IMG/VR virus record: IMGVR_UViG_2585427774_000008
Reading direction: 5' to 3' (one strand)
Source: a virus
Lineage: Duplodnaviria; Heunggongvirae; Uroviricota; Caudoviricetes
Length of the DNA: 41,590 nt
Shown here: positions 1 through 41,590 of the stretch, one piece after another
Layout of the letters: each line of letters opens with the position of its first letter
Numbering within the stretch: position 1 is the first letter of the stretch
Position numbers and translations under genes: made by a program
The notes under the pieces: generated by a model
What the model saw: the letters and a program-made list of their open reading frames with translations, nothing else
What the model was told of the DNA's origin: nothing
The model's database searches: none

Positions 1-1194
1 ATGATCACCGACACAAAGCTCAGGAAGGCGCTCGGCAAGAAAAGAGATGATATCGAGATTATTTCTGATTCGCACGGGCTCAACGCCAGAATCAGCCAGG
101 CCGGAAAAATATCATTTTTCTATCGGTATCGCTGGGCCGGTAAAGCGGTAAAACTCAATGTTGGTGATTATCCTGCAATGAGTATCACCCAGGCAAGAGA
201 GCGTCGCCAACAATTCAGAAACTGGTTAACTGAGGGACTGGATCCGCGAGAGCAGGTGAAGCTGGATAAGCAGACCCGACAGGAAGCGATGTCCGTTGCC
301 GAAGCGTTCAATTACTGGATTGAAAGGCACTGTATCGCTAACGGGCTAGTTAAAGTCGATTACTATCGCCAGGTGTTTGAGAAACATATCGCCGAACCGA
401 TGAAGAATGTCAAAGTCGATAACACAGCGAAAATGCACTGGATCAACGTCTTCGATTCTATAGAAAGCAGGGTGATGGCTCATTACATGCTTTCGCTGTG
501 CAAACGGGCGTTTAGGTTCTGCGTTAACAGAAGTGTGATCGCCTCAAACCCACTCGAGGGATTACTGCCATCTGATGTCGGGCAAAAGCCTAAAAAGAGA
601 ACTCGCAGGATGGACGATGACGATCTGCGCAAAATCTATCAGTGGTTGAAAAGCCATATGTCGATAGAGTCCGTTTTCCTGGTGAAATTTATTATGCTTA
701 CCGGATGCCGTACGGCTGAGATTCGACTTAGTGAGAGATCATGGTTTCGATTGGATGATAATGAGTGGGTCGTGCCTGCGGGCAGTTATAAAACTCGGGT
801 ACATATTAGAAGGGGACTCTCAGACGCCGCCGTTAACCTGGTCAGAAATCACCTCAAGAAAATAAACACCAATCACCTGGTGACTTCACAACGTAAAATT
901 GATGGCGGGATCAAAGATTCGCCCGTTCATTCACCTGTGGCATCCAATTACGCCCGTTCTATTTGGAATGGAACAGGTATGGCAGAGTGGTCGCTTCATG
1001 ATATGAGGCGGACGATAGCCACAAATCTCTCTGAGTTAGGTTGCCCGCCGCACGTAATTGAAAAGCTGCTCGGGCATCAGATGGTGGGGGTTATGGCGCA
1101 TTACAACCTTCATGACTATATCGATGATCAGAAACACTGGCTCCGCGTTTGGCAGAGCCATCTTGAAGAGATCATCGGAGAGCCCTTCAGTTAA
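1..1194 (+). CDS. int: Phage integrase (tyrosine recombinase)
   Basis: 397-aa ORF; C-terminal catalytic region typical of tyrosine recombinases (LHDMRRT...GHQ...HYNLHDY); window begins at its ATG. Confidence 0.9.
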
Positions 1195-1388
1195 TTTATC
1201 TTCTTTTTATCCTCCCACTCTTTGATTGACTCAGAGCGCCAGCGGTTAGGGTTGCCGGGCCAGTCAGGGGGTGGGAACGGGCATACGAAGCCCCGAGGCA
1301 TTGTGTCTGCACTTTGCCATGACCAAAGGGTTTTGCGTGAAATTTTGTAGCGACTGGTCAGGTCTGACGTTACCAAAATATCATCCAT
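1191..1388 (-). CDS. xis: AlpA/excisionase-like small DNA-binding protein
   Basis: 65 aa from ATG at 1388 preceded by GGAGAG SD; ORF track extends to a TTG at 1433; adjacent and convergent to int. Confidence 0.6.
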
Positions 1389-1429
1389 AGCTCTCTCCAG
1401 TTGCCCGTTCGGGCCATTCAAAATCTTTT

Positions 1430-1672
1430 TCAACCAACCTGCCCGGGCAGGGAGCGGAGACGGCGCATGCCGGTCATCGCTGTGGCCACGTAGCTCGCCT
1501 TTCGGTTCACCACCTCCACCCAGACTTTCACGCCTTCAACCTTCACCGTATAAGTCTCTTTCATCTTGCTTCGCCCATAGTCGCCATATGTTTGCAAGTG
1601 AGCTGCCAGCGCGATGTCGCATGCTTGGCGAGCTAAAGGTGATTGCTTACTTCCTCGATTGATCAGTCGCAT
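1430..1672 (-). CDS. Hypothetical early-left protein
   Basis: 80-aa ORF, ATG with AAGGAG SD upstream; same operon orientation as recombination genes. Confidence 0.5.
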   Translation of the reverse strand: MRLINRGSKQSPLARQACDIALAAHLQTYGDYGRSKMKETYTVKVEGVKVWVEVVNRKASYVATAMTGMRRLRSLPGQVG

Positions 1673-1710
1673 ATAATCTCCTTGAGGGAGGGTTACCCCT
1701 CCCGGTCTCG

Positions 1711-2829
1711 TCAGGCCACGTATTCCGGTTTCATATCCGCCAGGGTGATGCTGAATTGATCGTGCAGTTCATCGCCTAAGTGACGCTTTGAAGATGCAAG
1801 CATGCGCTCGGCTTCAGCGAACCGTTCGGCTGCATGCGGCTCGTCGGGCTGGGGCAGGGATTTAATAGCCTCCTCAACCTTGTTGCGTGCATCCACTAGG
1901 TAATAACGCTTTACGGCTTTGTTTTTCAGCTCGGTGAATAGTGCGGATCCCAGCGTAGCTTTCGCCGTTTCAATGTCGGCACGCAGCGATTTGGCGCTAT
2001 CCACGTCCTGAGCAGATTCGATGCGTTCGCGGAAATCATCGGCAAGAGAGTCGACATTTACCGACGATTCCTGTGCGCTTTGCGTGGTTGTGACGGTGTC
2101 ACCTGAGATATCAGCCAGGCTAACGCGTTGCGGCGTTGGGTTGATCTCTTTTTCTGTGCGCTGTTCAATCTCATCAGGGGTGTACACACCAAGAACAACT
2201 GCAGGGCAATACAGGCGCGCCCAGTATTTGAGTGCCAGATAAGCGATCTGCTGTTTCGGGTTTGATACCCAAAGTGGAGAATTACGTGTGATTACGCTGG
2301 AGAGGAAAACAGGCTCTCCCCAGGTGATATCACTTTCACCGCGAATAACGGCACCTACCCGTACCGACAGTCCTTGTTCATCAGCACTTTCCCAACCGCG
2401 TACCATTTCTTTCTTGTCGTACGTCCCGCCACCTTTCGCAGGCTTTTTAACGGTTATCTCGCGGCTGCTGGCACATTTCGACCAGTCGCCCTCGTACTCA
2501 TAGTGAAAGCGGCCAACGATGGCGTTTGAGCTGGAGATCACCGCATTAACCAGTTGCGCTTCGTATCCCAGGACACCGTTAACCAGGTGCGTCTTTTGCG
2601 CCACGGCGTAAGGGTTCATACCCCACTGCATCGCCTGCATGATGATGGCCATGCAGTCTGCCGGATTGCCGCGGAGGTGCTCAGGCACCGTTACGGCTGC
2701 CTGTGCCATCAACCCGGCGACAGACTGAAGCTGGGTTAAAGCCTGCACGTTGAAAATGGCATTGCTGGCTGAGATCGTGTTTGGAGTCTGCTGTTCAGCG
2801 GTTACGATATTCGTGTTTTCCATCATCAT
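1711..2829 (-). CDS. recT: RecT/Bet-family single-strand annealing protein
   Basis: 372-aa ORF; two segments resemble lambda Bet by recollection (ADCMAIIMQAMQWGMNPY vs AQFIALLIVANQYGLNPW); three tandem ATG codons at start, exact start uncertain. Confidence 0.8.
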   Translation of the reverse strand: MMMENTNIVTAEQQTPNTISASNAIFNVQALTQLQSVAGLMAQAAVTVPEHLRGNPADCMAIIMQAMQWGMNPYAVAQKTHLVNGVLGYEAQLVNAVISSSNAIVGRFHYEYEGDWSKCASSREITVKKPAKGGGTYDKKEMVRGWESADEQGLSVRVGAVIRGESDITWGEPVFLSSVITRNSPLWVSNPKQQIAYLALKYWARLYCPAVVLGVYTPDEIEQRTEKEINPTPQRVSLADISGDTVTTTQSAQESSVNVDSLADDFRERIESAQDVDSAKSLRADIETAKATLGSALFTELKNKAVKRYYLVDARNKVEEAIKSLPQPDEPHAAERFAEAERMLASSKRHLGDELHDQFSITLADMKPEYVA

Positions 2830-2834
2830 TCCCC

Positions 2835-5744
2835 TTATGCATGAGTACGCAGCGCTTCAAGGCGGCGCAGGTCGAAGTCGTTCAGTTCGTCGGTGTAGTC
2901 AGCAGTGATTGGCGCTGGCCATTCACCTGTGTCGAATCCGGTTGCGATATTGCGCATCGCTTTGCGGTACTCGAGCATACCCAGCTCCAGTAGTTCAGCG
3001 GATGCCTCGATGATGGCGATCCAGTGGTAGTTCTCGTCTTTGTTGACGAAAATCCAGAAGAACTGATCCAGCGCTGCGGTTTCGCAGTACATAGCCGCGC
3101 TCAGGTGATAATCACGTTCAATAATTTCCCGGTGTAGCCTGGCGCGCAGGCTTTCCTGCTTAACATTCCACATGCTGATGGTTTTCAGGTCAGCACCGAT
3201 ACGCACGCCGTCTAGGTCGATCTCAAGGTCAGGGCGCACACGAACTTCCAGTCCCGTCTCCTCGTCAAAGCCAAAGTAGCTCACCTCAACGGCGCGGCTC
3301 GGGTGGGTTAGCAGCATGCCTGCGGTCGGGTGCGAGAGCAGTGCTGACTGAATTGCCTGCGCGGTGGCAAGTTGCTGGTGGGTAACCAGCACTTTCCCTT
3401 CCGGGTTGTTGCGCCAAGCATCGAGCAGCTCGTCGGCGAACACTGCATCTGGTTTGACTGCCTTCACGGCCTGAATCAGATCGGCCTTCGTGCCAGAGAC
3501 TTTCAGCGGTTGCAGCTTCTGAGCTTCCTGCGCGACCAGGTCAGGATTGATAATCGCAAGTTGTTCGAGTAGTGCGTCGCGGCTGCCGCTGGTTTTAATC
3601 TGCGCTGGCAGGGTGGCGTTGTACTCTTTGATGCACGCCTTCATTGCTGTTGCTGTCTTCTTCTGATCTGCATCGATACGTTGGAATTCAGCTGGCAGCG
3701 CCATATAGTTCTGCGCCGTTTCATCCAGGCTAGCGCCCAGCGGCACCAGCGCTGGCAGGGTGGCGTTGTATTCATCCAGCAAAGCTTTGATATCGTCTGC
3801 GCTCAGTTGCGCTGGCAGGCTGGCGTTGTACTCATCAATAAACGCGCGGATCGTTGCCGTGGTGGTAAATGCACCTTCCGGAATTACGGGTTCAACGCTA
3901 AATTCTTCATCGAGCTGTTCTGGCTGCAACGCCAGCGCATGTACCAGGTTTCCCATGTCCAGCACTGAGGAGCGCTCTTTGACGATGGTTTTCTCAACGT
4001 GGCGCGCATTGAAGTACATCAGCGAAACGCGCGCATCTTTTACCTGGGTGGAACTGATGCCGTTGGCAGCGTGGTAAACCTCGTTCGGCAGACCTTCATA
4101 GCGCCCAGGCTCGAAGTAATCGGGGTAAAAAACAGCTTGTTCGTCAGATTGCGCCTCTGGCTCGACGTGTGCCAAAACTGGTTCAGTCTGGTTTACAGAA
4201 TCGCTATTTTGAGCGACAGATTCCGTATTTTGGTTTACATCGGCCTGCTGGCCGGGATGTGACTCTTCACCAGTTTCCAGACTGCTTTCGCCTGACTGCA
4301 TTTCATTACCAACATTTTTTTCATCACTGACAGTTTCTTGAACCTGCACATTGCTGGTGGTTTCCGTAGCCTGTTTCGTGCCATGAGTTGCTGAGTTCTG
4401 CAGTAAAGCCGTAACATCGAATATTCCGTTGCCGACATTTTTAACCAGTTCTTGTTCGGCTTTATGTGGTTGTGCTGTCGCTTCCTCTGCGCGGCGGCGT
4501 ACTTCTTCTTCACGTACGCGTTGCAGGTTCTCTTCGTGAGTGCAGAAGGGTTTGCGTGGAGACTCCTTACTTTCAGGTTGGGGAATTTCCTGTGTTGCGG
4601 GCTCAGCTTCATGCAATGGCAATAACTCAACAGCAGCATTAAACGCAGCAGTCATGGTCCGGTTAACAAACTCCAGGTGAGCGACAGGAGTTAGATGAAT
4701 ATTTTCCGGCGCGATACGTATCAGGTTAAAAATAGCTGTGCGGTTAACGCCAAGAACGCCGGGTTGATTGCGCAGAATGCTGCTCCATGATTTCCACGGT
4801 TTTTCTTTTTTGGTCACGATTTCTTTAGCGCGACGAAGAATGCTGCCCGGGATCTCGAAGTGGTTGAAGTTCATAGGCAGAAGGGCACATGCAATCTCTA
4901 AATCGAGAGTGTCAAGGGTATGGTATGTATCAGGTCCACGGTCAGTGACGTAACCGCCGTTGGCATTGGTTCCGGAATCAGTACGCTGAACACTACTGAT
5001 GTGATTACCGGCAGCCCATTCACGCGCCAGGATGCCACGGTCAATGTAATCAGTAGCCGCCCACATTCTGGTGAAACGGAGTACCAGCGCGAGTTCGTGA
5101 CGCTTGTCCTGGCTGAACACTTTGCGAATGGCATCGGTGTAGCGCCACAGGTCTTTGGTGTCGTAACCCTTCACTTCCGGGCAGTTCTCAGCAGCTAACA
5201 GCAAGTTCTGGACGTAACTGTTATCAGTGTCCATCTCCAGCGCGCCGATAGCTTCGTACTCTTCGCGGGTTACGTGGTGGCGCAGTTCGTCGGCGGTGAA
5301 CTGGGAAAGCAGTTGCTTACGAAACGGCATCTGCACTACCGGGTAGAGGGTTGAGTCGTCGTCGTGTTCGTCCAGCGTGATGCCAGCGGTTTCTGGCAGC
5401 GTTGACTCAGTAGTTATGTGACTATCAACGGTCTGAGCCGTTTTCTCGTCAGAGTTTTCAGCTGTGACTTTTGGCAGCCAGGTGCGGTCATCGTTCTGCA
5501 GTTCGTAGCGTTCGCACCAGGTGTAATCCACTGCGCCTTCTTCCGGCAGGTCGTCATATACCGGGAAATCGGTGCGGATTGGTTTGGCATAATCTTTACC
5601 GCGGCCAGTTTCTTCAATTCCGGCTTCTTCCAGTGCCACATCGAGTTGGAGATTGGCGCGCGCTACACTTTTCGCAGTGAACCAAATCACTGCATCTTTC
5701 TTGCCAGACTTCTGACTGGCTTTTATCAGATGGAAAAATTCCAT
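2835..5744 (-). CDS. recE: RecE-like exonuclease VIII (C-terminal nuclease domain)
   Basis: 969 aa from ATG at 5744 with AGAGGA SD (ORF track extends to 5849); large protein immediately upstream of recT as in Rac recET; contains internal tandem repeat. Confidence 0.65.
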   Translation of the reverse strand: MEFFHLIKASQKSGKKDAVIWFTAKSVARANLQLDVALEEAGIEETGRGKDYAKPIRTDFPVYDDLPEEGAVDYTWCERYELQNDDRTWLPKVTAENSDEKTAQTVDSHITTESTLPETAGITLDEHDDDSTLYPVVQMPFRKQLLSQFTADELRHHVTREEYEAIGALEMDTDNSYVQNLLLAAENCPEVKGYDTKDLWRYTDAIRKVFSQDKRHELALVLRFTRMWAATDYIDRGILAREWAAGNHISSVQRTDSGTNANGGYVTDRGPDTYHTLDTLDLEIACALLPMNFNHFEIPGSILRRAKEIVTKKEKPWKSWSSILRNQPGVLGVNRTAIFNLIRIAPENIHLTPVAHLEFVNRTMTAAFNAAVELLPLHEAEPATQEIPQPESKESPRKPFCTHEENLQRVREEEVRRRAEEATAQPHKAEQELVKNVGNGIFDVTALLQNSATHGTKQATETTSNVQVQETVSDEKNVGNEMQSGESSLETGEESHPGQQADVNQNTESVAQNSDSVNQTEPVLAHVEPEAQSDEQAVFYPDYFEPGRYEGLPNEVYHAANGISSTQVKDARVSLMYFNARHVEKTIVKERSSVLDMGNLVHALALQPEQLDEEFSVEPVIPEGAFTTTATIRAFIDEYNASLPAQLSADDIKALLDEYNATLPALVPLGASLDETAQNYMALPAEFQRIDADQKKTATAMKACIKEYNATLPAQIKTSGSRDALLEQLAIINPDLVAQEAQKLQPLKVSGTKADLIQAVKAVKPDAVFADELLDAWRNNPEGKVLVTHQQLATAQAIQSALLSHPTAGMLLTHPSRAVEVSYFGFDEETGLEVRVRPDLEIDLDGVRIGADLKTISMWNVKQESLRARLHREIIERDYHLSAAMYCETAALDQFFWIFVNKDENYHWIAIIEASAELLELGMLEYRKAMRNIATGFDTGEWPAPITADYTDELNDFDLRRLEALRTHA
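3600..3835 (-). repeat. Intragenic tandem repeat, three copies of gctggcagg(g/c)tggcgttgta encoding (D/K)EYNA(S/T)LPA
   Basis: Copies seen at 3605-3624, 3751-3770 and 3811-3830 on the + strand; protein repeats DEYNASLPAQL / DEYNATLPALV / KEYNATLPAQI. Confidence 0.7.
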
Positions 5745-5882
5745 GTGAGATCCTCTTTTTTGAGTGTTAGAATCCCCGGGCCAGAGATAGCGCCCATTGG
5801 ATGTTTTTTGGTTTGGTATAAATTCCGGTGTAACTTTGGTCGGTGGCACCGGACGTGAATCCCGCCTTGCGCGGGTTTTACG

Positions 5883-6044
5883 TTAGCCTTCGTGAGCCAT
5901 CTGGTCGTGCGAAGCGCAACGTTTGGAGCAATACTCTTTTTCTTTGCGCGCCAGCTGTGAGCCGTTGCGATAGAGAAGGGTGCTCTTGATTACTTCCTCC
6001 GTTTTAACCGGCTTGCCGCAATATCCGCATTTCTTGTCTAACAT
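5883..6044 (-). CDS. Small zinc-ribbon protein (YdaE-like position)
   Basis: 53-aa ORF not in track (MLDKKCGYCGKPV...CSKRCASHDQMAHEG); ATG preceded by GGAGGA SD; CxxC...CxxxC. Confidence 0.45.
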   Translation of the reverse strand: MLDKKCGYCGKPVKTEEVIKSTLLYRNGSQLARKEKEYCSKRCASHDQMAHEG

Positions 6045-6055
6045 GACATCCTCCG

Positions 6056-6262
6056 CTAGTGGCTGAGTCCATGCCCCAGACCGTTCAGATAAACTTCAAC
6101 CAGCAAATCCTTGGTGTAAGTCATTTCTACGCCGCGATGCAGATACAAACGTCCGCGAGCGTTAGCTGATGCCGTCCAGGTTGAGTCTTTGTGTTTGACG
6201 AGCATCCCCGGCTGAACTGCGCCGCGGTTTACTGTCTGTGTACCGTAGTGCTGATGAACCAT
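6056..6262 (-). CDS. Small early protein (kil-like position), hypothetical
   Basis: 68 aa from ATG at 6262 with GGAGA SD; ORF track long form starts at a TTG (6406). Confidence 0.4.
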   Translation of the reverse strand: MVHQHYGTQTVNRGAVQPGMLVKHKDSTWTASANARGRLYLHRGVEMTYTKDLLVEVYLNGLGHGLSH

Positions 6263-6505
6263 GATGTTCTCCAGTTTTTCTGAGTGAACTTCGCTGGTGG
6301 TGCCGCGGCGCTGATCTTCACGGTTGAGCGTTTTAACTCTGCAATTCACCACCGCGAAGCTCACTCTGTGCTTTGCCCTTGTCGCCAGGCTGGCGGAACG
6401 TTTCAAACCTACTGCGCGTTAATCTCACCACCTCATTCCGGTCTTCGTATGCCCCGGACGGCTTCTTCGTGGGCGTCCTGCTTTGGTGGTTGTGTTGATG
6501 GAGTA

Positions 6506-6545
6506 ATTAAACACAATGTTTATTTGCGTGTCAACATAATGAGTG
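6506..6545 (-). promoter_or_regulatory. Candidate PL promoter with OL operators
   Basis: On minus strand, consensus -35 TTGACA (plus 6529-6534), 17-nt spacer, -10 TTTAAT (plus 6506-6511); operator-like palindrome taaacacaatgttta (6508-6522) and half-site tcaacataatg (6531-6545) matching OR sites. Confidence 0.5.
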
Positions 6546-6646
6546 TTTTTATATAAACAAAAAGTTTAGTTGGTTGCGCTCGTTGGCACGAGTAGTATGT
6601 TTTGTGGTCTATTTTGTGGTTATAAAAAAATCGATGAGGGTGAGTT

Positions 6647-6853
6647 ATGGATCGTGACGAACTGGAAGAAGACCGCGCAGCGTTTATTGCGGGGGAGATT
6701 GGTGGCGCAGTTGTCAGTCTGATAGCTAACGGGATTGTGATCAGCCGCGATGCGATTGTGGATAGTCTAGAGGCTAAGCGCAGGGTAGTGGGAAACGTCA
6801 TTCACAAGTGGGTATTGCGGGATGCGGCTGCTATGGTGAGAAAAGGGCAATAA
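6647..6853 (+). CDS. Hypothetical small protein
   Basis: 68-aa ORF with GAGGGTGAG SD; followed by hairpin terminator. Confidence 0.45.
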   Translation: MDRDELEEDRAAFIAGEIGGAVVSLIANGIVISRDAIVDSLEAKRRVVGNVIHKWVLRDAAAMVRKGQ

Positions 6854-6889
6854 AAAACCCAGTTCGGTAACTGGGTTATTGCTTTATTC
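6850..6889. terminator. Bidirectional rho-independent terminator
   Basis: Hairpin aacccagt-tcggta-actgggtt (6856-6877); A-run upstream gives a U-tract on the minus strand, T-rich tract downstream on plus; sits between convergent genes. Confidence 0.55.
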
Positions 6890-7342
6890 AACAGATGATG
6901 GGGGGGTCGGTGCTTTCTTAAAGATCGACCACTGAGAAATGTAGGTCAGCAACCTTGAGCTTAACTCGAGTTCTTTTCGTAATATTTCGTCATAACGTTT
7001 TTTTGCTGCTTGCATGGTCGCATCACTAGCGTGATTGTCATCCATAATGATCTTTAGCCTTTTCTTTTCTCGGCTTGAGCATATTGTAAATAACAGACCT
7101 GTAAATGACATTCCACCAAAATCCTTTAACGTTTTGATTACAAAAAGAAGAATCAAAGACAGAAAAGGAACAGATCTGTAGGCCCAATCACGAAACTCAC
7201 CGTCAGGAAAGAAGATAGGAATAGCATCTGTAGCATAACCACATATGAGGGAGACAATTAGAAAAGGTAGTCCATTTTTAGCTACATTTTTAACGTTATC
7301 GTTAGCCATGATTTTTTCCCGAGAACGATTTCGAGTCAACAT
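6884..7342 (-). CDS. Small membrane protein (possible superinfection exclusion SieB-like)
   Basis: 152-aa ORF (141 aa from second ATG); hydrophobic segments LPFLIVSLICGY and VPFLSLILLFVI; located in immunity region downstream of repressor. Confidence 0.45.
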   Translation of the reverse strand: MLTRNRSREKIMANDNVKNVAKNGLPFLIVSLICGYATDAIPIFFPDGEFRDWAYRSVPFLSLILLFVIKTLKDFGGMSFTGLLFTICSSREKKRLKIIMDDNHASDATMQAAKKRYDEILRKELELSSRLLTYISQWSIFKKAPTPPSSVE

Positions 7343-7685
7343 GTAACTTTTGTGTTTTGACTACATAATACGCAAATCCAATCTTAACTAACCAATAAGC
7401 TACTGGTATGAGTGCTGCGTAAAGAGGGATATAGTACATAACCTTACCTCCTGTTAACCACACTATAACACCTAGCATCACTATTAGCGCGACAGAAAAT
7501 GCTTTCAGCCCAACACAGCTATCAGGATGTGAAACACTGTTCCTTAGCAACAATATCTTGGATTCATCAAGTGTGTAAGGAATATCGCCAACATGATTTT
7601 CGATTTTTGGGAAGGTCTCAAATACTTCAACCCGATCAATCGAAATAATTGAGCTTGATTGATGATCTAAGCAAACTGCAGCCAC
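7302..7685 (-). CDS. Hypothetical protein with C-terminal transmembrane segment
   Basis: 127-aa ORF from GTG located 2 nt after upstream stop; an internal ATG at 7439 has a strong AGGAGG SD and would give a 45-aa membrane peptide. Confidence 0.4.
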   Translation of the reverse strand: MAAVCLDHQSSSIISIDRVEVFETFPKIENHVGDIPYTLDESKILLLRNSVSHPDSCVGLKAFSVALIVMLGVIVWLTGGKVMYYIPLYAALIPVAYWLVKIGFAYYVVKTQKLHVDSKSFSGKNHG

Positions 7686-7687
7686 TG

Positions 7688-8011
7688 TTATCCCTCTCGA
7701 ACCTTTAGTGATACTCGGTTAGCAGCAAATGTGGCAATGAAACCACATTCTACACATATAACAGGGAATGCCCATATACCTCGGCCAGCTGAATGAGGTA
7801 GAGGAAGGGTAATTATTGCAGGATAGTCTTGACTATCTTCTCGTGGAGGAACTCCCCAAAGCGTATGCTTACAAAGCGGACAGGCCATCTCGCCATGTTT
7901 TTCTTCGAGGCGTTGAAAATAATCTCCAAATTCTTGTCTTGATATTGATAGCGTCAATGCTGTTGTATTGACACTTTCCTGACTTTTTTCTTCTTCAACC
8001 TGTTCGCCCAT
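7688..8011 (-). CDS. Zinc-ribbon protein, hypothetical
   Basis: 107 aa from ATG at 8011 (track starts at TTG 8023); CPLCKH and CVECG motifs. Confidence 0.5.
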   Translation of the reverse strand: MGEQVEEEKSQESVNTTALTLSISRQEFGDYFQRLEEKHGEMACPLCKHTLWGVPPREDSQDYPAIITLPLPHSAGRGIWAFPVICVECGFIATFAANRVSLKVREG

Positions 8012-8122
8012 CTCAGCTCTCAATATAATGATAATTAACTGGTAAGTGAATTTTGCATATCGTTAAGATGTATCCCATTGGTACAGAAACATCTGAGGGG
8101 TAAGTAGCTTTTAACTACCGTG

Positions 8123-8518
8123 CTACTCACCATCCCCCTTAATCCGCCGTCCCATGTACTTGGCGTACAGTTCATCGAGTTCTTTCAACCGTAGAGATAC
8201 GATCCGCAACATGTTCTGTTGTTCTTCTTCGTTTGGGAGTTGATTATAGAGTTCCAACAGTCTCCGTTCGTCGTGTCTCAAACCGTCCTTAGCATCCACG
8301 TCCTGACCTAGAACCCACTCAAGACTTACGCCTAGCGCATCGGCAAGTTTTATTGCTGAGCTTTTTCCTATCGCTCCTCTGACAAACCAGTTGTTGACTG
8401 ATTGTGCGCTCACACCACAGATTCTCGCTATATCCGCTTTGGATATGCGCTTCTTCTCGATGATTTCATTTAACCGCCGAACCTGCGGGTTATCTGTTTG
8501 GTGTGTGTTTTTTCTCAT
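8123..8518 (-). CDS. HTH (XRE-family) prophage repressor, RacR/CI-like
   Basis: 131-aa ORF; HTH segment ISKADIARICGVSAQSVNNW; divergent from cro-like gene; no SD before ATG (likely leaderless); no S24 peptidase domain evident. Confidence 0.8.
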   Translation of the reverse strand: MRKNTHQTDNPQVRRLNEIIEKKRISKADIARICGVSAQSVNNWFVRGAIGKSSAIKLADALGVSLEWVLGQDVDAKDGLRHDERRLLELYNQLPNEEEQQNMLRIVSLRLKELDELYAKYMGRRIKGDGE

Positions 8519-8526
8519 ATATCAAG

Positions 8527-8594
8527 ATTCTAAACTAAAAGTTTATCGCCTCAACATTCATAATGTTGACTTTAATATAAACATAATGTTTAAT
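8527..8594. promoter_or_regulatory. OR region: divergent PR/PRM-like promoters with two operator palindromes
   Basis: Perfect palindromes TCAACATTCATAATGTTGA (8551-8569) and TAAACATAATGTTTA (8578-8592); plus strand -35 TTGACT (8566-8571) and -10 TTTAAT (8589-8594); minus strand -35 TTGAGG (plus 8549-8554) and -10 TAGAAT (plus 8527-8532) ending about 7 nt before the repressor ATG. Confidence 0.6.
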
Positions 8595-8621
8595 TTGGTT
8601 CGTTATTACTTGGAGCCAAAT

Positions 8622-8855
8622 ATGAAAGCACTTGATAAAGCAATATGCATCGTAGGGGGTGCAACCCGTTTAGCAGAAAAGCTCAATGTATCCCCAATGA
8701 CGGTCAGTCACTGGCGTCACCGTGACAATGGATTCGTACCGGCTAACCGTGTCATTCCTATTTTCAATGCTACAGGTGTAACTCCACATGAGTTACGCCC
8801 TGATTTGTACCTCAACCCTACGGATGGGTTACCAGCTCAGGAAGCGGGGGCATAA
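8622..8855 (+). CDS. Cro-like HTH regulator, YdaS family
   Basis: 77 aa from ATG at 8622 with GGAG SD (ORF track N-terminal extension rejected); MKALDKAI...GGATRLAEKLNVSPMTVSHW resembles YdaS/Cro-like proteins. Confidence 0.75.
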   Translation: MKALDKAICIVGGATRLAEKLNVSPMTVSHWRHRDNGFVPANRVIPIFNATGVTPHELRPDLYLNPTDGLPAQEAGA

Positions 8856-8857
8856 CC

Positions 8858-9397
8858 ATGCAGTCACTGTCACTTCATCAAAATAGCGGATATCAACCGG
8901 CTGCGATGATAAATCGCAATCAACCTGTCTCGGTAGATAAACATGACCAGATCCGCGATGCCGTTCGTGCGTGGGCGGGTGTAGATGGTCAGGATGTCGT
9001 TTCTGCTCTGATCGTCGAAGAGTACCGGGCGAAGGGTGGTGACGAGATTACTTTCCCTAGCGATCTCAGCCGACAGCGTCAGAAGCTTTTCCGCTTTCTC
9101 GATAACCATTTCAATAGCGAGCGGTACCGCGAGAACGTTCGTCAGTTGACGCCGGCAATTCTTGCTGTTCTGCCGCTCGAGTTCCGCAATCGCCTGCTAC
9201 CAGAAGACAACGTTATGGCCCGTCTGGCTCGGCTGGAGAAAGAAACCAGCGAAGCGAAGATTGCCGTCGCGATGAATGCTCCACGTCATCAGAAGCTGAA
9301 AGAGTTGAGCGAGGGGATCGTGGAGATGTACCGCGTTGACCCTAGCTTAACCGGTCCATTGATGGAGATGGTGCAGATGATGCTGGGGGTTGTATGA
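8858..9397 (+). CDS. YdaT-like regulatory protein (cII-position)
   Basis: 179-aa ORF immediately downstream of YdaS-like gene, same arrangement as Rac ydaS-ydaT. Confidence 0.5.
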   Translation: MQSLSLHQNSGYQPAAMINRNQPVSVDKHDQIRDAVRAWAGVDGQDVVSALIVEEYRAKGGDEITFPSDLSRQRQKLFRFLDNHFNSERYRENVRQLTPAILAVLPLEFRNRLLPEDNVMARLARLEKETSEAKIAVAMNAPRHQKLKELSEGIVEMYRVDPSLTGPLMEMVQMMLGVV

Positions 9398-9481
9398 CGG
9401 GTTCAAATATGGCGAAAGCCGCGGTGCTCGAACACCAACGGCTTTCAGGTGCAAAAACTGAGCGTAATTGCGGAGAACAGT

Positions 9482-10390
9482 ATGTCAAATACCGCTGAAA
9501 TAATCAATTTCCCAAATAAAACCGAACAACCGGGAGGTCGTATGGCCGACCTGTCGAACGGGTATACCAAGGTCGCTAACGAGATCCAACAGCTTAAGCC
9601 TCGCCTGAGACTGTCAGGCCGGGAATGGCAATGTTTTGAGGCGGTGATCTGGCTTACCTACGGCTGGAACAAGAAACAGGACCGCGTGACAAATACGGTT
9701 ATTGCCGAGCTTACGGGCCTGAGCGATACGCATGTATCGGACGCGCTTAAGTCTCTCGCAGAACGCAAAATCATCTTTTCACAGAAGCAGGGCATGATGA
9801 AAATCGTCGGTGTAAACACTGACCTTTCAGCATGGATTTTAGACAAACCGGAAACGGGAAGAAAATTCCCGAAAACGGGAAAATCCTTCCCGAAATCAGG
9901 AATAACCTTCCCGAAAACGGTAGACACCCAATACAAGAACAAGAACAGTATTAAAAGATCTTCGTCCGAGAATTCTGACGAATCCTCTGACGCACGTCTG
10001 AAGAAATTTTTATCAACTCATCCTGAAGCTGCGGTCTACACACCATCCGGTGCGAAGTGGGGCTCTGCTGAAGACCTCGAGACAGCTAAGTGGATTTCCT
10101 CCAGGGTGAAGCTGATTAACCCAACCTGCAAAGCCCCGGACATGACCTCCTGGTCTAACACTGTTCGCCTGATGCGCCAGATAGACGACCGGTCGCACCA
10201 GGACATCTGCGCGCTGTATGACTGGGCTAGCAAACACCACTTCTGGCAGACCAACATCCTGAGTCCCGAAAGCCTGCGTAAGCAGTGGGACAAGCTGACA
10301 ATGCAGCGTAACGCCGGAGGTGAGCAGCGCGCTGTCAAGCCAGATCTGGACTTCAACAACACTGACTGGGCCTATGGGGTGATCCGATGA
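9482..10390 (+). CDS. Replication initiation protein, lambda O-like
   Basis: 302 aa from ATG at 9482 with GGAGA SD; N-terminal replisome-organiser-like region (LSGREWQCFEAVIWLTYGW...AELTGLSDTHVSDALKSL); contains iterons. Confidence 0.8.
   Translation: MSNTAEIINFPNKTEQPGGRMADLSNGYTKVANEIQQLKPRLRLSGREWQCFEAVIWLTYGWNKKQDRVTNTVIAELTGLSDTHVSDALKSLAERKIIFSQKQGMMKIVGVNTDLSAWILDKPETGRKFPKTGKSFPKSGITFPKTVDTQYKNKNSIKRSSSENSDESSDARLKKFLSTHPEAAVYTPSGAKWGSAEDLETAKWISSRVKLINPTCKAPDMTSWSNTVRLMRQIDDRSHQDICALYDWASKHHFWQTNILSPESLRKQWDKLTMQRNAGGEQRAVKPDLDFNNTDWAYGVIR
9846..9923 (+). repeat. Iterons (candidate replication origin) inside O-like gene
   Basis: Four direct repeats of (t/a)cccgaaa(a/t)c(g/a)gg starting at 9846, 9867, 9888, 9909 with exact 21-bp spacing, followed by A-rich tract; encodes FPKTG/FPKSG peptide repeats. 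Confidence 0.65.
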
Positions 10391-11076
10391 AATCTCTTGC
10401 AGAGCAGATGCGTAACCACGACCGCGAGCAGATGAGCCGCATGGCCCATAACCTGCCAGAGCAGTACCAGGAGTGCGCGCTGGTCGAGCAGGTGGCGCAG
10501 GTATTCAACAAGCTGTTCAACGAGCTGCGCGCCGCGTTCCCGGCCAGCATGGCGAACTTTCGCACCCAGGAAGACCTGAACGAATTCCGCCGTCAGTGGC
10601 TGCTGGCGTTTCAGGAGAACGGGATCCACACCATGGCTCAGGTCGATGCCGGCATGCGCATTGCCCGCCGCCAGGAGCGCCCATTCCTGCCGTCGCCGGG
10701 CCAGTTCGTAGCCTGGTGCAAGCAGAGCGGCGGCGCGCTGGGCGTCAACGTTGACCAGGTGATCGCCGAATACTGGGACTGGCGTAACCGCTCGTTCGAA
10801 TTCATCTCCAGCGAGCAATTTCCATGGTCGCAGCCGGTCATGTACCACATTTGCGTAGAATTGCGCCACCGCAGCACCGAGCGCCAGTTAACGCATGGTG
10901 AACTGGCACGCGAGGCAGGCGATCTGCTGGACATGTGGGAAAGGCGCGTCACCGAGGGTAAGCCAGTGCCGCCGGTACGCCGGGCTATTGCCGCACCAGC
11001 TGCCGAGCAAGGGCCGACGCCGATCCAGCTGCTGCTGGCCAAGTACAACCGCAACAAGTCGAACGGGATGGTGTGA
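10387..11076 (+). CDS. P: Replication protein P (DnaB helicase loader), lambda P-like
   Basis: 229-aa ORF; closely resembles lambda P as recalled (FDREQM...MPEQY...RPFLPSPGQFVAWC). Confidence 0.9.
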   Translation: MKSLAEQMRNHDREQMSRMAHNLPEQYQECALVEQVAQVFNKLFNELRAAFPASMANFRTQEDLNEFRRQWLLAFQENGIHTMAQVDAGMRIARRQERPFLPSPGQFVAWCKQSGGALGVNVDQVIAEYWDWRNRSFEFISSEQFPWSQPVMYHICVELRHRSTERQLTHGELAREAGDLLDMWERRVTEGKPVPPVRRAIAAPAAEQGPTPIQLLLAKYNRNKSNGMV

Positions 11077-11138
11077 CATGAACATAACAATCCGTGAGCA
11101 GGTGCTGGCAGCCCTGCGCAACAACCCAGGGTTGAACA

Positions 11139-11318
11139 ATGCCAAACTGGCAGGGCTTCCCGGAGTGGTACATCATCGATCAGGACTATCGGGGGCAGAA
11201 GTACGCGAAGGACAAGCAGGTTGCGCGTTGTGGCAACGCAGTTCCGCCGCCATTCGCCGAGGCACTGGTGAGGGCTAATTTACCGGAGCTTTGTCAGCAG
11301 AAAGAGATCGCAGCTTAA
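11139..11318 (+). pseudogene. C-terminal remnant of a C5-cytosine DNA methyltransferase
   Basis: 59-codon ORF ending ...QGFPEWYII...ARCGNAVPPPFAEALVRANLPELCQQKEIAA; GNAVPP is the motif X signature; no upstream catalytic motifs present. Confidence 0.5.
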
Positions 11319-11906
11319 TGTCCGAGTTTCAGAACATGGTGTAACAAATCCTGCTACTTCAATGACGTAGATTCAAACCTGATATAATTAGGCTCTTCAC
11401 AACACGAGGAGCCTAAAATGCACCATTACATGATCCCTATCAACGGAACTGTTCACCTGATCAAGACTGACTCTCTAATCCCTGAAGGGACTGAGTATAG
11501 CTTTGAAGGAGAAAGTCTAATCTGCGCTCATGCCACTTTTAAATCTGGGACGTATGGCTTCCTGATACCAAAGGGAAATCAGTTGAATAGAGAGCATGCG
11601 TTCTGGCATGTAAGTGGAATTCACCCTAATCCCCTGGGAATGGATAAATCGTAATCCATAATATGCATGCCATCGTCCTGAACATACGGTGGCATGCATC
11701 CGGCACTACAACAGAAACGTTAAAGTGCAAACAATACAATTCGAGCAATATTCAACCTGTCACAGATGGCGAATACCACCGCCATTTCGTGCATTCTGTG
11801 GTTTCTATTACCCATTGCGTTAATGCTGTCCAATCATCAGCTCGCTGAGGCGCTGGTTAGGGCTAACCTACAGGAGCTTTGTCAGCAGAAACAAATAGCG
11901 GCGTAA
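11255..11906 (+). repeat. Diverged direct repeat pair (about 64 bp, about 83 percent identity) flanking an inserted segment
   Basis: 11255-11318 and 11843-11906 both encode AEALVRANL(P/Q)ELCQQK(E/Q)IAA-stop; 11 mismatches counted by eye. Confidence 0.6.
11418..11654 (+). CDS. Hypothetical moron protein
   Basis: 78-aa ORF with AGGAG SD and upstream AT-rich promoter-like sequence (gatataatt); lies between the repeat pair. Confidence 0.4.
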   Translation: MHHYMIPINGTVHLIKTDSLIPEGTEYSFEGESLICAHATFKSGTYGFLIPKGNQLNREHAFWHVSGIHPNPLGMDKS

Positions 11907-11924
11907 TAAAACATCGCTAATTCA

Positions 11925-11952
11925 ACCCGCTACGGCGGGGTTTTTTTTTTTT
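11925..11952 (+). terminator. Rho-independent terminator
   Basis: cccgc-tacg-gcggg hairpin followed by 12 T. Confidence 0.7.
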
Positions 11953-12013
11953 CTACTGACAGAAAATTAACAATTTGTGCTCTTAAAGCGTTGATCATTT
12001 CCGCGCATAGGTA

Positions 12014-12033
12014 TACTGTATAAAAACACAGTA
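12014..12033 (+). promoter_or_regulatory. LexA (SOS) box overlapping promoter of dinI-like gene
   Basis: TACTGTATAAAAACACAGTA matches CTGT-N8-ACAG consensus; overlaps a TATACT -10 candidate about 20 nt upstream of the gene. Confidence 0.7.
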
Positions 12034-12051
12034 AATGCAATGGGGGCCATT

Positions 12052-12285
12052 ATGAAAGTTGAATTAACCATTGATCGCATGAAAGAACTTCCTAAAGGCG
12101 CAGTACCAGCACTGGAGAAAGAACTGCTTAAGCGCCTGAATGATCACTATGACAATTGCAGGCTCACAATCCGCCGTGCCGGGGCCGATGGGTTAAGTGT
12201 TTTTGGTGGTGACAAGGACGATAAAAAGAAAATTGAATCAATCCTCCAGGATACCTGGGAAAGCGCTGACGACTGGTTTTATTAG
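12052..12285 (+). CDS. dinI: DinI-family protein
   Basis: 77 aa from ATG at 12052; MKVELTIDRMKELPKGA...ILQDTWESADDWF closely resembles E. coli DinI as recalled. Confidence 0.85.
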   Translation: MKVELTIDRMKELPKGAVPALEKELLKRLNDHYDNCRLTIRRAGADGLSVFGGDKDDKKKIESILQDTWESADDWFY

Positions 12286-12402
12286 AATTGCGCTTAAGGC
12301 TGGCGCGCATTTTTCAGAATACCGCAATTTGCGTAACCCTCTGATGCTGCTGCCGACAATCTTTAATCGCGTCTGTTAGTCGCTCGAAGGGAGAACATAA
12401 AT

Positions 12403-12651
12403 GTGAGTGATTCAGCTTTGCAAACGTCAGAAGACAACTGGTATGACATTGTAAGAAGGTCTGACGGCTGCGTGGTGTTTAGCTTTCCTTCATCGGGCAG
12501 GCATCTAATTTATCGCGTCAATGGCATGGTTTCTATGCGGCCTTTGCTGGATGATGAAGAGGTCTTTACTCCTAATGGTTTTATGCAGTTTATTCACCGT
12601 CTCGGCTACCGGGTAACCCCACCTTCTGATAATATGAAATCAACGGTCTGA
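12403..12651 (+). CDS. Hypothetical protein
   Basis: 82-aa ORF from GTG with AGGGAG SD. Confidence 0.4.
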   Translation: MSDSALQTSEDNWYDIVRRSDGCVVFSFPSSGRHLIYRVNGMVSMRPLLDDEEVFTPNGFMQFIHRLGYRVTPPSDNMKSTV

Positions 12652-12685
12652 ACAACCGTAACCTACTGCGCCACGGAGAGAAACC

Positions 12686-13285
12686 ATGGCGCACGAACTA
12701 CAACTCATCAAGCATTCCTCAGGAATCCTGATCCCCGCTACGCCGGAGACCAGTGATTTACTGCAATCAAAAATCAAACTCGGCTCCGTACTGGTGGCTG
12801 AGTTCCGGCAGGTACGCAACCCGGCCTTTCACCGTCGTTTCTTCGCGTTACTCAATCTCGGTTTCGAATACTGGGAACCCACCGGCGGGGCAATCTCCTC
12901 CAACGAACGCAAGCTGGTAACCGGCTATGCCAAGTTCCTTGCCTCATTCGCGGGAAGTGAAGCAGCACTCCTGGATGCTGCTGAGCAATATCTGGACCGC
13001 ATCGCCGATAAGCGTACTGGTAGCATCTGCGCCTGTAAGTCATTCGATGCATATCGTGCATGGGTCACTATTGAGTCCGGCCATTACGACGCCATTCAGC
13101 TGCCTGACGGCACCCTCCGCAAACATCCCCGCAGTATCTCATTCGCAAATATGGATGAAACTGAGTTCCAGCAGCTGTACAAAGCCGCGCTCGATGTTCT
13201 GTGGCGATGGATACTCTCCCGATCATTTCGCAGTTGTGAAGAGGCAGAAAACGCCGCCGCCCAGCTGATGAGCTTTGCGGGGTGA
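12686..13285 (+). CDS. Hypothetical nin-region protein
   Basis: 199-aa ORF with AGAGA SD-like sequence; typical position between replication genes and rusA. Confidence 0.55.
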   Translation: MAHELQLIKHSSGILIPATPETSDLLQSKIKLGSVLVAEFRQVRNPAFHRRFFALLNLGFEYWEPTGGAISSNERKLVTGYAKFLASFAGSEAALLDAAEQYLDRIADKRTGSICACKSFDAYRAWVTIESGHYDAIQLPDGTLRKHPRSISFANMDETEFQQLYKAALDVLWRWILSRSFRSCEEAENAAAQLMSFAG

Positions 13286-13491
13286 TGGCGATGAAATTTT
13301 CCTGGTTCCACCATCACGAATGCACCACCGAACAGGCCGACGAGCTGGTGGAGAAATACCGGGCGCGCGGTGTAAAGACAGAGCGCAGCCTGAATCGCGA
13401 CAACATCACCTGGACCGTCAGCGCGCAATTGCCGGAAGGCGATAACGCGCCTCGCCCGAGCCGGGTATGGCAAAGCAAGGCGTGGGGGTGA
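13285..13491 (+). CDS. Hypothetical small protein
   Basis: About 68 aa; start overlaps upstream stop (GTGATGG). Confidence 0.4.
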   Translation: MAMKFSWFHHHECTTEQADELVEKYRARGVKTERSLNRDNITWTVSAQLPEGDNAPRPSRVWQSKAWG

Positions 13492-13493
13492 GC

Positions 13494-13784
13494 ATGGCAA
13501 ATTTACGCAAAGAGGCTCGTGGTCGTGATTGTCAGGTTCGAATTCCCGGCGTCTGCAACGGTAACCCGGAAACGTCTGTACTGGCGCACATTCGCCTGGC
13601 CGGGTTATGTGGCACCGGAATCAAACCGCCTGATCTGATTGCCACCATTGCATGCTCTGCCTGTCACGACGAGATCGACCGCCGTACACATTTTGTCGAT
13701 GCTGAGTATGCTAAAGAATGCGCGCTGGAAGGTATGGCGAGAACGCAGGTTATCTGGCTGAAAGAGGAGGTAATCAAGGCGTGA
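13494..13784 (+). CDS. YbcO-like (DUF1364-like) nin-region protein
   Basis: 96 aa from ATG at 13494 with GGGGGTGA SD; Cys-rich [13 protein letters not shown]...CSACHDE; sits immediately upstream of rusA as in DLP12. Confidence 0.6.
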
Positions 13785-14143
13785 ATACTTACAACATCAC
13801 ATTGCCCTGGCCGCCGAGCAATAACCGCTACTACCGCCATAATCGCGGGCGCACGCACATCAGCGCAGAAGGGCAGGCATACCGCGATAACGTCGCCCGA
13901 ATCATTAAAAACGCAATGCTGGATATCGGTCTGGCTATGCCTGTGAAAATCCGCATTGAGTGCCACATGCCGGATCGCCGTCGCCGTGACCTGGATAATC
14001 TGCAAAAGGCCGCTTTTGACGCACTCATCAAAGCAGGTTTCTGGCTGGACGATGCTCAGGTCGTTGATTATCGCGTTGTGAAGATGCCCGTTACCAAAGG
14101 TGGAAAGCTGGAACTGACAATCACCGGGCTGGAGGCCGTATGA
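13781..14143 (+). CDS. rusA: Holliday junction resolvase RusA
   Basis: 120 aa from GTG at 13781 with GAGGAGG SD; near-identical to E. coli RusA as recalled ([25 protein letters not shown]...[13 protein letters not shown]). Confidence 0.9.
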
Positions 14144-14280
14144 CATTTGAATCCTGTTTTTCCGATCACCTCCGCGTTCGCTGGCAGCGGCTTCGCTTAT
14201 ACCACTTTCCCGGCTCTGTGCTAACGGACTACCGGATACTGAAGAATTACGTGAAAACTTATGCTGGAGAAGCGCTATGA
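14140..14280 (+). CDS. YlcG-like small protein
   Basis: 46-aa ORF not in track ([25 protein letters not shown]...); ATGA overlaps with rusA stop and with Q start. Confidence 0.5.
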
Positions 14281-15059
14281 ACCTTGAAAACACAGTGAAA
14301 TACCACTTCGCTAAATCCACACTGATTAGCGATTCTCCGCGCGCTACCGCCTCCGATTCACTGACCGGTACCGACATAATGGCTGCCATGGGCATGACGC
14401 AGGAACGCGCCGCAATGGGTTACAGCGCCTTCCTCGGCAAGATGGGCATAAGCAATAACGACCGGGATCGGGCGATCGGTCTGCTGGCTGAGTACGCGAT
14501 GACAAAATGCGACAAGGTTGCCGCACTGCGTAAGCTCGGTGCCGCGGTTAAACCTCAGGTGATGCACCAGTTGGCCACCTTCGCTTTTGAGGACTATTCC
14601 CGCAGCGCTGCCAGCGTGAAGCAGTGCGATTGTTGTGACGGTCAGGGCTTCATTGAGGCTGACGTGTTTACCAATAAATTCCGTAAGCCAGAAGGGAAAA
14701 TGACCGTGTCCGGGATGGTGAAGGTCAAAGAATCCATCAAAGTGCTATGCAAAAAGTGTAATGGCTCTGGTGTGGTTAGTGCTTCTTGCAGTGATTGCCA
14801 TGGGCGCGGCAAGGCAGTGAACCAGGCTCTTACTGAGAAACAGGGCGTTCCTGTTCTGGCTGACTGTAAGCGCTGCGGAGGGCGTGGGTATGAACGACTT
14901 CCGTCGACTGAAGCCTATGCTGCTGTATGCCAGATTACTGACGCCATTAGCCTGGACACCTGGAAAAAGTCTGTTAAGCCATTCTACGACCTGCTGATCA
15001 CGAAATTTGATATCGAAGAGTCCTGGGCCGAAAAACAGCTTAAGCAGATAACGCGGTAA
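14277..15059 (+). CDS. Late-gene antiterminator Q-like protein
   Basis: 260-aa ORF with GGAGAAG SD; four CxxCxGxG zinc-finger repeats; positioned between rusA and lysis cassette. Confidence 0.65.
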   Translation: MNLENTVKYHFAKSTLISDSPRATASDSLTGTDIMAAMGMTQERAAMGYSAFLGKMGISNNDRDRAIGLLAEYAMTKCDKVAALRKLGAAVKPQVMHQLATFAFEDYSRSAASVKQCDCCDGQGFIEADVFTNKFRKPEGKMTVSGMVKVKESIKVLCKKCNGSGVVSASCSDCHGRGKAVNQALTEKQGVPVLADCKRCGGRGYERLPSTEAYAAVCQITDAISLDTWKKSVKPFYDLLITKFDIEESWAEKQLKQITR

Positions 15060-15115
15060 CGCCTATAGCGATAGCCTATGATTTTGTCTTGGGCTATTTA
15101 CTTTTCCCGAATCTG

Positions 15116-15198
15116 TGTTAATTTTGTCCCAACGATGGGTTAATGCCTTCGTTTCAAGCCCTGCGGATAACACCGTGGGGTTTTTGCGTTTCTGGAGA
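15116..15198 (+). promoter_or_regulatory. Candidate late promoter and short-transcript terminator (PR'/tR'-like)
   Basis: Extended -10-like TGgGTTAAT (15136-15144); hairpin ccctgcgg-ataaca-ccgtgggg (15169-15190, two G-U pairs) followed by TTTTT. Confidence 0.35.
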
Positions 15199-15262
15199 CA
15201 GCAATACCAAGGTTCGAGACATTCAGGTAAAATTGATGCATTACAGGATGTGAGGTTGGGGA

Positions 15263-15832
15263 ATGAATAATCTACCCGATGATTACTTTTTGGATGCGGA
15301 CGACGAACTCGTTGCTTTTCTGGAGAAGCAGGGCGAGGATTGTATACGCGAAATTCACCAGTCCAACGCACTAAACAAAGAAAATGGCCAGAAGTTATTG
15401 AGTATACTCATTGCTGGCGTGGGCTCGTCATTTTTGTTATTAACGCAACGTACAGGTTTTGATTACCTCACCGCTGGAATGTCTGTTTTTTTAGTCTACT
15501 GGGCAATGTGTGCGGCTTATCTTGTTCGCTGCGTCCTCGTTGTAAGGTCACGAGCTCTCGTGTCATCGACACCCTATGCGCTTTACCATGATGGCTATAA
15601 AGGGTTTACTGAAGATGATTACACTGGTTTTGAGTCGAAAGGATTTTCAGGAAAGCGTTCAACATTGAACGTCTTGCGGCGCTACCGGCTTGCGGATTTA
15701 ACCAGAATGGCTGAAATGAGTAAAAAAGAGAATGCCAGAATAGGCCGAGAACTAGAAAGGGTAAGGATCGCTACAATCCTCACCCCTGTTTGTGCACTTG
15801 TAATCTCAGTACTTACTTACCTTTTTTTCTGA
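15263..15832 (+). CDS. Hypothetical membrane protein (late moron)
   Basis: 189-aa ORF with GAGG SD; acidic N-terminus, hydrophobic segments LLSILIAGVGSSFLLL, VFLVYWAMCAAYLV and ILTPVCALVISVLTYLFF. Confidence 0.5.
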   Translation: MNNLPDDYFLDADDELVAFLEKQGEDCIREIHQSNALNKENGQKLLSILIAGVGSSFLLLTQRTGFDYLTAGMSVFLVYWAMCAAYLVRCVLVVRSRALVSSTPYALYHDGYKGFTEDDYTGFESKGFSGKRSTLNVLRRYRLADLTRMAEMSKKENARIGRELERVRIATILTPVCALVISVLTYLFF

Positions 15833-15962
15833 TGTTTTCAGCAGAATCGGCAACAAAGGTATAACCTGTCCTCAGATTTCTTTCGGCTGGCTGTGGAGCC
15901 GGTTTAGGCTGTGGTGCGGGTTGAGGCTTATTTTCTCCAGATGGTTTGTTTGATTCACTCAT
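15813..15962 (-). CDS. Small Pro/Gln-rich ORF, doubtful
   Basis: 49-aa ORF not in track with GGAGAA SD (MSESNKPSGENKPQPAPQPKPAPQPAE...); overlaps 3' end of previous gene. Confidence 0.25.
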   Translation of the reverse strand: MSESNKPSGENKPQPAPQPKPAPQPAERNLRTGYTFVADSAENIRKKGK

Positions 15963-16054
15963 ATAATTCTCCATGTTTGATAGGGTTATTTTTGGCGATT
16001 TAACGATATCAAATACAGTGATTTGCTGCTAGAGCATGCACTTATCTATAACTC

Positions 16055-16086
16055 GCCCCGGCACCCGCTGGGGCTTTTTTATTTCC
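16055..16086 (+). terminator. Rho-independent terminator upstream of lysis cassette
   Basis: 8-bp GC-rich stem gccccggc/gctggggc with acc(c) loop followed by TTTTTTATTT. Confidence 0.65.
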
Positions 16087-16196
16087 GGCTCACGGTAATC
16101 ATCCGCTACGTGCTTTGTTGATAAATCCAACCCGTGAAGCCTGAGCCTATTTCCCCTCATACCTGAGAGGACTCACAGCAATTAAGAGGGGGCTAA

Positions 16197-16583
16197 ATGT
16201 CCGATCCAATTTCCGGTACTGGGCTGGCTGGTGGTGCCCTGACGGGTGCCAGTGTTTATGGACTGCTGACCGGAACTGATTACGGCGTTGTATTTGGCGC
16301 ATTTGCAGGGGCTGTATTCTACATAGCAACAGCAGCGGATCTGAGCGCATCGCGCCGACTGGCATATTTTATCGTGTCGTATATTGCCGGGATCCTTTGC
16401 TCTGGGTTGGTTGGCTCCAAGCTGGCAAGCTTGACCGGATACAGTGATAAACCTCTGGATGCCATTGGTGCCGTAATCGTATCTGCTTTAGCCGTTAAGA
16501 TCCTGACGTTCCTGAATAATCAGGATATCGGGTCGCTGGTGGCGCTCATAACGCGCCGGGGAGGTTCAGGTGGAGCTAAATGA
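16197..16583 (+). CDS. Putative holin
   Basis: 128-aa ORF with AAGAGGGGG SD; Gly/Ala-rich hydrophobic helices; first gene of lysis cassette. Confidence 0.6.
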   Translation: MSDPISGTGLAGGALTGASVYGLLTGTDYGVVFGAFAGAVFYIATAADLSASRRLAYFIVSYIAGILCSGLVGSKLASLTGYSDKPLDAIGAVIVSALAVKILTFLNNQDIGSLVALITRRGGSGGAK

Positions 16584-16851
16584 CCCGACAGCAACTATAA
16601 ACGCGCTGTTATGTGCTTGTGTTGTTATTACTCTGATGTTTTATCGTCGTGGTGATTCGCGGCATCGTCCTTGGGTTTCACGTTTAGCCTGGCTGATTAC
16701 TGTTACATACAGTGCTGTTCCGTTGGCCTATCTCTGTGGGATTTATCCCCATTCCTCATGGCCCATTATCGTGGCGAATACTATTTTTCTTTCCGTGCTG
16801 GTGGCCGTCAGAGGCAACGTTGCACGCCTGGTTGATCATCTGAGGCACTAA
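16570..16851 (+). CDS. Second holin-like membrane protein
   Basis: 93-aa ORF from GTG with GGGGAGG SD; two to three hydrophobic segments; overlaps neighbours. Confidence 0.5.
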   Translation: MELNDPTATINALLCACVVITLMFYRRGDSRHRPWVSRLAWLITVTYSAVPLAYLCGIYPHSSWPIIVANTIFLSVLVAVRGNVARLVDHLRH

Positions 16852-17465
16852 TGAACCAACAATTATTTCAAAAGGCGGCTGGTATCAGCGCCGGACTGGC
16901 TGTGCGCTGGTTTCAACCAGTAGATGCAGCGATGAAAGAATTCGGCATTACAGCACCCGCGGATCAGGCCATGTTCATCGCTCAGGTAGGTCATGAGTCA
17001 GGCGGCTTTAGCGCTGTAGTTGAAAATTTGAACTACACACCATCTGCGCTGGTGGCGACCTTCGGAAAGAGGATCACACAGCAGCAGGCTGATGCGCTTG
17101 GCAGAACAACCGAACACGCAGCCCGCCAGGATGCTATCGCCAATCTGGTGTATAGCAACCGCCTGGGTAACAAAGCGCCCGGCGACGGCTGGAAATATCG
17201 CGGCAGAGGGTTAATTCAAATCACTGGCCTCGACAATTATCGCACCTGCGGGGCGGCGTTGAAGTTAGACCTCGTTACTTCACCTGAACAGCTCGAACAG
17301 GAACTTCAGGCAGCACGCTCTGCCGCCTGGTTCTACACATCCAAAGGGTGCATGGCCTACGGTGCCGATATTACTCGTGTTACGCGCATCATTAACGGCG
17401 GCCTGAATGGCATTGATGACCGCAAAATCCGCTACAACAAAGCGCGGGCGGCGCTGCTGGTATGA
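16851..17465 (+). CDS. Endolysin, glycoside hydrolase family 19 (chitinase-like)
   Basis: 204-aa ORF; GH19-type motifs AQVGHESGGF, NLNY, GRGLIQITGLDNY. Confidence 0.85.
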   Translation: MNQQLFQKAAGISAGLAVRWFQPVDAAMKEFGITAPADQAMFIAQVGHESGGFSAVVENLNYTPSALVATFGKRITQQQADALGRTTEHAARQDAIANLVYSNRLGNKAPGDGWKYRGRGLIQITGLDNYRTCGAALKLDLVTSPEQLEQELQAARSAAWFYTSKGCMAYGADITRVTRIINGGLNGIDDRKIRYNKARAALLV

Positions 17466-17854
17466 AAATGAGTTATTGGGTGCTCATTGTGACGTTTATC
17501 GCCTGTATTGCAGGCGGTCTTGTCTGGTCAGCGGATCACTACCATGGAAAATTTCTGGAGGAACAGCGTCGCGCTGACGATGCAGAACAGCGTGCTGATT
17601 CCTCTGAGACCATCACCGCGAATGTCCTGCGCACCGTAGCAATAACGAACATCATTCTGGAGACAAACCAACATGCTAAGCAGCAGATCGCACTGGAGTC
17701 ACAGAGAGCCGAGAACGATATCAAAGCTGCTGTTGCGGATGATGATTGTGCTGTTCGTGTTGTGCCTGCTGGCGCAGTTAAGCGGCTGCACGAATACGCG
17801 AACGGTCTACGTGCCGGTTCCGGTAGTTCCATTACCAGCCAGCCTGACGGCTGA
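17462..17854 (+). CDS. Rz-like inner-membrane spanin
   Basis: 130-aa ORF, N-terminal TM helix (YWVLIVTFIACIAGGLVW) then charged coiled-coil-like region. Confidence 0.7.
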   Translation: MKMSYWVLIVTFIACIAGGLVWSADHYHGKFLEEQRRADDAEQRADSSETITANVLRTVAITNIILETNQHAKQQIALESQRAENDIKAAVADDDCAVRVVPAGAVKRLHEYANGLRAGSGSSITSQPDG

Positions 17855-18017
17855 AACACCCCAGCCAGAATTACCCGACCCGTTTACGTGGGGAGCAAGT
17901 CTTGATCTGAATGTCGCGTTGCTGTCAGCGCTGGCGCAGTGCAACAGGGATAAGGCTGATATCAGGACTTTCGAGAACAACAGGGCAGGACAAACCGATG
18001 GCACGATTAAACGTTGA
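17739..18017 (+). CDS. Rz1-like outer-membrane lipoprotein spanin, +1 frame overlapping Rz
   Basis: 92 aa from ATG at 17739; lipobox LLAQLSGC followed by Pro-rich sequence (VYVPVPVVPLP); extends past Rz stop. Confidence 0.65.
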   Translation: MMIVLFVLCLLAQLSGCTNTRTVYVPVPVVPLPASLTAETPQPELPDPFTWGASLDLNVALLSALAQCNRDKADIRTFENNRAGQTDGTIKR

Positions 18018-18183
18018 AGTTACCCCACCAGACAGCGAGGCGCTGAACGGGATTTTTGCAGAGATTGAGCGCAAATATGCGCGTCAGCCGCTGACGCCAA
18101 AAGTAATTGATGAAATGCAACGCGAAGCGACGCGCCTTGTACGGCGAATGATAACCACAAAGGTTACGTTCGTCCGGGACTGA
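17998..18183 (+). CDS. Hypothetical small protein
   Basis: 61 aa from ATG at 17998 with AGGA SD; followed by hairpin gaagccc...gggcttc (18190-18217). Confidence 0.35.
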   Translation: MARLNVEVTPPDSEALNGIFAEIERKYARQPLTPKVIDEMQREATRLVRRMITTKVTFVRD

Positions 18184-18239
18184 CATTACAGAAGCCCTTC
18201 ACACTGAGGGGCTTCGATAATGGAGCACTGGAATTATTC

Positions 18240-18860
18240 ATGAACAGACCACACCCACCAGCGCATTTTACGATGCCACCTGACCCGAAGCCGTACATCA
18301 GCATAATGCCCGCCAGTGACGTTGGCGAGTGGCTGAATCAGCACATCCTGAGCGATGAGGGTGACCTCTACAACCCTGATCACCAGCATTTGCTTGAAGC
18401 GGATCTGTGCTTTCTCTGGGCGTCGAACACTTTCGAGAAGAAAGGGCGGTCCGTGCTGGGGCAGGCGGAAGAAGTGGCAATGCGGGCTAGAGGCTGGCAG
18501 AAAGCGCGGATGGAGCAGCAGATGTATGAATGGTTCGGCAGGGTGCCGCAGTACATCATCACGCTGGCCGCTGATTACTGCTCGCAATGTTCTGATCTGG
18601 AGTTCTGCGCCCTGATAGAGCACGAGCTTTATCACATCTGCCAAGCGACAGATGAGTTTGGCGCGCCGAAGTTCACGCAAGAGGGGCTGCCAAAGCTGAA
18701 GCTACGCGGCCACGATGTGGAAGAGTTTGTGGGCGTGGTTCGCCGTTACGGTGCGAGCCGTGATGTGCAGGAAATGATTGATGCGGCGAATCAGCCAGCG
18801 GAGGTTGCTCATCTCGATATTGCCAGAGCTTGCGGGACGTGCATGCTGCGACTGGCTTAA
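18240..18860 (+). CDS. Hypothetical protein with HExxH metallopeptidase-like motif
   Basis: 206-aa ORF; ALIEHELYHI motif; start uncertain. Confidence 0.5.
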   Translation: MNRPHPPAHFTMPPDPKPYISIMPASDVGEWLNQHILSDEGDLYNPDHQHLLEADLCFLWASNTFEKKGRSVLGQAEEVAMRARGWQKARMEQQMYEWFGRVPQYIITLAADYCSQCSDLEFCALIEHELYHICQATDEFGAPKFTQEGLPKLKLRGHDVEEFVGVVRRYGASRDVQEMIDAANQPAEVAHLDIARACGTCMLRLA

Positions 18861-18890
18861 AACTGGACTGAATAAGACGAATGGTGATTT

Positions 18891-19364
18891 ATGGCTGCAT
18901 TAAAACCTGATGTGAAAGCCTTCATCATTCAGTCGCTTGCGTGCTATGACACGCCGACGCAGGTGGTTGAGGCTGTCCAAAAAGAATTCGGGATCAAGAT
19001 CACCCGCCAGCAGGCTGAATCTCACGACCCCACGAAGGCCAGCGGTAAGACGCTCGCCAAAAAGTGGATCGAGATGTTCCACGCTACGCGCGAACGGTTC
19101 CTGACCGAAACCAGCGACATTCCGATCGCGAACAAATCCTATCGCCTCCGCGTGCTTGACCGCATGGCAACCAAAACCGAGGGGATGAAAAACTTCTCCC
19201 TGACGGCGCAGCTGATTGAACAGGCCGCGAAAGAGGTTGGCGACGCTTACACCAATAAGCTGAAGGTTGAAAGCACTGGCAAGGATGGCGGCCCGATCAA
19301 GACCGAGACGACCAACCTCACCGCAGATCAGGCCGCAGAGATTTACCGCAAGATGATGGGGTGA
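18891..19364 (+). CDS. Putative terminase small subunit
   Basis: 157-aa ORF immediately upstream of terminase large subunit; N-terminus MAALKPDVKAFIIQSLACYDTPTQV recalled from small terminase-like proteins. Confidence 0.55.
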   Translation: MAALKPDVKAFIIQSLACYDTPTQVVEAVQKEFGIKITRQQAESHDPTKASGKTLAKKWIEMFHATRERFLTETSDIPIANKSYRLRVLDRMATKTEGMKNFSLTAQLIEQAAKEVGDAYTNKLKVESTGKDGGPIKTETTNLTADQAAEIYRKMMG

Positions 19365-19389
19365 TAGCCGCATGTTGCGGCTATGGATT

Positions 19390-19602
19390 CTAGGCTTGTT
19401 TTGGTCGAGTAATACGGCCAAGAGCTTTAATTGCAGCGACTTTGACGTTGTGATTTAGATCCGAAGATAAATCAAGTAAGCGATTTACATGAGCTGGCGT
19501 TGCTGAAGCACTCTCGCCGAGAGCATAAATTGCAGACAATTTTACTTCGTTGTTAAGGTCGTTGGTTAATTCCAACAACTTAGCGCTAACTGCTGGTGTC
19601 AT
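19390..19602 (-). CDS. Small HEAT-repeat-like protein (antisense moron)
   Basis: 70 aa from ATG at 19602 with AGGAGG SD; two repeats LNNEVKLSAIYALGE / LNHNVKVAAIKALGR; region appears AT-rich. Confidence 0.4.
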   Translation of the reverse strand: MTPAVSAKLLELTNDLNNEVKLSAIYALGESASATPAHVNRLLDLSSDLNHNVKVAAIKALGRITRPKQA

Positions 19603-19673
19603 AAAACCTCCTGTAATTGGTACATAAACAATATCAACTTTGTTACGCAAAAACTCAATGCCTGGAATTGTTT

Positions 19674-21296
19674 ATGCCTCTTCCGTTTGAATTCGATTTC
19701 AGAAACCCTGATTACCAGATGGTTTTTGAATGGCGGATGGAGCGCTTACAGCGCATTCGCCAGAACCCTGAAATGCTACCAGCGCTAAAGCAGTTTTATC
19801 GCACCAACCCGGCACAGTTCATCATCGACTGGGGTATGACTACTGACCCGCGTAACATCGATTATGGCCTGCCGGTCACCATCCCTTTTCTGCTGTTCCC
19901 GAAACAGGAAGAGTGGATTCACTGGATCATGGAGCGGCGCGAACGACTGGAGAACGGCATCACCGAAAAGAGCCGCGAAATGGGGCTCAGTTGGACCGCG
20001 ATCGGGCTGGCCTGCTCGCTTTGTCTCTTCAACAAAGAAATGGTTATCGGTTTCGGCTCCCGTAAAGAGGAATACGTCGACAGCACCGGTGACCCGAAGG
20101 CGCTGTTCTGGAAGGCGCGAAAGTTCGTGGAAACACTGCCCATCGAGTTTCGTGGTTCGTGGGACGAGAAGAAGCATGCGCCGTATATGCGCGTTGAGTT
20201 TCCAGATACTGGCGCGGTTATCAAAGGCGAGGCTGGCGACAATATCGGACGTGGTGACCGTACCACGCTCTACCTGGTGGATGAAGCTGCATTCCTCCAG
20301 CGTCCTCTGTTGATTGATGCGGCGCTGTCGCAAACCACCCGTTGCCGTATTGACCTGAGCTCGGTTAATGGCATGGCGAACCCGTTCGCGCAGAAGCGCC
20401 ACGGCGGAAAAATACCAGTATTCACGTTCCACTGGCGAGATGACCCGCGCAAGGATGAAGAGTGGTATCGCAGGGAGTGCGAGAAAATCGACAATCCGGT
20501 GGTGGTGGCGCAGGAACTTGACCTGAACTACAGCGCATCTGCGGAAGGCGTCCTGATCCCGTCCGACTGGGTACAGGCTGCCGTCGACGCGCATATCAAA
20601 CTTGGTATTCAGCCAACGGGCAAGCGACTGGGCGCGATGGACGTCGCCGACGAAGGCCGGGACAAAAATGCCTTTTCGACCCGTCACGGCTTCCTTCTGG
20701 AGAACGTGCGTGAATGGTCCGGCGTTGGCAGCGACATTTACCAGTCTGTTGAGAAGGTCTTCGGCTTTTGCGAACAGGACAACCTCGAAGAGTTTCGCTT
20801 CGACGAGGACGGCCTGGGTGCTGGCGTTCGCGGCGATGCGCGCGCCATCAACGAACTGCGTTACGCAGCGCGCCGACCGTCAATACTCGCCACACCGTTT
20901 CGTGGTAGCGGCGCGGTATTTGATCCGGACGATGAAGCGGTGCGCGGGGACAACGGACAGGCCGCACGCCTGAACAAGGACTTCTTCGCCAACGCCAAGG
21001 CCCAGAGCTGGTGGTGGCTACGCAAGCTTTTCCAGAACACCTATCGCGCCGTGGTTGAGGGCATGGCCTACAACCCGGACGAAATCATCTCAATCAGCAG
21101 CGCCATGGCGAGCAAAGACAAACTCATCATTGAGCTGTCGCAGCCGACCTACTCCATTAATGGCGTGGGGAAAATCGTTGTTGATAAACAGCCTGATGGC
21201 ACCAAGTCGCCGAACCTCGCCGACTCGGTGATGATCAGCTACGCGCCAATGAATTCAGCCCTGAACATCTGGGAGCTGCTAGGGAGACAGGCCTGA
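19674..21296 (+). CDS. Terminase large subunit
   Basis: 540 aa from ATG at 19674 (track starts at TTG 19617); Walker B-like [11 protein letters not shown]; position before portal. Confidence 0.8.
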
Positions 21297-22765
21297 TGGC
21301 ACGAAACAAGCAATCCTCTCAGCGAACGGCACAGGCCACCGCTGACGGCTACGAGAACTTCGTCGCCCGCGTTGGGATGCAGACGCCTAACCAGCATTCA
21401 GCATCGACCTACCGGGCGAACTTCACCAGCCGCAACCGCATGCTGGTGGAATGGTCATATCGCGGTTCGTGGGTTATCGGTGAAGCGGTCGACGCTATCC
21501 CGGACGATATGACCCGAAAGGGCATTCGCATCACTTCGGAGATTGACGCCAAAGACCGTGGCACCCTCGAAGCGCAACTGGATGAGTTGCAGATCTGGGA
21601 TGCGCTGAACGACGTGCTGAAATGGTCGCGCCTCTACGGCGGCGCGGTCGGCTTCATCATGATCGAGGGGCAAGCACCAATGACCCCGCTGCGACTCGAA
21701 ACCATTGGCGAGGGCAAGTTTAAGGGCATTCTCCCGCTCGACCGCTGGATGATTAACCCGGTGCTGACACGCCGCATTAAAGAGATGGGGCCGGACCTCG
21801 GCAAGCCTGAGTTTTACGACGTGGTGACCACCGCAACGGGTATTCCGGCCTGGCGCATCCATCACAGCCGCCTGATCCGCTTTGATGGCGTCACGCTGCC
21901 ATTCCAGCAGAAGATGACCGAAAACGAATGGGGAATGTCGGTTGTAGAGCGTATCTGGGATCGGCTTACTGCGTTCGATAGCGCTACTGTCGGCGCGGCG
22001 CAGCTGGTCTATAAAGCGCATCTGCGTACCTATAGCGTGGAGAAGTTGCGCGAGCTTATCGCGCTTGGAGGCCCGGCGTTCGAAGCGTTGCTGAAGAACA
22101 TCGACCTGATCCGCCAGTTCCAGAGCAATGAAGGTATGACGCTCATGGACTCGCGGGATAAGTTCGAAACCCACCAGTACAGCTTTAGTGGTCTGGATGA
22201 CATTCTTTCGCAGTTTGCTGAGCAGATCAGCGGTGCCGTTGGTATCCCGCTGGTACGCCTGTTCGGTCAATCCCCGAAAGGCTTCTCTACTGGTGATGCA
22301 GACCTCGCCAACTATTACGACCGGGTGAGCTCATTGCAGGAGCGCCGCTTACGGCTGCCGATGCGCCGGATACTGGACATTATGCACCGCTCGGAACTCG
22401 GAAAGCCGCTGCCGGACGATTTCACGTTTGAGTTTAACCCGCTATGGCAAATGTCAGACGTTGACCGATCAACGGTGGCCGTAAACACCACCAACGCGAT
22501 CAGTACCGCGCTGGGCGACGGATTGATGACGCGTAAGGCGGCGATGACCGACCTGCGCGAAAACTCTGACGTCACCGGCATCGGGGCATCCATTACCGAC
22601 GAGGATATCGAGAATGCCGAAGACGAAGCGCCGCCAGGCATCGGCGAACTTGGCGACAAACCGCCAGAGCCGCCAGGCGGAGATCCGATATCGAACGAGC
22701 CTACGGCAGATAGCGCGGGCGGTCGGGGATATCGTAAATGGTCGCTACGATGGTTCAAACGATAG
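21296..22765 (+). CDS. Portal protein
   Basis: 489-aa ORF after terminase; ATGA overlap with terL stop; acidic C-terminal tail. Confidence 0.75.
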   Translation: MARNKQSSQRTAQATADGYENFVARVGMQTPNQHSASTYRANFTSRNRMLVEWSYRGSWVIGEAVDAIPDDMTRKGIRITSEIDAKDRGTLEAQLDELQIWDALNDVLKWSRLYGGAVGFIMIEGQAPMTPLRLETIGEGKFKGILPLDRWMINPVLTRRIKEMGPDLGKPEFYDVVTTATGIPAWRIHHSRLIRFDGVTLPFQQKMTENEWGMSVVERIWDRLTAFDSATVGAAQLVYKAHLRTYSVEKLRELIALGGPAFEALLKNIDLIRQFQSNEGMTLMDSRDKFETHQYSFSGLDDILSQFAEQISGAVGIPLVRLFGQSPKGFSTGDADLANYYDRVSSLQERRLRLPMRRILDIMHRSELGKPLPDDFTFEFNPLWQMSDVDRSTVAVNTTNAISTALGDGLMTRKAAMTDLRENSDVTGIGASITDEDIENAEDEAPPGIGELGDKPPEPPGGDPISNEPTADSAGGRGYRKWSLRWFKR

Positions 22766-23387
22766 CGTCACCGAAATAATGGATGCGCTGGAGCGCTACA
22801 GCGAAATCATCACCCCTTGGGCGACTAAGGTTGCTGAGAGCTTCACCGCCGACATTGCGCGCCAGAATGAAAAGCAGTGGCGTCAGCACAGTCGGAACAT
22901 CAGCGCAGAACTACGCAACATGGTCGACCGCGCCCCGGTAGGCCAGGTGATGAAATCCATCGTCGCCGAGCAAATTAAGTACATCAAATCTCTGCCTCTT
23001 GAGGCCGCCGATCGGGTGTATGACATTCAGAACAAGGCCATCGAGGCTGTAGTAACTGGTGGCCGCGCTGAGCCATTCGCGAAAGAGATAGCTGCTTCCG
23101 GTGACGTGTCACGCTCACGAGCGAACCTTATCGCCCGGACTGAGCTTGGGCGCGCAACCGGTGCATTGGATCAGGCGCGTGCGCTGTCAATCGGCTCGAA
23201 TGGTTATATCTGGCGTACAGCCGAAGATGGCGACGTCCGGCATTCTCATCGAGAGATGGAAGGGAAGTTTGTCGAATGGGGCCGACCTCCAACGCTTGAC
23301 GGCATGACCGGTCACGCTGGCGAGCTCCCGAACTGCCGCTGTTACAAAGAAATCGTCTTCCCCAACCCTCATTCTTATCTCGCCTGA
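22614..23387 (+). CDS. Head morphogenesis protein, Mu F / SPP1 gp7-like
   Basis: 257-aa ORF; conserved RTELGRA...YIWRTAEDGDVRHSHREMEGK region; start uncertain (overlaps portal by 152 nt). Confidence 0.75.
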   Translation: MPKTKRRQASANLATNRQSRQAEIRYRTSLRQIARAVGDIVNGRYDGSNDSVTEIMDALERYSEIITPWATKVAESFTADIARQNEKQWRQHSRNISAELRNMVDRAPVGQVMKSIVAEQIKYIKSLPLEAADRVYDIQNKAIEAVVTGGRAEPFAKEIAASGDVSRSRANLIARTELGRATGALDQARALSIGSNGYIWRTAEDGDVRHSHREMEGKFVEWGRPPTLDGMTGHAGELPNCRCYKEIVFPNPHSYLA

Positions 23388-23401
23388 ATCGCAGGTAAAC
23401 C

Positions 23402-24634
23402 ATGAAATATTTTTTCAATACCCGGCTGGGGGAAACCCGTTATCAGCTGGCTGACGGCTCGCTGCTGTGCAAAGACGTGCCGATAGGTCGAACGGGTAAG
23501 CAGCTTTACGGCGCTGCCGATCTGCCAAACCTCAAACCCGACAAGCTCGGCGAGATAGTCGTAACGCGCTCTCCTGATCAGGTATTCCATCCGGCCACGC
23601 TCGCCTCATTCGAAGGGATGAGCATCACGATCCTGCATCCTGAAGATGAAAACGGGAATGTGCGGCTGGTCAACCCCGAGAACTGGAAAGAGCTTGCGGT
23701 CGGGCATCTTCAGAACGTTCGGCGCGGGACTGGTGATCAGTCTGATTTGATGCTGGCTGACCTTATCGTCAAAGACGAAAGCGCCATTCAGCTGATCGAA
23801 GATGGTCTGCGCGAAGTGTCGTGCGGCTATGACGCTGAGTACGAGCAGACCGAACCCGGAAAAGCCGAGCAGGTCGATATTACCGGAAACCATGTGGCTC
23901 TTGTCCCTAAAGGCAGAGCCGGAAATCGTTGTGCAATTGGAGACAGAGACACAATGGCAAATCAAAAGAAAAGCTGGTGGACCCGCATGCGCACGGCCAT
24001 CAAAACGGGTGATGCTGACACCATGAACGAACTGCTGGACTCTGCGCCAGCGGCGGTAACGGGCGATGAAGGGGATCTGCCGAGCGGCGTTAACCTCAAC
24101 ATTAATCTTTCACCGCAACAACCATTGCCGGACAAAAAGCCGGAAATGGGCGGAGAGCCAACCGGCGACGGCGAGGACGATATCAAAACCTTGCTCAAAG
24201 CCCTGCTGGCTAAGCTGGAAGGTACTGCAACGGGCGATAACGACGATAAGCCTGACGGCAAAGATAACAAAGACCCTACCGGCGACGGTGAGGACGACGA
24301 AGAGGAAACCACGATTACCGGTGACGCTGCTTATCGTGCCGAAGTTATCGTTCCGGGTATCGATCTGAGCCGTAAGGTGAAACCGACCGCGTTCAAACGT
24401 GATGTGCTGTCCGCCGCTGACAAAACACTGGTTCGCCAGGTTGTCGGTGATGCAGATATCCGCAAATTGCCCAAGCAATCGGTCGATATGGCGTTTAACG
24501 CCGTGTCTGAGATTGCCAAAGGGCGAAACACCCGCAGCACCACGGGCGATGCACAACGTCCAAATATGGGCATGACCAGCATCGCTTCCCTGAACAAACA
24601 AAACGCCGACTTCTGGTCTAACCGCAAAGGATAA
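23402..24634 (+). CDS. Putative scaffold/prohead core protein
   Basis: 410-aa ORF with long acidic low-complexity middle (GDGEDD repeats); position between MuF-like and capsid genes. Confidence 0.45.
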   Translation: MKYFFNTRLGETRYQLADGSLLCKDVPIGRTGKQLYGAADLPNLKPDKLGEIVVTRSPDQVFHPATLASFEGMSITILHPEDENGNVRLVNPENWKELAVGHLQNVRRGTGDQSDLMLADLIVKDESAIQLIEDGLREVSCGYDAEYEQTEPGKAEQVDITGNHVALVPKGRAGNRCAIGDRDTMANQKKSWWTRMRTAIKTGDADTMNELLDSAPAAVTGDEGDLPSGVNLNINLSPQQPLPDKKPEMGGEPTGDGEDDIKTLLKALLAKLEGTATGDNDDKPDGKDNKDPTGDGEDDEEETTITGDAAYRAEVIVPGIDLSRKVKPTAFKRDVLSAADKTLVRQVVGDADIRKLPKQSVDMAFNAVSEIAKGRNTRSTTGDAQRPNMGMTSIASLNKQNADFWSNRKG

Positions 24635-24638
24635 TCCA

Positions 24639-25142
24639 ATGACTGCATATTTGTACCGGATGCCTGTTGGCATTGCCGGGGCTATCTCTCGCCCGCAGGA
24701 TTTAACCGTCGAGCCGGTGATCCTTAAATCCGCTAACGCCTTCGCTGCCTATGGTCTGGCTGGCAAATACGACGCTGACGGCTTTTTTGTGCCGCTGGCG
24801 GACGGTGACACCTCCGACAAAGTGAAGGGGATCTACGTTCGTCCGTATCCGACCACATCACAGCCGGACATGGTTCGCCAGGTGGGGACGGATAAGAACT
24901 TCCCGGGCGATGCAATGAAGCGCGGTTACATGACCGTTAACCTTGGTTCTGACTTTGATGCCAGCACCATCAAAAAAGGTGACCCGGTATACGTTGTTGT
25001 CTCCACTGATGAATCTATTAAAGTGCCGCTGGGTGGTTTCTGCTCTTCAAGCGTGGAAGGGAAAACTGTCGTACTCGCGAATGCTGAATTTACTGGTGCC
25101 GGTGACGCTAACGGTAATGCAGAAATCTCCTGGAAGATTTAA
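24639..25142 (+). CDS. Putative head structural/decoration protein
   Basis: 167-aa ORF immediately upstream of major capsid gene. Confidence 0.4.
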   Translation: MTAYLYRMPVGIAGAISRPQDLTVEPVILKSANAFAAYGLAGKYDADGFFVPLADGDTSDKVKGIYVRPYPTTSQPDMVRQVGTDKNFPGDAMKRGYMTVNLGSDFDASTIKKGDPVYVVVSTDESIKVPLGGFCSSSVEGKTVVLANAEFTGAGDANGNAEISWKI

Positions 25143-25153
25143 GGAACAGACAA

Positions 25154-26095
25154 ATGATTACTTTTGATCAGGCAACCGTAGATAGCTCCGGTGCCTTTCT
25201 CATCGGGGAGCTGGAGCGACTCGACCAGACGCTGAACCTGCCTCTGGTGGGGTACACCTGGACCCGAGATATTCAACTGCGTGAAGACGTGTCTATCGCA
25301 GATGACATTTCCAGCTGGACGAATACCAGCTTCGCCGCTGCGGGTACTGGTGCAAATCCGAATGGTAAAAACTGGGTAGGCAAAGACTCCACCGCTATTG
25401 CTGGCGTGAACGTGGATATCAGCAAAGACGGCAATCCACTGAACCTCTGGGGTATGGAACTGGGCTGGACCGTTGTAGAGCTGGCAGCTGCTCAGCAGGT
25501 AGGCCGCCCGATTGATACCCAGAAGTACGACGGGATGCAGCTCAAATGGCAGATGGACAACGACGAGCAGGTTTACATCGGTGATGACGCACTCGGCCTG
25601 AAAGGTCTGGCAAACCTCGTCGGTGTGACGCTGAACAACGCGCCGAAGACCTGGGCGAACTCAACCAACGACGAGATCCTCGATAGCGTGAACAGCATTC
25701 TGTCTAATGCCTGGGCAGCATCCGGTTATTCCATCGTGCCTTCTGATCTGCGCATTCCGCCAGAGCAGTATTCACTGCTGGCGAGCCGTAAGGTTTCCGA
25801 AGCGGGTAACCAGTCACTGCTGACCTATCTGGCTGTGAACACTATCGCTTTCCACCAGAACGGCGTTCCGCTTGAAATCAAAGCGGTCAAATGGCTGAAA
25901 GGGCGTGGGGTTGGCGGTAAAGACCGTATGATCGCCTACACCAACGACAAGAAATACGTGCGCTATCCGCTGGTGCCGTTGCAGAGCGTTCCTGTCCAGT
26001 ATCGCGGTCTGTATCAGATTGCGACCTACTACGGCAAGCTCGGTGCGGTTGAGCCAGTGTACAAAGAAACCCTGTCCTACGTGGACGGTATCTGA
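25154..26095 (+). CDS. Putative major capsid protein
   Basis: 313-aa ORF; size and position typical of a major capsid protein; strong SD AAGGAACAGACAAATG. Confidence 0.6.
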   Translation: MITFDQATVDSSGAFLIGELERLDQTLNLPLVGYTWTRDIQLREDVSIADDISSWTNTSFAAAGTGANPNGKNWVGKDSTAIAGVNVDISKDGNPLNLWGMELGWTVVELAAAQQVGRPIDTQKYDGMQLKWQMDNDEQVYIGDDALGLKGLANLVGVTLNNAPKTWANSTNDEILDSVNSILSNAWAASGYSIVPSDLRIPPEQYSLLASRKVSEAGNQSLLTYLAVNTIAFHQNGVPLEIKAVKWLKGRGVGGKDRMIAYTNDKKYVRYPLVPLQSVPVQYRGLYQIATYYGKLGAVEPVYKETLSYVDGI

Positions 26096-26136
26096 TAACC
26101 AGAACGGCCCCGAAAGGGGCCAGAAGGGAACTGAAA

Positions 26137-26526
26137 ATGGCGAAAGAAAAGCTGGTTACCATCCATGTTCACACCCCGTTTACGCTGACGCTCGGCGATC
26201 AGTCAAAAAGGGAGTTTGGCCGGGGACGGCATAACGTACCGGAAGAGGTCGCGTCGCACTGGTTCACCCAGGCGCACTCCGAGCTTTCCGAAAGCGTGAT
26301 TAGCGACACCGATGATCTGCAACCCATTATCGACAGCCTGCAAGCTCAGATTGCCGACAAAGATAAGCAGATTATCGATAAAGATCAGTTGATTGCCGAT
26401 CTGCGAGAAGCGCTGCTCAAGCTGCAAGAGCAGAACGACAGCCTGCAAGCGCAGATTGCTGCCGCCCAGACTGGCGGTAATGGGGCGAAAGATGCCAAAG
26501 AATCAAAGCCTGCCAACAGTAAGTGA
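26137..26526 (+). CDS. Hypothetical phage protein with coiled-coil segment
   Basis: 129-aa ORF; heptad-like [42 protein letters not shown]. Confidence 0.5.
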
Positions 26527-26899
26527 TTTTCGGCGCGACTTTCCACAGTTTGCTGGCCCTGCCAAATATCCCGAAGCACAAATCCAGTTTCGTCTGAATC
26601 TGGCTGATGTGCTGCTGAGCGAAAACGTCACCGGCAAAGAGTTGTTTCCGTACTTTGTCGAGTTGTTCGTGGCTCACTACATGACGCTCTGGGCGGCAGA
26701 TAGCCGGGCAATGCTCGTCGGCGGCCCGGGTGGCTCAACCAATGGTGTTCAGTCCTCCAAGTCCGTTGACAAGGTAAGCGTCAGCTATGACACCAGCGCG
26801 ACGCTAAACCCTGACGCAGGCTTCTGGAATAACACCCGATATGGCGCTGAATTTTATCAGCTGATCACGATGTTCGGTGCGGGCGGTCGCCAGCTATGA
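26492..26899 (+). CDS. Hypothetical head-tail joining protein
   Basis: 135 aa from ATG at 26492 (track starts earlier at non-ATG); start uncertain. Confidence 0.45.
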
Positions 26900-27450
26900 G
26901 TTTCAAAAGTGGTGTAACAACGAGGGTTGATAACGCTCAGGCCATTCTGGATGCGCTCCGGTCGCTAACCAAAAAGGATGTGCTGGTGGGCATCCCGGAA
27001 GAAGACAGCGAGCGTGAGGATGTTCCGTTTGGTAATGCCGGGATCGGTTACGTCAACGAATACGGCTCACCAGCGCAAAACATACCCCCACGCCCGCACC
27101 TGATCCCCGGCGTTAAATCCGTAGAGGAACAGACGGTGCCGCAGCTCAAAGCAGCGGCGCAGGCTGCGCTTGATGGAAATGCGGCGGGTGCGGAAAGAGC
27201 GCTTAACCGCGCCGGAACGCTGGCCGCGAATGGCGTCAGGCGTTACATGACCATTACCGGCTTTACACCGCTTGCTGATAGCACCGTTGAAGCACGCGCA
27301 CGCCGTGGGCGCAAAGGGGCAAAAGAGGAACTTGCGCGGCGCGCTGCTGGTGAGTCTCCTGGAACCGATCTGGTGAAACCGCTAATCGACACCGGGCAAT
27401 ATCGCAGAGCTATTACCCATATTGTGAGGGATAAAGATGCCGACTCTTGA
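26896..27450 (+). CDS. Hypothetical phage structural protein
   Basis: 184-aa ORF with overlapping start/stop. Confidence 0.5.
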
Positions 27451-27826
27451 TGTAACAGACGTGCTTTTTGACCCCGATTTTTGCGACTTCAACCTGTGGG
27501 TAACGCGTCGCGCGCAAACGGTGGACGATGACGGGATCGGCAGCGACAGCGAAGTTAAAACGCAGTTTGCCGGGGTTGTTACTGTTGACCGCTCCCTGGA
27601 AAACCGCCGCATGCAGGCCGGGCAGGTTATCAGCGGCGCGATTCTCATCGTGACAACTGAGCGGCTGACGCAGGGGCAGACTGGCCGTGATGCCGATATC
27701 GTGACGTATCAGAACCGTGATTATCGCGTGACATTCGTCGACCCGTATACGGCTTACGGTGCTGGCTTCGTCCAGGCTCATTGTGAATTACTGCCGTTTG
27801 ATGGGGGAACTCCCATTGAGCAATAA
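27437..27826 (+). CDS. Hypothetical phage structural protein
   Basis: 129-aa ORF in structural operon. Confidence 0.5.
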   Translation: MPTLDVTDVLFDPDFCDFNLWVTRRAQTVDDDGIGSDSEVKTQFAGVVTVDRSLENRRMQAGQVISGAILIVTTERLTQGQTGRDADIVTYQNRDYRVTFVDPYTAYGAGFVQAHCELLPFDGGTPIEQ

Positions 27827-28364
27827 CACCAGCACAGAGCGCGGCTGGCTGACACCCACCAGCGGCGATCCGGCTTATGACGAAGCGCTCGACAGGCTGC
27901 TAAGCCAGTGGATGCGCAATGTTTCCGGCTTGCCGTCTGGAATGGTTCGTCCGCGCTGGCAGAAAAATCAGCCGCCACTGCCACCCGTTGAAACGAACTG
28001 GTGCGCGTTTGGCGTTACCGGGTTGCTCATTGATAACAACCCTGCATTCACCGGGCAGACTGAAGAGGGCGCTCAGCTCTGGAGGCATGAAACGTTCGAG
28101 TGCATGGCGTCGTTCTATGGTCCGGCTGGTATGTCTTATGCGTCCCGTTTTCGCGATGGTATATCTGTCCCGCAAAACAATGCTGAGCTGAACGCGCTTG
28201 GTTTATCCCTTGGCGACTATACCGCTCTGACCCCTTTCCCCGAACTTATCAACCAGCAATGGGTTCGCCGTTACGACATGACGGTGCGACTGCGCCGGAA
28301 GGTTGTCCGCGAGTATGGCATCAAATCGCTGGTGGAAGTGCCAGTCACCTTTTTTGGAGAATAA
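27801..28364 (+). CDS. Hypothetical phage structural protein
   Basis: 187 aa from ATG at 27801; start uncertain. Confidence 0.45.
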   Translation: MGELPLSNNTSTERGWLTPTSGDPAYDEALDRLLSQWMRNVSGLPSGMVRPRWQKNQPPLPPVETNWCAFGVTGLLIDNNPAFTGQTEEGAQLWRHETFECMASFYGPAGMSYASRFRDGISVPQNNAELNALGLSLGDYTALTPFPELINQQWVRRYDMTVRLRRKVVREYGIKSLVEVPVTFFGE

Positions 28365-28367
28365 ACT

Positions 28368-29528
28368 ATGACGCAGGGCTTACCTGTATCCAACGTTGTA
28401 AACGTTGATGTGATCATCTCGCCGAAAGCGGCTACTGGTCGTAACTTCGGCGCATTGCTAATCCTTGGCTCTTCCACTGTCATTCCGGTGACAGAACGTA
28501 CTCGCCTATATGCTTCCATTGAGGACATTGGCGAAGACTTCGGTGTCGACAGCCCGGAATATAAAGCAGCGCAGGTTTTCTTCAGCCAGTCACCGAAGCC
28601 GACACAGGTTTATGTTGGTCGCTGGGCGAAGACGCTGAGTTCTTCCGAGAGTGGAGATACTGAAACTATCGTGCAAGCCGTTAATGCCTGCCTGCAATAT
28701 ACCAACTGGTATGGGCTGGTTGTCGCTGATGATGTTGTCGCTGGTGGCGATGTGCTTGATGCTGATGACGTGATTGAGGTCGCCAAACTTATTGAAGCGT
28801 CCAGCCTTAGCCGTATCTTTGGTGTGACCTCTGCCGACGCCGAGATTATCAGCACGACTTCGACGACCGATGTTGCGTCGAAATTAAAGGCTGGCAAGTA
28901 TGCCCGTACCTTTATTCAGTATTCCACCAGCAGCCCTTACGCAGCGGTTTCTGCTTTCGGTCGTGCGTTTACTGTCAATTTCAACGGCAGCAATACCACC
29001 ATTACCCTGAAGTTCAAACAGGAACCAAGCGTAACCTACGAAACGTTGACGGTAGGCCAGGCGGCTGCGGTGGATACGAAGAATGCGAACGTGTTCGTGT
29101 ACTACGCCAACGACACGGCGATCCTGCAACAGGGTGTCATGGCGAACGGTGACTTCTTCGACGAGCGCCACGGGCTCGACTGGTTGCAGAACTACGTTCA
29201 GACCAACCTCTATAACCTGCTTTACACCAGCACCACCAAAATTCCGCAGACTGATGCCGGTGTTACCCGTCTGCTTTCCAACGTTGAACAGTCCATGGAT
29301 CAGTCCGTCACGAACGGTCTGGTAGCTGCTGGCGTGTGGAATGGTGGCCCTATCGGACAGCTGAATTCCGGCGATACGCTGACCAAAGGCTATTACGTGT
29401 ATGCGCAACCGCTGTCCGAACAGGCGCAGGCCGACCGCGAAGCGCGCAAAGCACCGTTAATCCAGGTGGCCTGTAAGCTGGCTGGCGCAGTTCATTATGC
29501 CGATGTGCAGATCAACGTGGTTCGCTAA
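28368..29528 (+). CDS. Putative tail sheath-like protein
   Basis: 386-aa ORF preceding tube-like and chaperone genes; assignment by position and size only. Confidence 0.45.
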
Positions 29529-29538
29529 GGAGCGATAA

Positions 29539-29979
29539 ATGGCAACTTATTCTTTTCTCGATGTAACCGCGTCGCTCACCGGGCCGACCGGCGTTATCGA
29601 TCTTGGTCAGGGTTCTGCGAACTCTGAGGAAGGTATCACCCAGACCATGGGCGGCAACAAAAACACCATGACCATCGGTGCCGATGGCGAGGTGATGCAC
29701 AGCCTGCACGCCGATAAGTCAGGCACCATTACGGTGACGCTACTCAAAACCTCCCCGGTGAATAAAAAGCTGTCTCTGGCGTATAACGCGCAAAGCCAGT
29801 CCTCTGCCACCTGGGGCAATAACGTGATCGTCATTCGCAACACGGCATCGGGTGATATTTCTACTGCGCGTTCGTGTGCATTCCAGAAACAGCCTGATTT
29901 CAATAACGCTAAAGAGGGCGGAACCGTCGCCTGGGTATTCGACTGCGGCAAGATTGACCAGCTTCTCGGGGAGTTTTAA
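29539..29979 (+). CDS. Putative tail tube-like protein
   Basis: 146-aa ORF with AAGGAG SD between sheath-like and chaperone genes. Confidence 0.45.
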   Translation: MATYSFLDVTASLTGPTGVIDLGQGSANSEEGITQTMGGNKNTMTIGADGEVMHSLHADKSGTITVTLLKTSPVNKKLSLAYNAQSQSSATWGNNVIVIRNTASGDISTARSCAFQKQPDFNNAKEGGTVAWVFDCGKIDQLLGEF

Positions 29980-29982
29980 CGC

Positions 29983-30408
29983 ATGGAATTCGAAATTAAA
30001 GGCGTGAAATATCGCACCGCAAAGCTCAGCGTTTTCGAACAGCTGAAGGTGTCCCGCAAGCTGTTGCCGGTTCTGGCCGGGATGGTTTCGGACTTCCGGA
30101 GCGTTCAGGAGAAGATCAGCAGCAAAGACACCGAAGGCGCGATGGCTACCATCCTGCCAAAGATTGCCAATGCTGTGTCCGATCTGAGTGATGGCGACGT
30201 GGACGCTATCCTGTTCCCCTGTCTTTCCGTTGTTTCACGCGAGCACATGAAAGGCTGGGTGCCGGTCTGCCAGCATGGCGAAATGGCGTTTGACGATATC
30301 GACCTGCTTACCATGCTGCAACTGGTGGCGCGGGTGGTCGCCGACTCGCTGGGAAATTTTTTGCAAGGACTCCCTACCAGCGAGACGCCCACCCCGCTAG
30401 CGGAATAA
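29983..30408 (+). CDS. Tail assembly chaperone (G-like)
   Basis: 141-aa ORF immediately upstream of tape measure gene; contains slippery site near 3' end. Confidence 0.6.
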   Translation: MEFEIKGVKYRTAKLSVFEQLKVSRKLLPVLAGMVSDFRSVQEKISSKDTEGAMATILPKIANAVSDLSDGDVDAILFPCLSVVSREHMKGWVPVCQHGEMAFDDIDLLTMLQLVARVVADSLGNFLQGLPTSETPTPLAE

Positions 30409-30596
30409 CCTTCAACAGCCTGCCGGGCGGTGAAGATTTTATTCTTCGCCCGGCGCTTGCCTTCCATATTGACCAGAAAGACCTTAACAGCGGTGCGGTA
30501 GACCTTTGCCGCATCGCGCTTCTCAATGACTACCTCGACATGCGCGAGGATAACGACGCCCGGGTAGATAAATGGAGAGCGGCCAATGAGCGGTAA
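30351..30596 (+). other. Programmed -1 frameshift site and extension ORF (GT-like chaperone product)
   Basis: Slippery heptamer A_AAT_TTT at 30354-30360 (within GGGAAATTTTTTG); the -1 frame stays open for about 80 codons to TAA at 30594-30596, overlapping the tape measure start. Confidence 0.55.
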
Positions 30597-32667
30597 CGCA
30601 GATACGATTAAAGATTTCCTTGTTTCGCTGGGATTCGATATCGATCAGGCTGGCGCTAATAAGTTTGAAGCCGTGCTGAAAGGCGTTACAGCTAACGTTC
30701 TGAAGGTCGGCGCGGTGGTGGAAGGCGCAGCGCTGAGCATTGTCGGATTTACCACTCAGATCGCGAACGGTCTGGATAAAATTTACTGGGCATCCCAGCG
30801 GACGGGGGCCAGTGTCCAGGGCATCAAAGCGCTGGGATACGCCGCATCGCAAACCGGTGCCAGCGCCGAGTCGGCTATGTCCTCCCTCGAAGGGCTGGCC
30901 GGTTTCATGCGTAGCAATCCGGGCGCGGAAGGCTTCCTGAACCGCCTGGGCGTCCAGACTCGCGATGCCAGCGGAAAGATGCGTGATACTGCGGCCATCT
31001 TTACTGGCGTTGGGCAAAAGCTCAACAACATGCCGTATTACCGCGCGAAACAATACGCGCAGATGCTTGGCATCGATGAAAACACGCTGATGGCGATGCG
31101 GCGCGACATGAATGGCTTTACCGCCGATTACCAGTCGATGCTGCAAAAGACAGGGTTCAACGCTGATAAAGCGGCTGTTCAGTCCAACAAATTCATGACG
31201 TCCATGCGCGGGCTTACGTCGCTGTTCGGCATCATGCGGGACAAGATCGGCTCAAACCTCGCTGGTGGCCTGGCTGGTTCGCTGGACAGCCTGCGGCGGC
31301 GCATCCTCGACAATTTCCCGAAGATTGAAGAGACGCTGACCAGAGTTATTAAAGGCGTGATCTGGCTTGCGAACGCATTCACGAGAATGGCGTGGCGGCT
31401 GATACAGGGCGCTGGCTCTGTCATCGACTGGTGGAAGCGTCTTGACGATGGCAGTAAAAATCTGCTGAAAATATTCGGTGCTCTACTGGTCGCATGGCGT
31501 CTGCTTAATTCTGCGTTCCTGAAATCCCCGATTGGAATTATCACCACACTGATTCTGGCGATCGGATTGCTGTACGACGATTACCAGACGTGGAAAGAGG
31601 GCGGTAAAAGCCTGATTGACTGGTCCAAATGGCAGCCAGAAATTGAGCAGGCAAAGAAGGTGTTCAAGTGGCTGCGCGATAAGTTTCTGGAGCTCAAGGA
31701 CAACCTCGGCGGCTGGAAAAATACGCTCACCATCCTGTTTGGCTTTCTGGCTGGTGCGAAGCTGGTCTCCATGCTCACTGGCATCGGGCGACTTGTCGCC
31801 GGATTTATGGGGCTTGGTAAGGCAATTGGCGGCTCTATTGGTGGGCTGGGTAAGCTGGCGCAGGGGATCGCACAGCTGGCAATCAAGAATCCATGGTTGC
31901 TTATGTTCATTCCTGCCAACAATACGCCGACCACCAGTGAAGAAATGGCGTCGATTGGCGGTATAGGCAGCAATATCGTACCTGAAAGGCAGCAGGCATA
32001 TGAGGCGCTGAGAAAGGAAAATCCCGGCAAAGACTTTTTCACTGATGAGCAAATCCAGCGAAAAATTCAGGAGATGGGACTGGAGCCGGAGCAGCGAGCG
32101 CAGTCGGTTAAGCGACCTCAGGCGACGGCCCAGGGCAAGGTATTGCTCGACTGGATGGGGCCAATGTTCAATAAACTGGAGTCGCTTTATCAGCTGCCAG
32201 CTGGCCTGTTGAAAAGCGTGGCGATCACCGAGTCGGGTGGTAACCAGTTCGCCATATCCGGCGCAGGCGCGAAAGGACTGTTTCAGTTTATGGATGGCAC
32301 GGCGCGCGACATGGGCCTGCGTGGGAATGATGTATTCGACCCGGAAAAGTCAGCTCAGGCAGCCGCTAAGTACCTCAGCCAGCTGTTGCGGCAGAACGGC
32401 GGAGACCTTAGCAAAGCACTGGCATCATATAACTGGGGGATCGGGAATGTTAAGCGTTATGGAATGGGGCTAATGCCGCAGGAAACGCGCAACTACATTC
32501 CGAAAGTAATGAGCAATATGCCCACCAGCGCCCCGGTGATTCAGCAGGAAACGAATATTAACATCCACGGCGTTTTCGATCCGCGCGAGGCTGCCCGTTT
32601 GACTGTTGACCGTCAAAAGGGCGTGAATTCACAGTTAACCCAGCAACTCCCCGCAGGACCGAGATAA
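30586..32667 (+). CDS. Tail tape measure protein with C-terminal lytic transglycosylase (SLT) domain
   Basis: 693-aa ORF; central hydrophobic/Gly-rich segments; C-terminal SLT motifs ITESGGNQFAISGAGAKGLFQFM...YNWG. Confidence 0.8.
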   Translation: MSGNADTIKDFLVSLGFDIDQAGANKFEAVLKGVTANVLKVGAVVEGAALSIVGFTTQIANGLDKIYWASQRTGASVQGIKALGYAASQTGASAESAMSSLEGLAGFMRSNPGAEGFLNRLGVQTRDASGKMRDTAAIFTGVGQKLNNMPYYRAKQYAQMLGIDENTLMAMRRDMNGFTADYQSMLQKTGFNADKAAVQSNKFMTSMRGLTSLFGIMRDKIGSNLAGGLAGSLDSLRRRILDNFPKIEETLTRVIKGVIWLANAFTRMAWRLIQGAGSVIDWWKRLDDGSKNLLKIFGALLVAWRLLNSAFLKSPIGIITTLILAIGLLYDDYQTWKEGGKSLIDWSKWQPEIEQAKKVFKWLRDKFLELKDNLGGWKNTLTILFGFLAGAKLVSMLTGIGRLVAGFMGLGKAIGGSIGGLGKLAQGIAQLAIKNPWLLMFIPANNTPTTSEEMASIGGIGSNIVPERQQAYEALRKENPGKDFFTDEQIQRKIQEMGLEPEQRAQSVKRPQATAQGKVLLDWMGPMFNKLESLYQLPAGLLKSVAITESGGNQFAISGAGAKGLFQFMDGTARDMGLRGNDVFDPEKSAQAAAKYLSQLLRQNGGDLSKALASYNWGIGNVKRYGMGLMPQETRNYIPKVMSNMPTSAPVIQQETNINIHGVFDPREAARLTVDRQKGVNSQLTQQLPAGPR

Positions 32668-33269
32668 TGGATATTTTATCAGCGATTTTTCGCCAGCAAT
32701 CCCGGCGAATTGGAATATTAATCCCCAGCGTGGTTGTTTCTGAAAAGCATTCTGATGCGCTAGAAATTACTGAGCACCCGGTGGAGAAGCCAACAACGAA
32801 TAGCGCGTCGGGTTTCATCGCCGATCATGCGTATAAGCGCCCCAGCGAAGTCACGATGGAATGCGGCTTCGCAGGTGGCGGTTCGTTGCTGGACTTCATT
32901 GATACATCGTCAATCGGCCTCAGCGCCGGACTTAGCCCGAAAGAGACCTATCAGCAACTACTGGATCTCCAGTCCTCTCGGGTGCCGTTCGATGTAGTGA
33001 CCGGAAAGCGGGTTTACAGCAATATGCTGGTGCGAGCCATCGAGGTGACAACGGATAAAACCAGCGAGAACGTGCTGAACTGCACGCTTACCCTGCGTGA
33101 AGTGATCATGTCGCAGACGCAGAGCGTTAGCGTTGCAGATAAATCAGATATGCAGGATGGCGTCAGCACATCGGCGGTGCAAAATTCCGGGACGAAATCC
33201 ACTACACAGCCAAACGAATCCTTGCTGAGCCAGCTTGGCGGAAGCGTTACATCAGCATTCGGGGGATGA
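32667..33269 (+). CDS. Hypothetical tail/baseplate protein
   Basis: 200-aa ORF, TAATG overlap with tape measure. Confidence 0.5.
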   Translation: MDILSAIFRQQSRRIGILIPSVVVSEKHSDALEITEHPVEKPTTNSASGFIADHAYKRPSEVTMECGFAGGGSLLDFIDTSSIGLSAGLSPKETYQQLLDLQSSRVPFDVVTGKRVYSNMLVRAIEVTTDKTSENVLNCTLTLREVIMSQTQSVSVADKSDMQDGVSTSAVQNSGTKSTTQPNESLLSQLGGSVTSAFGG

Positions 33270-33270
33270 T

Positions 33271-33576
33271 ATGCAGTTTAACGAAATACCGCTTTCTCCT
33301 GACAATCAGCAGTTCCGCGTTTTGCTGGGCAATACCACCTATACGCTCAGGATCATCTGGCGCGATGCGGCTGGCTGGATCATGGACGTGATGGATAGCG
33401 GCGGTGCTGCGCTTCTTTCTGGCGTACCTCTCCTGACCGGCGTGAACCTATTACGACAATATCCACAGCTTGGCATTGATGGCGCGCTGGTGGTGGCGAC
33501 TGATAAGGGCGCACCAGACGAGCCCACCAAAACCAACCTCGGCACATACAGCCACCTCATTTTCGTACAGGAGTAG
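33271..33576 (+). CDS. Hypothetical tail protein
   Basis: 101 aa from ATG at 33271 with GGGGGA SD. Confidence 0.5.
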   Translation: MQFNEIPLSPDNQQFRVLLGNTTYTLRIIWRDAAGWIMDVMDSGGAALLSGVPLLTGVNLLRQYPQLGIDGALVVATDKGAPDEPTKTNLGTYSHLIFVQE

Positions 33577-33578
33577 AA

Positions 33579-34646
33579 ATGTCTCTTAACTGGATGCGCC
33601 ATTTTGAGCTGCAACTGTTGGACCAGAACGGGCAGGGCGTTTCCCTGTCTGATTTTAAGGTCACGTTCCAGATCGAGTGGGCAGATACACGCTGGCCGCG
33701 AGTGGCGAACGTGAAAATTTACAACCTTTCGACCGATACCACGAACAAGATACTGGGGCAGGAGTTTGCCAAAATTCGCATCATTGCCGGGTATGACGGT
33801 ATAGCGCCGGATGTTGATGCGAGCCAGGTTGGTGTGTCCCGGGAGATTTCACCAGACCAGATAGGGCAGGTGAACGGTCAGAACTACGGCCTGATTTTTG
33901 ACGGTGATATTCGCTTCACCGTCACCGGGAAGGACAACATCACCGATTCCTGGGTGCTGATTCAGGCCATCAGTAACCACGAAGCGTTCCTCTACGCGAC
34001 TACCATCACCACGCTTGCCGCTGGTTATACCGTTGCGGACCTGCACCGGGCGACTATGCAGGATTTCAACGCGTTCGGCGTGACGCAGGGCATTACCGGT
34101 GACTTTCCTGATACCGTGTTTCCTCGTGGCCGTGCGATTTATTCATCCACCCGTAACGTGATGGATAATATTGCTGCGCAGTGCAAAGCGACATGGCAGC
34201 TGGTGGATGGTCAGGTCCAGATGGTGCCGGAGGATAAATATATTCACGAAGCCATTGTGTTGAATGCCGATACTGGCCTGATCGGTATGCCGCAACAAAC
34301 GATGGGCGGCGGAGTAAACGTGCGGTGCCTGATAAACCCAAACATCCGTATTAATGGTCTTATCCAGCTCGATCAGGCTTCGGTGTACCGCGCCGCGCTC
34401 GGCAATAGCGAAATCGCACAGTCGCCCGGGCGTATCACCGAAACAGAAGAGAACGGCAACCGTGTGCTGACCGGCACGACGTCACAGGCTGCCAGCATTG
34501 CGACGGATGGCGTTTATATCGTCAAAGCTATCGACTATACTGGCGACACCAGAGGTCAGGCGTGGTACATGGATTTGATGTGTTTTGCGCGTGGCGCTCG
34601 TGACCTGATTAGCCAGTCGACTATAGCTCGCTCAGGAGGAAATTAA
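33579..34646 (+). CDS. Hypothetical baseplate/tail protein
   Basis: 355-aa ORF in tail operon. Confidence 0.5.
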   Translation: MSLNWMRHFELQLLDQNGQGVSLSDFKVTFQIEWADTRWPRVANVKIYNLSTDTTNKILGQEFAKIRIIAGYDGIAPDVDASQVGVSREISPDQIGQVNGQNYGLIFDGDIRFTVTGKDNITDSWVLIQAISNHEAFLYATTITTLAAGYTVADLHRATMQDFNAFGVTQGITGDFPDTVFPRGRAIYSSTRNVMDNIAAQCKATWQLVDGQVQMVPEDKYIHEAIVLNADTGLIGMPQQTMGGGVNVRCLINPNIRINGLIQLDQASVYRAALGNSEIAQSPGRITETEENGNRVLTGTTSQAASIATDGVYIVKAIDYTGDTRGQAWYMDLMCFARGARDLISQSTIARSGGN

Positions 34647-35537
34647 GTGGGTACAAATAAGAACGGAATTCGATATAGCGCACTTTTTCTTTCCGGGTTG
34701 CTCTTATCCGGGGGCGCGAGTGCAGGCTTTAATTCCGCGCAGAACGCTGAGTACAAAAGACGTCCAGGATGGCAGCCGATAGTAATTTTATCGACAGATG
34801 ATTGTCAGACATGGAAATCTAAAGGGAAGTCACTAATTGACTGGAGTGGCGAGATCTGTGGTCCTGACGGGTTGATTAAGGCAATCAATAAAAAGCCGGA
34901 GAATATACCAGCTTTTTATGCTGCATATCATGAGTACGGCACAGGTGGAGTTAGGGCTATCGATGTAAGAGATAATTCTCAGCTAAATTATCTCAATTTT
35001 GTAAATGATTTAGCTAAGAAACTTTCTTCTTCGGCTGTTGTATTAAAGATTTATGATGATTATATCATTGATAGAAAACCCATGGGGCTTGCAGAGGTTT
35101 CACGAGAAAATTTTGTAAAACAGCTAAATGAGTTATCGCTGAAGCAACCTGCCATCTATCAAAAAATGAACGACGTAGCCAAGGCTGATTACGAGAAAAG
35201 TAGTAATGTTCACAGTAACGAAAAGCTTGGCGTGAATTACAAAACAGTCTGTGGTCCTTATACGATTGATCTGTCTTCTGCTGATGGTTGGGCCAGAATT
35301 AATGGCGCAAAACCAGAGACGCAAAAAATTAGCCCAATCGGCTCTGGTGGTAGCACCAAAGGGGAACCGGATAACATCAAGATGGAGTGGATGGCTGCCA
35401 CTAATCAACCCGGCCGCTGGGTTGGGCTTGAGTACATCAAGCGCAACGGAAAAGCTATTCTCAACGCACAGTGGTTGCAGGCCAGCATAGACGCGCCGCG
35501 CCAGTATGCAACATACGACTGCCGAAAAGTAAAATAG
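34647..35537 (+). CDS. Secreted/periplasmic protein with signal peptide (moron), function unknown
   Basis: 296-aa ORF from GTG with AGGAGG SD; N-terminal signal-peptide-like MGTNKNGIRYSALFLSGLLLSGGASA; four Cys; region appears AT-rich. Confidence 0.6.
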   Translation: MGTNKNGIRYSALFLSGLLLSGGASAGFNSAQNAEYKRRPGWQPIVILSTDDCQTWKSKGKSLIDWSGEICGPDGLIKAINKKPENIPAFYAAYHEYGTGGVRAIDVRDNSQLNYLNFVNDLAKKLSSSAVVLKIYDDYIIDRKPMGLAEVSRENFVKQLNELSLKQPAIYQKMNDVAKADYEKSSNVHSNEKLGVNYKTVCGPYTIDLSSADGWARINGAKPETQKISPIGSGGSTKGEPDNIKMEWMAATNQPGRWVGLEYIKRNGKAILNAQWLQASIDAPRQYATYDCRKVK

Positions 35538-35555
35538 CCCGCCAGATAGGCGGGC
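35537..35555. terminator. Hairpin between convergent genes
   Basis: gcccgcc-agata-ggcgggc inverted repeat. Confidence 0.4.
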
Positions 35556-35560
35556 ATGCG

Positions 35561-35851
35561 TCAAAAATATTGAGCTTTAATTATAATAAACACAATAATT
35601 ACGAACAGGATGTTTCTAATTATTTTTTGCTTATGAGTAAGTTGTTTTTTTTCTGTCGATTTCCCGGGAGAGTAAAGGTTAGTGGTATGCGACAGCCCCG
35701 TGCCGGGAAGGCCATTTGTCATCTTTACGCCTTTTTTCCCGATGTTAATGGTGGAACCTTTACCACCAATTGAAGTGCTTACTCCGCTTTTACTAATGTT
35801 GATCGCGAGTCCGGGCGCAATCCGGATTCTTTTACGAAATCTAAATCCCAT
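35561..35851 (-). CDS. DUF4236-like small membrane-anchored protein
   Basis: 96-aa ORF with AGGAG SD; N-terminus MGFRFRKRIRIAPGLAINISKSG recalled as DUF4236-type; C-terminal TM helix ILFVIIVFIII. Confidence 0.55.
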   Translation of the reverse strand: MGFRFRKRIRIAPGLAINISKSGVSTSIGGKGSTINIGKKGVKMTNGLPGTGLSHTTNLYSPGKSTEKKQLTHKQKIIRNILFVIIVFIIIKAQYF

Positions 35852-36037
35852 TTGTTACTCCTGTAGTCAATAATGCGATGGTGCAGGTCCACTCTATGGC
35901 GGCTTCATGGCTGAAATTGATTTTCAATGCTTACTTGTTGCAAACATATCCTAATACACCTTGTGAATGTGTGCCATTGCAGCGGAAAAGCCTTACTTCA
36001 CACTGATGTAGCTTAGTTACTAAGAGATAATTGATAC

Positions 36038-36063
36038 CAAACCAGCTTCGGCTGGTTTTTTTA
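36038..36063 (+). terminator. Rho-independent terminator
   Basis: aaccagc-ttcg-gctggtt hairpin followed by TTTTTTT. Confidence 0.65.
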
Positions 36064-36073
36064 TGGGGGTTTT

Positions 36074-36814
36074 ATGCCAATCCCAACTCAATCACAGATC
36101 GGCGGTGAGCAGCAGACCGCGCAGGCCATTGCCGATTCTGTGTCTACCCAGATGCGCGTAGCGATGCCCGGCATCATTCAGTCGTTCGATCCTGACACTG
36201 TTACCTGCACAGTAGAGGTAGCGCTTCGCGGTATTGTTGGCGATGGCTCCACCGAATTAAAACCGCTGGTGGATGTGCCGGTTATCTTCCCGCGCGGCGG
36301 CGGTTGCACGCTGACCTTTCCGGTAAAAGAAGGCGACGAGTGCCTGCTGATCTTTGCCGACCGTTGCATCGATTTCTGGTGGCAGAGCGGCGGCGTTCAG
36401 GAGACCGTCGATCCGCGACAGCATGACTTATCTGATGCGTTCGCCATCGTTGGCCCGCAGTCGCAAGCACAGAAAATCAGCGGTATCAGTACCAGCGCCG
36501 CGCAGCTGCGAACCGATGATGGTGCGGCGTTCGTAGAGGTTGCCGCAGGACATAACATCACCGTTCAAACACCGGGCCAGCTCACGGCTACGGCTGAAGG
36601 TGGAACGACAATCACATCCCCGACTATCACGCTGAACGGCAACGTAACGATTAATGGCAATCTGTCTCAGGGAATGGGCGAAAGTGGCGGTACTGCGACG
36701 ATGCTTGGGCCGGTGACGGTGACTAACGATGTGAAGGCTGGAGGTAAGAGCCTCATCCAGCATACCCATGGCGGTGTGCAGAATGGCAGCGGGAATACTA
36801 CCGCGCCTAATTAA
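36074..36814 (+). CDS. Baseplate spike protein, gpV-like
   Basis: 246-aa ORF; C-terminal region TLNGNVTINGNL...HTHGGVQNGSGNT typical of gpV-type spikes. Confidence 0.65.
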   Translation: MPIPTQSQIGGEQQTAQAIADSVSTQMRVAMPGIIQSFDPDTVTCTVEVALRGIVGDGSTELKPLVDVPVIFPRGGGCTLTFPVKEGDECLLIFADRCIDFWWQSGGVQETVDPRQHDLSDAFAIVGPQSQAQKISGISTSAAQLRTDDGAAFVEVAAGHNITVQTPGQLTATAEGGTTITSPTITLNGNVTINGNLSQGMGESGGTATMLGPVTVTNDVKAGGKSLIQHTHGGVQNGSGNTTAPN

Positions 36815-36832
36815 AAACTACCAAACAGACAA

Positions 36833-36867
36833 AAGCCCCGGGTGCGCTAACACTTCGGGGCTTTTTA
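36833..36867 (+). terminator. Rho-independent terminator
   Basis: agccccg...cggggct stem followed by TTTTT. Confidence 0.5.
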
Positions 36868-36940
36868 CTTTCTGCACCTTGAGGATAGCAAGGGAGAATA
36901 TGTGATTAATTTTAGCAAACTGATACGGGAGTTGCGAGTC

Positions 36941-37039
36941 ATGGGCGAAAAACTACCCAACTGGAAATTCTTCCTCATCTGGGCCGTGTTCTTTTTATTC
37001 GGTCTGTCAAGCGTTATTAGCGCTATACGCTGGTGGTGA
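36941..37039 (+). CDS. Small transmembrane peptide, doubtful
   Basis: 32-aa ORF not in track (MGEKLPNWKFFLIWAVFFLFGLSSVISAIRWW) with GGGAG SD. Confidence 0.3.
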   Translation: MGEKLPNWKFFLIWAVFFLFGLSSVISAIRWW

Positions 37040-37042
37040 TTT

Positions 37043-37396
37043 ATGCGATACAGACGTGAAGACGCCGACGGTGATTACACTTTCGGGCAGGGTGACGATA
37101 CTTTCCTTATCGACAGTCCGGAATGTGTCGCCCAGGCAGTAAAAACCCGCTTCGAGCTGTGGCGCGGTCAGTGGTTTCTCGATCTGACGGAAGGCACGCC
37201 GTATGTTCAGTCGGTGCTTGGTAAACAGCGATCTGACGTCTACATCCTGGCTATACGTGAACGCATACAGGACACACCGGGCGTTCTGTCGATTCTTTCC
37301 TTCGATACCAATTATGACGGCACCAGCCGTCGCGTCACCTTCACTTCCTCCATTGACACAATCTACGGCCAGACGACTGTAACAAGCGAGGCATAA
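37043..37396 (+). CDS. Baseplate protein, gpW/gp25-like
   Basis: 117-aa ORF; size and position before J-like gene. Confidence 0.6.
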   Translation: MRYRREDADGDYTFGQGDDTFLIDSPECVAQAVKTRFELWRGQWFLDLTEGTPYVQSVLGKQRSDVYILAIRERIQDTPGVLSILSFDTNYDGTSRRVTFTSSIDTIYGQTTVTSEA

Positions 37397-38596
37397 ATGG
37401 CTTTGAACCTCGACACGCTGGGGCTATCGGCAACGGTAACCGCCCAGGGGATTAGTGCGCCTGATTACCAGACAATCCTAGATACACTGACCAGCTATTT
37501 CAGGCAGATTTACGGTAGTGATGCCTACCTCGAACCAGACAGCAAAGACGGGCAGATGGTCGCGCTGGTGGCTCTTGCCGTGCATGACGCTAACAACACC
37601 GCTATCGGGATCTACAACTCTTTTTCACCGACGACAGCGCAGGCCGCAGCGCTTAGCAGCAATGTGAAAATTAACGGGATCACGCGAAAAGTAGCGACAA
37701 ACTCTACAGCTGACCTTCTGTTAACCGGTACGGCAGGCACGACTATCTCGAATGGTTCTGCACGGGATAAAAACGGCATAATCTGGAATTTTCCAGCGAG
37801 TGTAGCGATCGACGTTGATGGTACTGTGCTGGTGACGGCCACATGTGCGAATAGCGGTTCGGTTGCGGCGATGGCCGGGACTATCACCACCATTAACACA
37901 CCGACTCGCGGCTGGGTGTCGGTAACCAACCCGGCTGCGGCTACTGTCGGTTCACCAGCAGAAACCGACGCAGAGCTGCGCATTCGGCAGGGGCAAAGCG
38001 TAGCGCTATCATCGATCACACCGTTTGAAGGCGTCGACGGTGCGATCGCCAACGTTGCGGGCGTGACACGTCACAAGCTCTACGAAAATGATACTGGAGC
38101 AACCGACAGCAACGGGTTGCCACCGCATTCAATTTCCGCCATCGTTGAGGGAGGGGATGTTACTGAAATAGCCCAGACCATCAGGGGGAATAAAGGGCAG
38201 GGAACCGCAACTTACGGTACAACTTCTGTCACCGTGCCGGATACTTACGGTAATCCTCACGTCATCAGTTTTTCGCGTTCTACCGATGTGCCAATTTTTG
38301 TAGCCATTACCCTGAAAGTTTTTACCGGGTATACATCTCAAATCGGCGAGCAGATAAAACAGGCTGTTGCCGATTATATAAATGGCCTGGCAATTGGCGA
38401 TGACGTTCTGCTGAGTCGTATTTATTCCCCGGCAAACCTTGGCGTGGTAAGCGGAGGCAGTGCTCGCTATTACGACATTCAGGAGCTGCTCATCGGCAAA
38501 TCCTCTGACTCAGTCGCAAGCGGAAATATCGATATTGCTTATGACGAATCTGCGTCATGCGTTGCGAGTCACGTCACTATCACGGTGACCTCATGA
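37397..38596 (+). CDS. Baseplate protein J-like
   Basis: 399-aa ORF between W-like and I-like genes. Confidence 0.65.
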   Translation: MALNLDTLGLSATVTAQGISAPDYQTILDTLTSYFRQIYGSDAYLEPDSKDGQMVALVALAVHDANNTAIGIYNSFSPTTAQAAALSSNVKINGITRKVATNSTADLLLTGTAGTTISNGSARDKNGIIWNFPASVAIDVDGTVLVTATCANSGSVAAMAGTITTINTPTRGWVSVTNPAAATVGSPAETDAELRIRQGQSVALSSITPFEGVDGAIANVAGVTRHKLYENDTGATDSNGLPPHSISAIVEGGDVTEIAQTIRGNKGQGTATYGTTSVTVPDTYGNPHVISFSRSTDVPIFVAITLKVFTGYTSQIGEQIKQAVADYINGLAIGDDVLLSRIYSPANLGVVSGGSARYYDIQELLIGKSSDSVASGNIDIAYDESASCVASHVTITVTS

Positions 38597-39273
38597 GCAA
38601 ATACACCGAACTGATCACTAACTACCATGCTACCAAGCCACTCTTTTTTGACCATATAGATCTGAGCACCCGCCCGCTGATTGATGTGTCCAGCACTATG
38701 TCAGGGCTTGTAACAGCCTTCGATATCGATACGGCGGTTGGCGTGCAACTCGATATCCTCGGCCTGTGGATTGGGCGTAGTCGTATAGTCAGCCAGCCAA
38801 TTAGCGGCGTTTATTTCAGCTGGGACACTGACGGGCTCGGATATGACCAGGGCATCTGGCAAGGGCCATATGATCCTGATTCTGGCTATACGACGCTGAG
38901 TGATGAGACGTACCGCATCATTCTGAAAGCGAAAATCGCTATCAACAACTGGGATGGTCGGAACGACTCTCTGCCTCCCATCCTTGACGCTGCTACCGCA
39001 GGCTCTGGACTGAAGATGCAGATCGTCGATAACCAGGACATGACGATATCGGTCTGGGTTTTTCCCGAGACTGATATTTCTGATGTGTCACTCGAACTGA
39101 TAGCCGCTATCAAACAGGGTTATCTCACCGTTAAAGCTGCTGGTGTATGGGCTGGCGGCGTTGAAACACCCTCAGTCGAAACACCGTCCGAAGGAACAAA
39201 ATTCTTTGGATTTGACATGGATAACGAATACATCGCCGGTTTTGATGACGGCGCATGGGGGAGATTACTTTAA
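38593..39273 (+). CDS. Baseplate/tail protein I-like
   Basis: 226 aa from ATG at 38593 overlapping J stop. Confidence 0.5.
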   Translation: MSKYTELITNYHATKPLFFDHIDLSTRPLIDVSSTMSGLVTAFDIDTAVGVQLDILGLWIGRSRIVSQPISGVYFSWDTDGLGYDQGIWQGPYDPDSGYTTLSDETYRIILKAKIAINNWDGRNDSLPPILDAATAGSGLKMQIVDNQDMTISVWVFPETDISDVSLELIAAIKQGYLTVKAAGVWAGGVETPSVETPSEGTKFFGFDMDNEYIAGFDDGAWGRLL

Positions 39274-39935
39274 TGGCTGGAACTAATGATTTTAAAGCGT
39301 TTGCGACAGATGCTAATGCAAATGTTACCTCGCAGGAGGAATGGGAGACGCTAACCGCACTGAAGAAAGGATTCTCCTCGGGTAAAGCATCCAGCGCACA
39401 GGTCAGTAAAGCGCTGCGCCAACCGTCGACGATGGCGGCTGTACTGGGGCAGTTTATCGCGAACGCCGAACTGGACGCGCTCGATGATGGTGACGTTGAT
39501 GGACTGGTGGCAAAGCTGGCGACAGCGATTACCACAAACCTTGGTCTGGGAGAAATTGCCACTGTAGCTGATATTCAGGCTGGTACAGCCAGTAAGTTGG
39601 TGGATGCGGAGGGGCTAAAAAAATACCTGCCAACGAAAGTAATGCAGGTATCCGGTTTTATTCGAATTCCTGACGTTCCTGGTGGGACCATAATTCAGTG
39701 GGGACAAGTTACAGAAACCATAAATGAGGGGACTAAAAACGTGGTATTACCCACGCCATTCCCTAATTCTGGACGTTTTGCAATTGCAATTCCTTTGAAT
39801 CTTGCAGGGGATACCTCATGTGACATTTTTGCACAATTACAAAGTGCATCCCTTACGGGAATTAATTTCTTCTTTTCCTGGGTGTCCAGTTCAACCCCGG
39901 CAAATGGTTTCCAATGGTTCGCAATAGGATATTAA
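39273..39935 (+). CDS. Tail fibre protein (constant N-terminal part plus variable C-terminal part)
   Basis: 220 aa from ATG at 39273 with GGGAGA SD; conserved N-terminus MAGTNDFKAFAT...; 3' half appears AT-rich; contains candidate recombination site. Confidence 0.7.
   Translation: MAGTNDFKAFATDANANVTSQEEWETLTALKKGFSSGKASSAQVSKALRQPSTMAAVLGQFIANAELDALDDGDVDGLVAKLATAITTNLGLGEIATVADIQAGTASKLVDAEGLKKYLPTKVMQVSGFIRIPDVPGGTIIQWGQVTETINEGTKNVVLPTPFPNSGRFAIAIPLNLAGDTSCDIFAQLQSASLTGINFFFSWVSSSTPANGFQWFAIGY
39529..39554 (+). promoter_or_regulatory. Candidate invertase crossover site (left), hix/gix-like
   Basis: TTACCACAAACC-TT-GGTCTGGGAGAA; left half matches hix half-site consensus TTATCAAAAACC at 10 of 12 positions; same TT core as right site. 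Confidence 0.5.
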
Positions 39936-39936
39936 A

Positions 39937-40368
39937 ATGAGAGCGTATTTTATTCCATCGGTACCAACATTCATTTCTGAATCATGGAAAAGTGACGGTA
40001 CCTATACAAAAGAAAACTGGCCCTCTGATGCTGTGCTCGTTACCGAAGAAGAGACTGCTGAATACTGGATGACCATACCACCTGATGGGAAAAAACTTGG
40101 TGCTGTGGATGGGAAACCAGCGTGGGTTGATATTCCGCCCCAGACCCGGGAAGAATTGATTACGACTGCTGAGAATGAACGTCAGCGGCTGTTGGCTCAC
40201 GCTGATGCGATGATGCTCGACTGGCGTACAGAATTAATGCTGGGAGAAATCAGCGACGCCAACAAAGCAACATTGTCGGCGTGGCTGGCATATAAAAACG
40301 ATGTGAAATCGGTTGATGTGACAATCGACCCTGAGCATGTTAGCTGGCCTGTTCCCCCGGAAGCGTAG
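39937..40368 (+). CDS. Tail fibre assembly protein (Tfa)
   Basis: 143-aa ORF directly after fibre gene; C-terminal region typical of Tfa chaperones. Confidence 0.7.
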   Translation: MRAYFIPSVPTFISESWKSDGTYTKENWPSDAVLVTEEETAEYWMTIPPDGKKLGAVDGKPAWVDIPPQTREELITTAENERQRLLAHADAMMLDWRTELMLGEISDANKATLSAWLAYKNDVKSVDVTIDPEHVSWPVPPEA

Positions 40369-40690
40369 GCCATACGGGTTTTGCTGTATCAACTCGCATC
40401 AGCAAGACCCGGTATTTTTTCCATTCAGAAAGCGCGGCGGTTTCCTCATCAGTCGAGATACCGGCATCAACCGCATCCTGTCGCCAGGCTATCTCGGCGT
40501 CAGCAATGGCTCGTAATTGCAACTTATTAGCTTCGGCTTTCTCGATCAATTCTGCCTGCGACGGTGGATGATTTAATATTGAATTAACCTCATCTTCCGT
40601 AATTTCTTTTTTATTACCAATAAACTTATCTTGTGAACCGTCATCCTCATAGGCATAAATTATATCTGCATCATCGATAAAATACTTCAT
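40340..40690 (-). CDS. Alternative tail fibre assembly protein (Tfa')
   Basis: 116-aa ORF convergent with Tfa; MKYFIDDADIIYAYEDDG...KKYRVLLMRVDTAKPVWPTLP. Confidence 0.7.
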   Translation of the reverse strand: MKYFIDDADIIYAYEDDGSQDKFIGNKKEITEDEVNSILNHPPSQAELIEKAEANKLQLRAIADAEIAWRQDAVDAGISTDEETAALSEWKKYRVLLMRVDTAKPVWPTLPGEQAS

Positions 40691-40989
40691 CTTAGCTCCC
40701 TCCAGTTTACACTTGAGATACCAGTGGTAATAACCTGGTAGGTGGAATTATTGGGAATAACGGGGCAATAACCTCCTGCGCCACTTATTGTCACACCATT
40801 TATTCGGACATTCACAGACCAGCTTGCTGATGGTCGGACAAAATCAAGCAATAACTGAATTGGTTTTCCTGTTGTGTTTGTGTAAACCACTCCAATACTT
40901 CTACTTGATGTCATGTCTTGCCATGTCTGATCAACTCCGAGGCTTACTTTTGCAGCTTCTCCCAATTGAACCTTTTTTATAACCATCAA
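40687..40989 (-). CDS. Alternative tail fibre variable C-terminal segment (S'v-like)
   Basis: 100-aa ORF; N-terminus KKVQLGEAAKV parallels NLGLGEIATV in the + strand fibre at the left crossover site. Confidence 0.55.
   Translation of the reverse strand: MMVIKKVQLGEAAKVSLGVDQTWQDMTSSRSIGVVYTNTTGKPIQLLLDFVRPSASWSVNVRINGVTISGAGGYCPVIPNNSTYQVITTGISSVNWRELR
40957..40982 (-). promoter_or_regulatory. Candidate invertase crossover site (right), hix/gix-like
   Basis: Minus strand reads TTATAAAAAAGG-TT-CAATTGGGAGAA; about 60 nt upstream of the invertase ATG. Confidence 0.5.
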
Positions 40990-41041
40990 AAATCTGGTGA
41001 TGCTTCGCCGTTTCTCCTGTTTTCATAACAGGAGAAATCCC

Positions 41042-41590
41042 ATGATTTACGGTTATGCCCGAGTATCAACAAACCACCAGGACACTGAATTGCAACTAAC
41101 GGCGCTCAAGTCAGCGGGTTGTGAGAAAATTTTTGAAGAGCATGCCAGCGGGAGGAAATCGAATCGGCCGGTTCTAAAACGGCTGATCGCCACTATGCAG
41201 CCGGGGGATGAACTGGTGGTCTGGAAGCTGGACAGGATAGGCCGCAACGTTCTGCATGCGCTGTTGATGTTCCAGCAGTTACAGGAAAAGGGTATCAACT
41301 TCCGCAGTATTACCGATGGCGTGGATCTCAAAACAGCCAGCGGCCGCTATAAATTTCGTAACATCCTTTCCGCAGCACAATATGAATCTGATCTTAATAG
41401 CGAACGTACCTTAGCAGGGCTGGCCGTAGCCAGGGCAAAAGGGCGAGTTGGTGGTCGCAGGCCTAAGTTCACGGATGAGCAATGGCGGGAAATGGGGGAG
41501 CGGATGGCAACCGGTGAATCACGACAAAGCGTATCAAAAACGTATGGAGTAGGGCTCTCAACTCTGTATAAAAAGTTTCCAGCTAGCTGA
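41042..41590 (+). CDS. Serine DNA invertase (Hin/Gin/Pin/Cin family)
   Basis: 182 aa from ATG at 41042 with AGGAG SD; strongly resembles Hin as recalled (GYARVST, LVVWKLDRIGRNV, GVGLSTLYKKFPA); stop coincides with window end. Confidence 0.9.
   Translation: MIYGYARVSTNHQDTELQLTALKSAGCEKIFEEHASGRKSNRPVLKRLIATMQPGDELVVWKLDRIGRNVLHALLMFQQLQEKGINFRSITDGVDLKTASGRYKFRNILSAAQYESDLNSERTLAGLAVARAKGRVGGRRPKFTDEQWREMGERMATGESRQSVSKTYGVGLSTLYKKFPAS

Follow-up and report, generated by a model that had tools for sequence, protein, structure and literature searches.

Gene order and the leftward operon

The window, by which we mean the whole 41,590-nt stretch of DNA analyzed here, is a lambdoid prophage of the Rac/Gifsy kind from E. 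coli, with its gene order read from annotation and family searches (Table 1). Positions 6000-9000 are 99.6% identical to three complete E. coli chromosomes. The preliminary description gave the content of the leftward unit as kil-like, Zn-ribbon, recE, recT, and xis, and family searches bore this out as Kil, YdaE, RecE, RecT, DUF4060, and excisionase. Kil is 34% identical to Rac KilR, and its counterpart in mEp237 is annotated Kil. Our scan found no minus-strand terminator-like site between 6500 and 1160, the interval from the predicted leftward promoter PL to xis, and a single promoter can thus serve the whole leftward unit. The int gene is read toward the xis-recT-recE operon from the opposite strand and shares 4 nt with the end of xis, whereas in lambda and Rac int follows xis on the same strand.

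The prophage repressor has a helix-turn-helix only; the Pfam search returned no Peptidase_S24 match, that is, no S24 cleavage domain. Its match to the DicA subfamily is weak (E=1.6e-6, below the curated cut-off), and its similarity to RacR is confined to the helix-turn-helix (11/27 identities), which does not make it a RacR orthologue. No relative was found in the PDB by sequence; with no relative of solved structure, the oligomeric state and cooperativity that we propose for it below are guesses.

The stretch between the left operator cluster (OL) and the repressor gene (6884-8011 here) is a hotspot of swapped cargo, while OL and the right cluster (OR) stay intact. At that place E. coli WEM25 carries a HicAB toxin-antitoxin and a small membrane protein (locus L003, 2370-3759), and a Klebsiella phage carries an IS1 insertion (locus L092, 2956-4268). 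In the window, the terminator-like hairpin at the OL side of the cargo genes would halt the repressor/cargo transcript short of OL. The 68-aa gene reads away from the operator OL3, and a -10-like TAGTAT (6593-6598) and a hairpin (6578-6593) are kept in relatives despite changed sequences. As the OL3 center would lie about 44 bp upstream of a start at TAGTAT, the repressor might regulate the 68-aa gene too.

Table 1. Features of the prophage, in window coordinates.
Feature	Position	Strand	Basis or remark
int	1-1194	+	Annotation/family searches
Excisionase (xis), last gene of leftward unit	1191-1433	-	phrog_1553 excisionase, E=1.4e-33
DUF4060 gene, before xis in leftward unit	1430-1672	-	DUF4060 family match
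recT	1711-2829	-	Pfam RecT, E=2.5e-36
recE (exonuclease VIII)	2835-5849	-	Pfam Exonuc_VIII and PDDEXK-like domain; RefSeq annotation of 99.6%-identical relative
ydaE-family small protein	5883-6044	-	NCBIfam YdaE_coli, E=4e-27, above curated cut-off
kil (FtsZ-inhibitor type), first leftward-operon gene	6056-6262	-	phrog_294, E=2e-34
Conserved three-helix RNA	6427-6490 (64 nt)	-	Covariation; starts at about +10 of predicted PL transcript
PL candidate -10 TTTAAT	6506-6511 (read 6511..6506)	-	17-nt spacer; overlaps OL1
OL1, perfect palindrome TAAACacaatGTTTA	6508-6522		Overlaps spacer and -10 of PL; 14/15 match to OR1
PL -35 TTGACA	6529-6534 (read 6534..6529)	-	Pattern search; overlaps OL2
OL2, degenerate asymmetric site CACTCattatGTTGA(C)	6530-6545	-	GTTGA half is part of PL -35
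OL3, perfect palindrome TAAACaaaaaGTTTA	6554-6568		Upstream of PL; 14/15 match to OR3 (8531-8545)
68-aa gene, function unknown	6647-6853	+	phrog_3975
Terminator-like hairpin	6856-6877	-	9-bp stem, then TTTTATTG on minus strand
Three cargo genes of unknown function	6884-8011	-	
Prophage repressor, 131 aa, helix-turn-helix only, distantly DicA-like	8123-8518	-	Pfam HTH_3 and Phage_CI_repr
OR	8527-8594		OR3 8531-8545, OR2 8555-8570, OR1 8578-8592
PRM candidate TTGAGG-16-TAGAAT	8554..8527	-	
PR	TTGACT 8566-8571, 17 nt, TTTAAT 8589-8594	+	
cro-like ydaS, first gene from PR	8622-8855	+	Pfam YdaS_toxin, E=8e-16; weak P22_Cro match
cII-like ydaT	8858-9397	+	Pfam YdaT_toxin, E=7e-26
Replication genes O and P	To the right of ydaT		
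LexA box TACTGTATAAAAACACAGTA, near-consensus	12014-12033	+	Directly upstream of dinI homologue
dinI homologue	12052-12285	+	DinI Pfam match, E=4e-26
82-aa ORF, candidate antirepressor	12403-12651	+	Position after dinI

Two operator clusters with matching predicted promoters

The exact pattern TAAAC-N5-GTTTA occurs four times in 41.6 kb compared to 0.04 expected, a count reached in 0 of 100 shuffles. Two copies lie on the left (6508-6522 and 6554-6568) and two beside the repressor gene (8531-8545 and 8578-8592). The near-copy of a right-cluster palindrome reported in the preliminary description is present as stated, with taaacacaatgttta (6508-6522) differing from taaacataatgttta (8578-8592) at one position in 15; its partner is OR1 in the numbering used here. 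The description also reported an OR1-like half-site. The sequence in question, tcaacataatgagtg, does occur at 6531-6545; we find it to be a full degenerate operator that pairs with OR2, as CACTCATTATGTTGAC (6530-6545, minus strand) matches CATTCATAATGTTGAC (8555-8570, plus strand). Allowing up to two mismatches, the pattern CAYTCATWATGTTGAC finds only these two positions in the window, both exact, compared to 0.09 expected. OL thus holds three sites rather than the two described, as the palindrome at 6554-6568, just beyond the stretch considered earlier, had been missed. Measured by operator centers (6515/6538/6561 for OL and 8538/8562/8585 for OR), the two clusters are about 2.0 kb apart and not 1.6 kb.

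Both clusters follow the same order, O3, O2, O1, along their own promoter. Read in the PL direction, OL is TAAACtttttGTTTA - 8 nt - CACTCattatGTTGA - 8 nt - TAAACattgtGTTTA, and OR, read in the PR direction, is TAAACtaaaaGTTTA - 9 nt - CATTCataatGTTGA - 8 nt - TAAACataatGTTTA, with center-to-center spacings of 23 + 23 bp and 24 + 23 bp, respectively. In each cluster the asymmetric O2 gives the -35 and O1 overlaps the -10. Compared site by site, OL and OR agree at 13-14 of 15 positions, whereas the spacers between sites are unrelated. This confinement of the likeness to functional elements points to constraint rather than recent duplication.

The elements of a minus-strand promoter at OL, namely a perfect TTGACA -35, a 17-nt spacer, and TTTAAT, can all be read in the sequence as described earlier. 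Calling it a consensus promoter overstated the case, since its -10 carries T at the normally invariant second position: TTTAAT agrees with TATAAT at 5/6 positions, and the mismatch falls on the most conserved base. Our promoter/terminator scan needs A at position 2 of the -10 and for this reason lists neither PL nor PR; the promoters were therefore checked by pattern search and conservation. With up to one mismatch, TTGACA-N17-TTTAAT occurs in the window only at PL (exact) and at PR (8566-8594, one mismatch), compared to 0.18 expected.

Given the T at position 2 and the rejection by the scan, the exact -10 register and start site of PL are uncertain, and alternative registers are present as TGtTTAATT (18-nt spacer) and TAATTA (19-nt spacer). 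TTTAAT is favored as the -10 because its final AT, although beyond the operator, does not vary among relatives. From this register we infer a transcription start near 6499.

At OR, a PRM candidate faces the repressor gene, and OR3 overlaps its -10. Because this candidate ends 8 nt before the repressor ATG (8518), the repressor mRNA would be leaderless or nearly so, as is that of lambda cI.

Conservation across related loci and the leader RNA

All four perfect palindromes are kept in three Citrobacter species and one Raoultella strain with repressors 94-99% identical to that of the window. In these relatives the OL-OR distance ranges from 1.7 to 2.6 kb, the central N5 varies, and other or additional genes lie between OL and the repressor gene. 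OL is also kept in E. coli WEM25 with the HicAB module in that position, and OL1-3 and TTGACA-17-TTTAAT are kept in Klebsiella phage ST974-OXA48phi18.2 (repressor 93.9% identical) with IS1 in between. The variable distance and cargo indicate that recombination does happen between the clusters.

Using the Kil protein, we fetched 80 viral loci, 46 of which encode a relative of the window repressor. Four operator types are found among the 46: TAAAC-N5-GTTTA, GTAAA-N7-TTTAC (the mEp237 type), TAAG-N7-CTTA, and TAAAC-N5-ATTTA. The type upstream of kil equals the type beside the repressor gene in 46/46 loci across all four types, a count inflated by shared descent because OL and OR form one inherited module. 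Citrobacter werkmanii locus L008 agrees as well, with TAAG-N7-CTTA at both clusters. Shared descent also inflates the count from a wider scan of 61 distinct OLs: in 30 of them, two or more sites at OL have a counterpart 0.6-2.7 kb upstream, a cluster of two or more sites with identical half-sites. Operator type follows the repressor: relatives with at least 94% identity have the same operators, and those with 60-66% identity have other operators.

Some GTAAA-N7-TTTAC relatives carry a second repressor gene right behind their own (L013, 4027-4422; L043, which is mEp237, 3244-3636; L074, 3552-3944). The second repressor of L013 is identical to the window repressor at 130/131 positions, and L013 is without any TAAAC-N5-GTTTA site. 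Judged by sequence, it looks like borrowed cargo, which would immunize the lysogen against phages of the window's immunity type.

The phylogenetic footprint rests on 14 type-A OL sequences and 12 OR sequences, each set free of duplicates. There are no variable columns in the half-sites of O1 and O3 (save one OL3 base), the GTTGA half of O2, the PL -35, or TTTAAT. The CACTC half of O2 varies slightly, and the PR -35 varies in 2/6 columns. Variability is high elsewhere, with 6-7 of 8 spacer columns, 23/25 columns of the upstream flank, and 29/30 columns of the downstream flank variable. Heteroimmune relatives and SfV carry TTGACA or TTGACT in the corresponding position. Homology to mEp237 spans kil and its leader and ends at about 6514, inside OL1; this is a classic immunity-region boundary, as expected at the edge of such a region.

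Conservation extends past the promoter. Heteroimmune PLs are followed by a conserved version of the first ~75 nt of the predicted PL transcript, and an alignment of 54 distinct 74-nt versions (A2) supports a three-helix RNA. In A2, 93.7% of cells are paired, compared to 23-49% after the 3′ partners are shifted by 1-3 columns; both sides change in 10/14 pairs; and 81 cells carry double changes, compared to 18.8 +/- 7.8 in shuffles. Covariation is seen in the outer helix (CCACC/GGUGG, UCAUC/GAUGG, GCGAA/UUCGC) and in the third helix (UCCGG/CCGGA, CCCGG/CCGGG, CCGAC/GUCGG), and the presence of G-U pairs makes the structure specific to the PL-sense strand. Folding energy lends it no support, since the minimum-free-energy fold of the first 86 nt is unexceptional (z = -0.08); the case for the structure comes from covariation.

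A covariance model (R1) built on the element has a single strong match in the window (6421-6494, minus strand, 95.5 bits) and finds one copy upstream of kil in 47/80 loci. Strong R1 matches (82-86 bits) were obtained in SfV and ST64B, where the RNA lies just after cI and heads the early-left operon. Upstream of the SfV copy are the cI terminator and a TTGACA-18-TAATGT promoter that carries SfV-type operators. With R1 we found no match in HK022 or Rac and no second copy downstream of PR. By blastn, the RNA sequence occurs in 41 phage records, including SfII, SPN3UB, and Yersinia and Pantoea phages, mostly in unannotated DNA, with a few matches overlapped by a hypothetical-protein call. An Rfam search of the whole window at gathering thresholds returned nothing, and one of 6200-6660 at E up to 5 returned only chance snoRNA matches. 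Homology to the HK022 put element was considered and rejected, as there is no blastn similarity to the HK022 PL-nun region, no R1 match, and no resemblance on reading putL itself.

Whatever its function, the RNA supports the assignment of PL: loci of five unrelated operator types all place a TTGAC(A/T) promoter a short way ahead of it, at much the same distance. A strand-specific conserved RNA that starts about 10 nt past the predicted start further argues that leftward transcription at this place is under selection.

Closer to kil, the leader also holds a long hairpin (6282-6366, minus strand) with a stem of ~20 bp (GAGUGAGCUUCGCGGUGGUG ... CACCACCAGCGAAGUUCACUC), just 5′ of the kil ribosome-binding site. 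This hairpin dominates the predicted fold of the ~237-238-nt kil leader (z = -2.3) and could be a processing or translational control site.

Interpretation and comparison with known systems

Based on these features, 6506-6568 is very probably the OL/PL of a Gifsy/Rac-like lambdoid E. coli prophage, under control of the prophage repressor. The proposal in the preliminary description that the leftward operon answers to the same repressor as OR gains computational support from the mirrored sites, the 46/46 concordance, and the footprint.

We weighed three other readings. OL might mainly serve a rightward promoter of the 68-aa gene, or only loop to strengthen repression at OR, without gating leftward transcription. 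OL3 does adjoin the -10-like TAGTAT (6593-6598), which is kept in all type-A relatives examined, the gene belongs to a phage family (phrog_3975), and lambda OL assists OR through looping. However, the rightward candidate -35 is poor, lies in the flank with 23/25 variable columns, and is absent from the promoter scan list, and in heteroimmune relatives without the 68-aa gene (mEp237 is one), OL still overlies a TTGAC(A/T) -35. As the invariant TTGACA and TTTAAT and the leader RNA are all leftward, we consider this reading unlikely. Doubt about the promoter itself leads to a different alternative, in which PL, with a -10 that lacks the -11 A, does not work as a promoter, transcripts enter the operon from the repressor operon by read-through or begin at some other start, and the palindromes are roadblocks or relics. 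The T at position 2 of the hexamer and the silence of the scan on both PL and PR speak for it. Yet PR and mEp237, the latter recorded as a complete phage genome, have this hexamer or TTTACT in the same register, and the SfV copy of the leader RNA is preceded at an equal distance by TTGACA-18-TAATGT. The PL hexamers are invariant across relatives, and a terminator-like hairpin (6856-6877) closes the repressor operon, making a nonfunctional PL very unlikely in our view.

The sites might instead be read by another regulator, either the CII-like YdaT or the Cro-like YdaS only, and not by the 131-aa repressor. Both are DNA-binding proteins encoded beside OR, and Cro proteins normally share operators with their cognate repressor; sharing with YdaS would extend the main explanation rather than displace it. 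In the case of YdaT, the published box TTGATT-N6-AATCAA (PMC11879457) is unlike TAAAC-N5-GTTTA, and no YdaT-like box was found near OL. Since operator type follows the identity of the repressor homologue, a regulator other than the repressor is the least probable of these readings, and barely credible.

Under the reading that we favor, control of PL by the prophage repressor, dimers of the 131-aa protein would bind the 15-bp sites OL1, OL2, and OL3 in the lysogen with the same TAAAC-N5-GTTTA specificity as at OR1-3. With OL1 over the -10 and spacer of PL and OL2 over the -35, RNA polymerase would be excluded, and kil-ydaE-recE-recT-DUF4060-xis would consequently stay silent. The placement of a weak middle site between two perfect ones at 23-bp spacing suggests cooperative filling as in lambda. 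After induction, the Cro-like YdaS probably uses the same sites.

As the repressor is without a cleavage domain, derepression most likely runs through an SOS-controlled antirepressor encoded at 12014-12651, which would free OL and OR together. The LexA box and dinI homologue downstream of the replication genes reproduce the Gifsy layout (PMC3121763). In Gifsy prophages, LexA-controlled antirepressors strip uncleaved repressors off DNA; recE-lacZ fusions are repressed in the lysogen, and both recE-lacZ and cII-lacZ are derepressed on induction (PMC3121763). The 82-aa ORF, our candidate by its position, is conserved in mEp237 (97.6% identical) and SEN34, and family searches returned no match to any antirepressor or other known family. 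Taken together, this layout suggests that induction probably takes a Gifsy-type SOS/antirepressor route, without repressor cleavage.

The parallel with lambda OL/PL drawn in the preliminary description holds for the sequence features that can be tested. As in lambda, three operators share the OR consensus at 23-24 bp spacing, with O1 over the -10 and O2 over the -35; the cluster lies beyond the repressor gene and cargo, ~2 kb from OR, at the left edge of the exchangeable immunity region; and its promoter heads a recombination/excision operon. The parallel breaks down at N/nutL and the type of repressor. Family searches found no N-like family among the ORFs, there is no nutL, and the first gene is kil behind a leader with a different structured RNA. 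The operators are 15 bp here and 17 bp in lambda, the -10 here is TTTAAT, and the 131-aa helix-turn-helix repressor is without the S24 self-cleavage domain. Having neither a cleavable CI nor N/nutL, the system is not a strictly lambda-type one.

By layout and its short non-cleaved repressor, the system appears to fit the Gifsy type best. Gifsy-1, -2, and -3 of Salmonella (GogR/GtgR, GfoR, GfhR) likewise have a short uncleaved repressor of the DicA/RacR group and a recE-recT-xis left operon with its promoter 3′ of the repressor gene; in Gifsy this promoter (PG2L) is repressed by the repressor (PMC3121763, PMC6797219). In both systems a LexA box adjoins a dinI homologue beyond the replication genes, and a small gene comes next. 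The Gifsy-2 left-operon promoter, 3′ of gtgR, has been used as a GtgR-repressible promoter (PMC6797219).

Rac of E. coli K-12 (RacR/YdaS/YdaT, kilR, recET) is similar in having YdaS and YdaT on the right and kil, ydaE, recE, and recT on the left. It differs in its operators (TAGGC..GCCTA), in its repressor, of which the one here is not an orthologue, and in its kilR leader, which cannot be aligned with the leader described here, has no three-helix RNA, and has an annotated sRNA, KilS. We therefore dropped the transfer of the KilS transcription start to this leader; our literature search found no usable published account of KilS. In the Rac locus (L089), a 35-nt inverted copy of the racR-ydaS operator/-35 region, 83% complementary, lies ~600 bp to the left, just 3′ of racR (3130-3182, with the paired part at 3148-3182, versus 3783-3817). 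This mirrored copy appears to be the OL/PL of Rac, for which we found no published description, and it suggests that the OL/OR design is general in the group.

With regard to the leader RNA, the nearest likeness is to HK022 putL, and it concerns the RNA only: putL also measures ~65-75 nt, has two hairpins, starts within ~10 nt of the PL start, and belongs to an N-less phage. In contrast, the leader RNA here has a closing third helix and no second copy downstream of PR. The put RNA of HK022 makes RNA polymerase termination-resistant via the beta-prime zinc-binding domain. Where the leader RNA lies, how little its loops vary, and the lack of N in this phage together suggest that it acts in cis and binds a conserved target in the host. 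We tentatively hypothesize, with limited confidence, that it is a cis-acting antiterminator for N-less lambdoid phages in the role of nutL/N or putL, which would let PL transcripts resist Rho or terminators and reach recET and xis. Our search of the literature turned up no relevant work on put-like or cis-acting antiterminator RNAs in lambdoid prophages, and an earlier description is possible (e.g., King 2011, put-like RNAs).

In our analysis, OL/PL is an ordinary left switch of known lambdoid design, and the leader RNA is the only unexpected feature nearby. For an immunity type common in E. coli, Citrobacter, and Klebsiella prophages, the assignment defines the operator sequence (TAAAC-N5-GTTTA), the arrangement of three sites, and the limits of the immunity region, which is useful for annotating prophages, typing their immunity, and designing repressible promoters such as the Gifsy-2 PL tool. 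The four related repressor/operator pairs, with one or two base differences per half-site, form a series for studying how helix-turn-helix specificity evolves. The leader RNA is of larger potential value than OL/PL itself. Should it prove to be an antiterminator, early antitermination would have a third solution, widespread and found across different repressor families, and the expression of the long left operon in many N-less temperate phages would be explained.

Follow-up and report, generated by a model that had tools for sequence, protein, structure and literature searches.

A horizontally swapped three-gene cassette behind the repressor of Rac-like and lambda-like prophages is a candidate phage-exclusion system

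The interval behind a prophage repressor ranks among the most highly expressed regions in a lysogen and has already yielded RexAB and BstA. What kind of system occupies it in a Rac-like Escherichia coli prophage? We addressed this question in a stretch of 41,590 nucleotides (the window), which carries on its minus strand, the repressor strand, three translationally coupled genes, A, B, and C. The initial annotation had placed three minus-strand open reading frames between OL and the repressor gene. Their position was confirmed here, and RefSeq/PGAP makes the same three gene calls in a 99.8% identical E. coli prophage.

Gene A (7688-8011, minus strand) encodes an acidic, predicted cytoplasmic Zn-ribbon protein of 107 aa with the motifs CPLC (residues 44-47) and CVEC (residues 86-89). 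It starts at ATG 8011, as annotated initially; position 8023 is merely the upstream TTG of the mechanical open reading frame. Gene B (7302-7685, minus strand; 127 aa) opens with a GTG 3 nt past the A stop and has a GAGGGA Shine-Dalgarno sequence, and the ATG of gene C (6884-7309, minus strand) overlaps the B stop (ATGGCTAA). For C, we moved the start from 7342, which would give a protein of 152 aa, to ATG 7309 (141 aa), because 15/15 homologues begin with MAND or MPND and are 140-145 aa long; its original description as a small multi-TM protein stands.

TM topology prediction, proposed as a check in the initial annotation, gave a two-helix hairpin for B and two to three TM segments for C. B begins with an acidic segment of ~56 aa containing the invariant motif P-K-I-E-N-x-x-G-D-I-P-Y, followed by the TM hairpin and a basic tail. 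The AF2 model of B (pLDDT 56) contains only helices 57-77 and 82-115, the N-terminus being unpredicted (pLDDT below 50), and a hydropathy scan put only the first helix (57-77) above threshold. A C-terminal TM helix had been expected in B; the membrane region is present, but as the two helices of a hairpin. Two TM segments stand out clearly in C (about 14-34 and 42-61), and residues 67-78 form a third, short hydrophobic stretch; its C-terminal domain is helical, basic, and partly amphipathic, with a conserved PTPP tail at the end. B/C also contain conserved motifs in TM regions and loops, for example GGKVMYYIPLY and DFGGMSF. On the basis of their basic tails and loops, the soluble parts of B and C are predicted to lie in the cytoplasm, the same compartment as Zn-binding A.

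The cassette is a discrete, horizontally swapped, AT-rich module inside the immunity region. Homology to a sibling prophage (L002), which is 96-98% identical in the flanks, breaks off at 6860 and returns at 8124, delimiting a minus-strand module of leader, A, B, C, and terminator (6861-8123). The boundaries fall at 6860/6861 and 8123/8124, and the repressor-side edge is the repressor stop codon itself. The initial annotation had remarked on AT richness without computing it; the GC content of 6861-8123 is 39.7%, compared to 52.4% for the rest of the window, and is the lowest of 807 same-size sliding windows. A cassette-specific leader (8012-8122, minus strand) runs from the repressor stop to gene A without an intrinsic terminator; the leader hairpin (8092-8135) spans the repressor stop and has no U-tract. 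At the other end, the cassette is closed by an intrinsic terminator (6849-6877, minus strand) with a 9-bp stem (AACCCAGTT/AACTGGGTT) followed by UUUUUAUU. This hairpin and its U-tract had been recognized from the start, and the stem (6877-6856) with the following minus-strand U-tract folds at -17.3 kcal/mol (z = -3.9), with 0/200 shuffles folding as well. Counterpart terminators lie 3' of gene C in PHB10 and a Cedecea prophage, and an Rfam scan of 6300-8800 returned no match above threshold.

Sibling E. coli prophages whose repressor is 97-98% identical carry other cargo in exactly the cassette interval. There are at least three alternatives: two distinct pairs, each combining a soluble with a membrane-anchored coiled-coil protein, and, in L021, YoaK, HicA/HicB (seen in L021 only), and one more gene. 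The cassette has the properties of mosaic accessory ("moron") cargo, being a discrete insertion of deviant composition that has its own terminator and is replaced by unrelated genes in near-identical phages. The cI-N interval is a known mosaic hotspot with rexAB and bstA, both presumed to be transcribed from the promoter of the repressor (PMC8585504).

Alignment to K-12 Rac puts the cassette in the ydaG-ydaF slot. The sieB slot is filled by a 68-aa open reading frame (6647-6853, plus strand) that lies between OL and the cassette and is convergent with the latter. The position, first described as equivalent to both rexAB and sieB, corresponds to that of rexAB in being directly 3' of the repressor, but the sieB slot is a different, neighboring plus-strand position. 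The 68-aa open reading frame is absent from the initial annotation. It matches phrog_3975 (9.6e-35), which has no assigned function, shows no similarity to K-12 Rac SieB, and is annotated in L001, L002, L003, and L021; it is kept in siblings with other cassettes and lies outside the module. A comparison of the K-12 Rac kilS sRNA with the corresponding region of the window revealed no similarity.

Comparative analysis shows that the cassette travels as an intact A-B-C unit in both lambda-like and Rac-like phages. All 21 loci with any of the three genes (21/21) have A, B, and C together, intact, and in order. The cassette is always behind a repressor, and the repressors are of at least two unrelated types: short DicA-like HTH proteins in the window, PHB10, L011-14, and L034-36, and cI-type HTH+S24 proteins in lambda-like phages of Klebsiella and Cedecea. 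The cassette is under purifying selection, with pN far below pS for A, B (0.20-0.33 versus 0.64-0.74), and C (0.18-0.22 versus 0.78-0.85). It is also rare, occurring in 5/5426 complete E. coli genomes; strains EC17CM13 and EcE.CRE.COL have it with 99.8% identity.

We then compared the three proteins with known families, and only A gave a real family match, to phrog_4293 (E 6.3e-7), which has no assigned function. A shares with this family a length of ~100 aa, the CxxC...CxxC pattern, a PLP motif, and a G-x-G-x-W motif. The four Cys are invariant in 38 A-family representatives, in agreement with the Zn-ribbon identity proposed initially, and P70 and W80 are nearly invariant. The AF2 model of A (pLDDT 74) consists of two helices and a beta ribbon, and a fold search with it found no significant match. 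When A, B, and C were scanned with Pfam, NCBIfam, and PADLOC, no match reached or approached the curated cut-offs; at E <= 1, Pfam yielded only sub-threshold, unrelated matches and no SieB or T4 Imm membership. The proteins matched no toxin-antitoxin family (Pfam, NCBIfam, PADLOC), came nowhere near thresholds for BstA (Pfam, PADLOC), and had no match in a family-profile search of all PDB chains. Alignment with hhalign gave probabilities of 0.07% for the A profile against lambda RexA, and 0.7% and 0.2% for the C and B profiles, respectively, against lambda RexB. The initial statement that none of the proteins is recognizably RexA, RexB, or a defense protein is upheld by PADLOC, Pfam, NCBIfam, and these hhalign values below 1%, and the HMM and structure searches that it had proposed (fold search for A; profiles against PDB, Pfam, and NCBIfam) gave no informative homologue. 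A literature search for the A/B/C protein accessions found no paper.

Through gene A, the cassette is linked with a larger group of two-gene units found at the same place in many temperate phages. A profile search with A returned 44 matches at E <= 0.001. Two of them, a plant multicystatin and an Ig-repeat protein, were discarded as repeat-summed artefacts, and the wider family comprises ~40 clusters. Its members lie 3' of the repressor gene in 9/10 lineages examined, whatever the repressor type, the context being ambiguous in the tenth (L027). Usually the A-family gene is directly behind the repressor (in L017, a lipoprotein gene intervenes), and the next gene encodes another small protein, membrane-anchored in nearly all cases. 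Distant members likewise follow a phage repressor (P0039, P0040, P0042, P0044, P0045, P0050, and a Yersinia phage), and the proteins after them are small, nearly all with a TM segment. In the Yersinia phage, the next two proteins are non-membrane, indicating that A does not strictly need a membrane partner. The N-terminal motif of B aligns with the ENQDG motif of distant A-partner proteins (hhalign E 3.4e-4; 25 columns, probability 38%). Partners of a distant A relative in L015 share a "PFFPD" motif with B/C and were considered as true homologues; this was rejected because hhalign gave no support, and the resemblance is one of architecture only. The A family occurs in only 3/50,697 phage records, and a profile scan of a one-genome-per-species collection found no relative. 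We encountered the family, like the cassette, solely in phage immunity regions and never in defense islands. The acidity of A makes protein a likelier binding partner than DNA.

We next considered how the cassette might be expressed. The repressor (8123-8518, minus strand; 131 aa) is a short, DicA/CI-HTH-like prophage HTH protein (Pfam HTH_3 2.9e-8, Phage_CI_repr 1.6e-5; phrog_8 transcriptional regulator 2.6e-19) that lies outside the swapped module and is presumed to be the upstream gene of the operon. It is not RacR itself: the NCBIfam RacR equivalog has a cut-off of 200, and the repressor reaches 12.7 bits. Four copies of a 15-nt operator palindrome, TAAAC-N5-GTTTA, bracket the repressor and cassette: two in OR (8531-8592; copies 8531-8545 and 8578-8592; repeat family D1, inverted repeat I1) and two in OL (6508-6568; copies 6508-6522 and 6554-6568). 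The motif AACATTRTG is confined to OL and OR. At OL, a PL-like promoter (TTGACA-17-TTTAAT, minus strand, about 6535-6507) points toward kilR. At OR, a consensus scan located a putative PRM-like promoter (TTGAGG-16-TAGAAT; 8527-8554, minus strand) that overlaps operator copy 8531-8545 and ends 8 nt ahead of the repressor ATG.

No terminator-like site was found between the repressor and A in the window, PHB10, Klebsiella, or Cedecea (0/4), and a strong terminator lies 3' of C in 3/4 of these contexts. A weak promoter-like site in the leader just upstream of A (8050-8022; 9/12 matches) has no conserved counterpart in homologous cassettes, and a search across them for a shared internal promoter upstream of A found none, the intergenic regions failing to align. 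From this arrangement, we infer that the cassette may be co-transcribed with the repressor in the lysogen. Rac itself calls for caution. In K-12, ydaFG has been described as a separate racR-proximal operon (PMC11014345), and ydaF/ydaG rise about 40-fold when racR expression falls, instead of tracking racR (PMC6765115). Given this response, co-transcription with the repressor cannot be assumed for Rac-type phages, and by analogy genes at the cassette position in such phages may be derepressed and not lysogen-expressed.

With the gene anatomy, module boundaries, conservation, repressor synteny, and lack of homology to known families observed here, it is reasonable to regard the three-gene unit as a candidate new lysogen-expressed phage-exclusion system. 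The structural and comparative part of the exclusion-module interpretation in the initial annotation, namely the immunity-region position, the swap, the A-B-C unit, and the want of known homologues, is retained. The explanation we prefer, which we put at slightly short of an even chance, is that the cassette is the accessory (moron-type) distal part of the repressor operon and provides lysogen-expressed membrane phage exclusion with a Rex-like logic, a cytoplasmic sensor acting with membrane effectors. Transcription would start at the PRM-like promoter, pass through the repressor gene into A, B, and C, and end at the terminator at 6849-6877. Tight translational coupling would favor a complex of cytoplasmic A with inner-membrane B and C, with A perhaps docking on the conserved cytoplasmic N-terminal "IENxxGD" segment of B. 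A cytoplasmic infection cue, most likely a phage protein considering the acidity of A, could change the state of this complex. B and C might then damage inner-membrane integrity or obstruct the DNA-entry route at its cytoplasmic face, so that the superinfecting phage would be aborted.

The membrane proteins could alternatively act at DNA entry in the manner of Sie proteins, with B and/or C blocking genome translocation and A serving as an assembly or stability factor instead of a sensor. B and C are indeed small predicted inner-membrane proteins with conserved TM/loop motifs, the cassette has a lysogen-linked position, and the Sie proteins described so far are small membrane proteins encoded by prophages (PMC10883804). 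However, very little of either protein is exposed to the periplasm, and the soluble mass is predicted to lie almost entirely in the cytoplasm; moreover, known Sie proteins function singly, whereas the cassette has three strictly co-inherited genes, one of them for a cytoplasmic Zn-ribbon protein, and none matches the SieB or Imm families in Pfam. We consider this mode of action unlikely. A role in tuning lysogeny and lysis, and not in defense, strikes us as rather improbable: the partner of A would be the repressor, Cro/YdaS, or another regulator, and A itself would be held at the membrane or set free by B and C, so as to tune induction or the re-establishment of repression. The same confinement of the A family to prophage immunity regions, never defense islands, fits a part in the phage's own lysogeny control equally well; the family has been seen in no context other than 3' of a repressor of whatever type (9/10 lineages), and its acidic protein is the likelier to contact another protein. 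RexA has such a second role, biasing the lambda CI-Cro switch and contacting both CI and Cro (PMC11077077). Yet siblings with a near-identical repressor and switch have unrelated cargo in place of the cassette, which is therefore dispensable for the switch, and a specific contact with the repressor is made less likely by the occurrence of the same cassette behind S24-type as well as short HTH repressors, which are unrelated. The rarity of the cassette among complete E. coli genomes (5/5426) also counts against such tuning.

The HicA/HicB pair in exactly the same slot of a sibling prophage raises the thought of toxin-antitoxin-like addiction, with one or both small membrane proteins as membrane-damaging toxins checked by A, stabilizing the prophage and triggered on loss of expression. 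The genes are small, hydrophobic, tightly coupled, and strictly co-inherited, but they resemble no known toxin-antitoxin family in Pfam, NCBIfam, or PADLOC, and they are unusual in order and size, the candidate antitoxin (107 aa) coming ahead of two membrane proteins larger than type I toxins. Addiction of this kind, which we judge very unlikely, would in any case overlap an abortive-infection reading instead of excluding it. Similarly remote is the prospect that the cassette is lysogenic-conversion cargo unrelated to phages, serving the host in membrane stress, transport, or envelope modification from a highly expressed prophage slot. An AT-rich, moron-like insertion that brings its own terminator and whose products have no informative homology could be of this sort, but A, B, and C contain no enzymatic or transporter domain, and the A family is found solely in phage immunity regions, is absent from the one-genome-per-species collection, and appears in just 3 of 50,697 phage records.

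Returning to exclusion as the preferred reading, the cassette is a compact, cleanly delimited, conserved three-gene unit without known relatives. Should it exclude phages, prophage-encoded immunity would gain a new protein family, and the cassette would offer a tractable ~1.2 kb model (three proteins of 107-141 aa) for the coupling of a cytoplasmic sensor to membrane effectors, which for Rex is still debated after 60 years. If instead it tunes the prophage switch, it would represent a new class of regulator common to cI-type and Rac-type immunity regions. A broader and more doubtful proposal, though a possible one, is that the A family marks unrecognized repressor-linked systems in temperate phages of Enterobacteriaceae, Yersinia, and Pseudomonas. 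In these, A would be a sensor or adaptor docking on the "IENxxG" of interchangeable membrane effectors, either single-pass TM/coiled-coil proteins in two-gene units or B and C in three-gene units, and the systems would form a new modular abortive-infection/exclusion class unrelated in sequence to Rex.

Among known systems, P22 SieA, T4 Imm, and HK97 gp15 are, like B and C, small phage or prophage inner-membrane proteins, and they protect against incoming phages (PMC10883804). They are single-gene systems without Pfam-detected homology to the cassette, which adds a conserved cytoplasmic Zn-ribbon partner. The ydaG-ydaF genes of K-12 Rac share the slot, on the repressor strand between the kilR-adjacent plus-strand gene and the repressor, but YdaG (44 aa) and YdaF (51 aa) fall well short of A, B, and C in length and are unrelated to them in architecture. 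BstA of Salmonella BTP1 and relatives has a conserved place 3' of the prophage repressor in diverse phages, presumably with a shared promoter, and provides a precedent for abortive-infection genes in the slot behind the repressor (PMC8585504). It differs in being a single soluble protein that localizes to phage replication sites and has a self-immunity DNA element, aba, and it has no homology to A, B, or C. Mycobacteriophage Rex-like pairs (Butters gp30/gp31, Sbash, CarolAnn) are described as a cytoplasmic and a multi-pass membrane protein that are prophage-expressed and exclude heterotypic phages (PMC7542560, as cited in PMC11077077). As far as that description goes, these are two-gene systems of another host phylum without a Zn-ribbon component.

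The closest parallel in layout is with lambda, where soluble RexA and 4-TM RexB are transcribed from PRM together with cI (PMC11077077). The proteins themselves differ: there is no sequence or profile similarity (hhalign 0.07-0.7%) and no PADLOC match, and lambda has two genes to the three of the cassette. RexA is an RdgC-like, two-domain DNA-binding dimer (~279 aa, 31 kDa), whereas A is a 12-kDa Zn-ribbon protein of 107 aa, and RexB has 144 aa and 4 TM segments compared with 2 in B and 2-3 in C. The hallmark of the Rex system is that T4 rII and other phages are excluded as membrane potential is lost. In both phages, nevertheless, the genes share the repressor's strand, follow the repressor immediately inside the immunity region, and precede OL, and in both a gene for a soluble cytoplasmic protein comes first, with the inner-membrane protein or proteins after it.

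The interval between OL and the repressor gene (8123-8518, minus strand) contains three minus-strand ORFs, as the initial annotation proposed; the PGAP gene calls for the identical prophage agree with them exactly. Gene A (7688-8011, minus) encodes 107 aa. Gene B (7302-7685, minus; 127 aa) has a GTG start 3 nt past the A stop, preceded by a GAGGGA Shine-Dalgarno, and the ATG of gene C (6884-7309, minus; 141 aa) overlaps the B stop as ATGGCTAA. The initial annotation had placed gene C at 6884-7342; this 152-aa version was rejected, because every C homologue starts at the equivalent of 7309. The closing hairpin that it described was recovered at 6877-6849 (minus) as a 9-bp GC-containing stem followed by a U-tract, with a folding z-score of -3.9. 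Its impression of AT-richness was also borne out: the GC content of 6861-8123 is 39.7% versus 52.4% in the rest of the window, the minimum among all windows of that size.

The window is a Rac-like E. coli prophage that looks complete, with the integrase at position 1 followed by recT/recE, ydaE, kilR, the immunity region, ydaS/ydaT-like genes, O/P-like replication genes, and structural genes. A 15-nt palindrome, TAAAC-N5-GTTTA, occurs twice at OL (6508-6522 and 6554-6568) and twice at OR (8531-8545 and 8578-8592), and these four copies place the repressor and cassette inside the immunity region. The -10 element of a PRM-like promoter (8554-8527, minus) ends 8 nt ahead of the repressor ATG (8518), so the repressor mRNA would be leaderless or nearly so, a predicted likeness to the lambda cI mRNA made from PRM. 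In the four contexts examined, nothing resembling a terminator lies between the repressor and A, and a strong terminator lies 3' of C in three of them; a promoter-like site ahead of A in the window (8050-8022) is weak and not conserved. We also observed a 10-bp hairpin over the repressor stop codon (8092-8135, minus); conserved repressor DNA supplies the 5' arm and cassette-specific DNA the 3' arm. The hairpin lacks a U-tract, has a folding z-score of only -1.5, and could be an attenuator, an RNA-stability element, or chance.

The 2.2-kb stretch around the cassette is 99.7-99.8% identical to chromosomal prophages adjoining kch in 5 of 5426 complete E. coli genomes, and as such it has no match among 50,697 phage records. 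One of its relatives, the prophage of EC17CM13 (L001, 99.8% identical), has replication protein and antitermination protein genes (L001 12083-12991 and 16837-17646) that PGAP annotates as pseudogenes with internal stops, unlike the intact replication ORF of the window (9449-10390); some cassette carriers are probably defective prophages. Separately, about 120 nt downstream of PL and upstream of kilR (6372-6491) retain 81% identity in PHB10 and a second carrier, L011, while the neighboring DNA does not. This segment occupies the place of the sRNA kilS in K-12 Rac, and comparison revealed no similarity to kilS.

Alignment with sibling E. coli prophages, whose flanks are 96-98% identical, delimits the cassette sharply: homology ends at 6860 and restarts at 8124, the base that immediately follows the repressor stop codon. 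Behind the same repressor, the siblings carry a 149-aa soluble protein with a 136-aa coiled-coil protein bearing a C-terminal TM segment (L002, 4479-5341), a 101-aa protein with a 217-aa coiled-coil/TM/PA-repeat protein (L003, 4472-5436, and L022), or YoaK, HicA/HicB, and a 141-aa protein (L021, 3065-4454). These cargos are candidates for further accessory systems; of the two soluble/membrane-anchored coiled-coil pairs, one gives weak, sub-threshold XhlA/SlyX-like matches and the other carries an (AP)n repeat tail. Such swapping matches the behavior of the cI-N interval of lambdoid phages, a mosaic hotspot occupied by rexAB in lambda and by bstA in BTP1 (PMC8585504), and the cassette has the properties of mosaic cargo of a repressor-adjacent hotspot. 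A 32-aa small membrane ORF of the YoaK family directly follows the repressor in a Cedecea prophage (L006, 5648-5746), where A-B-C come next, and likewise in E. coli WEM25 (L021, 4356-4454), where hicAB comes next; it is a second recurrent small gene of this slot.

Between OL and the cassette lies a conserved 68-aa ORF (6647-6853, plus; phrog_3975, function not known) that had been overlooked. It is convergent with the cassette, shares its terminator hairpin, and is kept in sibling prophages regardless of the cassette carried. This ORF lies about 80 nt downstream of the operator copy at 6554-6568 and may therefore be repressor-controlled. By comparison with K-12 Rac, the sieB slot is taken by the 68-aa ORF, although it is unrelated to SieB, and the ydaG-ydaF slot by the cassette. 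The proposed rexAB/sieB-equivalent position thus stands for RexAB and fails for sieB.

A, B, and C have few homologues, all of them from Enterobacteriaceae (E. coli, Klebsiella, Kluyvera, Enterobacter, and Cedecea). By tblastn, all three are intact and in the order A-B-C in 21/21 loci having any of them, always downstream of a prophage repressor of variable type. In the window, PHB10, and seven further loci (L011-14 and L034-36), this repressor is a short HTH protein of the DicA-like kind. In lambda-like Klebsiella and Cedecea prophages, where cII, cIII, kil, gam, and different replication modules are present, it is of the cI type with HTH+S24 domains. In two Klebsiella loci (L007 and L010, ~5276-5596), gene callers give only a 106-aa S24 repressor fragment and omit gene C, which is intact by tblastn; these calls point to either annotation gaps or a disrupted repressor N-terminus. 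Comparing the window genes with the Klebsiella, Cedecea, and PHB10 copies indicates purifying selection on all three (pN 0.18-0.34 versus pS 0.64-0.85, with pS saturated).

Protein A contains a CPLC...CVECG motif whose four cysteines are invariant across 38 family representatives, 29 of which have a pI <7; its AF2 model (pLDDT 74) comprises two N-terminal helices and a beta ribbon. Protein B begins with an acidic segment of ~56 aa, left unfolded by AF2, with the invariant motif PKIENxxGDIPY. C-terminal to it are a TM hairpin (helices 57-77 and 82-115), whose conserved turn reads GGKVMYYIPLY, and a basic tail. In protein C, two clear TM segments precede a third, short hydrophobic stretch and a basic helical C-terminal domain that is partly amphipathic and has a PTPP tail; CGYAT, WAYR, and DFGGMSF are conserved motifs of this protein. 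The positive-inside rule suggests that the soluble parts of B and C are cytoplasmic.

An A profile searched against about 1.8 billion cluster representatives retrieved 44 proteins at E <= 0.001, almost all ~100 aa; two long matches, a multicystatin and an Ig-repeat protein, were rejected as repeat artefacts. Only 3 of 50,697 phage records contain an A-family gene, and a one-genome-per-species collection holds no member of the close family. The genomic context of eight distant members was looked up. In seven, the A-like gene lies 3' of a phage repressor (HTH alone or HTH+S24), with one or two small genes after it, and the eighth, P0074, does not clearly show this arrangement; in L023, the A-like gene and its partner sit exactly between cI and N. 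Five partner proteins belong to a single family of 139-176 aa, whose members combine an acidic, ENQDG-containing N-terminus with one TM segment and a coiled coil. The ENQDG motif aligns with PKIENxxGD of B in hhalign (E 3.4e-4, probability 38%), a short match of 25 columns. Another relative (L015) is accompanied by B-like and C-like architectures with no significant similarity to B or C, and in a Yersinia phage the next two genes encode non-membrane proteins. A lipoprotein gene (lipobox LTGC or LSGC) directly precedes the A-like gene in L017 (3397-3969), where it follows the cI repressor, and in L027, the P0074 locus (2356-2901).

The cassette fits a predicted accessory module appended to the repressor operon, supplying a cytoplasmic Zn-ribbon protein and two inner-membrane proteins in fixed proportion. 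We favor, tentatively, an exclusion system that is expressed in the lysogen and follows a Rex-like logic. A would sense an infection cue in the cytoplasm, more likely protein than DNA because A is acidic, and might act via the N-terminal motif of B; B and C would then damage membrane integrity or block DNA entry from the cytoplasmic side. The main caveat comes from K-12 Rac, where ydaF and ydaG, in the same slot, rise ~40-fold when racR expression drops and have been assigned to an operon of their own (PMC6765115, PMC11014345), so cassette expression in the lysogen is not to be assumed.

As the initial annotation noted, no RexA, RexB, or defense protein is recognizable: Pfam, NCBIfam, and PADLOC scans gave nothing near threshold for A, B, or C, hhalign probabilities against lambda RexA and RexB were <1%, profile searches against all PDB sequences returned no match, and the sole match for A was phrog_4293, function not known. 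The literature searched contains no paper citing the protein accessions. By every homology-based measure used, the cassette lies outside RexA, RexB, BstA, SieB/Imm, and known TA families. Among alternative readings, a Sie-type block to DNA entry is unlikely, and a part in the switch of the prophage itself, comparable to RexA's second function (PMC11077077), is slightly less likely. A toxin-antitoxin-like addiction module and an unrelated conversion function are both improbable.

Overall, the initial observation holds with minor corrections, and its interpretation as an exclusion or abortive-infection module is partly supported. The cassette is a good, cheaply testable exclusion candidate, strengthened by gene A marking a wider set of repressor-linked units. 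It lacks homology to lambda RexAB but has position and general logic in common with it, and amounts to a set of uncharacterized proteins at a locus of known type.

Follow-up and report, generated by a model that had tools for sequence, protein, structure and literature searches.

Gene B, the middle gene of a three-gene cassette in a Rac-like lambdoid prophage, probably makes two proteins from one reading frame: the full-length protein of 127 aa and, judging from its sequence and from those of its homologues, a 45-residue version with a single membrane helix. The short version would start at an in-frame ATG (position 7439, minus strand), which is preceded by the Shine-Dalgarno (SD) motif AGGAGGT and is retained together with this motif among distant relatives. 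Probably, the same internal site also sets the output of the downstream gene C relative to that of gene A, the first gene of the cassette.

The cassette and its relatives

The window, i.e., the whole 41.6-kb stretch of DNA analysed here, is recognized by its gene content as a Rac-like lambdoid prophage. Its minus strand encodes RecE, YdaE, Kil, and a RacR/CI-like helix-turn-helix (HTH) repressor, and its plus strand encodes YdaS/YdaT-like proteins and O/P replication genes. The cassette, consisting of genes A, B, and C, is located directly downstream of the repressor gene on the same strand, both in the window and in 19 of the 19 lineages compared, where the repressor is of the RacR-like or the CI/S24 type; gene B is found between the repressor and the kil/recE region. 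Because of this location in the repressor operon, the cassette is probably expressed in the lysogen. The features of the cassette and its surroundings are as follows.

8123–8518, minus strand: prophage repressor, RacR/CI-like HTH protein of 131 aa (Pfam HTH_3 and Phage_CI_repr, phrog_8; "helix-turn-helix domain-containing protein" in PGAP)
7688–8011, minus strand: gene A, with which the cassette begins, encoding a soluble protein of 107 aa that contains CPLC...CxxCG, a putative zinc ribbon (PGAP call)
7692–7696, minus strand: GAGGG, SD of the full-length start of gene B, in the last codons of gene A (from the sequence)
7302–7685, minus strand: gene B at full length, 127 aa, GTG start, middle gene of the cassette (ORF; PGAP WP_000741698.1)
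7462–7470, minus strand: TGTTATAGT, codons 72–75 of gene B, a second block conserved at the nucleotide level (low synonymous change), resembling an extended -10 element
7446–7452, minus strand: AGGAGGT, internal SD, made of the third base of codon 78, Gly79 (GGA), and Gly80 (GGT) (from the sequence)
7445–7440, minus strand: AAGGTT, 6-nt spacer (from the sequence)
7437–7439, minus strand: internal in-frame ATG, Met83 (from the sequence; invariant column, at the boundary of helix 2)
7302–7439, minus strand: predicted short product, 45 aa, second transmembrane helix and basic tail (MYYIPLY...GKNHG; from translation)
6884–7309, minus strand: gene C, 141 aa, helical membrane protein, start ATG 7309 (PGAP WP_001262533.1; homologues)
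6856–6877, minus strand: bidirectional intrinsic terminator (hairpin and T-run) closing the cassette (terminator scan and sequence)

The three genes are tightly packed. As the initial annotation stated, GTG 7685 of gene B begins 2 nt past the TAA (7690–7688) of the upstream ORF, so that 2 nt separate genes A and B, while the stop of gene B and the start of gene C overlap in ATGGCTAA. Genes A (106–111 aa), B, and C (140–151 aa) co-occur in 19/19 lineages, and in every one of them gene C starts at -11 to +1 nt from the gene B stop.

The cassette is rare: among 5426 complete E. coli genomes, five contain it, and so does a single isolated phage, PHB10, whose annotation labels A, B, and C all as "hypothetical." In other strains, the same flanks hold a different two-gene insert. 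None of the three genes has a fitting model in Pfam, the PHROG functional families, PADLOC, or NCBIfam, and a literature search by accession number and topic found no publication on the cassette. The sole family match of gene A is phrog_4293, whose function is not known (E 7e-7), and no sequence relative of gene A was found in PDB. An AlphaFold2 model of gene C is all-helical, with a pLDDT of 63. The slot following the repressor, where lambda has rexAB and BTP1 has bstA, is described as a hotspot of mosaic diversity (Owen et al., bioRxiv 10.1101/2020.07.13.199331). This slot and the architecture of the cassette suggest a role in exclusion or abortive infection, and a mobile three-gene module occupying the rexAB/bstA slot of Enterobacteriaceae prophages is a candidate exclusion system.

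Database searches gave 12 close relatives of gene B, with 57–98% identity and 122–127 aa (all but two have 127), from E. coli, Klebsiella, Kluyvera, and Cedecea, and a more distant clade of 149–158 aa proteins with 24–41% identity. The DNA of the homologues was taken from viral contigs, metagenomes, and exact-protein look-ups, and makes up 19 non-redundant lineages at a cut-off of <95% identity; no relative turned up when the species-representative genome collection was scanned. Two other kinds of match were discarded. Mucin-type SEA-like tandem-repeat proteins reported by phmmer (P0023, P0028) were judged to be sums of weak repeat scores, and a Pfam DUF7156 match on gene B (E 0.0019, below the family cut-off) is regarded as chance similarity of transmembrane segments, because only one of 25 family members matched.

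Full-length gene B and its internal start

The 127-aa ORF had been described as starting at a GTG without an SD, which left room for the view that ATG 7439 is the true start. Both statements have to be abandoned. GAGGG is present at 7696–7692, with a 6-nt spacer before GTG 7685 and a duplex energy of -6.3 kcal/mol, and a G-rich SD within the end of gene A precedes the 5′ start in 19/19 homologues, in which the duplex energies range from -4.0 to -11.9 kcal/mol and the start codon is GTG, TTG, or ATG. Furthermore, the 82 codons upstream of the internal ATG form an open frame in each of the 19 lineages, even at 26% identity, and the homologues align over the full length of gene B. In the N-terminal region, M1-A2 and E29-N30 are invariant and G33 is near-invariant, and residues 2–55 show a pN of 0.31 and a pS of 0.72 (saturated), that is, a pN/pS of 0.43, which indicates purifying selection. 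Because the N-terminus is conserved and selected in this way and the ORF is open in all 19 homologues, ATG 7439 is not the sole start, and by the measure of sequence evolution the 127-aa protein is real at its full length.

What might still be said for ATG 7439 as the only start, with the upstream 82 codons as a misannotated untranslated leader, is that its SD is far stronger than that of GTG 7685 and that two public gene calls (P0026 and P0013) chose the internal ATG. P0026, a protein of 43 aa, was rejected as a free-standing short peptide; it is a gene caller's pick of the internal ATG, because an intact 125-aa ORF is present at its locus. P0013, a similar gene-caller artefact that is frameshift-fused to gene C, was likewise rejected as evidence for the internal start. 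Against the open and selected upstream frame, and against a 5′ start with a conserved SD and with coupling to the gene A stop, this reading keeps hardly any probability at all.

The internal site itself is as first described: AGGAGGT, a 6-nt spacer, and ATG 7439 follow one another on the minus strand in frame with the 127-aa ORF (7685–7302), and translation from this ATG gives a 45-aa peptide identical to that quoted. It is the arrangement expected for internal initiation, namely an SD at 5–9 nt from an in-frame start inside an ORF. Its SD/anti-SD duplex, with -11.6 kcal/mol, is the strongest in the window. Only seven of the 1353 ATGs on both strands of the window reach -9.8 kcal/mol or lower, so the combination of SD and ATG at 7439 goes beyond chance. 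The internal ATG has the best SD among the start codons of the gene in 18 of 19 lineages (-9.8 to -11.6 kcal/mol). A regulatory RNA structure was not found at the internal start (RNAalifold consensus -0.66 kcal/mol, single-sequence z-score +0.41), and local 40-nt folding energies near it equal the gene average; therefore, nothing that is predicted hides the internal SD. On the other hand, ribosomes already translating from the 5′ start may block access to the internal ATG.

The position of the internal start also agrees with the anatomy of the protein. Gene B consists of an acidic N-tail (1–55), a first transmembrane helix (TM1, 56–77), a TGGK turn, a second transmembrane helix (TM2, 82–111), and a basic C-tail. 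AlphaFold2, run with a 25-sequence alignment, predicts helices at 56–77 and 82–111 with pLDDT of 82–89, while residues 1–55 are modelled at low confidence and the mean pLDDT of the model is ~63. Net charges counted from the sequence are -4 for the N-tail and +3 for the C-tail, which fit a predicted hairpin with both termini inside and the four-residue turn TGGK outside. In the model, M83 is the first residue of helix 2, directly past the turn, and for this reason the predicted short product is a clean structural unit of TM2 and the basic tail. The TM2 segment is the best-conserved part of gene B, with a pN/pS of 0.19. In the clade of 150–158 aa proteins, the corresponding internal product would be longer, ~75 aa.

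Conservation of the internal site at the nucleotide level

The initial annotation regarded a conserved N-terminus without an internal SD in the homologues as the pattern that speaks against a second start. One half of this pattern was found, as the N-terminus is conserved; the other half was not, as the internal SD is conserved too. In 25 proteins that diverge to as little as 24% identity, only 10 alignment columns are invariant, and M83 is one of them. Upstream of it, Gly79 is encoded by GGA in 14 and GGG in 3 of 17 sequences and never by GGY, and Gly80 by GGT in 17 and GGG in 2 of 19, whereas the glycine codons in the cassette as a whole are GGC 24%, GGG 21%, GGT 31%, and GGA 24%. Third-base changes were counted by the Fitch method on one NJ tree. 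Codons 79 and 80 required two changes and one change, respectively, while the control four-fold codons A2, P26, G33, P87, A91, P94, and A105 required 9, 5, 8, 7, 5, 7, and 8, and codons 81 and 82 in the spacer required 9 and 7. Since the controls and the spacer codons have turned over, the region is not a mutational cold spot. Our own arithmetic on these counts (at most two and at most one change under a Poisson mean of 7) gives a rough joint probability of ~2e-4, to be read with the qualification that the homologues are related and the counts not independent, a problem that the comparison with control sites lessens but does not remove.

Conservation of the motif extends beyond the glycine codons. 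An A precedes GGAGG in 16 of 19 sequences, though the codon to which it belongs encodes eight different residues. In lineages L031 and L039, Gly-Gly has been replaced with Glu-Gly, and GGAGG is still kept in the form of gtG GAG GGT or atG GAG GGT. When the seven upstream codons of sequences in the close clade were shuffled synonymously, an SD as strong as the real one arose in only 2–6% of the shuffles per sequence. In the distant lineages L011, L012, and L039, equally strong SDs were given by 37–42% of the shuffles, a G-run being dictated there by the amino-acid sequence itself. On a broader scale, pS is 0.50 in codons 56–82 versus 0.66–0.72 elsewhere in gene B, and codon identity in a sliding window is elevated at codons 71–83. 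Codon identity is likewise raised at the 3′ end of gene B, where gene C overlaps, and this serves as a positive control. Taken at the level of aligned codons, the internal site is conserved beyond amino-acid constraint. The suggestion of an internal-start product is strengthened by these comparisons, in which the ATG does not vary and the SD keeps its nucleotides amid synonymous sites that have turned over, and it stands as a candidate. More generally, a synonymous-site comparison of this kind can tell whether a Gly-Gly codon pair only resembles an SD or belongs to an internal ribosome-binding site under selection.

How the internal site may be read

If only the full-length protein were made, AGGAGGT would be a by-product of a structural Gly-Gly turn combined with codon inertia, and Met83 would be kept for helix packing. 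There are good reasons to consider this: the full-length ORF is clearly selected, the AlphaFold2 model puts G79, G80, and M83 in the turn and at the beginning of helix 2, any GGN-GGN pair resembles an SD by nature, and the shuffles of L011, L012, and L039 reach the observed strength so often. Nevertheless, it does not account for the lack of GGY at codon 79 when GGC and GGT together make up 55% of the glycine codons of the cassette, for the A kept before GGAGG across eight residues, or for a GGAGG that outlasted a Gly-to-Glu replacement, and it is at odds with one to two changes in the SD codons against five to nine in the controls and seven to nine in the adjacent spacer codons; we therefore take it to be unlikely. 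Alternatively, the motif might serve as a programmed elongation pause and not for initiation; its place immediately past TM1 could suit a pause that aids membrane targeting or hairpin insertion. SD-like pause sites have reportedly been proposed in membrane-protein genes, but SD-dependent pausing is said to have been ascribed largely to a profiling artefact. Moreover, pausing does not need an invariant ATG at the optimal spacing of 5–8 nt, and TM1 would still be within the exit tunnel when the ribosome reaches the motif. A pause site is thus a very improbable explanation.

The constraint on the SD might belong to a larger element, because the block TGTTATAGT, 15 nt upstream of it, is under further constraint. 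Here, the Fitch counts are 2 and 1, ATA is found in 13 of 14 sequences, and the T of TATAGT is retained where Val73 is replaced with Thr or Ala. Read as an extended -10 element (7470–7462), the block could start a short transcript just before the SD with a very short leader, which its distance would allow, and this transcript would encode the short form of gene B (B-short) and gene C, in parallel to lambda pLIT inside rexA. However, the block is not among the predictions of the consensus promoter scan and has no -35 element, and of the lineages that keep the SD and the ATG, three (L022, L029, and L045) lack the block and two (L031 and L039) have a weak form of it. Such a promoter seems rather unlikely. 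A further alternative accepts the internal ribosome-binding site as real and denies any function to its product: ribosomes would be loaded there for the coupled gene C, and the 45-aa peptide would be a functionless by-product. The SD of gene C is weak, with -4.3 kcal/mol in the window and -2.8 to -7.3 kcal/mol (typically -4.2) across lineages, its start lies at or overlaps the gene B stop in all 19 lineages, and a strong ribosome-binding site 135 nt upstream on the same mRNA would lift gene C independently of gene A. A better SD right before gene C would be simpler, though, and the poorly conserved tail of gene B would permit one; the short product matches a helix boundary and the most conserved segment exactly; and in the 150–158 aa clade the path of the ribosome from the internal start to gene C would be much longer, with a product of ~75 aa. 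Given that initiation occurs, a peptide without function is possible though doubtful.

The reading that we favour, and regard as reasonably probable on the sequence evidence, is that genuine internal initiation makes an isoform with TM2 only and also feeds gene C. We infer that the internal site is used and that the short peptide is stable and has a function. In the proposed scheme, full-length gene B protein (B-long) would form a hairpin in the inner membrane, with the acidic N-tail in the cytoplasm, TM1, the turn, TM2, and the basic tail again in the cytoplasm. AGGAGGT, followed by 6 nt and the ATG at codon 83, would direct a second in-frame initiation that produces the 45-aa isoform of TM2 and tail; this isoform, having neither TM1 nor the N-tail, would span the membrane in the N-out/C-in orientation. 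On reaching the ATGGCTAA overlap, ribosomes that had entered at codon 83 would terminate there and then start anew on gene C, which by itself has a weak SD. Internal loading and re-initiation would therefore raise the output of B-short and gene C relative to that of gene A and B-long. By analogy to SieB/Esc, holin/antiholin, and RexA/RexB, the short form may co-assemble with B-long and/or the gene C protein through the shared TM2, and may thereby adjust or curb the activity of a module that acts on the membrane in superinfection exclusion or abortive infection.

There is a more far-reaching version, in which the 45-aa peptide of TM2 is itself the membrane-active effector or trigger of a new three-gene prophage system for exclusion or abortive infection. 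The long form, tethered and inactive, would then conceal within its own frame a peptide resembling a holin or a type I toxin. The output of this peptide would be set by the internal ribosome-binding site, perhaps with the extended -10 promoter, and the ratio of long to short forms would determine whether the lysogen stays quiet or its membrane collapses on infection. As a whole, the idea is quite improbable.

Comparison with known systems

One of the closest parallels to the favoured two-product reading is SieB/Esc. According to the review PMC12197685, which cites Ranade & Poteete 1993, one frame gives a long product and a truncated modulator in P22 and lambda, and an antisense RNA, sas, is present in P22. 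Gene B resembles this system in its location in the early/immunity region of a lambdoid prophage, SieB being a prophage-expressed, membrane-associated exclusion gene, and would resemble it further in making an in-frame, N-terminally truncated product beside the long one, for which gene B has the conserved SD and ATG. Unlike SieB, gene B stands between two other genes in a cassette that is coupled at the level of translation, and unlike for P22 SieB with its sas, no antisense promoter was predicted opposite to it: a consensus scan of the plus strand from 6700 to 8700 gave no promoter-like site. The comparison with lambda sieB drawn in the initial annotation is fair as an analogy of mechanism and does not extend to a family assignment: neither gene B nor gene C matched SieB at E <= 1 in Pfam, PHROGs, or NCBIfam, and no holin or Rex family was matched.

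The lambda S gene makes holin and antiholin (S105/S107) from two in-frame starts; the topology of the N-terminal helix differs between the isoforms, and their ratio sets the activity. Gene B shares with S the presence of two in-frame starts, the internal one being a candidate, in a small phage membrane protein. The starts of S are two codons apart at the N-terminus, as in a typical dual-start holin, whereas those of gene B are 82 codons apart, so that a whole transmembrane helix and the tail before it would be lost. Furthermore, gene B belongs to the repressor operon instead of a lysis cassette with a neighbouring endolysin or spanin, and it has no holin match in PHROGs.

With RexA/RexB, the cassette has in common its position immediately downstream of the repressor on the same strand and a compatible architecture, in which a soluble component (gene A, the putative zinc ribbon) is combined with membrane components (genes B and C). 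The activity of RexAB is sensitive to the ratio of its subunits (PMC12894663). Unlike RexAB, the cassette has three genes instead of two, and gene A encodes a 107-aa putative zinc-ribbon protein instead of a RexA-like DNA clamp; no homology of A, B, or C to RexA or RexB was found in Pfam, PADLOC, or PHROGs. In lambda, pLIT, a promoter inside rexA, can transcribe rexB alone, and the device proposed for gene B would parallel it in raising the downstream products relative to gene A.

The small membrane toxins of type I systems (Hok, TisB, and Ldr, for example) have tens of residues, with a single hydrophobic helix followed by a charged tail. The 45-aa peptide is similar to them in size and layout; unlike them, it is embedded in frame in a larger conserved protein. 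The antisense RNA that belongs to such toxins was found neither by the plus-strand scan of 6700–8700 nor by Rfam, which gave no RNA family in the window, nor as a conserved structure.

As predicted from its sequence, then, the device is a non-homologous example of a known logic, that of a long and a truncated product from one frame, in an uncharacterised cassette. If the internal start is used, every copy of the cassette encodes a conserved small membrane protein that current annotation overlooks. Silent mutations in the SD, together with M83L, offer a ready genetic handle on the cassette. Used in this way, the internal start would also make gene B a clean second case of the SieB/Esc logic, non-homologous to the first and found in the same prophage neighbourhood.

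The probable internal start of gene B and the block preceding it

The internal ATG of gene B, the 127-aa membrane protein gene of the cassette, was chosen as the gene start by public gene callers in two cases (the homologous locus L040, 3001-3132, and the homologous protein P0013). In one of these calls the product was 43 aa long; in the other, a frameshift joined it to gene C. Thus, gene-finding software scores the internal RBS above the real 5′ start.

A conserved block is located upstream of this RBS:

Window 7462-7470, minus strand: TGTTATAGT block, gene B codons 72-75, low synonymous change

Comparison of homologue DNA revealed that synonymous change is suppressed in TGTTATAGT: 13 of 14 sequences have its ATA codon, and homologues with Thr or Ala in place of Val73 retain the T of the block. 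By its sequence, the block reads as an extended -10 element 15 nt 5′ of the internal SD, and it may be an internal promoter within gene B.

Other signals in the N-terminal part of gene B

Codon identity has a small extra peak at the His-Pro-Asp codons (codon range 52-56; window 7518-7532, minus strand), where GAT is used in all 14 sequences. In phmmer searches, residues 3-52 (window 7530-7679, minus strand) aligned with SEA-like repeats, 7-9 in tandem, in eukaryotic mucin-type proteins (P0023 and P0028; E-values 2.5e-7 and 8.5e-5); these hits were judged to add up weak repeat matches and not to reflect homology.

Surroundings of the cassette

Two plus-strand ORFs lie near the cassette:

Window 6647-6853, plus strand: 68-aa hypothetical ORF (PGAP WP_000373341.1), convergent with gene C
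Window 9449-10390, plus strand: longest replication-protein ORF, GTG start at 9449

The 68-aa ORF and gene C have in common one bidirectional hairpin terminator (window 6856-6877). The real start of the replication-protein ORF may be ATG 9542 (plus strand) instead of GTG 9449: this ATG, 31 codons within the ORF, is preceded by GGGAGGT (-10.9 kcal/mol).

E. coli 23CRST046 (locus L002, 3079-3941) has a different two-gene cassette, encoding hypothetical proteins of 136 and 149 aa, within the same flanks, namely, the Kil/YdaE side and a RacR-like repressor; strain ES8 also carries this alternative cassette. The slot between these flanks is therefore an exchangeable cargo site.

What the first reader, a model, noticed from the sequence alone, without database searches (positions are those of the whole stretch)
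8527..8594. Complete immunity switch readable from sequence: two perfect operator palindromes with divergent promoters and a leaderless repressor
TCAACATTCATAATGTTGA (8551-8569) and TAAACATAATGTTTA (8578-8592) share an AACAT-N-ATGTT core and overlap a plus-strand TTGACT-17-TTTAAT promoter for the cro-like gene and a minus-strand TTGAGG-16-TAGAAT promoter that ends about 7 nt before the repressor ATG, so the repressor mRNA is probably leaderless like lambda cI from PRM. The repressor has no obvious S24 autopeptidase domain, so induction may need an antirepressor or another route.
Basis: seen in the sequence. Interest (0 to 1): 0.5.

Follow-up and report, generated by a model that had tools for sequence, protein, structure and literature searches.

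The report
Gifsy-1-type prophage immunity switch
This is the on/off control region of a dormant virus in an enterobacterial genome. It belongs to a known class (Salmonella Gifsy-1 type) whose repressor is switched off by a small DNA-damage-induced antirepressor rather than by self-cleavage, so it is largely ordinary.

Summary
The operator model is wrong in detail and incomplete.

- **Operator.** The repeated element is the 15-mer TAAAC-N5-GTTTA. It occurs exactly four times in 41.6 kb: 8531-8545 and 8578-8592 (OR), and 6508-6522 and 6554-6568 (OL).
- **Middle sites.** Each pair flanks a conserved weaker site, 8555-8569 in OR and 6531-6545 in OL.
The 19-bp palindrome is the middle site plus two back-to-back -35 elements, and its symmetry is not maintained in relatives.
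- **Promoters.** PR (TTGACT-17-TTTAAT) has a mirror image at PL (TTGACA-17-TTTAAT). PRM's -10 lies 8 nt from the repressor ATG here, and 6-8 nt in 128 of 131 related loci. The repressor mRNA is therefore probably leaderless or has a 2-nt leader.
- **Identity.** The repressor is 75% identical to Gifsy-1 GfoR, with an identical DNA-reading region.
- **Induction module.** The window carries the matching Gifsy module at 11926-13285: terminator, LexA box, dinI, GfoA-like antirepressor and irsA.

Verdict: a new member of a known kind, of modest interest.

The parts
6506..6534 (-). PL-like promoter: -35 TTGACA (6534..6529), 17 nt, -10 TTTAAT (6511..6506). It would drive the leftward kil / ydaE / recE operon.
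   Evidence: Read. It mirrors PR exactly: the same -10 is fused to an operator arm. The 43-nt inverted repeat 6505-6547 / 8553-8595 is 79% complementary. TTGAC and GTTTAAT are kept in 40 OL representatives (GTTTAAT was part of that search pattern).
6508..6522 (.). OL operator proximal to PL (OL1-like), TAAACACAATGTTTA
   Evidence: Exact TAAAC-N5-GTTTA. PWM score 23.2 bits. Exact site kept in all 20 loci scanned.
6531..6545 (.). OL middle site (OL2-like); reverse complement CACTCATTATGTTGA. Overlaps the PL -35.
   Evidence: Centre is 23 bp from each outer site. PWM rank 33 of 41576. Consensus ActCAtt.tGTTGAC in 40 OL representatives.
6554..6568 (.). OL distal operator (OL3-like), TAAACAAAAAGTTTA
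   Evidence: Exact match; 23.9 bits. Present in most OL representatives even though it was not part of the search pattern.
6884..8023 (-). Three cargo ORFs (152, 127 and 111 aa) downstream of the repressor, in the position of lambda rexAB
   Evidence: ORFs. No Pfam or PADLOC family. This slot holds different genes in relatives.
8123..8518 (-). Repressor, 131 aa: N-terminal five-helix HTH plus a two-helix C-terminal extension. GfoR ortholog.
   Evidence: HTH_3 2.9e-8 and no S24 hit. 75% identical to Gifsy-1 GfoR, with residues 33-47 and 49-72 identical. GfoR identity is anchored by published primers. AlphaFold2 pLDDT 85.7, all-alpha. P22 c2 N-terminal domain aligns at rmsd 2.2 A.
8527..8554 (-). 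PRM-like maintenance promoter: -35 TTGAGG (8554..8549), 16 nt, -10 TAGAAT (8532..8527). The repressor ATG is 8 nt downstream.
   Evidence: 9/12. The -10 and the CAA of the -35 are kept in relatives. ATG lies 6-8 nt from the -10 in 128 of 131 loci.
8531..8545 (.). OR operator inside the PRM spacer and -10 (OR3-like), TAAACTAAAAGTTTA.
   Evidence: Exact match; 23.0 bits; arms invariant in 7 diverged ORs.
8555..8569 (.). OR middle site (OR2-like), CATTCATAATGTTGA.
   Evidence: Centre is 24 and 23 bp from the outer sites. PWM rank 31 of 41576. TC and GTTGAC are invariant. Centre is at -42 from the predicted PRM start.
8566..8594 (+). PR-like promoter: -35 TTGACT (8566-8571), 17 nt, -10 TTTAAT (8589-8594)
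   Evidence: Not reported by the scan, which requires A at position 2 of the -10. TTGAC and TGTTTAAT are invariant in 7 diverged ORs.
8578..8592 (.). OR operator over the PR spacer and -10 (OR1-like), TAAACATAATGTTTA
   Evidence: Exact match. Best PWM score in the window, 25.1 bits.
8622..8855 (+). Cro-like gene (YdaS family, 77 aa); SD GGAG at 8612-8615
   Evidence: PF15943, 58.1 bits against a cutoff of 30. phrog_35. 74% identical to the Gifsy-1 counterpart.
8858..9397 (+). CII-like gene (YdaT family, 179 aa)
   Evidence: PF06254, 90.9 bits against a cutoff of 21. phrog_163, CII-like activator.
11926..11952 (+). Intrinsic terminator ahead of the SOS operon
   Evidence: CCCGC-TACG-GCGGG followed by a T run. 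Same position as described for Gifsy prophages (PMC3121763).
12014..12033 (.). LexA box TACTGTATAAAAACACAGTA, overlapping a TATACT -10-like hexamer
   Evidence: The only CTGT-N8-ACAG in the window; sequence. The matching Gifsy-1 sequence appears in primer pp752.
12052..12285 (+). dinI homolog
   Evidence: NF007893 at 3.7e-26, below its equivalog cutoff. The Gifsy dinI C-terminal primer matches 36/40 at 12243.
12403..12651 (+). GfoA/GfhA-type small antirepressor, 82 aa, GTG start
   Evidence: 93% identical to the 82-aa ORF of Salmonella locus L014. The published gfoA primers match that ORF 38/40 and 23/24, and match the window 35/40 and 21/24 at the ORF ends. Co-occurs with GfoR-like repressors in phage records.
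12686..13285 (+). irsA homolog (DUF1367)
   Evidence: The irsA primer matches 34/40 at 12679. Counterparts are called DUF1367.

Best explanation
The interval is the right operator (OR) of a Gifsy-1-type lambdoid prophage. It is not the whole switch.

**Repression (inferred).** A 131-aa non-cleavable repressor, an ortholog of Salmonella GfoR, binds as a dimer to 15-bp sites TAAAC-N5-GTTTA.

**OR layout (shown in sequence).**
- Site 8578-8592 covers the spacer and -10 of the rightward promoter PR.
- The weaker site 8555-8569 covers the PR -35 and abuts the -35 of the leftward repressor promoter PRM.
- Site 8531-8545 lies in the PRM spacer and -10, so high repressor levels would shut off repressor synthesis.

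**OL (shown in sequence).** A mirror-image triple at 6508-6568 controls PL, 2 kb away.

**Repressor mRNA (inferred).** PRM starts transcription at or 2 nt before the repressor ATG, so the mRNA is leaderless or nearly so.

**Lysis-lysogeny partners (by family).** Cro (YdaS family) and CII (YdaT family) play the usual opposing and establishing roles.

**Induction (inferred from Gifsy experiments).** Induction does not involve repressor cleavage. DNA damage removes LexA from the box at 12014-12033. The dinI / gfoA-like / irsA operon is then expressed. The 82-aa antirepressor binds the repressor, probably its conserved C-terminal helices, and releases it from DNA.

**Shown versus inferred.** The sequence anatomy, its conservation, and orthology to GfoR and GfoA are shown. 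Which protein binds which site, cooperativity, OL-OR looping, autoactivation, transcription start sites and antirepression in this phage are inferred.
For: **Operator family.**
- Four exact TAAAC-N5-GTTTA sites exist, only at OL and OR; 0 of 100 shuffles reach 4.
- A PWM trained on other loci scores them 23-25 bits. The next best position in the window scores 11.5.
- The middle sites rank 31 and 33 of 41576 and lie exactly in the central register.

**Conservation.**
- Of 20 loci scanned, 18 have two exact sites at OR (47 bp apart) and two at OL (46 bp apart). The two Cronobacter loci have one exact OL site. Fifteen of the 20 were found by protein similarity (74-99% repressor identity) and five E. 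coli loci by DNA similarity.
- The spacers between sites vary.
- An IMG/VR scan with the OR pattern gave 131 usable matches. In 127 of them the adjacent repressor carries the QSVNNWF helix.
- Heteroimmune relatives use altered sites in a similar layout: paired sites at OR and OL in SEN34 and L008 (TAAGC-N5-GCTTA), and in mEp237 a pair at OR plus a single exact distal site (GTAAA-N7-TTTAC).

**Promoters.**
- PL mirrors PR.
- The PRM -10 lies 6-8 nt from the ATG in 128 of 131 loci.
- For the related GfhR, Lemire et al. placed a promoter within the 84 nt just upstream of the short ORF's AUG.

**Identity.**
- The gfoR primers match L014 and L022 100%.
- The window repressor is 75% identical to that protein, and identical across residues 33-47 and 49-72.
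- The antirepressor ortholog is 93% identical.
- A terminator, LexA box, dinI and irsA are all in place.

**No S24.**

**C-terminal region.** It is 81-85% identical to heteroimmune GfhR-type repressors, against 52-55% for the HTH. This fits the published cross-reactivity of GfoA and GfhA.
Against: - No binding, footprint or transcription-start data exist for this phage or, in the literature I could search, for GfoR operators.
- The proposed -10 of PR and PL, TTTAAT, lacks the usually critical A at position 2, so the scan tool rejected it.
- The middle sites are weak matches, about 1 bit against 23. They also overlap -35 hexamers, so their conservation could be promoter-driven rather than operator-driven.
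- The conserved TCA in their left half does not resemble the TAAAC arm.
- In the window, 8 nt separate the -10 from the ATG, so a strictly leaderless start is less likely than a 2-nt leader.
- The IMG/VR set was selected by the DNA pattern, so arm invariance in that set is circular. The 15 loci found through the repressor protein were not selected by the DNA motif, though related loci also share these sites by common descent.
Confidence: 0.8

Rival explanations
1. One reading: two operators defined by an AACAT-N-ATGTT core (8551-8569 and 8578-8592) form the complete switch.
For: Both palindromes are perfect and share the pentamers. They overlap the -35 and -10 of PR.
Against: The pentamers are 5 nt apart in one and 1 nt apart in the other, so one dimer geometry cannot fit both. 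The AACAT and ATGTT columns vary in relatives while the TAAAC and GTTTA arms are invariant. A third exact site at 8531-8545 and three at OL are ignored.
Confidence: 0.07
2. The 19-bp palindrome 8551-8569 is a separate binding site for another dimeric protein, for example the YdaS-type Cro or the YdaT-type CII, and is distinct from the repressor operators.
For: It is perfect in the window. At consensus level 7 of 8 arm pairs are complementary across 86 distinct ORs. It is specific to OR, where Cro would need to shut off PRM.
Against: Among 17 representatives below 90% identity, arm matches range from 4 to 8 of 8, and one-sided changes (ATGTT to AAGTT) are not compensated. The outer TCAA and TTGA are the two divergent -35 elements. 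Relatives with 74% identical Cro proteins carry imperfect versions. CP-933P YdaT binds TTGATT-N6-AATCAA between ydaS and ydaT, not in OR.
Confidence: 0.08
3. Each region has only two true operators, the exact 15-mers 46-47 bp apart, bridged by a repressor tetramer. The middle 'sites' are just -35 hexamers.
For: The middle sites score about 1 bit against 23-25. GTTGAC is the -35 of PR and PL. The repressor's long C-terminal helix (97-127) could support higher oligomers.
Against: Bases outside the -35 (A.TCA, positions 2-6 of the 15-mer) are conserved at both OL and OR across 17 and 40 representatives. Both middle sites fall in the exact register, 23-24 bp from their neighbours.
Confidence: 0.2

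Closest known systems
Gifsy-1 (S. Typhimurium ATCC14028) GfoR repressor with the LexA-controlled GfoA antirepressor (Lemire, Figueroa-Bossi and Bossi 2011, PMC3121763)
   Same: The repressor is 75% identical, the same length, and has an identical HTH region. OR and OL carry the same TAAAC-N5-GTTTA sites. The order terminator, LexA box, dinI, small non-ATG-start antirepressor (93% identical), irsA is the same. The left operon is likewise RecE/RecT-based.
   Different: The host is different: E. coli, Citrobacter and Klebsiella relatives. The cargo behind the repressor is different, three unknown ORFs instead of parA. The CII gene is YdaT-type here, while the Gifsy-1 counterpart gives only a weak Pfam Phage_CII hit. 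Here 8 nt rather than 6 nt separate the PRM -10 from the ATG. The N and C termini of the repressor diverge.
Phage lambda cI / OR-OL switch
   Same: Three operators per region with centres 23-24 bp apart. Divergent PR and PRM. The middle site abuts the PRM -35 and is centred about -42. A mirror OL lies about 2 kb away. Accessory genes sit behind the repressor gene. The repressor start codon is at the transcript 5' end. (The lambda facts are from my own knowledge.)
   Different: There is no S24 autocleavage or oligomerisation domain. Sites are 15 bp, not 17 bp. Cro and CII belong to the YdaS and YdaT families. Induction is by an antirepressor. Cooperativity, looping and autoactivation are unproven here.
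Rac RacR-YdaS-YdaT, CP-933P PaaR2-YdaS-YdaT and Qin DicA-Rem modules of E. coli
   Same: A short HTH repressor lies divergent from ydaS and ydaT. DicA is listed as a GfoR/GtgR relative and is relieved by the small antirepressor Rem. The window repressor gives a weak DicA-family hit, NF007257 at 1.6e-6 and below cutoff.
   Different: The repressors are only distantly related. They have different operators, and the YdaT recognition sequence is not transferable (one search is at chance level). Rem is not known to be LexA-controlled.
SinR / SinI of Bacillus subtilis (architecture only)
   Same: An HTH domain followed by a short helical C-terminal region that is the target of a small protein antagonist. 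SinR appears among the fold matches (1b0n and 3qq6).
   Different: No detectable sequence relationship (one search found no PDB sequence match). It is not a phage switch. The resemblance is an analogy, not membership.

Membership tests
Gifsy-type repressor/antirepressor induction system (GfoR/GfoA class) | Short (about 130-150 aa) repressor homologous to GfoR that lacks a cleavage domain | tested here: met
   131 aa. 75% identical to the protein whose gene ends match the published gfoR primers 41/41 and 21/21. No S24 hit. All-helical model.
Gifsy-type repressor/antirepressor induction system (GfoR/GfoA class) | LexA box next to a dinI homolog downstream of the replication genes and preceded by a terminator | tested here: met
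   Terminator at 11926-11952. TACTGTATAAAAACACAGTA at 12014-12033. dinI at 12052-12285. The box lies 0.94 kb after the P gene end at 11076.
Gifsy-type repressor/antirepressor induction system (GfoR/GfoA class) | Small ORF with a non-canonical start codon between dinI and irsA, homologous to GfoA | tested here: met
   GTG-start 82-aa ORF at 12403-12651. 93% identical to the Salmonella ORF matched by the gfoA primers. irsA-like gene at 12686.
Gifsy-type repressor/antirepressor induction system (GfoR/GfoA class) | The repressor is not cleaved on induction; the antirepressor binds it and releases it from DNA | not testable with these tools
   Shown experimentally only for the Gifsy proteins (PMC3121763).
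Lambda-type tripartite OR/OL genetic switch | Three repressor sites in OR overlapping divergent PR and PRM | tested here: inconclusive
   There are two exact sites plus one conserved weak site in register. Binding was not measured.
Lambda-type tripartite OR/OL genetic switch | A second operator cluster (OL) over PL, about 2 kb away | tested here: met
   6508-6568, with PL as TTGACA-17-TTTAAT. Kept in relatives at 0.6-2.6 kb.
Lambda-type tripartite OR/OL genetic switch | Leaderless repressor mRNA from PRM | not testable with these tools
   The geometry fits: the -10 lies 8 nt from the ATG here and 6-8 nt in 128 of 131 loci, and there is no room for an SD. There are no transcription-start data.
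LexA / CI S24 autopeptidase repressors | C-terminal Peptidase_S24 domain with a Ser-Lys dyad and an Ala-Gly cleavage site | tested here: not met
   No PF00717 hit at E<=0.01. Only 131 aa. Residues 82-127 form two helices. Fold matches cover HTH domains only.
YdaS (Cro-like) / YdaT (CII-like) families | Pfam family match above the gathering score, in the cro and cII positions | tested here: met
   PF15943 at 58.1 bits against 30. PF06254 at 90.9 bits against 21.

The most novel reading that the evidence does not exclude
GfoR-class repressors have only a two-helix C-terminal extension of about 50 aa, where lambda CI has a large C-terminal domain. They may nevertheless run a full lambda-style six-operator cooperative switch (OR1-3 and OL1-3, a leaderless autoregulated PRM, possibly OL-OR looping). 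The DNA-reading and antirepressor-sensing halves appear to evolve as separate modules. As a corollary, heteroimmune phages such as mEp237 carry an extra 'orphan' GfoR-like repressor (gp38) with no cognate operator in their own genome. This orphan may act as a cross-immunity gene against phages of this window's immunity type.
Probability: 0.3. Interest if true: 0.5.

Novelty: new member of a known kind. Interest (0 to 1): 0.3.

Why it matters
The practical gain is a concrete, testable operator map (TAAAC-N5-GTTTA, three sites at OR and three at OL) for the GfoR immunity group. This group is widespread: the Gifsy-1 allele alone is indexed in over 11,000 blocks of the sequence collection, and more than 120 viral contigs carry the OR pattern. 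I found no operator sequences or transcription start sites for this group in the searchable literature. The map predicts that this prophage is homoimmune with Gifsy-1 of ATCC14028. It also predicts that the prophage responds to GfoA and GfhA made by co-resident prophages, which bears on prophage cross-talk and induction by DNA-damaging antibiotics. None of this changes how such switches are understood.

Tried and rejected
Rejected on register, on conservation and on PWM rank.
- **The 19-bp palindrome as a selected symmetric site.** Rejected: there is no compensatory change among 17 representatives and it is absent at OL.
- **Alternative -10 hexamers for PR** (TAATTT with a 19-nt spacer; an extended -10 TGnTTAATT). 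Neither is better conserved than TTTAAT, read.
- **A PRM-like rightward promoter mirrored at OL.** The mirrored positions read TTTTTA and AGTTGG, which is not a promoter.
- **CP-933P YdaT site TTGATT-N6-AATCAA.** Three hits at 1-2 mismatches, at chance level.
- **PDB sequence search with the repressor.** No hit.
- **Rfam on the whole window.** Nothing.
- **PADLOC and Pfam on the cargo ORFs.** Nothing above threshold.
- **Global excess of perfect inverted repeats.** None: 21 observed against 16.7 expected.
- **Literature on leaderless gfoR or on GfoR operators.** Nothing found.

Full report
**1. The observation**

- TCAACATTCATAATGTTGA lies at 8551-8569, with 8-bp arms around CAT.
- TAAACATAATGTTTA lies at 8578-8592.
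- A + strand TTGACT-17-TTTAAT spans 8566-8594.
- A - strand TTGAGG-16-TAGAAT spans 8554..8527.
- The 131-aa ORF at 8123-8518 (-) has its ATG 8 nt after the -10.

The ORF is an HTH_3 / Phage_CI_repr protein with no Peptidase_S24 match. Its AlphaFold2 model (pLDDT 85.7) is five HTH helices plus two C-terminal helices at 82-92 and 97-127. The HTH superposes on the P22 c2 N-terminal domain at 2.2 A.

By themselves the two palindromes are only mildly unusual. The probability is about 0.03 for two in a 103-nt, 26% GC spacer. The shared pentamers occur twice against 0.24 expected.

**2. What repeats is a different element**

The repeat finder returned a four-member family, TAAAC-N5-GTTTA, at 6508, 6554, 8531 and 8578. 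These are the only matches in 41.6 kb even with one mismatch allowed, and 0 of 100 shuffles reach four.

The pairs are 47 bp (OR) and 46 bp (OL) apart. Midway in each pair is a related but weaker 15-mer: CATTCATAATGTTGA at 8555-8569, and the reverse complement CACTCATTATGTTGA at 6531-6545. The site centres are therefore 24 and 23 bp apart in OR and 23 and 23 bp apart in OL. This is the spacing I recall for lambda's operators.

I trained a PWM only on sites from other loci. It scores the four exact sites at 23-25 bits, and the next best position in the window at 11.5 bits. The two middle sites rank 31 and 33 of 41576 positions.

**3. Promoters**

PR (TTGACT-17-TTTAAT) has an exact mirror at OL on the minus strand: TTGACA (6534..6529), 17 nt, TTTAAT (6511..6506). 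In both, the -10 is the last four bases of an operator arm plus AT.

The scan tool did not report either promoter because it requires A at position 2 of the -10. This is a real weakness. No alternative hexamer is better conserved.

PRM's -10 overlaps site 8531-8545, and its -35 abuts the middle site. If transcription starts at the usual seventh base after the -10 (8520), the middle site is centred at -42. The mRNA would then begin AUAUG, a 2-nt leader.

**4. Relatives**

Twenty loci scanned for the motif carry repressors 74-99% identical to this one. Fifteen were found through the protein and five E. coli loci through DNA similarity. They come from a Klebsiella phage, Citrobacter, Raoultella, Cronobacter, Enterobacter, Salmonella and E. 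coli.
- 18 of the 20 have two exact sites at OR and two at OL with the same spacing. The two Cronobacter loci have one exact OL site. The OL-OR distance ranges from 0.6 to 2.6 kb.
- In seven diverged ORs the invariant columns are precisely the TAAAC and GTTTA arms, CAA (PRM -35), TC and GTTGAC (middle site and PR -35), TGTTTAAT and the cro GGAG. The spacers between them vary freely.
- Of 131 usable matches, 128 have an ORF starting 10-12 nt from the first site, which is 6-8 nt from the -10. Of these, 127 carry the recognition helix QSVNNWF.

Among 17 OR representatives below 90% identity the arms match at 4-8 of 8 positions, and one-sided changes are not compensated. At OL, where there is no divergent promoter, the left arm is absent. 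Its outer TCAA and TTGA are the two back-to-back -35 elements.

Heteroimmune relatives keep a similar layout with altered sites.
- SEN34 and a C. werkmanii prophage use TAAGC-N5-GCTTA, paired at both OR and OL.
- mEp237 uses GTAAA-N7-TTTAC, with a pair at OR and a single exact site about 2.9 kb away.

**5. Identity and induction route**

Table S1 of Lemire et al. 2011 (PMC3121763) lists recombineering primers.
- The gfoR start and C-terminal primers match Salmonella loci L014 and L022 at 21/21 and 41/41, at the ends of the 131-aa gene. That protein is therefore GfoR of Gifsy-1 (ATCC14028).
- The window repressor is 75% identical to it. Residues 33-47 and 49-72, which include the HTH, are identical.
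- Gifsy-1's own OR and OL carry TAAAC-N5-GTTTA sites.

The same paper shows three things. Gifsy repressors are not cleaved. They are inactivated by small antirepressors. Those antirepressors are encoded in a LexA-controlled dinI / antirepressor / irsA operon that lies downstream of the replication genes and behind a terminator.

The window has exactly this arrangement.
- A terminator at 11926-11952.
- The only CTGT-N8-ACAG in the window, TACTGTATAAAAACACAGTA, at 12014-12033.
- dinI at 12052-12285.
- A GTG-start 82-aa ORF at 12403-12651. It is 93% identical to the Salmonella ORF hit by the gfoA primers.
- An irsA-like gene at 12686-13285.

Phage records that carry a homolog of the repressor largely also carry a homolog of the 82-aa protein.

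The repressor's C-terminal region (79-127) is 81-85% identical to heteroimmune GfhR-type repressors, while the HTH is only 52-55% identical. This fits the published finding that GfoA and GfhA each inactivate both GfoR and GfhR. It also suggests, by inference, that the C-terminal helices are the antirepressor target.

**6. Mechanism, with status**

Shown:
- the sequence anatomy;
- its conservation;
- orthology to GfoR and GfoA;
- absence of an S24 domain.

Inferred:
- repressor dimers occupy the three OR and three OL sites;
- occupancy blocks PR and PL;
- occupancy of 8531-8545 limits PRM;
- the repressor mRNA is leaderless or has a 2-nt leader;
- Cro (YdaS family) and CII (YdaT family) act as in lambda and CP-933P;
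- SOS-induced antirepressor releases the repressor.

For the related GfhR, the published Figure S1 legend places a promoter within the 84 nt just before the short ORF's AUG. This is indirect support for the PRM geometry.

Not resolved:
- whether the middle sites are bound;
- whether there is cooperativity, looping or autoactivation;
- whether TTTAAT really serves as the -10.

**7. Verdict**

The operator definition is wrong, the site count is incomplete, and the switch is not contained in 8527-8594.

The system is a new member of the known Gifsy-1 GfoR/GfoA class. Its operator map appears not to be in the literature I could search, which is a modest addition. Interest is 0.3.

Noticed in passing
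L024 (phage mEp237, NC_019704.1) 32154-33033; L003 (SEN34) 2590-3402: These heteroimmune phages carry two tandem repressor paralogs. The one next to cro (mEp237 gp39, GfhR-like) has its own operators, GTAAA-N7-TTTAC. The second (gp38) keeps the GfoR recognition helix, but the whole 44-kb genome has no TAAAC-N5-GTTTA site even at 1 mismatch. Relative to the window repressor, gp38 has the more similar HTH (82%) and the less similar C-terminal region (69%); gp39 is the reverse, 55% and 81%. gp38 may be an orphan repressor that gives cross-immunity against GfoR-type phages.
   Followed up: partly
window 6884-8023 (-), and the same slot in L001, L009-L011, L014, L018 and L020: The slot between the repressor gene and OL is a variable cargo site. 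The window holds three unknown ORFs, two membrane-like and one with CxxC pairs. Relatives hold HicAB plus YoaK, a SIR2-domain protein, ParA, an ASCH protein or an IS1 insertion. Pfam and PADLOC find nothing above threshold for the window's ORFs.
   Followed up: partly
window 6647-6853 (+) and 6856-6877: A conserved 68-aa ORF (phrog_3975, function unknown) sits just right of OL on the + strand, convergent with the repressor operon. It ends at a bidirectional terminator-like hairpin. No promoter for it was found.
   Followed up: no
window 11254-11319 and 11842-11907: A 66-nt direct repeat (83% identical) is two copies of the 3' end of an ORF ending ...ALVRANL.ELCQQK.IAA. The copies flank a 78-aa ORF at 11418-11654. 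This looks like a gene inserted into, or a duplication of, the end of a gene that I guess encodes a DNA methyltransferase.
   Followed up: no
window 8906-8923: ATGATAAATCGCAATCAA lies 16 codons into the ydaT-like gene. It matches the CP-933P YdaT site TTGATT-N6-AATCAA at 16 of 18 positions. The number of such matches in the window is at chance level, and YdaT recognition helices vary.
   Followed up: partly
window 6400-8900 compared with complete E. coli genomes: This exact immunity region (at least 99.5% identity over at least 94% of the query) is present in only 5 of 5426 complete E. coli genomes. Another 69 share parts of it, typically the OL and repressor-OR flanks with a different middle. 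The closest protein matches are in Citrobacter species at 98-99%. In one E. coli the prophage sits next to kch, the site region noted for phi80 and mEp237.
   Followed up: no

Follow-up and report, generated by a model that had tools for sequence, protein, structure and literature searches.

In the stretch of viral DNA analysed here (the window, 41,590 nucleotides), the early-right (nin) region of a phi80/mEp237-like lambdoid E. coli prophage contains a mosaic junction in decay. A gene for a large phage C5-cytosine methyltransferase (MT) has very probably been eroded there by small deletions, its two diverged tails now surrounding a moron, ORF78, with a predicted promoter of its own. In the record, the genes O (9449-10390) and P (10387-11076) are followed by the remnants and the ORF78 cassette, and then by a DinI-like gene, an 82-aa ORF, NinB (12686-13285) and RusA. 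Over positions 11000-12100, identity was 99.4% with phage mEp237 and 99.5-99.6% with some 30 complete E. coli chromosomes. The remnants, repeats, ORFs, promoter, hairpin and terminator between 11078 and 11951 all lie on the + strand.

The locus corresponds to gp43-gp48 of mEp237 (NC_019704 / JQ182730), with 99% identical DNA. Both sequences carry P, a C-terminal MT fragment, a stretch annotated as a promoter, gp47 (ORF78 in the window), a second copy of the MT end, a terminator and a DinI-like gene. They differ in that mEp237 keeps a full ren gene, a 65-aa ORF and 134 MT codons, whereas the window lacks these 718 bp. The relevant literature on mEp237 that a search returned, among results that were mostly unrelated, does not discuss this locus.

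The MT 3' remnant occupies positions 11151-11318 and consists of the last 55 codons and the stop. The translation of 11151-11315, QGFPEWYIIDQDYRGQKYAKDKQVARCGNAVPPPFAEALVRANLPELCQQKEIAA, includes QGFPEWY...CGNAVPPPF, that is, the C-terminal motifs IX (QGFP) and X (GNAVPP). By tblastn it was 91% identical in amino acids to residues 661-715, the very end, of the 715-aa methylase of Klebsiella phage 5 LV-2017. It also matched positions 345-399 of the 400 of phrog_23072 (E = 7e-23), and positions 286-320 of the 324 of the PF00145 profile at 17.4 bits, below the gathering threshold of 22 bits. The earlier note had recognised this C-terminal remnant by its GNAVPP motif, and its extent is now set at 55 codons. 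The remnant thus shares its two motifs with the large phage C5-MTs of these families (715 aa in the Klebsiella phage, 662 aa in E. coli H6), but lacks their motifs I-VIII and their target-recognition region: motif I (FxGxG, the AdoMet site), motif IV (PC, with the catalytic Cys), motif VI (ENV) and motif VIII are all missing along with the N-terminal catalytic half. An intact reading frame with a start and a ribosome-binding site (RBS) is absent as well, as the ren ATG reads the MT tail out of frame and the in-frame ATG at 11139 derives from ren. Because the remnant has no in-frame start from ren, no MT enzyme can be made.

The MT tail had been described in the earlier note as standing alone directly downstream of P. 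Instead, it is preceded by the first ~24-27 codons of ren (11078-11158), a winged-helix, Ren-like gene which, as far as the junction, shares 99% identity with mEp237 ren. Full-length mEp237 ren encodes 114 aa and matches phrog_142 and HTH_24; of a Ren-like exclusion protein (phrog_142, a full winged-helix protein of ~100-115 aa) the window retains these first codons only. Comparison with mEp237 by blastn yielded two blocks that overlap by 9 nt at 11150-11158, and the junction was read by three-way comparison of the window with the left and right sides in mEp237. The overlapping 9-mer, GCAGGGCTT, occurs once in mEp237 ren and once in mEp237 MT. Since the two blocks share a 9-mer that is present in both genes, the junction corresponds to a 718-bp deletion between 9-bp direct repeats. 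As read from these alignments, the deletion places the last 55 MT codons behind ren codon ~25, in a different frame.

The chimeric 66-aa ORF across this junction (11078-11278) has the start of ren and continues into the MT tail in the wrong frame. RefSeq annotates it in many E. coli genomes as hypothetical protein WP_001299077.1, and we judge it to be a by-product of the deletion. The ATG at 11139, from which a '59-aa ORF' can be read, sits in ren-derived sequence in another frame, and mEp237 has ACG at this place.

The end of the MT gene is present twice. Copy 1 of the direct repeat (11254-11319) comprises the last 21 MT codons, the stop and one further base, and copy 2 (11842-11907) is, together with the terminator, LexA box and dinI behind it, collinear with the native MT end and what follows it in Klebsiella phage 5 LV-2017. 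The two copies match at 55 of 66 positions (83%) at a spacing of 588 nt; among 200 shuffles of the 1.2-kb region, the top-scoring 66-mer reached 33 matches on average and 37 at most. This agrees closely with the 64 bp recurring about 590 bp downstream at about 83% identity that had been noticed before. Downstream of copy 2 lies an intrinsic terminator (11926-11951; stem 11926-11939, CCCGC-TACG-GCGGG, then a T12 run). The same arrangement is found 3' of the intact MT in the Klebsiella phage, which makes it the native terminator downstream of the MT gene.

The repeats have recombined with each other in at least one relative. Strain AR_0119 has the 718-bp junction and lacks the 588-bp cassette; its single MT tail is followed directly by the terminator and dinI. 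This tail is an exact chimera, with copy 1 until GGAGCTTTGTCAGCAGAAA and copy 2 thereafter, the crossover falling in a shared core of 19 identical nt. The repeats thus do recombine, and in doing so can remove the moron. Judging from the chimeric tail, the loss of the cassette in AR_0119 is a crossover between copy 1 and copy 2; in principle, AR_0119 could be a recombinant of different prophages and not a direct descendant.

A locus from the Logan assembly SRR12183882 (L010) carries the whole unit of copy 1, cassette and copy 2 at 82% identity. Orthologous copies are 77% identical and paralogous ones 65-83%, the two copies within L010 being 65% identical. The presence of the whole unit at 82% identity, together with orthologous copies that are closer than paralogous ones, indicates that the duplication is old. 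Copy 1 of L010 is a pseudogene, because it contains an in-frame TAG and its GNAVPP motif has become VNAVPP. Between lineages, homology ends exactly at the end of copy 2 (L010, L032, L033 and L035) or near the end of copy 1 (L034), so that the MT tails coincide with mosaic boundaries. A transposon-like insertion with target duplication was also considered as the source of the repeats and rejected, as the repeat is at least 66 nt long and 17% diverged, copy 2 extends upstream as a decayed MT tail, and the L010 orthologous copies are closer to those of the window than paralogous copies are to each other.

This extension of copy 2 forms a second, decayed MT 3' remnant of ~53 codons (11745-11906, the start being approximate), with a frameshift caused by one additional A at 11839. 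Identity to copy 1 is as high as 83% over the final 66 nt alone and is ~39% over the ~96 nt before them, a contrast that may reflect repeated crossovers with intact MT alleles. The extra A is absent from the relative L028, where the in-frame reading is ...TDGEYHRHFVHSVVSITHCVNAVQSSLAEALV... and the frame is given as SNIQPVTDGEYHRHFVHSVVSITHCVNAVQSSLAEALVRANLQELCQQKQIAA. There, the 31 residues before the copy 2 tail align without gaps to MT FPDWYIIDQDYRGKKYAKDKQVARCGNAVPP, with a BLOSUM62 score of 10 against -33 +/- 11 in shuffles (P = 3.5e-4) and a DNA identity of 36/93 (P = 0.0015). Because this gap-free alignment to MT lies upstream of the 66 nt, copy 2 represents the end of a second MT allele, ~53 codons long and strongly decayed.

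Inside this decayed tail lies a 46-codon ORF with a hydrophobic N-terminus (11766-11906). The earlier note had listed it as one of two small cargo genes; the ORF does exist and does end in copy 2, but it is an unconserved, alternative-frame reading of the decayed MT tail. Its ATG at 11766 arises from gATGg inside the 'TDGEY' codons of the decayed tail, codons 1-24 read the tail out of frame, and the return to the MT frame is due solely to the 1-nt insertion at 11839. In relatives that lack this insertion the ORF ends differently, with either ...SNHRSLRRW or ...RSLRRWLGLTYRSFVSRNK, each followed by a stop.

A rival reading is that the ORF encodes a real small membrane peptide, such as a toxin, a lysis or an exclusion factor, and the stretch N(T/I)TAISCIL(W/L)FLLPIALM is indeed open in 10/10 variants examined, with an ATG before it in eight of these ten. 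Yet the conserved start, RBS and frame of a small membrane peptide or type I toxin were not found: the ORF has no Shine-Dalgarno sequence, the ATG is replaced by ATT in L034 and removed in L010 by a 55-nt deletion, and the frame after codon 24 varies among relatives, the C-terminal half taking three unrelated forms because of the 1-nt indel. Moreover, substitutions are equally frequent in the ORF frame and in the MT frame, the DNA can be shown to be a decayed MT tail in the wrong frame, and neither PGAP nor the mEp237 authors called a gene here. We consider a real peptide very improbable, judge that the ORF is not a gene, and recommend that it should not be annotated.

The cassette between the two tails is of a different nature. 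Its predicted promoter (11362-11388) consists of ATGACG (11362-11367), a 15-nt spacer and a perfect extended -10, TGaTATAAT (11380-11388). This gives a precise location to the AT-rich, promoter-like sequence previously noticed between the copies, and the mEp237 record annotates it as a promoter. A generic consensus scan missed it because such a scan demands a spacer of 16-18 nt. The promoter 27-mer is unique in the window and is kept in every ORF78 allele group compared except L044, which has a different extended -10. It is followed by a conserved Shine-Dalgarno sequence, GAGGAG (11407-11412), 5 nt before the ORF78 ATG, and both elements are kept even at ~40% protein identity and where the upstream DNA is unrelated.

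The 27-mer thus hardly varies even where synonymous sites in the coding regions of the cassettes are saturated, and window-type and L043/L045-type cassettes also have much of the 5' leader (11362-11417) in common, the equivalents in L008 and L038-L045 having been compared. Either a recent exchange of the 5' end or a constraint beyond that of a plain promoter, for instance a regulator site, may account for this near-invariance.

ORF78 itself (11418-11654; mEp237 gp47, phrog_30079) encodes a small conserved protein of 78 aa, so that the ORF indicated between the copies by the earlier note holds up as a conserved gene. Homologues at 39-43% amino acid identity keep M1, Y4, P7, L14, K16, P22, G24, G31, C36, H38, Y46, G47, L49, G53 and P70-N-P-L73. 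Between alleles, pS is 0.83-0.86 (saturated) and pN 0.37-0.39; pN being well below pS, ORF78 is under purifying selection.

The family is tiny. A word-indexed protein search returned two near-identical clusters only, and an exhaustive phmmer search added, beyond near-identical copies, P0004 and P0005 as the only credible relatives; a further match, P0003 (142 aa), shows 97% identity to ORF78 across residues 19-78 of the latter. The long, repetitive phmmer matches P0006-P0010 were dismissed as spurious. Sequence searches of Pfam, NCBIfam, PADLOC and PDB gave no match to ORF78, and an alignment-based profile search of genome contigs gave no confirmed locus. An AF2 model (pLDDT 80.5) predicts five beta-strands and a C-terminal helix, and this modelled fold had no significant neighbour.

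Directly 3' of ORF78 lies a hairpin with a 14-bp stem and no U-tract (11663-11699; -21.8 kcal/mol, z -3.5), possibly a 3' stabiliser or a weak terminator. It was also considered as a covarying RNA element and rejected, since relatives mostly keep it, partly eroded, and show no compensatory change. An Rfam scan of 10900-12800 at E <= 1 gave a chance-level match only (anti-hemB, E 0.87). In the L008-type allele a canonical terminator follows ORF78 immediately, whereas the window allele has this U-less hairpin and meets a strong terminator only at 11926-11951. The strong terminator that had been placed after ORF78 is therefore real, but it stands after copy 2.

Morons are defined by their own promoter, a differing GC content and a sporadic distribution, a concept from HK97 and HK022 (Cumby et al., 2012, PMC3594210). 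GC content is 0.59-0.66 upstream and 0.42-0.45 in the cassette, with a drop from 0.59 to 0.42 at 11320. The cassette is absent from AR_0119 and from Klebsiella phage 5 LV-2017, where the MT stop is followed by the terminator, a LexA box and dinI with no ORF78 in between, while L043 and L045 carry promoter and cassette beside xis/int with no MT nearby. With its own predicted promoter, its distinct GC content, its presence or absence in close relatives and its occurrence in more than one context, the cassette fits the moron definition as far as sequence features can tell. It departs from the lambdoid morons of that study in two respects: the window allele lacks a canonical terminator immediately 3', and in most lineages the cassette is a fixed neighbour of MT and not a sporadic insert. 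Transcription of ORF78 would start at the cassette's own promoter and would probably occur in the repressed prophage as well, and the extended -10, the strong RBS and the conserved protein suggest that the cassette is probably still functional.

The earlier note had taken related prophages with a full methyltransferase at this position as a check on its reading, and such prophages are present. A tblastn search with the Klebsiella MT gave full-length coverage ending ~100 nt before ORF78 in several IMG/VR loci. The MT is intact in L026 and L037, with a 100% identical ORF78 and the same dinI; in L028, L029 and L035, with ORF78 96-99% identical; in L039, L040 and L042, with ORF78 42-43% identical and then a pol III theta homologue; and in the ENA locus L044, with a 75-aa ORF78 homologue that is 40% identical. 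Copy 2 occurs together with an intact MT and the same ORF78 cassette in L026, L037, L028, L029 and L035, and in L026 the MT is an uninterrupted ORF of 652 codons at 943-2901.

The prophage of E. coli H6 has the order ren, 65-aa ORF, ea22-like, HNH, DUF4014, two hypotheticals, MT, ORF78, theta and NinB, with a PGAP-annotated 662-aa MT that likewise ends about 100 nt before ORF78, here in a diverged version. Among complete E. coli genomes an intact MT is rare (~4 of 5426), and remnant forms are commoner. The intact MTs are unusually long, at 652-715 aa (at 1722-3869 in L009, the Klebsiella phage, and 2076-4064 in L046, besides L026), and contain, between motifs VIII and IX, an insert of ~350 aa in which a P..T(V/I)TAGG-like module recurs 4-5 times, which recalls the several target-recognition domains found in multispecific phage C5-methyltransferases.

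Because relatives have an intact MT along with the cassette and copy 2, both the cassette and the duplication predate the loss of MT. By parsimony, the ancestral state, which is kept in relatives, would have been a large phage C5-cytosine MT followed by the terminator and an SOS-controlled dinI. An older recombination of two MT-bearing phages would then have linked 'MT - ORF78 cassette' to the terminal ~53 codons of another MT allele, giving MT - ORF78 - 'MT tail - terminator - dinI. The simplest origin of copy 2 would be an old illegitimate join between the DNA 3' of ORF78, from an 'MT - ORF78' phage, and a point ~53 codons from the MT end, in an 'MT - terminator - dinI' phage.

MT would subsequently have been destroyed from its 5' side by two microhomology-mediated deletions, at 13 bp (the mEp237 stage) and then at 9 bp. 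When mEp237 is compared with E. coli H6 on the left and with L026 on the right, its first ~21 ea22 codons are joined to MT at a 13-nt microhomology, GGCGGGTGGGCTG. The second deletion would have removed the 718 bp at GCAGGGCTT, and AR_0119 would later have lost the 588-bp cassette through copy 1 and copy 2. Both MT tails would now be non-coding relics that still serve as homologous recombination substrates, for deletion of the cassette and for swapping of flanking modules.

The earlier note saw in the locus the scar of a modular recombination, weighed here as a single event, that brought in small cargo genes and thereby replaced MT. Much of its description stands, namely the MT remnant, the repeats as MT 3' ends, and the promoter-bearing, low-GC small gene between them; the repeats do bracket such an insert, and some phages have MT, terminator and dinI without it. 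The replacement itself does not stand: the identical cassette and copy 2 lie beside an intact MT in the five relatives named above, and MT was truncated instead through the two microhomology deletions, at separate upstream junctions (13 bp and 9 bp) that are unrelated to the cassette boundaries. We therefore give this explanation very little credence.

A function of the MT-tail repeats, either as a recombination 'linker' for nin-region modules or as an RNA element (a 3'-UTR-derived sRNA or a sequence acting upstream of the terminator), would explain why at least ~66 nt survive (~49 nt recognisable in L034) in many independently truncated prophages. At least five truncation points leave ~50-170 nt (copy 1 and copy 2 of the window, L005/L008, L007 and L034), mosaic breakpoints coincide with the tail ends, and copy 2 with the terminator folds with z = -3.0. 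Against this, no Rfam family was found above chance, and substitutions accumulate in the tails, including a stop in L032. Copy 1 precedes the moron and not a terminator, which rules out an sRNA function common to both copies. The survival of the tails is to be expected anyway, since selection would act against deletions that reach the terminator or the promoter of dinI, and any shared sequence is enough for homologous exchange. A functional role for the tails thus appears unlikely, and erosion of MT by small deletions, with its tails persisting as relics, is the reading that we retain.

The module downstream of the tails and the slot upstream of them vary among relatives. In the window, a perfect LexA box, TACTGTATAAAAACACAGTA, at 12014-12033 lies just 5' of a DinI-family gene (12052-12285; PF06183, E = 4e-26), an SOS-controlled accessory gene directly after the terminator, and Klebsiella phage 5 LV-2017 has an equal arrangement of LexA box and dinI (box at ~3979-3998 of L009). 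The 82-aa ORF between dinI and ninB (12403-12651) matches phrog_340 (E = 4e-20) and is kept in all dinI-type relatives. In L008 (3494-3751), L010 (4747-5172) and L039-L042, a homologue of DNA polymerase III theta (HolE-like) takes the place of dinI 3' of ORF78. The prophage of E. coli ECCWS199 (L007, 2350-2441) has, between ren and the MT tail, a number of small ORFs together with a tRNA-Ile annotated on the other strand, and illustrates how changeable the cargo of this slot is.

Early-right transcription from pR would pass through P and the ren' chimera, and transcripts would stop at the ORF78 hairpin and/or at the strong, tR2-like terminator unless antiterminated. LexA would control dinI, and the terminator and the LexA-boxed dinI are probably still functional.

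Module boundaries in lambdoid mosaics, as in comparisons of HK97, HK022 and HK620, are marked by short shared sequences at gene ends that are sites of exchange. The MT tails resemble them in that homology between lineages starts or ends exactly at the tail and a crossover in the 19-nt core is documented. They differ in that the shared sequence is here a relic of a coding sequence and not a dedicated intergenic linker. The feature as a whole is of a known kind, a gene remnant and a moron at a lambdoid mosaic boundary, and is largely annotated already in the mEp237 record.

Four successive states are found in public genomes, namely the intact MT, the 13-bp deletion, the 9-bp deletion and the repeat-mediated loss of the moron, and the series provides a clean worked example of how prophage accessory regions erode and reshuffle. 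For annotation, its value is that WP_001299077.1 can be recognised as a deletion chimera and that the 46-codon ORF is to stay unannotated. In each of three diverged allele groups, ORF78 and its highly conserved predicted promoter follow the MT gene, the ORF lying ~100 nt beyond the MT stop. On the basis of this conserved adjacency and of purifying selection, one may speculate that it is a functional partner of the large phage C5-MT and not a random moron, an idea to which we attach a low probability. Such a partner may shield C5-methylated phage DNA from methylation-dependent restriction of the McrBC/McrA/Mrr type, or alternatively may modulate the MT and have been kept for a second role after MT loss.

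Follow-up and report, generated by a model that had tools for sequence, protein, structure and literature searches.

A LexA-controlled dinI-antirepressor operon as the probable SOS induction module of a Gifsy/Rac-type lambdoid prophage

How does DNA damage reach the lytic switch of a lambdoid prophage whose repressor seems unable to cleave itself? The question is raised by a DinI-family gene in a caudoviricete prophage (IMG/VR record IMGVR_UViG_2585427774_000008), of which the whole stretch of DNA analysed, hereafter the window, comprises 41.6 kb. A first-pass annotation had placed an SOS box over the promoter of this gene, regarded the gene as the prophage's own SOS-responsive modulator of RecA, and suggested that it could feed into induction control. 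In our reading, the locus is the SOS-controlled unit for induction of a lambdoid prophage of the Gifsy/Rac type, with an antirepressor coupling DNA damage to induction, and we assign this reading a rough probability of 0.85. The features on which it is based are listed in Table 1.

The operon arrangement was already described in 2011 and the mechanism is known (PMC3121763). Gifsy repressors are short, are not cleaved upon induction, and are inactivated by small antirepressors (Lemire, Figueroa-Bossi & Bossi 2011, PMC3121763), which bind the repressors and release them from DNA and which are transcribed from a LexA-controlled dinI promoter. When the LexA-box region was swapped for PBAD, mitomycin C induction of Gifsy-2 was lost; a small GUG-initiated ORF expressed alone from PBAD suffices for prophage induction, and non-polar deletions of dinI or irsA had no significant effect on Gifsy induction (PMC3121763). 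A single SNP in the -10 hexamer of PdinI-gfoA abolishes induction of Gifsy-1 (Owen et al., PMC5322425). Nalidixic acid raised expression of the Gifsy dinI homologues 4.6-23-fold (Mérida-Floriano et al., PMC8072944); there are three of these, and all have a single LexA box (HI 3.9-5.3) 19 bp from the ATG. A Gifsy-type system has also been used as an SOS/induction reporter (PMC13090387).

Table 1. Features of the dinI locus and of the immunity and replication regions in the window
Feature	Position	Strand	Basis or remark
Prophage repressor, 131 aa, HTH_3 only, GfoR/GfhR/DicA family	8123..8518	-	Pfam, terminus comparison
YdaS-like Cro	8622-8855	+	Divergent early-right gene; immunity region
YdaT-like protein	8858-9397	+	Divergent early-right gene; immunity region
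Replication protein P gene	10387-11076		Replication O/P genes end at 11076
Intrinsic-terminator-like hairpin, CCCGC-TACG-GCGGG followed by a T12 run	11926..11952	+	Terminator scan and sequence
Putative sigma-70 promoter PdinI	11991..12019	+	-35/-10 hexamers read by eye
Putative LexA (SOS) box, TACTGTATAAAAACACAGTA	12014..12033	+	18 nt between box end and dinI ATG
dinI homologue, 77 aa, first operon gene	12052..12285	+	Pfam PF06183, PHROG 189, 1GHH match
Conserved spacer, 117 nt, dinI to antirepressor ORF	12286..12402	+	Common to GfoA-type and GftA-type loci
GTG-initiated 82-aa ORF, GfoA-type antirepressor orthologue (predicted)	12403..12651	+	Synteny, identity, termini
irsA homologue (DUF1367; PHROG 'NinB/Orf-like'), third gene of the unit	12686..13285	+	Pfam PF07105, 309.9 bits

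Results

The putative dinI promoter and its LexA box

The LexA box lies exactly where it had been claimed. The 20-mer is the only CTGT-N8-ACAG in the window and also the sole site with at most three mismatches to the LexA consensus TACTGTATATATATACAGTA, with which it agrees at 17 of 20 positions; no such site occurred in any of 100 dinucleotide-preserving shuffles. Its heterology index, calculated with a matrix of E. coli LexA sites, is about 2.0, against 10.7 at the next-best site in the window; these values are approximate and only indicative. For comparison we assembled 80 viral contigs that encode proteins closely related to this DinI, together with 5 loci from Citrobacter genomes. A CTGT-N8-ACAG box is found 18-19 nt 5' of the dinI ATG in all related loci with upstream sequence (83/83), so that a chance origin of the box is ruled out on this comparison. 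The 12 box variants among the 83 loci differ solely in the central bases and at the outermost positions. In its CTGT-N8-ACAG core, its fit to the consensus, and the retention of both half-sites across orthologous loci, the site is that of an enterobacterial LexA box.

The placement of the box over the -10 region of the dinI gene, also part of the first-pass annotation, agrees with the best candidates that we could read by eye. A -35 candidate, TTGATC (11991-11996), is followed by either TATACT (12012-12017, 15-nt spacer) or TACTGT (12014-12019, 17-nt spacer); the box overlaps both -10 candidates and would cover the -10 and start region either way. When 55 distinct upstream regions are aligned, the -35 TTGA(T/A), the -10/box junction TATACTGT and the ACAG half-site are near-invariant, and the spacer between -35 and -10 is variable. 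Because a stricter consensus promoter scan called nothing around the dinI upstream region, where the hexamers are sub-optimal, the exact PdinI hexamers are to be read as putative.

Upstream of the promoter, the intrinsic-terminator-like hairpin is kept in nearly all related loci displayed. It would insulate the SOS operon from transcription arriving from the upstream early-right genes. According to Lemire et al. (PMC3121763), every Gifsy prophage has a terminator-like palindrome 5' of its LexA box.

The dinI gene and its product

Membership of the DinI family is well supported. Pfam PF06183 matches the dinI product at 91.6 bits (cut-off 24.2) over profile positions 1-63 of 63, PHROG 189 'RecA filament binding protein DinI' matches as well, and phmmer aligns the product with E. 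coli DinI (1GHH) over residues about 1-78 (E = 9.5e-18). The C-terminal acidic helix is intact, reading ILQ(D/E)TWESADDWF (motif ILQDTWESADDWF). The score against the NCBIfam PRK10597 equivalog, 91.4 bits, lies below the 111-bit cut-off, and we therefore regard the protein as a phage paralogue and not as host DinI; it is 66% identical to DinI of Gifsy-2 (STM1019). Substitutions in dinI favour third positions (38/28/73 by codon position). The start is most likely the ATG at 12052, as indicated by the position of the Shine-Dalgarno sequence GGGGG (12042-12046; GGAGG in relatives) and by the 77-aa length of the Gifsy homologues. An alternative start at ATG 12040 was rejected on the same two grounds.

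Chromosomal E. coli dinI belongs to the same family, and it has in common with the window gene the C-terminal acidic helix and a promoter-overlapping LexA box that is about as far from the ATG. Unlike the window gene, however, it is monocistronic, with a product of 81 aa and no antirepressor gene downstream.

The ORF downstream of dinI

The view of the SOS-controlled dinI as the prophage's modulator had overlooked a second gene. A GTG-initiated ORF of 82 codons begins 117 nt downstream of dinI, between dinI and irsA, which is the same place as that of gfoA and gftA in the Gifsy prophages, and it is an orthologue of gfoA. Its GTG is kept in all aligned loci and is preceded, 9 nt upstream, by a Shine-Dalgarno sequence GGGAG (12389-12393). 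The variable columns of the ORF are distributed 13/5/31 by codon position, and it thus evolves as a coding sequence.

The orthology is based on the termini encoded by published primers and on a 90%-identical Salmonella protein at the same locus. The termini of GfoA, GfoR, GfhR and IrsA were deduced from the primer table of PMC3121763. For GfoA they are MSNSALQK at the N-terminus and RRLGYRVTPPSDI at the C-terminus, and the 82-aa ORF reads MSDSALQT...HRLGYRVTPPSDNMKSTV. The Salmonella protein P0003, whose gene is flanked by dinI and DUF1367 on Salmonella contigs, is 90% identical to the window protein across all 82 residues. It agrees with the GfoA primers at 8/8 residues of MSNSALQK and, in the segment RRLGYRVTPPSD, at 12/13 C-terminal residues; it differs from primer-encoded GfoA at the last residue and runs 5 residues further. 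The third gene of the unit fits the same pattern, with 84% identity to Gifsy STM1020/STM2620 (tblastn) and an N-terminus, MAHELQLIKHS, close to the MAHELQLIKQS encoded by the irsA primers.

The relationship of the 82-aa ORF to another Gifsy antirepressor, GftA, is a different matter. BLASTP found no similarity between the two, and hhalign of the 82-aa ORF family against GftA gave a weak, collinear match with a probability of 28%; we therefore do not claim shared ancestry of the GfoA and GftA families. GfoA and GfhA have been described as only distant relatives of GftA (PMC3121763).

Neither Pfam nor NCBIfam contains a model that matches the 82-aa ORF. The PHROGs to which the two antirepressor types belong, phrog_340 for the 82-aa ORF and phrog_4847 for the GftA type, are both of 'unknown function'. 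In phage mEp237, as in the E. coli genomes of RefSeq (PGAP), the 82-aa ORF is labelled 'hypothetical protein'. An AlphaFold2 model of the protein, of moderate confidence (mean pLDDT 67.7), has four beta strands and a C-terminal helix. A Foldseek search of this model against the PDB and BFVD returned one sequence homologue and no meaningful structural relative.

The repressor and the early-right region

That the repressor lacks an autocleavage domain had been suspected, and our searches bear this out. In the 131-aa protein, Pfam identifies HTH_3 and Phage_CI_repr helix-turn-helix matches only, together with a weak match to the DicA subfamily, and no Peptidase_S24. A tblastn search with LexA as query gave noise only (E >= 2.4), with no LexA-like C-terminal domain at any position of the window. 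A self-cleaving repressor of the Lambda CI or P22 C2 type is excluded, given that the S24 match is absent from the repressor.

The repressor is 74% identical (91% similar) to P0152, an abundant protein of S. Typhimurium. P0152 starts with MKEKTHQ... and finishes with ...EKYMKGRIRTRED, which are the termini encoded by the gfoR primers; the C-terminus of GfhR, as given by its primers, is ...AKYMSRRIKGEGA. From the shared termini, the identities to P0003 and P0152, and the HTH-only composition of the repressor, it follows that the window carries a repressor-antirepressor pair of the GfoR/GfoA type. The 131-aa repressor is the presumed target of the 82-aa antirepressor.

Early-right gene order in the window runs from the repressor through Cro, the YdaT-like gene, the O/P genes, a truncated C-5 methylase gene and a 78-aa ORF to the terminator, and 3' of the terminator are found the LexA box, dinI, the 82-aa ORF, DUF1367, YbcO, RusA and Q. 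This arrangement marks the surroundings of dinI as early-right DNA of a lambdoid prophage. The Cro and YdaT-like pair is recognised by Pfam (PF15943, 58.1 bits; PF06254, 90.9 bits), and the immunity region is, by its gene content, a module of the Rac/Gifsy type. No terminator-like site was found by the scan on the + strand before 15156, so the transcript that starts at PdinI may extend further, possibly to Q (14277-15059). Coliphage mEp237 matches the segment at 94% identity. Among 5,426 complete E. coli genomes, 53 have a chromosomal prophage that matches it at 99.6%.

Comparison with known antirepressor systems

In both Gifsy-1 and Gifsy-2 of Salmonella LT2 we found the order LexA box, 77-aa DinI, conserved spacer, GTG-initiated 73-aa ORF and DUF1367. 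The window has the features of a Gifsy-type operon: this order of genes, a location that is 3' of the replication functions and not part of the immunity region, a GTG-initiated ORF, and an HTH-only repressor.

The dinI-gfoA-irsA operon of Gifsy-1 in Salmonella Typhimurium ATCC14028, whose repressor is GfoR, has the same layout as the window from the terminator through irsA/DUF1367, and in both cases a short HTH-only repressor is encoded several kb upstream of the operon. The two differ in backbone and host, the window belonging with E. coli chromosomes (99.6%) and mEp237 (94%), and in the centre of the box, which is TACTGTATAAAAACACAGTA in the window and TACTGTGTTTATATACAGTA in Gifsy-1. The antirepressor of the window also has a longer tail (…PPSDNMKSTV, against …PPSDI in Gifsy-1).

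The dinI-gftA operon of Gifsy-2 (and of LT2 Gifsy-1), with repressor GtgR/GftR, resembles the window in architecture, LexA control and the conserved junction between dinI and the spacer. However, the antirepressor belongs to phrog_4847 and that of the window to phrog_340, and the repressor types with which they are paired differ as well. Tum of coliphage 186 and AntC of N15 follow the same logic, namely a LexA-repressed antirepressor encoded outside the immunity region that acts on a non-cleavable repressor. Tum also bears a DinI-like half (PMC3121763), but there the antirepressor and DinI-like parts are fused and in the opposite order, whereas in the window they are separate ORFs and dinI comes first. 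A Tum-type fusion in the window was rejected, because in-frame stop codons and the 117-nt spacer separate the two ORFs.

Pairing of antirepressor and repressor types

Among loci with 83-100% identical DinI, the ORF that follows dinI falls into four discrete types: that of the window (ORF82), a relative 36-46% identical to it, a GftA-like type, and a fourth type of 78 aa. The ORF82 type was found with one repressor C-terminal type only, as defined by the last ~55 residues (27/27 loci). Many of these loci are closely related prophages, and the counts accordingly include phylogenetically non-independent loci; when repressor sequence and distance are taken together, the 27 loci give 22 different combinations, and the two genes lie 3.5-8.7 kb apart. 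The pairing with the repressor C-terminus holds across two different HTH types, and one natural chimera, which combines the same HTH type with a different C-terminus, carries another antirepressor type.

GfoA inactivates both GfoR and the heteroimmune repressor GfhR (PMC3121763), and the pairing of the ORF82 type with the repressor C-terminus agrees with this published action. The pattern suggests that the C-terminal helical region of the repressor may be the part recognised by the antirepressor. Lemire et al. (PMC3121763) report no mapping of the interaction surface.

The spacer between dinI and the antirepressor gene

The spacer is 81% identical to that of Gifsy-2, versus 60% across the first 190 nt of dinI. 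The junction formed by the 3' end of dinI and the spacer has 81-89% nucleotide identity to Gifsy-2, though the antirepressor ORFs that follow are unrelated. Across 29 haplotypes no other block varies less, in a calculation that leaves out one locus with a 12-nt deletion in dinI. In addition to the Shine-Dalgarno sequence of the antirepressor gene, the spacer carries a weak hairpin (12289-12307). The predicted RNA fold of the spacer is no better than that of shuffled sequences (z = 0.45), and an Rfam search of the spacer returned no match.

A hidden coding frame over the spacer (ORF 12197-12379) was considered and is not supported, as its variable columns fall mostly at codon position 2, although these columns are too few to be decisive. 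We rejected the hairpin as a true terminator, given its weak stem and its poor T tract, which is lost in some relatives. At most it is an attenuator: the stem and its short T tract could attenuate read-through into the antirepressor gene. The conserved junction may be a site of module exchange or, alternatively, a cis element for antirepressor expression.

Discussion

The proposed mechanism takes its biochemical steps from the Gifsy experiments, from which we infer LexA binding to the box, co-transcription of the genes, binding of the antirepressor to the repressor, and dispensability of DinI. In an undamaged lysogen, host LexA bound to the box would silence the PdinI operon. Upon DNA damage, RecA-stimulated cleavage of LexA would allow transcription of dinI, the antirepressor gene and irsA. 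The accumulated 82-aa antirepressor would then bind the short, non-cleavable repressor encoded ~3.9 kb upstream, and the repressor would leave its operators, such that the lytic programme starts. DinI would be co-expressed with the antirepressor and is probably not required for induction. Control of induction most likely runs through the antirepressor and not through DinI, because the Gifsy antirepressor alone is sufficient and non-polar deletions of dinI are without effect.

A role for DinI beside the antirepressor can still be conceived. Phage DinI could shape the SOS signal through its action on RecA filaments and thereby turn induction into a committed, thresholded switch, which we consider rather unlikely. 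In such a switch, DinI might, for instance, prolong LexA cleavage and the synthesis of antirepressor by stabilising the filaments, or it might block UmuD processing during replication of the phage genome, and both the recurrent linkage of DinI with antirepressors and the unusually conserved junction of the dinI 3' end with the spacer would reflect this coupling. Our literature searches found neither a function demonstrated for DinI encoded by a phage nor experimental work on the E. coli counterpart.

That phage DinI itself modulates induction, by binding RecA filaments and tuning the SOS signal so as to set the probability or timing of induction, is very unlikely. The solid family membership of the protein, its conserved RecA-interacting C-terminal helix and the promoter-proximal position of its gene are all compatible with such a function. 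The linkage of DinI with a LexA-controlled antirepressor also recurs, as a fusion in Tum of phage 186, as split genes in PSP3 and Fels-2, and as an operon in Gifsy (PMC3121763), and even among prophages whose antirepressor types are exchanged, DinI shows very strong conservation. However, production of the Gifsy antirepressor ORF alone from PBAD induces the prophage, the Gifsy dinI deletion data contradict a DinI-based model (PMC3121763), and DinI alone cannot inactivate an HTH-only repressor that does not undergo RecA-dependent cleavage. Of the earlier proposal that the locus feeds into induction control, the part that concerns the locus is thus retained, and the part that makes DinI acting on RecA the link is at odds with the Gifsy antirepressor and dinI-deletion data. 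As a separate point about these assays, the Gifsy dinI deletions were assessed by bulk lacZ measurements ('data not shown', PMC3121763), which could have missed an effect on threshold or timing.

[quoted passage not shown]

The value of assigning this locus to the antirepressor-based induction systems is more practical than conceptual, and lies in the annotation of antirepressor families. The gene that probably decides whether drug-inflicted damage induces this E. coli prophage is labelled only 'hypothetical protein'; as neither Pfam, NCBIfam, PHROGs nor RefSeq assigns a function to the antirepressor, annotation pipelines and a sequence-only reader alike see only 'dinI'. We predict that this prophage, and the prophages that carry the same segment in 53 of the 5,426 complete E. 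coli genomes, are induced via the LexA-controlled antirepressor, with possible cross-talk to heteroimmune prophages that share the repressor C-terminal domain.

Repressor C-terminus and antirepressor type

The window repressor (8123-8518, minus strand) was compared with the repressors of loci L004-L088, a set of related loci, and the type of antirepressor, that is, the family of the ORF after dinI, was found to follow the C-terminal ~55 residues of the repressor (the LLELYxQLPxEEQ...LKELDELYAKYM region) and not the helix-turn-helix (HTH). This pairing held in 27 of 27 cases and spans two HTH types, and the one natural repressor chimera, at locus L028, has the other antirepressor type. Taken together, the pairing and the chimera suggest that the antirepressor recognises the C-terminal domain of the repressor. 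Recognition of this kind predicts that heteroimmune prophages cross-induce one another.

Neither of the two experimentally defined Gifsy antirepressor families carries a functional label in PHROGs, Pfam, NCBIfam, RefSeq or phage records. Both phrog_340 and phrog_4847 are tagged 'unknown function', Pfam and NCBIfam have no model for either family, and RefSeq and phage records name the members 'hypothetical protein'. A 2026 preprint gives STM1019 as the Gifsy-2 antirepressor (PMC13320796), whereas the Gifsy-2 record (NC_010393) assigns STM1019 (L002 1812-2045) to the DinI homologue, and gftA, which encodes the antirepressor, lies downstream as the unnumbered ORF STM1020.1n; the dinI homologue and the antirepressor gene are therefore readily confused.

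Features of the SOS operon, its surroundings and the Gifsy-2 record (L002)
Feature	Position	Remarks
Direct repeat, 66 nt	11254-11319 and 11842-11907	copies 83% identical
78-aa ORF	11418-11654	phrog_30079, function unassigned
AACAATTTGTGCTCTTAAA	11970-11988	directly upstream of -35; strong conservation among related loci
Antirepressor ORF, window	12403-12651	
Antirepressor ORF, Gifsy-2	L002 2157-2378	
Q antiterminator gene	14277-15059	
TAATGGATATTTTATCAGCG	32665-32684	second-best LexA-like site of the window; approximate heterology index 10.7, indicative only

Conserved junction and possible downstream transcription

The antirepressor ORFs that flank the conserved junction at 12242-12402 are unrelated between the window and Gifsy-2. 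Identity between the two is 89% over the last 44 nt of dinI and 81% over the 117-nt spacer, against 60% over the first 190 nt of dinI, and across 29 haplotypes the spacer varies less than any other block. Within the spacer the RNA fold was not significant, Rfam gave no match, and a hidden ORF was unsupported. The junction could serve in recombination, allowing antirepressor modules to be swapped, or in cis control of the GTG-initiated gene.

On the plus strand, no terminator-like site lies between 12651 and 15156, from the antirepressor gene to past the end of Q, and thus a LexA-derepressed transcript might continue past irsA, ybcO and rusA and enter Q.

Promoter-proximal and upstream regions

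Within the conserved sequence upstream of the -35, GTGCT is invariant, Gifsy-type loci included, and this stretch may act as an UP-like element or as a second regulatory site. The LexA-like site at 32665-32684, which falls where two tail genes meet and lacks the CTGT/ACAG core, is probably a chance match.

Directly 5' of the SOS operon, the 78-aa ORF is flanked on both sides by copies of the 66-nt repeat, which duplicates the 3'-terminal part of a truncated ORF for a C-5 cytosine methylase. GC content falls from ~0.60 to ~0.42-0.47 from position 11300 on, and the arrangement looks like a moron-type insertion. Salmonella contigs carry different cargo at the same position (hok/gef, ORF6N, Nmad5).

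Follow-up and report, generated by a model that had tools for sequence, protein, structure and literature searches.

The slot between the late-gene activator gene Q and the holin gene, which in Stx phages carries stx, holds some of the most consequential cargo of lambdoid phages (Shiga toxin), and other cargo found there matters for prophage biology. In Stx lambdoid phages, stx lies between Q/PR'/tR' and the S holin gene (PMC8065619). The cassette described here, a pair of head-on genes in an E. coli prophage, occupies the same slot and follows the same transcriptional logic: both cargoes lie downstream of a Q-dependent late promoter and terminator, and antiterminated late transcription would therefore cross the cargo toward the lysis genes. 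Stx is a secreted AB5 toxin, whereas the larger cassette product is predicted to be a cytoplasm-facing protein with three transmembrane (TM) segments and has neither a signal peptide nor toxin homology. The cassette also differs from the Stx cargo in being a convergent pair with its own putative promoters and its own closing terminator.

A second point of comparison is the moron, for which we use the classical lambdoid definition (Juhala/Hendrix) in the form quoted in PMC2629481. HK97 gp15, lambda bor and lom resemble the cassette as optional extra units between conserved neighbours, with deviant GC content, a terminator and a putative promoter, whereas two genes in obligatory head-on overlap correspond to no described moron design. 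Homology to HK97 gp15 itself (62 aa) was rejected (hhalign probability 0.3%); the slot alone is shared, in some phages.

Exclusion genes and cis-antisense pairs offer further parallels. Lambda SieB (184 aa) is similar in size to the 189-aa membrane protein of the cassette, and as sieB is convergent to N, so the large gene of remote cassette relatives is convergent to the leftward operon beside the repressor. RexAB is also a two-component system, combining a membrane protein with a soluble partner. However, the topology and motifs of SieB and RexB are unlike those of the 189-aa protein, and homology to either was rejected (hhalign probability 0.05% for SieB and 0.7% for RexB; no Pfam SieB match). 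In lambda oop/cII, P22 sar/ant and hok/sok, as in the cassette, two transcripts necessarily overlap at their 3' ends and a small constitutive promoter (putative in the cassette) faces a stronger regulated unit. Unlike in those systems, the antisense transcript of the cassette encodes a conserved protein, and the 'target' is 189 aa long rather than a short hydrophobic peptide. Although antisense overlap is present, membership of the type I toxin-antitoxin class was rejected on the size of the 189-aa protein, the purifying selection on the antisense ORF and the lack of an Rfam family. Assignment to a known anti-phage defence system was likewise rejected, neither protein matching PADLOC-DB v2. 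In our literature searches, the RefSeq accessions and PHROG ids of the cassette proteins appeared in no paper, and keywords retrieved no description of the module.

Results

A mobile two-gene cassette between Q and the lysis genes

The window, that is, the whole stretch of 41,590 nucleotides analysed here, belongs to a prophage of E. coli; in an identical prophage of E. coli LR-33, NCBI PGAP annotates both cassette genes. The slot from the late-gene activator gene Q to the lysis genes is occupied by region 15198-16070, which we read as a moron of a lambda-like late operon: an accessory cassette of two genes that is self-contained and horizontally mobile. It consists of a gene for a three-TM inner-membrane protein on the late strand and a small basic-protein gene that meets it head-on and overlaps its 3' end, and it is bounded by two intrinsic terminators, one on each side. 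The features are as follows.

14277-15059, plus strand: Q antiterminator gene, a lambda-Q homologue with extra DnaJ-type CxxCxGxG zinc fingers (PF03589, phrog_127)
15097-15144, plus strand: PR'-type late promoter and qut-like element (alignment with lambda PR')
15156-15197, plus strand: tR'-type intrinsic terminator (11-pair stem and T-rich tail)
15263-15832, plus strand: gene for the 189-aa inner-membrane protein (ORF, GAGG Shine-Dalgarno, phrog_11870)
15813-15962, minus strand: gene for the 49-aa basic Pro/Gln-rich protein (phrog_14506, PGAP, GGAGAA Shine-Dalgarno)
16055-16086, plus strand: intrinsic terminator closing the cassette (8-bp stem with 7 GC pairs, then T6)
16197-17854, plus strand: lysis cassette, given as context (Pfam Phage_holin_8, Phage_holin_3_7 and Glyco_hydro_19; PHROG lysis families)
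16197-16583 and 16570-16851, plus strand: two holin-family genes (Pfam and PHROG matches)
16851-17465, plus strand: GH19 endolysin gene (Glyco_hydro_19)
17462-17854, plus strand: Rz-like spanin gene (PHROG lysis family)

The region upstream of the cassette has the components of a lambda-type PR'-qut-tR' late operon, namely a lambda-family Q, a pause-inducing element and a nearby intrinsic terminator. The Q product matches PF03589 (E 2.2e-45) and is 37% identical to lambda Q (E 1e-54). PR' comprises a -35 TTTACT (15097-15102), an extended -10 TGtTAATTT (15116-15124) and, in the initially transcribed region, the sigma-pause block AACGATGGGTTAAT (15131-15144), which is the same as in lambda PR' and invariant in four related phages; by analogy with lambda, Q probably loads at this element. 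For the transcript 15131-15197 the folding energy is -23.9 kcal/mol (z -2.3), and the annotation of phage HK225 records the same tR' element as a rho-independent terminator. An initial annotation of this DNA had placed an extended -10 and a tR'-like hairpin directly after the Q-like gene; both are present, although its hairpin at 15169-15198 is the 3' half of the true tR'. The strong terminator that it had placed before the holin was also found, folding at -17.5 kcal/mol (z -3.0). Every element of that annotation lies where it was initially placed, give or take a few bases. Given this lambda-like layout, the Q-antiterminated path from PR' to the holin must run through the cassette.

Comparison with related phages delimits the cargo. 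The left limit of what can be swapped coincides with the end of tR' (TTTCTGGAG), with homology to other phages stopping at 15197, and the right conserved flank (16070-16151) begins with the 3' arm and T-tract of the closing terminator; in HK225, mEp237 and KL53, homology to the window resumes at 16070/16071. These three phages and MB06022 keep both flanks (15000-15197 and 16070-16151) with other cargo or none between them, and the flanks are also present in 82 of 5426 complete E. coli genomes, where the interior is swapped or missing. Among flank-sharing phages the Q-holin slot measures 1137, about 1105, about 1230, about 760-790, 443 or 359 bp. The alternative cargo genes HK225_067 and mEp237_056 gave no informative family or defence match. 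GC content of the cassette is 44.2%, compared with 52% for the whole window and 52-55% for Q, the first holin gene and the endolysin, which puts it among the lowest 6.7% of equal-sized windows. Presence or absence in collinear related phages, a downstream terminator and deviant base composition, all features of classical morons, are therefore found together here. The shared flanks around other or no cargo and the low GC content support the initial proposal of a moron in the Stx-equivalent slot. Its description as accessory cargo stands, whereas its description as a single late gene gives way to a conserved two-gene module. Since the same anatomy is conserved across 66 distinct cassettes from other prophages, a chance origin is excluded.

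The large gene encodes a membrane protein

The 189-aa protein matches phrog_11870 ('unknown function'; E 5.6e-84). As initially reported, its ORF encodes three hydrophobic segments (residues about 45-62, 69-94 and 166-189), two of them strong and one moderate. The predicted layout is an N-terminal cytoplasmic helix, TM1, TM2, a cytoplasmic segment and a C-terminal TM3, in which the N-terminal helix is acidic (net charge -7) and the cytoplasmic segment is basic (net +6) with an RRYRL motif. The protein terminates inside TM3 (…VLTYLFF) and has no charged C-terminal tail of the kind typical of holins. Structure prediction, which the initial annotation had recommended, yielded three long helices (AF2, pLDDT 80) but no informative fold relative.

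Homologues fall into 115 clusters (90% identity), every one 'hypothetical', with remote relatives besides, and are found in gut and plant-associated Enterobacterales. An exhaustive profile search of 1.8 billion representatives returned only 104 matches, all of the same architecture and none of them an annotated relative. Pfam, NCBIfam and PADLOC gave zero matches for either cassette protein, and a PDB sequence/profile search gave nothing below E 0.05. With ten remote relatives as queries, Pfam returned nothing meaningful; for the remote relatives, PADLOC-DB v2 returned a single weak, TM-biased match ('2TM effector', E 0.004). The 189-aa protein has no signal peptide, its N-terminus being acidic, and no lipobox, and it shows no similarity to virulence, transport or stress families in Pfam, NCBIfam or the PDB.

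Two candidate identities were rejected on these grounds. A Shiga-like or other secreted toxin does not agree with the lack of a signal peptide and of toxin-domain homology (Pfam, NCBIfam, PDB), and a holin or antiholin does not agree with the lack of any Pfam or PHROG holin match, whereas both downstream genes do match holin families. Nothing ties the product to a toxin, and the protein resembles neither toxins nor holins nor structural proteins; homology to a standard lysis or structural component, which would have spoken against the initial proposal, was searched for and none was found.

The small gene on the opposite strand is a conserved partner

The 49-aa Pro-rich ORF on the minus strand, already present in the initial annotation, overlaps the 3' end of the convergent large gene by 20 nt, and its product matches phrog_14506 ('unknown function'; E 3.7e-25). 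It is not incidental: its conservation and its own putative promoter identify it as a partner gene. In each of the 66 distinct cassettes whose large ORF is intact, so is the small ORF, and in the small frame synonymous exceed nonsynonymous changes by 9119 to 8000, as against about 2000-2500 to 13000 in the shifted frames. On both counts the small ORF is, judged by its evolution, a real gene and the conserved partner of the large one. The convergent overlap is retained even in the remote homologues L098 and L099, and the frame, 46-64 codons long, is open in all cassettes, down to remote ones with about 30% identity. Its Shine-Dalgarno sequence and ATG are conserved, as are the protein motifs MSxxNKP...KPQ and VGDSA(D/E). 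One cassette (L016) has a frameshifted large ORF and keeps the small one. A seeming exception that lacked the small ORF (L091) traces to sequence ambiguity, an N and a homopolymer difference.

The 49-aa protein carries a net charge of +4, and its AF2 model has mostly no regular structure. The Lys-rich C-terminus of the protein is the counterpart, on its strand, of the Phe-rich end of the large ORF. We found no terminator between the two genes. The conserved small-gene leader is unstructured on folding, and its trans base-pairing with the large mRNA scored no better than that of shuffled sequences; Rfam gave one sub-threshold chance match in 14900-16400.

Conserved -10 elements suggest that each gene has its own promoter

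Two upstream elements travel with the cassette.

15221-15233, plus strand: candidate promoter belonging to the large gene (ATTCAGG, then TAAAAT at 15228-15233 as the -10 hexamer)
15963-16032, minus strand: putative promoter and leader of the small gene (conserved upstream block, MAFFT alignment)

TAAAAT lies 29 nt before the ATG of the large gene and has no good -35. Of 26 non-redundant cassettes, 23 have a TAnnAT hexamer, mostly TAAAAT, between randomised flanks at 28-36 nt upstream of the ATG. The ATTCAGG-TAAAnT motif persists where the cassette does not follow Q, and a remote homologue has it too (ATTTCAGGTAAAGT). Upstream of the small gene are a weak -35 CTAGCA (16032 to 16027), an extended -10 TGATATCGT (16011 to 16003) and a conserved leader ATCGCCAAAAaTAAC that ends in the Shine-Dalgarno sequence GGAGAA (15999 to 15963). 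In a MAFFT alignment of 54 distinct small-gene upstream regions, the extended -10 lies 37-41 nt before the ATG, and TGnTAT(c/t)GT varies only at n and at hexamer positions 4-5; the promoter/leader block is conserved more strongly than the coding sequence that it precedes. A strict sigma-70 scan of 14800-16400 found no two-hexamer promoter; what points to the own promoter expected of a moron are the conserved -10 footprints at both genes. Since the substitution patterns fit what -10 elements tolerate, we infer that both genes have their own sigma-70 promoter, built on TAAAAT for the large gene and on the extended -10 TGATATCGT for the small one.

The pair is inherited together in several slots

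The two genes are co-inherited across Enterobacterales prophages in several different moron slots and are found in prophage-type contexts only. In about 57 of about 85 related loci the cassette lies directly before the holin on the late strand, a position that, at about two thirds of loci, also fits a lysis-related role. Four Q families are found upstream of the pair and at least five holin families downstream. Phages that share the holin type of W619 lack the pair, and it is also found in the HK97 gp15 moron slot, flanked by the tail assembly chaperone and the tape measure. Remote relatives adjoin the cI repressor; one of these has its small gene immediately 3' of cI, in the same orientation. 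Because of the varied Q and holin neighbours, the absence alongside the same holin type and the other slots, we regard the cassette as independent of lysis.

Discussion

Given this anatomy, we propose a model in which the cassette protects the prophage as a membrane module with autonomous expression and with mutual regulation of its two genes by convergent transcription, and we put the probability of this model at roughly 40%. In the lysogen, both genes would be transcribed modestly, with the terminators insulating them from the lysis genes. The small-gene transcript would run antisense into the large gene and this antisense RNA would restrain the large product, while the basic small protein would probably bind the acidic cytoplasmic N-terminus of the membrane protein and restrain it as well, the two charges (+4 and -7) being complementary. 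Upon induction, Q-modified RNA polymerase from PR' would ignore tR', transcribe the large gene strongly and run head-on over the small gene and its promoter, tipping the balance to the membrane protein. The likeliest output would be a membrane-level phage conflict, either superinfection exclusion or abortive infection, analogous to lambda SieB/RexAB and other prophage exclusion genes in logic but not in sequence. Against autonomous expression, the promoters are recognised by conservation alone and the large gene has no recognisable -35; against exclusion, neither PADLOC, Pfam and NCBIfam nor hhalign against SieB and RexB found similarity to known exclusion or defence proteins. It is conceivable, though unlikely, that the cassette is a new kind of prophage switch, in which a membrane effector (acting by depolarisation, exclusion or abortive infection) is held by a labile, disordered small protein encoded antisense to it. 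A reversal of the transcriptional balance would then release the effector, with Q-antiterminated late read-through or host shut-off by an invading phage as possible triggers.

The module is widespread, has no annotated function and counts no known defence, lysis or toxin family among its relatives. Its layout is under unusual constraint: the two genes obligatorily overlap head-on, a terminator lies on each side, and the putative promoter blocks are better conserved than the proteins. Were it to act in exclusion or abortive infection, it would represent a new family of prophage-encoded immunity and a clean natural convergent-transcription switch coupled to Q antitermination; a lysis-timing accessory would instead represent a new regulator class. 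If the switch exists as described, it would be a system of defence or timing without a catalogued relative, carried by Enterobacterales prophages in three or more moron slots.

The initial annotation had assumed late-only expression, and the large gene might indeed be expressed only by Q-dependent read-through after induction and play a lytic role, for example in modulating holin triggering or lysis timing or in late blocking of superinfection by progeny. Its place on the late strand, 3' of PR'/tR' and 5' of the holin, as in about 57 of the about 85 loci, is consistent with such a role, as are the three-TM inner-membrane product and the empty two-hexamer scan; late read-through would at the same time silence the antisense small gene. 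Yet the cassette is optional among phages with the same holin type, its conserved TAAAAT hexamer travels with it, and late operons are not its only location: it also sits in the tail-gene moron slot, and its remote relatives lie beside cI. A strong terminator before the holin would be pointless were all transcription Q-modified, and a protein that matches no holin or antiholin family and ends in a TM helix without a charged tail is a poor candidate for a lysis component. Late-only expression is accordingly doubtful, and we consider a lytic role unlikely. A slimmer prospect is a factor of lysogenic conversion, one or both products being expressed from the prophage as with lambda bor and lom, that serves host fitness (for instance colonisation, transport or tolerance of envelope stress) and not phage-phage conflict. 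Lambda bor is oriented against late transcription, as the small gene is, and the moron anatomy with its own putative promoters and terminators and the wide occurrence in gut and plant-associated Enterobacterales would suit such a factor. The protein has neither a signal peptide or lipobox nor similarity to virulence, transport or stress families, however, and phage-conflict genes are the more usual occupants of exclusion-gene slots and of sites next to cI, although this is a tendency only.

Selfish addiction, in which a toxic membrane protein is checked by an antisense transcript, an unstable small protein or both and so stabilises the prophage, is less probable still. The convergent overlap, with no terminator between the genes, forces transcript pairing; every natural cassette with an intact large ORF also has the small one, and the frameshifted L016 keeps the small ORF; and the predicted lack of structure in most of the small protein is a common trait of labile antitoxins. 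The pair nevertheless fits neither type I systems, in which the toxin is under 60 aa and the antitoxin a non-coding RNA, nor type II systems, which are co-directional operons with a DNA-binding antitoxin, and no toxin-antitoxin family was matched in Pfam, PADLOC or NCBIfam. We consider it highly improbable that the antisense RNA or the promoter alone matters and that the open frame is a by-product. Conservation of the promoter and leader above that of the ORF, the low complexity and predicted disorder of the 49-aa protein and the mirroring of the Phe-rich end of the large ORF in its Lys-rich C-terminus would all agree with an RNA-only role. Against this, the frame stays open in every cassette even at about 30% identity, the strong synonymous enrichment is confined to that frame, and the Shine-Dalgarno sequence, the ATG and both protein motifs are conserved.

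A mobile two-gene cassette between Q and the lysis genes

The window is a lambdoid E. coli prophage, in which nin-region genes and RusA are followed by Q, the cassette (15198-16070), two holin-family genes, a GH19 endolysin and an Rz-like spanin. The segment 15060-16196 is 100% identical to a segment of the E. coli LR-33 chromosome, and 6 of the 5426 complete E. coli genomes contain it at an identity of at least 99%. Bounded by terminators, low in GC and mobile, the cassette carries two co-inherited, convergent and overlapping protein genes downstream of a lambda-type PR'/tR'.

Features of the cassette and its left flank
14277-15059, Q antiterminator gene (PF03589, E 2e-45)
15097-15102, PR' -35 element TTTACT
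15116-15124, PR' extended -10 element TGtTAATTT, at which the interval of the initial annotation begins
15131-15144, initially transcribed block AACGATGGGTTAAT, identical in lambda
15156-15197, tR' hairpin and T-tract
15228-15233, putative -10 footprint of the large gene
15263-15832, plus strand, 189-aa ORF (large gene), GAGG ribosome-binding site
15813-15962, minus strand, 49-aa ORF (small gene), GGAGAA ribosome-binding site, 20-nt overlap with the large ORF
16011..16003, minus strand, putative extended -10 footprint of the small gene
16055-16086, terminator with an 8-bp stem, 7 GC pairs and T6 (-17.5 kcal/mol, z -3.0)

The initial annotation, made from the sequence alone, had described five elements, and each of them is there. 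It had proposed a Q-like gene followed by a PR'/tR'-like pair, and this holds: the Q protein is a homologue of lambda Q (37% identity, E 1e-54), the DNA between Q and the cassette aligns with lambda PR', and the tR' hairpin is present. The transcript of 15131-15197 has a predicted fold of -23.9 kcal/mol (z -2.3), and the site equivalent to tR' carries a terminator annotation in HK225. In lambda, the initially transcribed region contains a sigma-dependent pause element, at which Q loads. The Q protein of the prophage also has an insertion of ~53 aa compared with lambda Q, which adds extra CxxCxGxG (DnaJ-type) zinc-finger repeats.

When the region was compared by BLASTN with related phages and prophages, homology of the left flank extended through 15197 (…GTTTCTGGAG) and then ended, and homology of the right flank restarted within the 3' arm of the terminator of the cassette, at 16070/16071. 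The slot is occupied by a 411-nt minus-strand gene in HK225 and E. coli MB06022, by a 642-nt plus-strand gene in mEp237, by 443 or 359 bp free of annotated genes in KL53 and several other strains, and by a diverged copy of the two-gene pair in W619 (~49% protein identity). At 44.2% GC, the cassette is below the window as a whole (52%) and below Q, the endolysin and the first holin gene (53-55%); among windows of equal size it ranks in the lowest 6.7%. The cassette is a moron by the working definition as quoted in PMC2629481. The Stx-equivalent placement proposed for this cargo was correct, as was the strong terminator at its end.

Each cargo type has its own left terminator arm, and the right arm and T-tract are common to all; cargo exchange therefore seems to proceed by recombination inside the terminator. 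The 'empty' Q-holin slot of KL53 (locus L006, 2100-2360) holds ~250 bp of unrelated, unannotated sequence with its own terminator stem at the end, and strain ES8 has the 359-bp variant. No informative Pfam or PADLOC match was found for the alternative cargo genes HK225_067 (locus L001, 1637-2047), which lies opposite to late transcription, and mEp237_056 (locus L002, 1968-2609).

Distribution of the cassette

A Q protein lies upstream of the cassette at ~57 of ~85 loci, and these Q proteins fall into four families (PF03589, DUF1133/PF06530, PF06530 and PF06323) that are unrelated or related only distantly. On the downstream side lies a holin, drawn from at least five PHROG families. Since the same 92-aa holin type occurs with the cassette (W619) and without it (KL53 and HK225), the cassette is not part of a particular lysis system. 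In other phages (L054 and L060) it lies between the tail assembly chaperone and tape-measure genes, among Rha, Ant and lipoprotein morons, where HK97 has its gp15 'moron product'. The two remote members that were placed both adjoin a cI-type repressor and have a convergent, overlapping Pro/Lys-rich small ORF. At locus L099, the small ORF begins 15 nt past the stop codon of an S24-family repressor gene on the same strand, a position typical of lysogen-expressed genes such as rexAB in lambda. In two phages (L041 and L052), a 262-273-aa multi-TM protein, for which there was no Pfam match, precedes the cassette instead of Q; its gene may be a further piece of membrane cargo that travels close by.

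Two conserved convergent genes

The large gene encodes the 189-aa protein with three hydrophobic segments (residues ~45-62, 69-94 and 166-189) described initially. Structure prediction, suggested at the same time, gave an AF2 model (pLDDT 80, pTM 0.62) with three long helices (residues 14-62, 68-92 and 134-188), each of which has one end in the membrane. Residues 1-44 are acidic, with a net charge of -7, and contain the invariant motif YFLDxDDxLxxFLExQGE, and the TM2-TM3 segment is basic (net +6) with an invariant RRYRL motif; by the positive-inside rule, both soluble parts would be cytoplasmic and the chain would end at the periplasmic face. Fold and sequence searches returned no informative relative, and comparison of profiles with SieB and RexB of lambda and with gp15 of HK97 was negative. 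An exhaustive profile search for homologues of the large protein yielded only 104 representatives, all of 160-260 aa and of the same architecture, and none with a Pfam domain.

The initial annotation had described a moron of one membrane-protein gene, overlapped at its 3' end by an opposite-strand 49-aa ORF. The moron and the overlap stand; the single gene gives way to a conserved two-gene unit. From 88 related loci and annotated phages we obtained 66 distinct cassettes with an intact large ORF, and all 66 have an opposite-strand ORF of 46-64 codons overlapping its 3' end. The single apparent exception, locus L091, has an N and a homopolymer difference, and at locus L016 the small ORF is kept with the large ORF frameshifted. 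In the PGAP annotation both gene products are hypothetical proteins. Features common to the 46 distinct small proteins are an N-terminal MSxxNKP…E.KPQ, a Pro/Gln-rich middle and a C-terminal (F/Y)xxxRxxVGDSA(D/E)xxRKKxK. Single-nucleotide codon differences in the small-ORF frame are synonymous:nonsynonymous 9119:8000, against 2498:13046 and 2027:13658 in the two shifted frames, and because of this synonymous enrichment the small ORF is taken as established to be a protein-coding gene under purifying selection (phrog_14506). Its product is basic (net charge +4) and, modelled alone, is predicted to be mostly unstructured (pLDDT 64), with a short helix only at residues 41-47.

Promoter footprints of both genes

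When 54 distinct upstream regions of the small gene were aligned by MAFFT without an anchor, the block …TGATAT(C/T)GTTAAATCGCCAAAAGTAAC…GGAGAA…ATG was conserved above the level of either protein. Within it TGnTAT..T is invariant, and variation is seen at n (A, G or C) and at hexamer positions 4-5 (CG, TG, GG, TT or GT), as an extended -10 sigma-70 promoter would tolerate. This element lies 37-41 nt before the ATG. Upstream of the large gene a TAnnAT hexamer follows aTTcAGG, and in 23 of 26 non-redundant cassettes it is placed 28-36 nt ahead of the ATG, the anchored position statistics for both -10 footprints being partly circular. The large-gene hexamer is mostly TAAAAT (also TAAGAT, TAATAT and TAGTAT), one clade having TATAAT or TACAAT further upstream, and the sequence around it is randomised. 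The motif is retained in cassettes not downstream of Q and, as ATTTCAGGTAAAGT, in a remote homologue. The large-gene -35 is poor, and a strict two-hexamer promoter scan of 14800-16400 found none. Conservation suggests that both genes have their own promoters. No terminator was found between the two genes, so their transcripts must overlap.

The small-gene leader (ATCGCCAAAAaTAAC… to the Shine-Dalgarno; 15963-15999, minus strand) shows higher conservation across cassettes than both coding sequences and contains a loose inverted repeat, GTTA…TAAC. As RNA it is unstructured, and its pairing with the large mRNA is no better than that of shuffles; it is possibly an operator or translational-control site. 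In most other cassettes (for example L013, L068 and L085), an inverted repeat, GCCAGA-N7-TCTGGC, overlaps the small-gene -35 region between the small-gene promoter and the cassette terminator, where the window (16020-16054) has a different sequence; this repeat could bind a regulator or form a second hairpin.

Possible functions of the module

With promoters of their own, both genes would be expressed in the lysogen, the terminators shielding the lysis genes from module transcription and the module from terminated PR' transcripts. The small-gene transcript would restrain the membrane protein, as probably would the basic, labile small protein, acting on the acidic cytoplasmic face. Upon induction, Q-modified polymerase would pass tR', leading to over-expression of the large gene, and would collide with or occlude the small-gene promoter, inverting the ratio.

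Because of the slots occupied, the optional nature of the module and its membrane location, we tentatively favour a role in phage conflict at the membrane level, as superinfection exclusion or abortive infection, at a probability of about 0.4. A late-only role in lysis timing, in line with the late expression proposed initially, would suit a position behind PR'/tR', and has to be weighed against the cassettes in tail-gene and repressor-adjacent slots; we consider it unlikely. A host-fitness conversion factor, also compatible with lysogen expression, seems less probable again, and an addiction-type toxin-antidote pair, in which the small gene would supply the antidote, ranks below it. That the small ORF is a mere by-product is very improbable, being largely excluded by the synonymous enrichment in its frame.

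The module resembles Stx cargo in position and late-transcription logic, a classical moron in anatomy, and SieB or RexAB in placement and likely logic; its proteins belong to none of these families. It also fails the defining features of a holin, a toxin and a type I toxin-antitoxin system. Both genes already have database entries, under 'hypothetical protein' and in PHROG families of unknown function, and a literature search on either gene found no paper. What is new is the recognition of the two genes as one deeply conserved convergent module, the promoter footprints of both, and the multi-slot distribution. Cargo in the Q-holin slot is unsurprising in itself; the module is widespread, well-delimited and experimentally tractable.

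Other features of the prophage

Downstream of the cassette, a tandem pair of different holin-family genes (16197-16851; Phage_holin_8, then a three-TM Phage_holin_3_7, overlapping by 14 nt) may work as a holin/antiholin pair or as a two-component holin. Within the window, GC is lowest at 6500-9000, where it drops to 38%. Here three small ORFs (7688-8023, 7302-7685 and 6884-7342), two of them with hydrophobic segments, follow a cI-like HTH repressor gene (8123-8518, minus strand) on the same strand; the three occupy the rexAB-equivalent position and are therefore likely to be further lysogen-expressed cargo. An 86-aa ORF (19390-19650, minus strand) with HEAT/PBS-lyase-like repeats (…LNNEVKLSAIYALGE… / …LNHNVKVAAIKALG…), on the opposite strand to the packaging genes and immediately upstream of the gene for the large terminase, is possibly a further small moron. 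More low-GC islands (40-41%) in the tail and tail-fibre part, at 34501-36100 and 40301-41200, are candidates for additional accessory insertions.
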